12,534 nt of DNA, from contig JALOOL010000161.1 in the NCBI GenBank assembly GCA_025454425.1, forward strand, positions 1-12,534, given 5' to 3'. Source of the DNA: Hydrococcus sp. Prado102 (GTDB lineage Bacteria; Cyanobacteriota; Cyanobacteriia; Cyanobacteriales; Microcystaceae). Within the stretch, counting starts at the first letter, position 1. The number at the start of each line of letters is the position of its first letter. Positions 1 to 12,534 of the stretch are shown here, piece by piece. The notes beneath the pieces are model-generated. The model made no database searches and was not told the DNA's origin. It worked only from the letters and a program-made list of their open reading frames with translations. The position numbers and the translations under genes were made by a program.

Positions 1-336
1 CTAAAAGCGGACTACCATTCGTTAATTGCTAATCAAAAATGAGAATTACTTTTTATTATTCAAACACCACTCCCCTTAGCAACCTCCGTCAAAAGGAAGA
101 ATTGCATCGTATTTTTGCTGAGCTAGGTAATTAATAAAACAGCAATTTCTTTGAATTAATATTTTGAATTTTTTGTAAATATTTTCTTGTTTATATTAAA
201 AAAAATCTAGATAAAAGCAAGCGATCGCCCTCGATAATGAAATGCGAATGTAAGACAAGTAGTGTTTGAATAATAAAATGTGTTGCATCTTTTTTCAAAT
301 TGTTATCGGGATTTGATGCTTTGCAAGTTGCCAGGT

Positions 337-864
337 TTACTGAATCGGTGGTTCGCTCGCCATTGATGCGGCAATCTGCACTAACTCCTGAGAGGAGATA
401 TTGCGGCTGTCTGTACCAATGACATAGCCAGCGCCGTCCTGCTGCCAAATGACATAGTGGTCGGCATCTTCTCCCTCACCTAGCTTCAAATAGTAGCCCA
501 CAATGCCATTCGGTAAAGCGATCGCCTTTGCATTTTCCAGTTTGCGCTGCCAGGAAGCAAATCCAGCTTTAGTGAAGACAGCGACTCCTCCCACCGAACA
601 ACTAGGGCGATCGCACTCTGCATCGATCGCCAAATAGACTTGCAAACCGCGATCGTTGGATTGTACAAAAGGGTAGAGTGTTTCCGAGCGATCGGGTAAG
701 GTCGCTGGAAGGCGCATTGGCAATCCTTGGGGCAATTTCTGTCGAATTTCCGACAAAATTGGCGCGAATAGGGAGGCGGGTTCTGCTTGCGCCGAAATCG
801 TACCGATGCTAATTCCCAGCAGCCCTACGCCAATGCTCCATAAAAGCAACCATGTCAATTTCAT
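337..864 (-). CDS. Hypothetical exported protein (N-terminal signal peptide, no recognisable domain)
   Basis: ATG at 864 (cat 862-864). N-terminus MKLTWLLLWSIGVGLLGISIGTISAQA is a typical Sec signal peptide with an AxA-like cleavage site. Codon usage matches neighbouring genes. Divergent from HK1 across a 156-bp region. Confidence 0.6.
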   Translation of the reverse strand: MKLTWLLLWSIGVGLLGISIGTISAQAEPASLFAPILSEIRQKLPQGLPMRLPATLPDRSETLYPFVQSNDRGLQVYLAIDAECDRPSCSVGGVAVFTKAGFASWQRKLENAKAIALPNGIVGYYLKLGEGEDADHYVIWQQDGAGYVIGTDSRNISSQELVQIAASMASEPPIQ

Positions 865-930
865 CTATTCACTCCCAAACAATACGAACAGTTTCACTGT
901 AGGAGATGAAGCGCGATCGCAACCTTGCCT

Positions 931-962
931 AAAGTCAGGCAAATTTAATGACTTTTGTCACG
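931..962. promoter_or_regulatory. Putative operator: imperfect palindrome AAAGTCAg-N9-ATGACTTTtGTCA midway between the divergent starts at 864 and 1021
   Basis: Read directly from the sequence. The same 13-mer ATGACTTTTGTCA occurs at 5039-5051, and related half-sites AAGTCAT/ATGACT lie upstream of HK2 at 8173-8208. A small hairpin ttgcct/aggcaa overlaps it at 925-942. Confidence 0.4.
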
Positions 963-1020
963 ATCGCGCCAGTCCATTTAATGCAAGATCGGAATAGATG
1001 GCTTTTCTGCACGAGTTGGC

Positions 1021-2193
1021 ATGACAAAAACAAACAGCCTCTTTGCGTCCCTGCGGCAGACAGTAAGATATGTGGAATGGATTGTGTTGCTGGCAAGTTT
1101 ATTATCGGGGTTGCTCAGCGACTATTTTCAGAAGCATCCACAACTCTTGCCTTTTTTTTGCGCTTATGTAGGAATTTTTTTTGGCTTGAGTGGCTACTTT
1201 CCTGTCGCTCGTCCGCTTTGGCAGCGTCGTCTGTATGTGGGGGTCGAACTGCTGCTAATTTTGTTGGCATTAGCAATGCGACTGTGGTTCGATCTGTTGA
1301 TGTACTTTATCCTCGCTAAGAGTTGTTTTCTGCTGCGTTGGCGAGAAGTGGTTATAGCTGCGATCTCGCTCGGCATCGGCAACACTGCTATCTCTGCCTG
1401 GATTTTGCCCCAACGAATTGCAGAAGTGGTCGAACGGATTCAGGCTGGCATCACTGTTTACCACGTTCCAACAATTTTATTAGTGAATGCAGTAAACTAT
1501 GCGGGATCGAGTCTGGTTGCCATTTGGTTTGGGGTTGTGTTAGTTGCAGAACGAAAAAGTCGTCAAAAAGCAGAAGTGTTAGCTCAACAGGTAGAATTGC
1601 AGACAGCGACGCTAGAACGCACTCGCATTGCCAGAGACATTCATGATTCTTTAGGGCATTCCCTTACCGCCCTCGACGTACAGCTAGAGTTGTCACAGAG
1701 ACTATTTCAGAACAATCCTACCGCATCGCAAGAAGCAGTGGCGATCGCCCATCAACTCGCTAAACAATGTTTGCAAGACGTGCGGCGATCTGTACAGATG
1801 CTCAGACACGATGAATTCGATCTCAATCGAGCCTTAACGAATTTAACAGATCGGATTCGCCAGGATCGTTCTGTTGAGATTCTCTGCAATCTCAAACTGC
1901 CCGAACTCACAACTCAACAAAGCCATCAGCTTTACTGCATAATTCAAGAAGGACTGACAAACGTACAAAAACACGCTAGAGCAACTCAGGTGAATTTGAG
2001 CGGTTATACAACTCCAACAGCAATCGAAATCGAGCTACGAGATAATGGCATTGGATTTAATCCAAATATAACTCGCGCCGGTTTTGGGCTGCTAGGGATG
2101 CGAGAGCGAGTACAATTGCTCGATGGGCAGTTTAAGATTCAAAGTGCAGTGGGTCAGGGAACTTCTATTCAGATTACGATTCCCTTATCTTGA
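1021..2193 (+). CDS. Sensor histidine kinase, HisKA_3 (NarL-partner) family, with a six-TM intramembrane sensing N-domain
   Basis: ATG at 1021. About six predicted TM helices in the first ~190 aa. H-box ERTRIARDIHDSLGHSLTAL is typical of HisKA_3. HATPase_c motifs QEGLTNVQKHA (N-box) and DNGIGF...GFGLLGMRERV (G-boxes). Overlaps the downstream RR by TGATG. Paralog of 8275-9495. Confidence 0.85.
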   Translation: MTKTNSLFASLRQTVRYVEWIVLLASLLSGLLSDYFQKHPQLLPFFCAYVGIFFGLSGYFPVARPLWQRRLYVGVELLLILLALAMRLWFDLLMYFILAKSCFLLRWREVVIAAISLGIGNTAISAWILPQRIAEVVERIQAGITVYHVPTILLVNAVNYAGSSLVAIWFGVVLVAERKSRQKAEVLAQQVELQTATLERTRIARDIHDSLGHSLTALDVQLELSQRLFQNNPTASQEAVAIAHQLAKQCLQDVRRSVQMLRHDEFDLNRALTNLTDRIRQDRSVEILCNLKLPELTTQQSHQLYCIIQEGLTNVQKHARATQVNLSGYTTPTAIEIELRDNGIGFNPNITRAGFGLLGMRERVQLLDGQFKIQSAVGQGTSIQITIPLS

Positions 2194-2195
2194 TG

Positions 2196-2834
2196 ATGAT
2201 TCGCTTGCTTATAGTCGATGACCAACCCTTATTTCGTCAGGCACTTGCCTCGCTTTTGGCACTGGAACCCGACTTAGATGTTGTTGGGCAAGCAAGCGAT
2301 GGACGGGCAGCGATCGCGCTTTCATCTCAACTGCAACCCGATGTTATCCTCATGGACGTGCGAATGCCCGTTTGTGATGGCGTGATGGCAACTCAGGAAA
2401 TTCATCAACGCTTTCCCTGGATACGTATTTTGGTGTTAACCACGTTTGACGAAGACGAATACATCTGGAAATCCCTGCAAGCAGGAGCGTTGGGCTACTT
2501 ACTCAAAAGTACGCCTGCTCCTCAACTTGCCACCGCCATTCGGACTTTGCACCAGGGACACTGCCAGCTAGGGCCAACCATCGCCCCGAAAGTGATTGCT
2601 CAACTCAACGCACCTATAACGTTTAAATCTGCCGAACAGTATAACTTCACGGAGCGAGAACGCGAGATTCTACTGCAACTGGCGACGGGCAAAAGTAACC
2701 GAGAAATTGCTCAAACTTTACATCTGACGGAAGGGACGGTGAAAAACTATGTCAGTCAGGTGTTGAATCGTTTGGGAATGCGCGATCGCACTCAAGCAGC
2801 GCTTTGGGCAAAGCAGCATCTTAGTAATTCGTAA
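2196..2834 (+). CDS. Response regulator, NarL/FixJ family (REC domain plus LuxR-type HTH)
   Basis: N-terminus MIRLLIVDDQPLFRQ...DVILMDVRMP has the acidic pocket and phospho-acceptor Asp. C-terminal HTH EREILLQLATGKSNREIAQTLHLTEGTVKNYVSQVLNRLG is GerE/LuxR type. The ORF track starts at TTG 2190. ATGs at 2193 and 2196 are more likely, and 2196 matches the paralog RR2's MIRLL. Overlaps or abuts the HK1 stop, suggesting translational coupling. Confidence 0.9.
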   Translation: MIRLLIVDDQPLFRQALASLLALEPDLDVVGQASDGRAAIALSSQLQPDVILMDVRMPVCDGVMATQEIHQRFPWIRILVLTTFDEDEYIWKSLQAGALGYLLKSTPAPQLATAIRTLHQGHCQLGPTIAPKVIAQLNAPITFKSAEQYNFTEREREILLQLATGKSNREIAQTLHLTEGTVKNYVSQVLNRLGMRDRTQAALWAKQHLSNS

Positions 2835-2851
2835 ATTCAAGGGGATTGCAA

Positions 2852-3496
2852 TTATGAATTAGAACGAAGCGATTTGACGATAATCCCGACAGTATCGGTA
2901 ATGATGTGAGCGATGATACATGGGAGTAAATCCCCCGTCCCCAGATAAAAGAGGGTCAGCAAACCTCCTGAAATAACTGTAGTGCAAGCTGCATTCCAAC
3001 CCCAGAGGGGTACATGAGCTATACCGAATGCGATCGCACAAAGCATACCACCAATCCAATAACTTCCTGTCAATCCTGACAGCCGTTCGGTGGCATAACC
3101 TCGATATAATATCTCCTCTACAATGCCACCGCTCCCGACGGCAAAAATGAGATACCACACTGGAAGTTTAGTAAGCTCGTCAAGACCGCTTTCAAACCCG
3201 CTTCTACCCAGTTTATTCATTGCCCAGAGCAACAGAGGAGAGTAAATGAAAATGAGGAAACCAGCAAATGCTAAACCCCAGATTAGAGAATGCCAGTGCC
3301 AAGAATGCAAGCCAATTGAAGATAAAGGTTGTTTTTCCCAAAAGATGACGATTCCCAAAATTACGATCGCCAACGTTGCTAGAACGATCTGCCCCAACAC
3401 TTTGCTAGTGAGACTTTGATAATTGTCAAAGCTAGCTATAAGTGCTGGCCCGATTAGGGCAAGGCATAAACCCGCGATCGTTGGAAGAAAACTCAT
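2852..3496 (-). CDS. CPBP family intramembrane glutamic metalloprotease (CAAX protease/Abi-like)
   Basis: ATG at 3496. Polytopic membrane protein carrying the three CPBP motifs: EEILYRGY (EExxxR), FGIAHV (FxxxH) and HIITD (HxxxD/N). Convergent with RR1 across a 17-bp gap. Confidence 0.8.
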   Translation of the reverse strand: MSFLPTIAGLCLALIGPALIASFDNYQSLTSKVLGQIVLATLAIVILGIVIFWEKQPLSSIGLHSWHWHSLIWGLAFAGFLIFIYSPLLLWAMNKLGRSGFESGLDELTKLPVWYLIFAVGSGGIVEEILYRGYATERLSGLTGSYWIGGMLCAIAFGIAHVPLWGWNAACTTVISGGLLTLFYLGTGDLLPCIIAHIITDTVGIIVKSLRSNS

Positions 3497-3555
3497 TCAG
3501 AATTACTGTGCTAGTTATTTGTATGGTAGTCGAGAGGGGAGCGAGTCTAGACAGT

Positions 3556-3663
3556 TTAAGTGCTAGGGTGCTTCCGTCTTAACAGCATCCCAGCACCAAC
3601 GGCGATCGCGAAAGAACCGACAATCGCGATCGTACAGGCTTTTAAACTCAATTGAACCTTCAT
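3556..3663 (-). CDS. Possible small single-TM membrane protein (35 aa)
   Basis: Internal ATG of the 78-aa ORF gives MKVQLSLKACTIAIVGSFAIAVGAGMLLRRKHPST, a hydrophobic helix followed by a basic tail. An AAGGA Shine-Dalgarno lies 8 nt upstream, immediately after the stop of the 114-aa ORF. The longer 78-aa version overlaps the upstream gene out of frame and looks like an artefact. Confidence 0.25.
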   Translation of the reverse strand: MKVQLSLKACTIAIVGSFAIAVGAGMLLRRKHPST

Positions 3664-3676
3664 TATGACTTTTTCC

Positions 3677-4021
3677 TTATAAAACATTGCAATCAAAAAG
3701 CATTTTGAGCGGTAGAACATCTTCAACAGTATTGTTAATGAATTGTTGAATCGCAGGTTCAAAGGGAACGCGAAATAAGTTAAAAACTTCATTGTTTCTG
3801 CCTAAATCTTCTTTCTTTTGATACAAAATTAAATAGTCTCCCTCTAAGCTCTTTTCCAAAAAAATTGACTCTAAGATAATTCCTTTTTGGCTAAGAATTT
3901 GTTGGATGCGATCGCGTTGGTTAGATAAGTTTTTTATCCAGAAAACAACATAATCTGTAATTCCTGGCTTGAGTTTAATTTTGAAACATTGCGTCTTATC
4001 GCTAACGAGTAAACCTTCCAT
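3677..4021 (-). CDS. Hypothetical protein (114 aa) in an AT-rich segment
   Basis: ATG at 4021 and an uninterrupted ORF. No motif I can assign. It has visibly lower GC than flanking genes and few HIP1 sites, which fits a foreign or recently acquired insert. Confidence 0.45.
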   Translation of the reverse strand: MEGLLVSDKTQCFKIKLKPGITDYVVFWIKNLSNQRDRIQQILSQKGIILESIFLEKSLEGDYLILYQKKEDLGRNNEVFNLFRVPFEPAIQQFINNTVEDVLPLKMLFDCNVL

Positions 4022-4045
4022 ATTTGATTGACAATTGTTATTGAA

Positions 4046-4630
4046 TTATTTTGCAGAAAAACATCGCTTGCAAGCATTGTATTCTTGAGGCGGAATCAGC
4101 ACGCGATCGATGACGTGAATTACTCCATTGCTCGCAAGAATATCTGCGCGAATTACATTTGAATCATTGATTTTGATTGCGCGATCGCCCACATCTACCG
4201 TGACGGACTGACCCTCCGCCGTCTCTACAGAACCATTAGACAGTTGCTCTGAAGTAACCTGTCCTGGAACGACATGATAGGTCAAAATTTTTACTAGTTC
4301 ATCGCGGTTTTCGGGTTTTAAAAGTTCCTCTAGTACTCCCTCTGGTAAGGCGGCAAATGCCTCATTAGTAGGCGCAAAAACGGTAAATGGGCCGTTATTT
4401 GAGAGGGTTTCTATCAATCGGGCTGCTTCAATCGCAGTAGCTAAAGTGCTGAAGGAATCGTTAGAAGCAGCAATGTCAACGATGTTATCGGTAGATTTTT
4501 TTGAGGCTACTTCCGCACAACTATTAGAGCGAGCTTCTAGAGGTAATGCAAGTCCAACAGTGCAAATAAGACAGGCGATCGCGATCGAGGCAGGGATTTT
4601 TGTGTAGAGTAAATGAATCATGGTTTTCAT
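4046..4630 (-). CDS. Fasciclin (FAS1) domain protein, secreted
   Basis: Track start 4642 is TTG. The ATG at 4630 gives MKTMIHLLYTKIPASIAIACLICTVGLALPLEA, a signal peptide. The FAS1 core is FTVFAPTNEAFAALPEG...LTYHVVPG...GVIHVIDRVLIP. Confidence 0.85.
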   Translation of the reverse strand: MKTMIHLLYTKIPASIAIACLICTVGLALPLEARSNSCAEVASKKSTDNIVDIAASNDSFSTLATAIEAARLIETLSNNGPFTVFAPTNEAFAALPEGVLEELLKPENRDELVKILTYHVVPGQVTSEQLSNGSVETAEGQSVTVDVGDRAIKINDSNVIRADILASNGVIHVIDRVLIPPQEYNACKRCFSAK

Positions 4631-4643
4631 GCTAACTATCAAT

Positions 4644-4925
4644 TTATTTTTGTCTGATACGACGACGAACAGCCGATAGAAATCCTCCTGCTAAAAACGT
4701 CCCTAAGATGGTAGTCGGTTCGGGTATGGCAGAAGTCATCGCTTCAGTACGAGCAGCACCAACAACGCCACCTCCTAAGTCAGAATTTCCTAAAAAATCG
4801 GCAAATTTGTCAGAAATCAGTAATTCTGCTTCTAGAGCTAACATTTCTTCCTCAAAAGCTAACTCGCTCGGAGTTGCAATATCAAAAAGAATGGCTCCGG
4901 TGTCGAGGGTATCTCTTACAAACAA
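4644..4925 (-). CDS. PEP-CTERM sorting-domain protein fragment (no signal peptide; possibly truncated or a pseudogene)
   Basis: C-terminus IPEPTTILGTFLAGGFLSAVRRRIRQK has the PEP motif, a TM helix and an Arg-rich cluster, the signature of an exosortase target. The ORF begins at TTG with an in-frame stop 15 codons upstream, and has no ATG and no signal peptide. It sits directly upstream of the fasciclin gene on the same strand. Confidence 0.4.
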   Translation of the reverse strand: MFVRDTLDTGAILFDIATPSELAFEEEMLALEAELLISDKFADFLGNSDLGGGVVGAARTEAMTSAIPEPTTILGTFLAGGFLSAVRRRIRQK

Positions 4926-5018
4926 ACCACTGGCATCTTCAGTGACACGAGTGAGTCTAAACTTGGTAATCTAAACAACTGTTGAGTAATGTAGCCGAGA
5001 GTTGAGTGCAATTTCTCC

Positions 5019-5051
5019 CACAAAAGTCATAAAGATCGATGACTTTTGTCA
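5019..5051. promoter_or_regulatory. Near-perfect inverted repeat cACAAAAGTCAT-N8-ATGACTTTTGTc, centred between the divergent starts at 4925 and 5140
   Basis: Read directly from the sequence. The arms are 11/12 complementary. It shares the 13-mer ATGACTTTTGTCA with the HK1 upstream site at 948-960. It lies about 90-120 nt upstream of the Rmf-like ORF. Confidence 0.4.
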
Positions 5052-5139
5052 TGTTTTAGATTACAGTAGCTGTATGTTTGCAGTATTTGTTAATTTAAAT
5101 TTTTCAAAGACAACAACCAAAGAGGATAGATAAAGATTT

Positions 5140-5319
5140 ATGTCTCGCGAAATGTCCTCAGAACAATTAGCTTCCGCTTATCAAGCTGGATATCGGGATG
5201 GATATTGTGGAAAGCAAGCGTGCCCAGAGAATTTCCCAGCACAGGAAGAGGAATATTTAAAAGGACACCGCAAGGGTTGGTTTGATGGCTATGCAGGACA
5301 ACCTAGACCTACTATCTAG
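5140..5319 (+). CDS. Small protein (59 aa) resembling ribosome modulation factor (Rmf/CrpP fold)
   Basis: Not in the ORF track because it falls just below the apparent length cut-off. Translation is MSREMSSEQLASAYQAGYRDGYCGKQACPENFPAQEEEYLKGHRKGWFDGYAGQPRPTI. The YQAG...CP...GW spacing matches the E. coli Rmf core RGYQAGIAGRSKEMCPYQ...WLGGWREA. A GAGG motif lies upstream. Confidence 0.5.
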   Translation: MSREMSSEQLASAYQAGYRDGYCGKQACPENFPAQEEEYLKGHRKGWFDGYAGQPRPTI

Positions 5320-5376
5320 AGTCGGTTGAATTAAAACTTCTATCTTTTTCTTTGTCGCGATTATGATTTCACTTAA

Positions 5377-5913
5377 ATGAAAAAAGTAGCAGTATTTGGC
5401 AATACTGGAGGCGGTAAATCAACTCTAAGTAAGAGATTATCCGAAATCACTGGTTTGCCACTTTATATCTTAGACAAGGTTCAATATCAAGCGGGAGGCA
5501 TTGAGGTTTTACCCGAAGTCTATAAACGCGCCCATGAGAAAATTTTAGAGACTGACCGATGGATTATTGATGGGCTTGGTTGTATGGAAACCCTCTGGAT
5601 GCGACTAAACGAGGCGGATAGTCTGGTTTTTGTCGATCTGCCGCTATACGTGCATTTCTGGTGGGTGACTAAACGTGCGATCGCAGGTCACTTTAAAGCG
5701 CCCGAAGGCTGGCCCGAAAATAGCCCAATATTAAAGAGTTCTCTGAGTAGCTACCGCGTGCTTTGGTTATGTTACAAATATTTGACCCCAAAATATCGCG
5801 AGTATGTCGAGCAAGCACAAAACACCAAAAATGTTTATCACATCAGATCTACTCAACAGATTGCACAATTTTTGGAATTAATTGAAAATAATACTAATTT
5901 TGGACATATTTAG
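5377..5913 (+). CDS. P-loop NTPase, adenylate-kinase-like (FlaR / 'topology modulation protein' type AAA ATPase)
   Basis: ATG at 5377. Walker A is GNTGGGKST at the extreme N-terminus. The WIIDG motif is typical of FlaR-like small kinases. It lies 57 nt downstream of the Rmf-like ORF, so co-transcription is possible. Confidence 0.7.
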   Translation: MKKVAVFGNTGGGKSTLSKRLSEITGLPLYILDKVQYQAGGIEVLPEVYKRAHEKILETDRWIIDGLGCMETLWMRLNEADSLVFVDLPLYVHFWWVTKRAIAGHFKAPEGWPENSPILKSSLSSYRVLWLCYKYLTPKYREYVEQAQNTKNVYHIRSTQQIAQFLELIENNTNFGHI

Positions 5914-5959
5914 CCTTAAAATTAAGAATAAAGCATTGAAACACTTCCTCGACTCAAAT

Positions 5960-6026
5960 ATTTGGCTTTTCTAGAGCGCGATCGCACAGATCCTAACAAT
6001 TTCCCCGCACCGAGAATCTGATTAAT
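5960..6026. repeat. About 67-bp direct repeat copy A: an out-of-frame duplicate of the PEP-CTERM tail-coding 3' end of the gene at 6759-8084
   Basis: atttggcttttctagagcgcgatcgcacagatcctaacaatttccccgcaccgagaatctgattaat matches 6761-6825 at about 88% identity with a 2-nt indel. On the minus strand it would encode ELMILGAGKLLGSVRSRSRKAK, versus GLMILGAGKLLRYVRSPSRKAK in copy B. It lacks the PEP motif and is out of frame with the 246-aa gene it follows. Confidence 0.6.
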
Positions 6027-6762
6027 TCTGCTGCGCTTGATGCAATGCTAGTGCTAAACCAGCATATTCGCTCAAGCCTTGCGGTATGTACCCTAGAGAA
6101 CGAGCGGCGCGATCGCCAAACAGACACGTCACAATTGTTGGATAATCTTGAGTAGACAAATATGGTGCGACGATCTCGCGGGTGTAGGCAAGATCGTCCG
6201 CGTCGAGATTGGATTGTCTGCAACCTGCCATTGCCATTGCATATCCTTCTTGATTCAACATCTCTTGTAGGGTTCGTGCAAACCCGTACCGTTGAATATA
6301 CGCGGCGCGATACGCGGCGGTTAATGTTACTTCATGCACCTTTTGTATCGATGGAACTTCGCTCGTCCATAAAATTCCACTCAACCAACCCCGTTTGAGG
6401 CTTTGTTCTGTCTCAAAGCGAGTACTGAATTCGCTCGTGTAACGATTTGTCCATCCTCCCATGAGATCGTCAGCAACTACCAATCCTAGTTTGAATGTGC
6501 CTGAATCCTCCTCGAATCGATCTAACATCTGTGCGATCGCACGATCTGCTACAGCATCCGCATCCATAGCAAGCAGGGTATCGAGTATTGCTGGAATATG
6601 CTCTTTACCCATTGGATTCATTGCTACCAATGGTAGTAATTTAACATCCGAAGCGTCGGCGCGAAGAATTGTTTCGAGGTAAACACGAAAACGATCCTGT
6701 CCCCGTGGAATGTTGTAGAGATCGCGCTGAAGTTGCAGTAATGGGATAAATTTGAGCTTCAT
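6022..6762 (-). CDS. Hypothetical cytoplasmic protein (246 aa), translationally coupled to the upstream PEP-CTERM hydrolase gene
   Basis: The ATG at 6762 overlaps the TGA stop of the upstream gene (ATGA). No signal peptide and no motif I can assign. Flanked by the two repeat copies. Confidence 0.6.
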   Translation of the reverse strand: MKLKFIPLLQLQRDLYNIPRGQDRFRVYLETILRADASDVKLLPLVAMNPMGKEHIPAILDTLLAMDADAVADRAIAQMLDRFEEDSGTFKLGLVVADDLMGGWTNRYTSEFSTRFETEQSLKRGWLSGILWTSEVPSIQKVHEVTLTAAYRAAYIQRYGFARTLQEMLNQEGYAMAMAGCRQSNLDADDLAYTREIVAPYLSTQDYPTIVTCLFGDRAARSLGYIPQGLSEYAGLALALHQAQQN

Positions 6763-8084
6763 TTGGCTTTTCTAGAAGGCGATCGCACATATCTTAACAA
6801 CTTCCCTGCACCGAGAATCATTAATCCCGTCACAAGGCTTGGTTCTGGCACAGATTTAGAACTGCCTCCCCGTCCCTCTTCGAGCAAGGTTGTCAAGATG
6901 GGAATGACCGGATTAACATCGTTTGGTGGCTGGCTATTTTGCAAGCTGACAACCGTAATATCTCGTTCGGGAAAGTAGAACATAAAAGCATTATGCCCTG
7001 GCGCATCGCCGCCGTGTCCAAATCCCCTTCCCAAACCAGGAATAAGAGGATCGAAATCGACACTGTATGCCCCTAATCCATAACCAATTCCAAAAAACTC
7101 ATCTCCAGTACGGTTGAAAGTTAGCATTTGATTGAGGCTATCCTGAGAAAGCAATTCGCCGCCAAAAAGTGCCCTAGAAAACCGACTTAGATCTTGAGTG
7201 TTGGATATCATCGCACCAGCCGCCCATGCCCATGACAGATTAAGGGCAGTGACATCATCAAGGCTGCCATCTCCATCAACATCTCTGTAACCGTTGACGA
7301 ATCCACCAGGAATCGCTTCTTGGGCAAAAAAAGTATTGTTTAGCTTTAATGGAGTGAGGATGCGATCGCGAATTTCCTGGGCCAGATTAGAGCCTGTCGC
7401 TTTTTCGATTACCATTCCCGCTAAGATAAAACCCGTGTTAGGATAAACCCAGCTTGAGGAACGCGGCTTATTATAGGCGTATTGCACTATCTCTTCTGGC
7501 TGCCACTCTCTTAACGGATTGTTGAGGATTTCTTGGTTAATTAGACTGTCAGCGTCTAGGAAATTGTAAATGCCGCTAGTGCCATTCAGAATTTGTCGAA
7601 TTGTCACGTTTTCACCATCTGAGATATTAGCAGCAATTTCAGGCAACCATTGACTTAAAGAATCGTCTAAACTCAATATTCCTTCTTGAGCCAGTTGTAG
7701 TATTGTCGTTGCGGTAAAGGTTTTAGTGACGCTACCAATCGCAAAGCGATCGCTTGGAACAACAGGAGTTCCTGTTGCTAGATTAGAAACACCGCTAGCG
7801 CCAAACCAACTTCCTTGAGGGGTGACGATTCCGACGCTTGTACCAGGGGGAATGTTATCTTTAACAGCTTGGTCGAGTGTCGTCTGGAATTGGCGGGTAA
7901 GTCTGTCTGGTAAGGTATTGGTGGATGATAAGCTATTTGCAGCAACAAACTTGGAATTGTCGGTTAAAGTTGCTGAGTCAGCATTAGACGGCTGACTCAG
8001 ACACATTGCTAAAGCAGCAGCGATTGTGGCAGTTGTTTGATAGACAAATTTTAGATTAACGTTGGTTTCTCGATTGAATGTCAT
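6759..8084 (-). CDS. Serine hydrolase of the beta-lactamase/transpeptidase-like fold with a C-terminal PEP-CTERM anchor
   Basis: Track start 8162 is TTG. The ATG at 8084 gives MTFNRETNVNLKFVYQTTATIAAALAMCLSQPSNA, a signal peptide. It has the SxxK active-site motif (IGSVTKTFTA), a YxN-like motif (VYPNTG) and an HGG motif. The C-terminus VPEPSLVTGLMILGAGKLLRYVRSPSRKAK is a canonical PEP-CTERM. Confidence 0.8.
   Translation of the reverse strand: MTFNRETNVNLKFVYQTTATIAAALAMCLSQPSNADSATLTDNSKFVAANSLSSTNTLPDRLTRQFQTTLDQAVKDNIPPGTSVGIVTPQGSWFGASGVSNLATGTPVVPSDRFAIGSVTKTFTATTILQLAQEGILSLDDSLSQWLPEIAANISDGENVTIRQILNGTSGIYNFLDADSLINQEILNNPLREWQPEEIVQYAYNKPRSSSWVYPNTGFILAGMVIEKATGSNLAQEIRDRILTPLKLNNTFFAQEAIPGGFVNGYRDVDGDGSLDDVTALNLSWAWAAGAMISNTQDLSRFSRALFGGELLSQDSLNQMLTFNRTGDEFFGIGYGLGAYSVDFDPLIPGLGRGFGHGGDAPGHNAFMFYFPERDITVVSLQNSQPPNDVNPVIPILTTLLEEGRGGSSKSVPEPSLVTGLMILGAGKLLRYVRSPSRKAK
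6761..6825. repeat. Direct repeat copy B (the functional PEP-CTERM TM plus basic tail coding sequence)
   Basis: See copy A at 5960-6026. Confidence 0.6.
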
Positions 8085-8172
8085 AAAAACTTTTTGATGC
8101 GTAAATATTGAGTAAGGAGAGCGATCGCACTTCTCGTACACTAAGCGATCGCCTTGGCGCAATAAATAGCAT

Positions 8173-8208
8173 CAAGTCATGTCAAATTTATGACTAAAGT
8201 CATGTCGA
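8173..8208. promoter_or_regulatory. Putative operator cAAGTCAT-gtcaaattt-ATGACTaa-AGTCATgtc in the divergent region upstream of HK2
   Basis: Two AAGTCAT half-sites and one ATGACT half-site form an inverted pair with a 9-nt AAATTT-centred spacer plus an extra direct half-site. The architecture and ~70-100-nt distance to the ATG are similar to the HK1 site. Confidence 0.4.
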
Positions 8209-8274
8209 TCTAGAAAGAATTTGTCGTAAGATATTTGTCTAATTTAATCAAAAAACTCGATCTCCTAGAGAATC

Positions 8275-9495
8275 ATGGACGAGCGCACCGTAGCTTTCTC
8301 TTCTATCCCTCGAACCGTGCGTCGTGTGGAATGGATGATTTTAATCGTGCATTTTTTAGTGATTCCCTGTCTTCTATTTCTGAATCGCAACGTTGCTTAT
8401 CCAAAACCGCTAATTCCGTGTTGGTTAGTCTTTTTTTTACTTGCTGGTTGTACTTGGTTGAGTTTTTTCTTTCCTATCGATCGCCCGCTTTGGCAAAGAC
8501 GATTATATATTTATTTTGAAATATTTTTACTGACTCTTGCTATTTTTATGGGTTGGGGTCTTCAGTTGTTACTGTATTTTGTTTTTGCAAAAAGTTGCTT
8601 TCTACTCAAGCAAAAAGACGTAATAGTAACGGTTATTATCACTGGGATTATTTGGCATTTTTGCGAAATTCAAGAATCGCTTTACAAAGCCCCTAAAATA
8701 ATAGAGTTTTTACGTTTGCACGCCGCTCAAATATACGAACCCCAACGAATTATTTTTGGCATCGTTATTAACAATGGCGGTCTTTATTTAGCCACTAGTA
8801 TTTTTGTGATTTTGTTTAGCTATGTTACCCTTGCAGAACAAAAAAGCCGACAGCAAGCGGAAGCTTTGATGAAAGAAATGGAAACTTTAGCGGCTAGACT
8901 AGAAAGAACTCGCATTGCTCGCGATATTCACGATTCTCTCGGACATACCCTTACTGCCCTCAACGTTCAAATAGAATTAGCTCAGAGATTGCATTCTCAA
9001 GATCGCGATCGCACCACTCAAGTGCTTAATACGGCTAAAAATATTGCCGCTCAAGCCTTTCAAGAAGCGCGTCGAGCCGTATTTACTATGCGAGAAAAAG
9101 ATTTTGAACTAAAAGACGCGATCGCAAGTTTAATAAAGCCATTTCAACAAAATCAATTTATGAAAGTAGAAATTAATTGGAATTTACCTCAACTTTCCCT
9201 ACAAACTAGCCACCAACTTTACTGTATCGTGCAAGAAGGACTAACTAATATTCAAAGGCACGGTAGAGCTTCCCAAGTCGAGCTTTTCGCTCAAACAATG
9301 CCAACAGAAATCGTTTTAAAAATTATAGATGATGGGATTGGTTTCGACTTTAAAGCCGTGACTTCTGGCTATGGATTGCGAGGAATGCACGAGAGAGTTC
9401 AAATGCTTGGAGGAGAAATTCAGATTGCTAGCACTCCTGGTTTGGGAACCCAAATTCAAGTAAAAATTCCTTTTGAAGAAGGCAGAAGGGGATAA
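8275..9495 (+). CDS. Sensor histidine kinase, HisKA_3 family, six-TM intramembrane sensing; paralog of 1021-2193
   Basis: ATG at 8275. Shares the N-domain motifs RTVRRVEW, RPLWQRRLY and F(V/I)(F/L)AKSCFLL with HK1. H-box is ERTRIARDIHDSLGHTLTAL. HATPase motifs QEGLTNIQRHG and DDGIGF...GYGLRGMHERV. It is AT-richer than HK1. Confidence 0.85.
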   Translation: MDERTVAFSSIPRTVRRVEWMILIVHFLVIPCLLFLNRNVAYPKPLIPCWLVFFLLAGCTWLSFFFPIDRPLWQRRLYIYFEIFLLTLAIFMGWGLQLLLYFVFAKSCFLLKQKDVIVTVIITGIIWHFCEIQESLYKAPKIIEFLRLHAAQIYEPQRIIFGIVINNGGLYLATSIFVILFSYVTLAEQKSRQQAEALMKEMETLAARLERTRIARDIHDSLGHTLTALNVQIELAQRLHSQDRDRTTQVLNTAKNIAAQAFQEARRAVFTMREKDFELKDAIASLIKPFQQNQFMKVEINWNLPQLSLQTSHQLYCIVQEGLTNIQRHGRASQVELFAQTMPTEIVLKIIDDGIGFDFKAVTSGYGLRGMHERVQMLGGEIQIASTPGLGTQIQVKIPFEEGRRG

Positions 9496-9594
9496 GAAGG
9501 AAAAGAGCCTTGTTTATCTGTGTCGTCTAGGCTCGGAATAGAAGAAGAAACAGATCTGTAAGATCGAAGACACGCTAGATTAAAAAATTCTACT

Positions 9595-10248
9595 ATGATT
9601 CGACTTTTGCTAGCAGACGACCAACCCTTATTTCGTCAAGGATTAGCATCTCTACTGTCGCTAGAAGAAGATTTAGAGGTAGTAGGCGAGGCAAATGACG
9701 GAAATGAAGCGATCGCGCTTTGTAAGCAATTGCAACCCGACGTAATTCTCATGGACGTGCGGATGCCGATTTGCGATGGAGTACAAGCGACCCGCGACAT
9801 CCATAAACGTTTCCCCTGGATGCGGATTTTAGTGCTGACGACGTTTGATGAGGATGAATACGTGCTGCATTCTTTGCAAGCAGGCGCTTTGGGGTATTTG
9901 CTCAAAACTACGCCATCTGTTGAAGTAGCAACAGCGATTCGCAACCTACATCGAGGATACAGTCAACTCGGCCCGACGATTGCCCCGAAAGTATTTGCTC
10001 AGTTAAATTCGATTCCCTCAACGCAAAAAAACCCATCTCAAAACGATTTTAGCGATCGCGAAATCGAAATTTTAATTCTACTCGCTCAAGGAAAAAATAA
10101 TCGCGAGATAGCATCTTTACTTCACCTAACCGAAGGAACGGTGAAAAATCACTTGACTAATATTTTCTGTCAATTAGGAGTACGCGATCGCACTCAAGCA
10201 GCACTTTGGGCGCAAAAAACATTACTGTCTTCTCTGCCAAATTTCTAA
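9595..10248 (+). CDS. Response regulator, NarL/FixJ family; paralog of 2196-2834 (about 70% aa identity by eye)
   Basis: ATG at 9595. The REC domain MIRLLLADDQPLFRQ...DVILMDVRMP is near-identical to RR1. The LuxR HTH is DREIEILILLAQGKNNREIASLLHLTEGTVKNHLTNIFCQLG. It lies 99 nt downstream of HK2. Confidence 0.9.
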   Translation: MIRLLLADDQPLFRQGLASLLSLEEDLEVVGEANDGNEAIALCKQLQPDVILMDVRMPICDGVQATRDIHKRFPWMRILVLTTFDEDEYVLHSLQAGALGYLLKTTPSVEVATAIRNLHRGYSQLGPTIAPKVFAQLNSIPSTQKNPSQNDFSDREIEILILLAQGKNNREIASLLHLTEGTVKNHLTNIFCQLGVRDRTQAALWAQKTLLSSLPNF

Positions 10249-10265
10249 TTTTTGGTAGGGACAAA

Positions 10266-10293
10266 GTAGAGACGCGATATATCGCGTCTCTAC
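10266..10293. terminator. Perfect 28-bp palindrome GTAGAGACGCGATATATCGCGTCTCTAC between convergent genes; candidate bidirectional terminator or stability hairpin
   Basis: Read directly from the sequence. It fills most of the 48-bp gap between the RR2 stop (10248) and the SPFH stop (10297). No clean U-tract follows on either strand, so intrinsic termination is uncertain. Confidence 0.4.
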
Positions 10294-10296
10294 AGC

Positions 10297-11883
10297 TTAC
10301 TGACGATTAATCCGAATCAATTCGGTCAAAATACTATCTAAACTTCCATTCACTTGAATGCGATCGATTTTTTCTGCAATCCTCTCTAACACCTCCAATT
10401 CTTTTAAACGTAAAGCGACTGGGTTATCTTCCATTACTCTTGCAGTATTCAACATACTGCGAGTCGCTGCGGTTTCTTCTCTGCGTCTGACTACGTTTGC
10501 TTGAGCGGATTTTTCGGCTTCTACTACTTTGCTCAAAATCGTTTTAATCTCGCCAGGTAAAATAATATCTTTTACCCCGACAGAATCTACTTCAATTCCA
10601 TAGTCTGCGGTTTTGGCGCGGATGTATTCGGAGATACTCGCATCAATTGCACCTTTATTTTCCAATAAAGCATCTAAAGTCTGTTCCCCAACTGCTGCGC
10701 GTAACGCAAACTGAAGTTCTTTGTACAAGAAATCAGCAACATTGGACAGACCATTTTTTGCTCTGAGTGCATCTTGGATGCGGAAACCAGCAGTTAAATT
10801 CAAGCGCAGAGGAACTTTATCCTTCGAGAGAATATCTTGACCGGAGACTTCGATATTTTGCAAGCGCAAGTCAAAGACTTCGGTTTGAAAGGAACGTCCA
10901 AACAACCACCAAGCATGAATTCCTGGCTGTAATTGCGTTTGAAATTCTTGATTGACGTACAACAAACCTACGTGTTGTGCGGGGACTTCGCGAATATGCA
11001 GGCTATTACGACTCAGTAAGACGACTTCTTGAGAACCTGCAAGCAATTCTGACACCAAATTCGCTGGTAATTTGGCATCGTTGCTGATGTCGATAACTTC
11101 TACTTCAACACCCCGCCAAAATAGTTTGCGGCTGGTTGGTGGCAAAATAGCAATAACTTTCCCCAAATACCGTACAATTGCGACTTGCCGCTCTTGTAAT
11201 CGCACGATCGCGCAGTATGCTGCTACAAAGTCGGGATGTTTTTCAATTAAAACATCTTCAAGGGGAAAGTCAGGGTTGGGGACGATGCGGCCCAGAGTCC
11301 GTACCGCAACATCTCTGTTGACAGACCAAAAGGCATATTCTCCAGGTTCTAAAGGACGCACAAAGTTATTTTGCACGTATAGCAAACCGATGTCCGATTC
11401 GGAGATTTGGAATTTTTTTAAGCCATTTAAAGGAATACCGCGCAATTGTTCGACAAACTCAGCAGGTAATTCCAAACTCTCTTCTAAATTGAAAATATGA
11501 GATTCTACCTCAATAAAACCGCGCCAAAACGCGCGCAGTTGGTTAGGTGGAATGCTGACCCAACTTTGACAGCAACGGACTAAAGCAGTTTGGTTGAATG
11601 CGGTTCTAACGATTGAGAGATAGGGTTGCAATTCGGTTGCATGAGTTCTCAACAACAACTCTAAGTTCTCGATCTTAGCCTCTGGCTGGTTGAGATCGTA
11701 GGTTTTTACGCACCAATGGCGACCAAAATAGGTGTAGGTTCCAGGTTGTAAGATTTTCTTAAAATCGCTGCGCTTGTATAAGATTCCGATTTCATTAGGC
11801 TTGATATAAAAAGTGTTCCACATAGAAAATTGCATAGAGAATTTGGGCATTTGCACCCGACGCAGAAGATTCAATAAAAACAT
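10297..11883 (-). CDS. SPFH/band-7 (stomatin/prohibitin-like) domain protein with two extra N-terminal ~130-aa repeat modules
   Basis: ATG at 11883. The C-terminal ~230 aa form a canonical SPFH domain starting VGLLYVNQEFQTQLQPGIHAWWLF...QDILSKDKVPLRLNLTAGFRIQD, followed by a coiled-coil tail. Two upstream modules each begin with the same SPFH-start hairpin: IGILYKRSDFKKILQPGTYTYF and IGLLYVQNNFVRPLEPGEYAFW. Both end in LRAFWRGFIEVE / RKLFWRGVEVEV. Confidence 0.8.
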   Translation of the reverse strand: MFLLNLLRRVQMPKFSMQFSMWNTFYIKPNEIGILYKRSDFKKILQPGTYTYFGRHWCVKTYDLNQPEAKIENLELLLRTHATELQPYLSIVRTAFNQTALVRCCQSWVSIPPNQLRAFWRGFIEVESHIFNLEESLELPAEFVEQLRGIPLNGLKKFQISESDIGLLYVQNNFVRPLEPGEYAFWSVNRDVAVRTLGRIVPNPDFPLEDVLIEKHPDFVAAYCAIVRLQERQVAIVRYLGKVIAILPPTSRKLFWRGVEVEVIDISNDAKLPANLVSELLAGSQEVVLLSRNSLHIREVPAQHVGLLYVNQEFQTQLQPGIHAWWLFGRSFQTEVFDLRLQNIEVSGQDILSKDKVPLRLNLTAGFRIQDALRAKNGLSNVADFLYKELQFALRAAVGEQTLDALLENKGAIDASISEYIRAKTADYGIEVDSVGVKDIILPGEIKTILSKVVEAEKSAQANVVRRREETAATRSMLNTARVMEDNPVALRLKELEVLERIAEKIDRIQVNGSLDSILTELIRINRQ

Positions 11884-12410
11884 TTACAGTTTCGGTTTTA
11901 AGATTTAATTATTTGTAGTACGTTTTTTTCTCTTCCCTAAACTCTATTTGTCTGCCCCCTAGCTCTAACATCGGAGATGAATTATAGTAGATTTTAGCGA
12001 CAAAAAAGAGCTTTATAATCAAATTATACTACACATAATACAAAATATTTTTCTACTCCGCCAGTACAGGTGTCAACAATTCAGGTGCGGGTTTTCATGT
12101 TCTTCAAAACTGGATTAAGAATGTATGTCTCTTCTGTTGATGACCCAAAGGACATCGCGAGAAGATAAGCAGCACTCAAATATGCCGTTCGATGCCAGTT
12201 CCAGAATCCCCGCAGAGAAACGGATTTGGACGACGAAGGGACATACTCAAGTTAGGAAGACTACAAAAGCGCTGGCTCCTCAACTGCTATACAACACCTG
12301 CATGACAGAGTAATAATATTGATACCGGAAGTATTGGCTTTCACCAACACCCACCGCGAAGTAAATTGCCTTGTCCCAAACAAGGTGCCCGTACCCAGGG
12401 CGAGGGTTTT

Positions 12411-12485
12411 TGGTGAAAAGTACAGGAGTCGAACCTGTGACAGATCGATTATGAGTCGATTGCTCTACCTCTGAGCTAACTTTTG
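12411..12485 (-). tRNA. tRNA with CAU anticodon (elongator Met or Ile2 type), CCA encoded, with a C1·C72 mismatch
   Basis: Manual cloverleaf fold of the minus strand: CAAAAGT-TA-GCTC-AGAGGTA-GAGC-A-ATCGA-CTCATAA-TCGAT-CTGTC-ACAGG-TTCGACT-CCTGT-ACTTTTC-A-CCA. It has U8, G18G19, U33, A37, A58 and a T-loop TTCGACT. The acceptor stem is AT-rich and its first pair is mismatched. Confidence 0.6.
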
Positions 12486-12487
12486 GG

Positions 12488-12534
12488 AATTTGATACAGG
12501 AGTTGAACCTGTGACGCATCGGCGATACACCGAT
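12488..12534 (-). tRNA. Partial tRNA-like gene (3' portion), only 2 nt upstream of the previous tRNA, with a non-canonical anticodon loop
   Basis: T arm ACAGG-TTCAACT-CCTGT plus acceptor 3' strand ATCAAAT is clear. The anticodon arm ATCGG-TGTATCG-CCGAT lacks U33 and a purine at 37. The gene continues past the window edge. Confidence 0.35.

Follow-up and report, generated by a model that had tools for sequence, protein, structure and literature searches.

A shared palindrome and half-site motif, a probable response-regulator operator, at two paralogous NarL-type two-component operons of a cyanobacterium

Within the window, the whole 12,534-nt stretch of cyanobacterial DNA analysed here, one motif is found at three places (sites 1 to 3), and it is real, non-random and conserved. 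It is very probably the DNA site of the two adjacent NarL-type response regulators, RR1 and RR2, which would control their own operons and the neighbouring envelope-protein genes through it. We judge it likely that each site is an RR1/RR2 operator made up of a dimer palindrome and an auxiliary half-site, serving positive autoregulation and co-control of the divergent genes. Such an operator is of an ordinary type; the signalling family that it would serve is widespread, uncharacterised and cyanobacterial.

Anatomy of the three sites

All three sites read on the plus strand as GTCAK-N8/9-ATGAC-TWWW-GTCAY (934-960, 5026-5051 and 8176-8202), with an auxiliary half-site AAGTCAK followed after 8-9 nt by a fixed palindrome, ATGAC-N4-GTCAY (931-961, 5023-5052 and 8173-8203; Table 1). 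The initial annotation had reported a pair of half-sites separated by 8 or 9 nt at each place, which holds exactly for site 2, the sole exact AAAGTCAT-N8-ATGACTTT (5023-5046), and only approximately so of site 1 (AAAGTCAG-N9-ATGACTTT, 931-955) and site 3 (CAAGTCAT-N9-ATGACTAA, 8173-8197). A third half-site is present in 3/3 sites; at site 3 it is AAAGTCAT at 8196-8203, in direct orientation and not a partner arm. The N8/9 repeat itself has variable spacing (8-10 nt, or the half-site fused to the core), and a core with an auxiliary half-site describes the sites better. As read from the sequence, the conserved dimer site appears to be the fixed-spacing palindrome ATGAC-N4-GTCAT, which the initial description lacked.

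That three positioned inverted repeats exceed chance was borne out: TGAC-N4-GTCA matches the window three times, at sites 1 to 3, against an expected 0.13 +/- 0.37, and 0/200 shuffles reached three. A position weight matrix for the core, trained on sites retrieved independently of the window, gave the scores in Table 1, the next best match in the window scoring 3.8. The core of site 1 is weaker than the other two, ending in GTCAC, which counts against the operator reading. Each repeat lies in a divergent intergenic region 5' of a plus-strand gene, as had been noted, and the distances to the start codon, counted from the leftmost base of the complete site (~90, 117 and 102 nt for sites 1, 2 and 3), roughly agree with the ~75-110 nt given earlier; from the core end they are 59, 87 and 71 nt. 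The 7-mer AAGTCAT is present in seven copies, versus 2.10 +/- 1.48 in shuffles (at least seven in 2/200). Five lie within sites and two are lone (3665 and 4733), which corrects a count of six plus one. The lone copy near 3665, which the initial annotation had listed as a seventh half-site, is at chance level, and we rejected it as a functional half-site (3665-3672); a mini-ORF of 35 codons has its ATG there.

Table 1. Positions of the motif elements, putative promoter elements and genes in the window
Feature	Position	Strand	Remarks
Exported 175-aa protein (exp175)	337-864	-	divergent; no Pfam family; Mog1/PsbP-like predicted fold
Putative sigma-70-like promoter TTGCGA-N16-TACAGT	896-923	-	for the exported-protein gene; read from sequence
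Site 1 auxiliary half-site AAAGTCAG	931-938	+	orthologous half-site kept in L002, L003, L007
Site 1 core ATGAC-TTTT-GTCAC	948-961	+	score 12.7
Putative -10 hexamer CAAGAT	984-989	+	HK1-RR1 operon; 22 nt after core
HK1 kinase	1021-2193	+	N-terminal hydrophobic segments, then HisKA_3 and HATPase_c
RR1, NarL-type regulator	2190-2834	+	REC and GerE; recognition helix TEGTVKNYVS
DUF6176 protein	3677-4021	-	left of site 2
Fasciclin protein	4046-4642	-	left of site 2
PEP-CTERM protein	4644-4925	-	left of site 2; TIGR02595, 27.9 bits (cut-off 16)
Site 2 auxiliary half-site AAAGTCAT	5023-5030	+	
Site 2 core ATGAC-TTTT-GTCAT	5039-5052	+	score 21.7
59-aa orphan ORF	5140-5319	+	3' of site 2
178-aa P-loop protein	5377-5913	+	3' of site 2
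246-aa protein, function unknown	6022-6762	-	pairs with beta-lactamase-family gene
Exported beta-lactamase-family protein	6759-8162	-	divergent from HK2; likely true start ATG at 8084
Site 3 auxiliary half-site CAAGTCAT	8173-8180	+	conserved in L034
Site 3 core ATGAC-TAAA-GTCAT	8190-8203	+	score 21.9; identical in L034
Putative -10 hexamer TAAGAT	8227-8232	+	HK2-RR2 operon; 23 nt after core
HK2 kinase	8275-9495	+	HisKA_3 kinase; paralogue of HK1 (42% identity)
RR2, NarL-type regulator	9595-10248	+	paralogue of RR1; recognition helix TEGTVKNHLT

Conservation and distribution of the motif

Among kinase relatives retrieved by protein similarity, the palindrome was found 24-131 nt upstream of every close one. 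At loci L002, L003, L005 and L007 the core orthologous to site 1 keeps its distance from the kinase start codon, 57-64 nt before the ATG, with the auxiliary half-site 9-10 nt upstream of the core in 3/4 and fused to it in L005. Site 3 retains every half-site base in L034, changes being confined to the spacer, and site 2 in L130 has intact half-sites with spacers inverted relative to the window. Orthologous promoters show the conservation that the initial annotation had proposed to look for, half-sites being kept (L002, L003, L007, L034 and L130) while spacers vary. Metagenome loci, retrieved by kinase protein and unbiased as to the motif, carried the core (at most one mismatch) 24-117 nt upstream in 6/6 of those aligning along nearly the full kinase length, and in 10/45 evaluable HisKA_3 loci, against ~0.012 per locus by chance on our estimate. 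Several loci of the same helix type have no site 5' of the kinase, which counts against the operator reading; some of them (L156, L162 and L166) have a core with one mismatch at another place in the locus. The association of helix type with motif in the metagenome set was not significant (Fisher p = 0.12), several regulators being incomplete and variant helices misclassified.

Scanning 185,579 species genomes for the pattern gave at least 120 loci in 8-kb tiles, the first 120 being the matches listed here. Of these matches 54 are cyanobacterial, and 52/54 sites are intergenic. Twenty-six sites among the matches listed stand immediately 5' of an HK1/HK2 homologue in a HisKA_3 kinase/NarL regulator operon, and the kinase-linked cyanobacterial sites listed share one orientation, palindrome promoter-proximal, in 26/26 cases. 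A HisKA_3 kinase or NarL regulator is in the same tile in 20/66 non-cyanobacterial matches listed, and 10/66 adjoin ABC-transporter ATPase genes; among the matches listed the motif stands beside same-helix regulators in Firmicutes, Proteobacteria, Chloroflexota and Actinobacteria. Full-length regulators next to pattern matches have the helix xEGTV[K/R]N[Y/H], the sole exception being L097 (distant, 28% identical). The proposal of an operator shared by both paralogous operons is thus upheld by conservation 5' of orthologous and paralogous kinases, by the constant orientation and by the common helix type. The two recognition helices had been called near-identical; both begin TEGTVKN and diverge after it, in regulators that are 70% identical.

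Relation to characterised regulators

The cytoplasmic part of HK1 has DesK as its top PDB match, and RR1 overall is most similar in solved structure to VraR and LiaR (E = 6e-46 to 2e-44); its best NCBIfam model is NarL, below cut-off (163 vs 250 bits for the equivalog). DesR of Bacillus subtilis shares the recognition-helix core (SGTVRNYIS vs EGTVKNYVS in RR1), and DesK and HK1 are both HisKA_3 kinases that span the membrane with several segments but lack a large extracytoplasmic domain. In DesR-type promoters (Pdes; yvfRSTU, BA5598/97, SA1313/14) the regulator binds at three regions, which together make up an inverted repeat and a direct repeat (PMC7726353); the sites in the window resemble this reported layout in having three elements. 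DesR occupies two adjacent sites sequentially, of high and low affinity, the high-affinity site being farthest from the start (PMC4251995). The promoter-proximal palindrome of the cyanobacterial kinase-linked sites listed is the opposite of this arrangement and of that in a Streptococcus DesR-like cluster among the pattern matches (ABC_tran-ABC2-HK-RR), where the palindrome is distal to the promoter; this polarity counts against the operator reading. Neither a desaturase nor an ABC transporter is present here, the sites adjoining instead two-component operons and genes for exported, PEP-CTERM or unknown proteins.

In the box that DosR (DevR) recognises in Mycobacterium tuberculosis, TTSGGGACTWWAGTCCCSAA, the 5-4-5 arrangement and the GAC-TWWA-GTC centre are identical to those of the consensus core here. 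The helices are nearly identical (EKTVKNYVS vs EGTVKNYVS), and DosR boxes are frequently situated between divergently transcribed units (PMC2275270). The outer two arm bases, AT here and GG in DosR, accompany a Lys-to-Gly change at the first helix position, which may be their cause. The sensor kinases and hypoxia regulon of DosR differ from the systems in the window. The LiaR box, T(X)4C(X)4G(X)4A, has the central C-N4-G spacing of our core; its outer T/A positions are unmatched, since position -1 is C in 20/30 cases of the weight-matrix site set. LiaR binds its consensus and an adjoining secondary site in a dimer-to-tetramer switch, and LiaFSR and VraSR have, as proposed for the window, autoregulated operons, intramembrane-sensing kinases and extended operators (PMC4482077). 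The LiaR/VraR helix, KTVKTHVS, differs from that of RR1, and a LiaF-like gene is absent here. With the NarL 7-2-7 site of Escherichia coli the motif shares inverted heptamers 2 bp apart, 9 bp centre to centre, for a GerE-type dimer. The NarL consensus heptamer is TACYYMT, as against CATGACT here, and the nitrate-sensing kinase of that system has no counterpart in the window.

Divergent exported or PEP-CTERM genes beside such sites, to which the initial annotation had extended the regulon, recur among the loci examined. In 25 cyanobacterial loci listed (mostly Nostocales) the kinase-regulator operon has as its divergent neighbour a gene that encodes an exported protein of the LTXXQ (CpxP/Spy) family, with the same operator in the gap between the two, mirroring the E. 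coli arrangement in which cpxP is divergent from cpxRA. CpxR, unlike the NarL-type RR1 and RR2, is OmpR-type and binds direct repeats, and the window's own divergent genes do not encode LTXXQ proteins.

Proposed mode of action and alternatives

The palindrome c-ATGAC-TWWA-GTCAT-g can be read as two inverted CATGACT heptamers, and would bind one phosphorylated regulator dimer. The auxiliary AAGTCAK, 8-10 nt upstream and a direct repeat of the promoter-proximal arm, may recruit or stabilise a second dimer, giving a tetramer, in the way reported for the paired sites of DesR and LiaR. If CAAGAT is the -10 element of the HK1-RR1 operon, the core of site 1 would be centred at about -41.5. Among 13 sites examined, an xAxxxT (-10-like) hexamer lies 22-23 nt past the core at 8/9 kinase-proximal sites, a spacing broken at L136, L137 and L145, and the consensus promoter scan called no -35/-10 pair at sites 1 to 3. 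Given the promoter-proximal palindrome, this spacing and the lack of a called -35, class-II-type activation from about -41.5, and with it positive autoregulation of the kinase operons, seems likeliest. The same sites would probably co-regulate the divergent exported and PEP-CTERM envelope-protein genes. The signal is most likely intramembrane or envelope, because the kinases, on our reading of HK1, have several N-terminal hydrophobic segments without a large extracytoplasmic loop; a role in envelope stress may follow.

Activation is preferred over repression on site position alone. It is unlikely that the regulators bind these sites chiefly as repressors, in negative autoregulation or in repression of the divergent genes through -35 overlap. 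The core does cover the spot where a -35 would be, and the proximal arm TTGTCA of sites 1 and 2 is one mismatch from TTGACA, but a gap of 22-23 nt to the -10-like hexamer makes it too distant to serve as a -35, and the absence of a promoter call in the consensus scan fits an activator-dependent promoter. The gene for exp175 apparently has its own -35/-10 pair by our reading and so may need no activator; L002 and L003 have kept both hexamers, and the consensus promoter scan made no call at 896-923. DosR and VraR are activators. DesR and LiaR, of the same family, are described as activating what they target (PMC4251995, PMC4482077).

We give little credence to a different factor, such as a global cyanobacterial regulator, whose sites lie near two-component operons by chance. 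A kinase/regulator homologue shares the tile at only 27/54 of the cyanobacterial matches listed, many 8-kb tiles ending short of neighbouring genes, and with about half lacking a linked pair such a factor would be active beyond the linked operons too, which is how a global regulator behaves. Unlinked sites are equally expected of regulon members, the link to HisKA_3/NarL pairs spans several phyla without common cyanobacterial global regulators, geometry and core fit known NarL-family boxes, and the orientation to the kinase gene is constant. Least probable are structural or mobile repeats with no regulatory role (a hairpin terminator, a MITE-like or HIP1-associated repeat, a template-switch palindrome). 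Together with its flanks, the core of site 2 gives perfect arms of 11 nt (5020-5030 and 5039-5049), which pair in a hairpin of 11 bp with T residues after it, flagged as terminator-like (z = -4.1). The spacers of this site differ by inversion from one relative to another, and in L034 its core was lost to a slippage deletion. Set against this, sites 1 to 3 share only half-sites and have three distinct predicted folds, no plus-strand gene terminates upstream of any of them, half-sites are conserved while spacers vary, and nearly every cyanobacterial match listed is intergenic, with its placement tied to a single gene family.

Site 2 is evolutionarily labile. The deletion in L034, a close relative, removed 22 nt including the palindrome, which counts against the operator reading and leaves a stable link between site and small ORF unsupported, and the sole distant homologue of the 59-aa ORF lacks a site; the earlier tie between the motif and an Rmf-like/kinase pair is likewise unsupported. 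So is the label 'Rmf-like' itself, similarity to RMF missing both family thresholds. For the 178-aa P-loop protein, the likeness to 'DNA topology modulation protein' models stays under their cut-off. The PEP-CTERM/fasciclin/DUF6176 gene order is identical in L034 and L130, and the homologue of the 246-aa protein in L003 has a core site of its own at 9823-9836.

Structure of the repeated site

The window carries a repeated motif at three places, all on the + strand, which the initial annotation had described as a single palindromic operator, two half-sites separated by 8 or 9 nt, serving both paralogous two-component operons. The repetition is real, a shared operator is the right kind of interpretation, and the half-sites lie where they had been located, but the description is exact for site 2 only. 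The copy of AAAGTCAT at 8196-8203, which had been taken for a palindrome arm, is a third half-site in direct orientation. Because each site has such a third half-site, the three share a tripartite structure, always on the + strand, with the three-element layout GTCAK > N8-9 < ATGAC N4 GTCAY > at 3 of 3 sites. Each unit consists of a core palindrome accompanied by an auxiliary half-site rather than of one N8/9 palindrome, and the spacing of the core, ATGAC-N4-GTCAT, is invariant across the window and every related locus, as would suit a dimer of GerE domains.

Genes and operator-like sites of the window, from an ORF listing combined with Pfam and NCBIfam scans
Feature	Coordinates	Strand
175-aa exported protein, no family (exp175)	337-864	-
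Site 1, AAAGTCAG-N9-ATGACTTT (934-960: GTCAG gcaaattta ATGAC TTTT GTCA)	931-961	+
HK1: several N-terminal hydrophobic segments, HisKA_3 + HATPase_c	1021-2193	+
RR1: REC + GerE, NarL type	2190-2834	+
Rce1-like protease	2852-3496	-
DUF6176	3677-4021	-
Fasciclin	4046-4642	-
PEP-CTERM protein	4644-4925	-
Site 2, AAAGTCAT-N8-ATGACTTT (5026-5051: GTCAT aaagatcg ATGAC TTTT GTCA)	5023-5052	+
59-aa ORF	5140-5319	+
178-aa P-loop protein	5377-5913	+
246-aa protein of unknown function	6022-6762	-
Exported beta-lactamase-family protein	6759-8162	-
Site 3, CAAGTCAT-N9-ATGACTAA (8176-8202: GTCAT gtcaaattt ATGAC TAAA GTCA)	8173-8203	+
HK2	8275-9495	+
RR2	9595-10248	+
SPFH protein	10297-11883	-

The pattern TGAC-N4-GTCA has exactly three matches in the window, which are the three sites, against 0.13 expected, and none of 200 shuffled sequences reaches three. 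The 7-mer AAGTCAT occurs seven times, as compared with 2.1 +/- 1.5 in shuffles, with five copies within the sites and two alone. Using a weight matrix trained only on sites from other loci, we obtained scores of 21.9, 21.7 and 12.7 for the three cores and 3.8 for the next match in the window. These scores and counts place the lone half-sites at 3665 and 4733, the former of which had been listed as a further half-site, at chance level, and indicate that the window has three sites and no more.

Conservation in relatives and across species genomes

HK1 has hundreds of cyanobacterial homologues. On four contigs encoding homologues 55-69% identical to it (L002, L003, L005 and L007), a divergent gene of 175-189 aa is followed by a short intergenic region and then by the kinase and regulator genes; in L003 the divergent protein is visibly homologous to the exported 175-aa protein of the window. 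The core lies 57-64 nt before the kinase ATG in all four. The sites read AAAGTCAG-N10-ATGACTTTCGTCAT (L002), AGAGTCAG-N9-ATGACTAAAGTCAT (L003), AAAGTCAT-N9-ATGACGAAAGTCAT (L007) and AAAGTCATGACCAAAGTCAT (L005, where core and auxiliary site are fused), such that the auxiliary spacing varies (0, or 8-10 nt) whereas the core spacing never does. A scan of metagenome contigs by kinase alignment, and hence blind to the motif, gave six loci that aligned over nearly the full length of the kinase. In each of them (6/6) ATGAC-N4-GTCAT, with no more than one mismatch, precedes the predicted start by 24-117 nt. Among evaluable HisKA_3 metagenome loci of all kinds the core was found in 10 of 45, where the chance estimate is about 0.012 per locus.

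We also scanned 185,579 species genomes for the exact pattern AAGTCAK-N8-10-ATGAC-NWWN-GTCAY, which gave at least 120 loci; the figures that follow hold among the matches listed. Cyanobacteria, which contribute only 1-2% of species to the collection, account for 54 of 120 loci, and 52 of these 54 sites are intergenic by a crude ORF call. At least 26 cyanobacterial sites lie directly upstream of a homologue of HK1 or HK2 followed by a NarL-type regulator gene, and at least five others directly upstream of a kinase homologue; in the window, Pfam domains identify the genes behind sites 1 and 3 as operons for a HisKA_3 kinase and a REC + GerE regulator. The orientation is constant in all 26 of the cyanobacterial kinase-linked sites listed, with the palindrome proximal to the kinase gene and the auxiliary half-site distal. 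In at least 25 paralogous cyanobacterial loci the divergent gene encodes an exported LTXXQ protein of about 170 aa from the CpxP/Spy family (PF07813, 35.3 bits against a cut-off of 24.3). These LTXXQ-linked systems are mostly from Nostocales (L010, L025, L029, L035, L038 and 20 further loci), and the operator between the LTXXQ gene and the HisKA_3/NarL operon is near-invariant, AAGTCATGGTTnTACCCATGACTTTAGTCAT. Cyanobacterial sites with no kinase gene nearby mostly adjoin genes for small secreted, porin-like, carboxy-terminal protease, membrane-fusion or PEP-CTERM proteins, as judged by reading the translations by eye.

Outside the Cyanobacteria, 20 of the 66 matches listed have a HisKA_3 kinase or NarL regulator gene in the same 8-kb tile, in taxa that include Paenibacillus, Ruminiclostridium, Streptococcus, Corynebacterium, Gammaproteobacteria, Mesorhizobium, Devosiaceae, Chloroflexota and Terriglobus, and ABC-transporter ATPase genes adjoin 10 of the 66. 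The order in Streptococcus bovimastitidis (L028) is site, ABC_tran, ABC2_membrane, HisKA_3 kinase, NarL regulator, a type of cluster regarded as DesK/DesR-like (Fernandez et al.). The three-element site of this locus (4385-4413) is turned the other way round, its palindrome lying distally and extra ATGAC repeats proximally, and directly follows a terminator-like T-run.

Regulators, related systems and proposed mechanism

RR1 and RR2 are 70% identical, and their recognition helices both begin with the seven residues TEGTVKN; it is plausible that each could bind the other's sites. With one exception, a distant regulator in L097, the full-length regulators beside the listed pattern matches have the helix xEGTV[K/R]N[Y/H], and no core was found at loci of the metagenome set whose regulators have SERTVKFH, SAKTVSTY or SEATVKTH helices. 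A Fisher 2x2 test of helix against motif in that set was not significant (p = 0.12) because several of the regulators are cut off by contig ends or misclassified, which left the test underpowered and confounded. By overall similarity to solved structures, RR1 is closest to VraR/LiaR (E = 6e-46 to 2e-44), then to DevR/DosR, DesR and NarL; its recognition helix, EGTVKNYVS, is nearer to those of DesR (SGTVRNYIS) and DosR (EKTVKNYVS) than to that of VraR/LiaR (KTVKTHVS), and the closest solved structure to the cytoplasmic part of HK1 is DesK. None of the proteins of the window reaches an NCBIfam equivalog cut-off (NarL, MadR, MctR, LiaS, UhpB or NarQ), the best scores being 163 against 250 for RR1 (NarL), 155 against 300 for RR2 (MadR) and 114 against 408 for HK1 (UhpB). 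The system is thus a NarL-family member that belongs to no named subfamily.

The architecture of the sites resembles that of DesR promoters, which have three regulator-binding regions comprising one inverted and one direct repeat (PMC7726353), an arrangement present at all three window sites; the likeness is to the published description rather than to the Pdes sequence. DesR fills a high-affinity site and then a low-affinity one, both of which are required, and the high-affinity site is the one farthest from the transcription start (PMC4251995). In contrast, the palindrome is promoter-proximal in 26/26 of the cyanobacterial kinase-linked sites listed and distal in the Streptococcus locus. Desaturase and ABC genes are also absent from the window; among the matches listed, ABC genes were found only beside non-cyanobacterial sites. 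The DosR box, a 20-bp palindrome TTSGGGACTWWAGTCCCSAA (PMC2275270), has the same 5-4-5 geometry and an identical GAC-TWWA-GTC centre to our consensus, c-ATGAC-TWWA-GTCAT-g, but the outer two bases of the arms differ (ATGAC here, GGGAC there), so that the full DosR box is lacking. LiaR recognizes T(X)4C(X)4G(X)4A and an adjoining secondary site through a dimer-to-tetramer switch (PMC4482077); the sites described here have the C-N4-G but not the full consensus, as the outer T/A are mostly C/G (position -1: C 20, T 8 of 30). Written in NarL notation, the core consists of two CATGACT heptamers in 7-2-7 arrangement. A Cpx-like module is absent from the window, whose exp175 lacks an LTXXQ motif and fits a Mog1/PsbP-like model, yet the exported LTXXQ gene divergent from the two-component operon in at least 25 paralogous cyanobacterial loci parallels cpxP-cpxRA.

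What is observed is a conserved, oriented palindrome of fixed geometry, with an auxiliary half-site, that is tied to one type of regulator. We propose that a phosphorylated regulator dimer would occupy the palindrome and a second dimer the auxiliary half-site, the centre of which is separated by 22-24 bp, or about two turns of the helix, from the proximal arm of the same orientation. In a survey of 13 sites, nine of them kinase-proximal, eight of those nine have an xAxxxT hexamer (CAAGAT, CAAAAT, TAAGAT, TAAACT or TACAAT) that begins 22-23 nt past the core; the assignment of these hexamers as putative -10 elements was made by eye, and sigma-70 consensus scans called no -35/-10 pair at any of the three window sites. 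Were the hexamer a -10 element, the core would be centred at -41.5 for HK1 and -42.5 for HK2, and at -39.5 for the best hexamer of site 2. The first two are class II activator positions, which would imply positive autoregulation. The divergent 175-aa gene has its own putative promoter, TTGCGA-N16-TACAGT, conserved in L002 and L003, and the operator would lie upstream of its -35 element. That the kinases have no sensing loop, that the neighbouring genes encode exported proteins and that the Nostocales systems have a CpxP-like partner points, with moderate confidence, to an envelope or membrane signal as kinase input.

It is a real possibility that the regulators repress, rather than activate, at these sites. 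Binding by an unrelated transcription factor would be hard to reconcile with the association of the box with one type of regulator across phyla. We rejected a terminator or other RNA element, since the predicted folds differ among the three sites and none of these has a + strand gene ending upstream of it, and also a mobile repeat, since the flanks are unrelated. Searching the literature for the half-site strings returned only primers and unrelated matches, and we found there no characterised cyanobacterial homologue of, and no published motif for, this two-component family.

The proposed operator is a new member of a well-known kind of element and its mechanism would not be of a new kind; the added value is an operator for an uncharacterised and widespread cyanobacterial two-component family. 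The concrete candidate, c-ATGAC-TWWA-GTCAT-g with an upstream AAGTCAK, belongs to a family that many cyanobacteria carry and makes regulons predictable genome-wide. The recurring exported neighbours (LTXXQ/CpxP-like, PEP-CTERM and beta-lactamase-family proteins) point towards homeostasis of the cell envelope, an aspect of cyanobacterial regulation that is poorly mapped. In Firmicutes, Proteobacteria, Chloroflexota and Actinobacteria, too, the box recurs next to regulators that have this helix, which suggests that the NarL family follows a transferable helix-to-half-site rule, one that would link the DesR and DosR boxes. Tentatively, and as a possibility we consider rather doubtful, Cyanobacteria may have a widespread, undescribed envelope-stress family that combines intramembrane-sensing HisKA_3 kinases, NarL-type regulators with a single code and a divergent exported accessory protein, its paralogues cross-wired and its code reaching DesR-like systems across phyla. 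Within such a family, the helix xEGTVKN[Y/H] may read CATGACT-WW-AGTCATG, and the accessory protein may be CpxP/Spy-like with LTXXQ in Nostocales and Mog1/PsbP-like in the lineage of the window. If so, paralogous systems in one genome, having the operator in common, would control exported and PEP-CTERM proteins as one cross-wired regulon, and the helix-to-DNA code may extend across phyla to DesR-like systems.

Site 2 and other genes of the window

Two close relatives allowed site 2 to be compared directly. L034 (JAAUUT010000039.1, 8001-16000) is filed as 'Candidatus Gracilibacteria bacterium SU_1_2' and is syntenic with window 3677-9495 at 80-93% amino-acid identity, so that misbinning of a cyanobacterial contig in a public MAG is almost certain. 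Its site 3 keeps all half-site bases, with differences confined to the spacer. Site 2 had been proposed as the operator of the small-ORF/P-loop gene pair, and it is indeed intact in L130 (5864-5896; small ORF 95% identical), which reads AAAGTCAT-cgatcttc-ATGAC-AAAA-GTCAT; relative to the window (5020-5052) the half-sites are unchanged and both spacers are reverse-complemented (cgatcttc/AAAA against aaagatcg/TTTT). In L034, however, exactly the 22 nt that separate the two direct GTCAT copies are deleted and the palindrome with them, and there is no site upstream of the distant homologue of the 59-aa ORF in Leptolyngbya NIES-2104. The link of the operator to this gene pair is therefore recent and dispensable, and the half-sites of site 2 appear to serve as substrates for inversion and slippage. 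The 59-aa ORF itself comes close to being an orphan: a search of 5.8 billion proteins gave just two homologues. Its former 'Rmf-like' label does not hold, as similarity to ribosome modulation factor is weak in two libraries and below threshold in both (PF04957, 10.6 against 27.9 bits; NF011162, 16.2 against 40 bits), and Rmf is not known from Cyanobacteria.

The window, a complete contig (12,534 bp) of a cyanobacterial MAG, has 26 copies of GCGATCGC, the HIP1 octamer typical of cyanobacteria. HK2 and RR2 are separated by 99 nt (9496-9594), a gap with no operator-like site, as compared with a 4-nt overlap of HK1 and RR1. The TTG start listed for the beta-lactamase-family gene (8162) is probably too far upstream; its signal peptide starts at an ATG at 8084, with which the divergent intergenic region of HK2 widens to 8085-8274. 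The 246-aa gene overlaps this upstream gene by 4 nt in the window; its homologue in L003 comes directly after the regulator gene, and some 155 nt upstream it is preceded by a ATGACAAAAGTCAT core of its own (9823-10620 for core and gene together). The PEP-CTERM ORF (93 aa) is a shortened form of a 224-aa gene of L130, L034 likewise having extra sequence here; several hundred nt (about 390 by gene lengths) are missing near its 5' end, and the window gene may thus be a remnant. Finally, a 35-codon mini-ORF at 3556-3663 (-), MKVQLSLKACTIAIVGSFAIAVGAGMLLRRKHPST, encodes a single hydrophobic helix with a basic tail, much like the final part of a PEP-CTERM anchor that lacks the PEP, and has a start codon overlapped by the lone half-site of the initial annotation.
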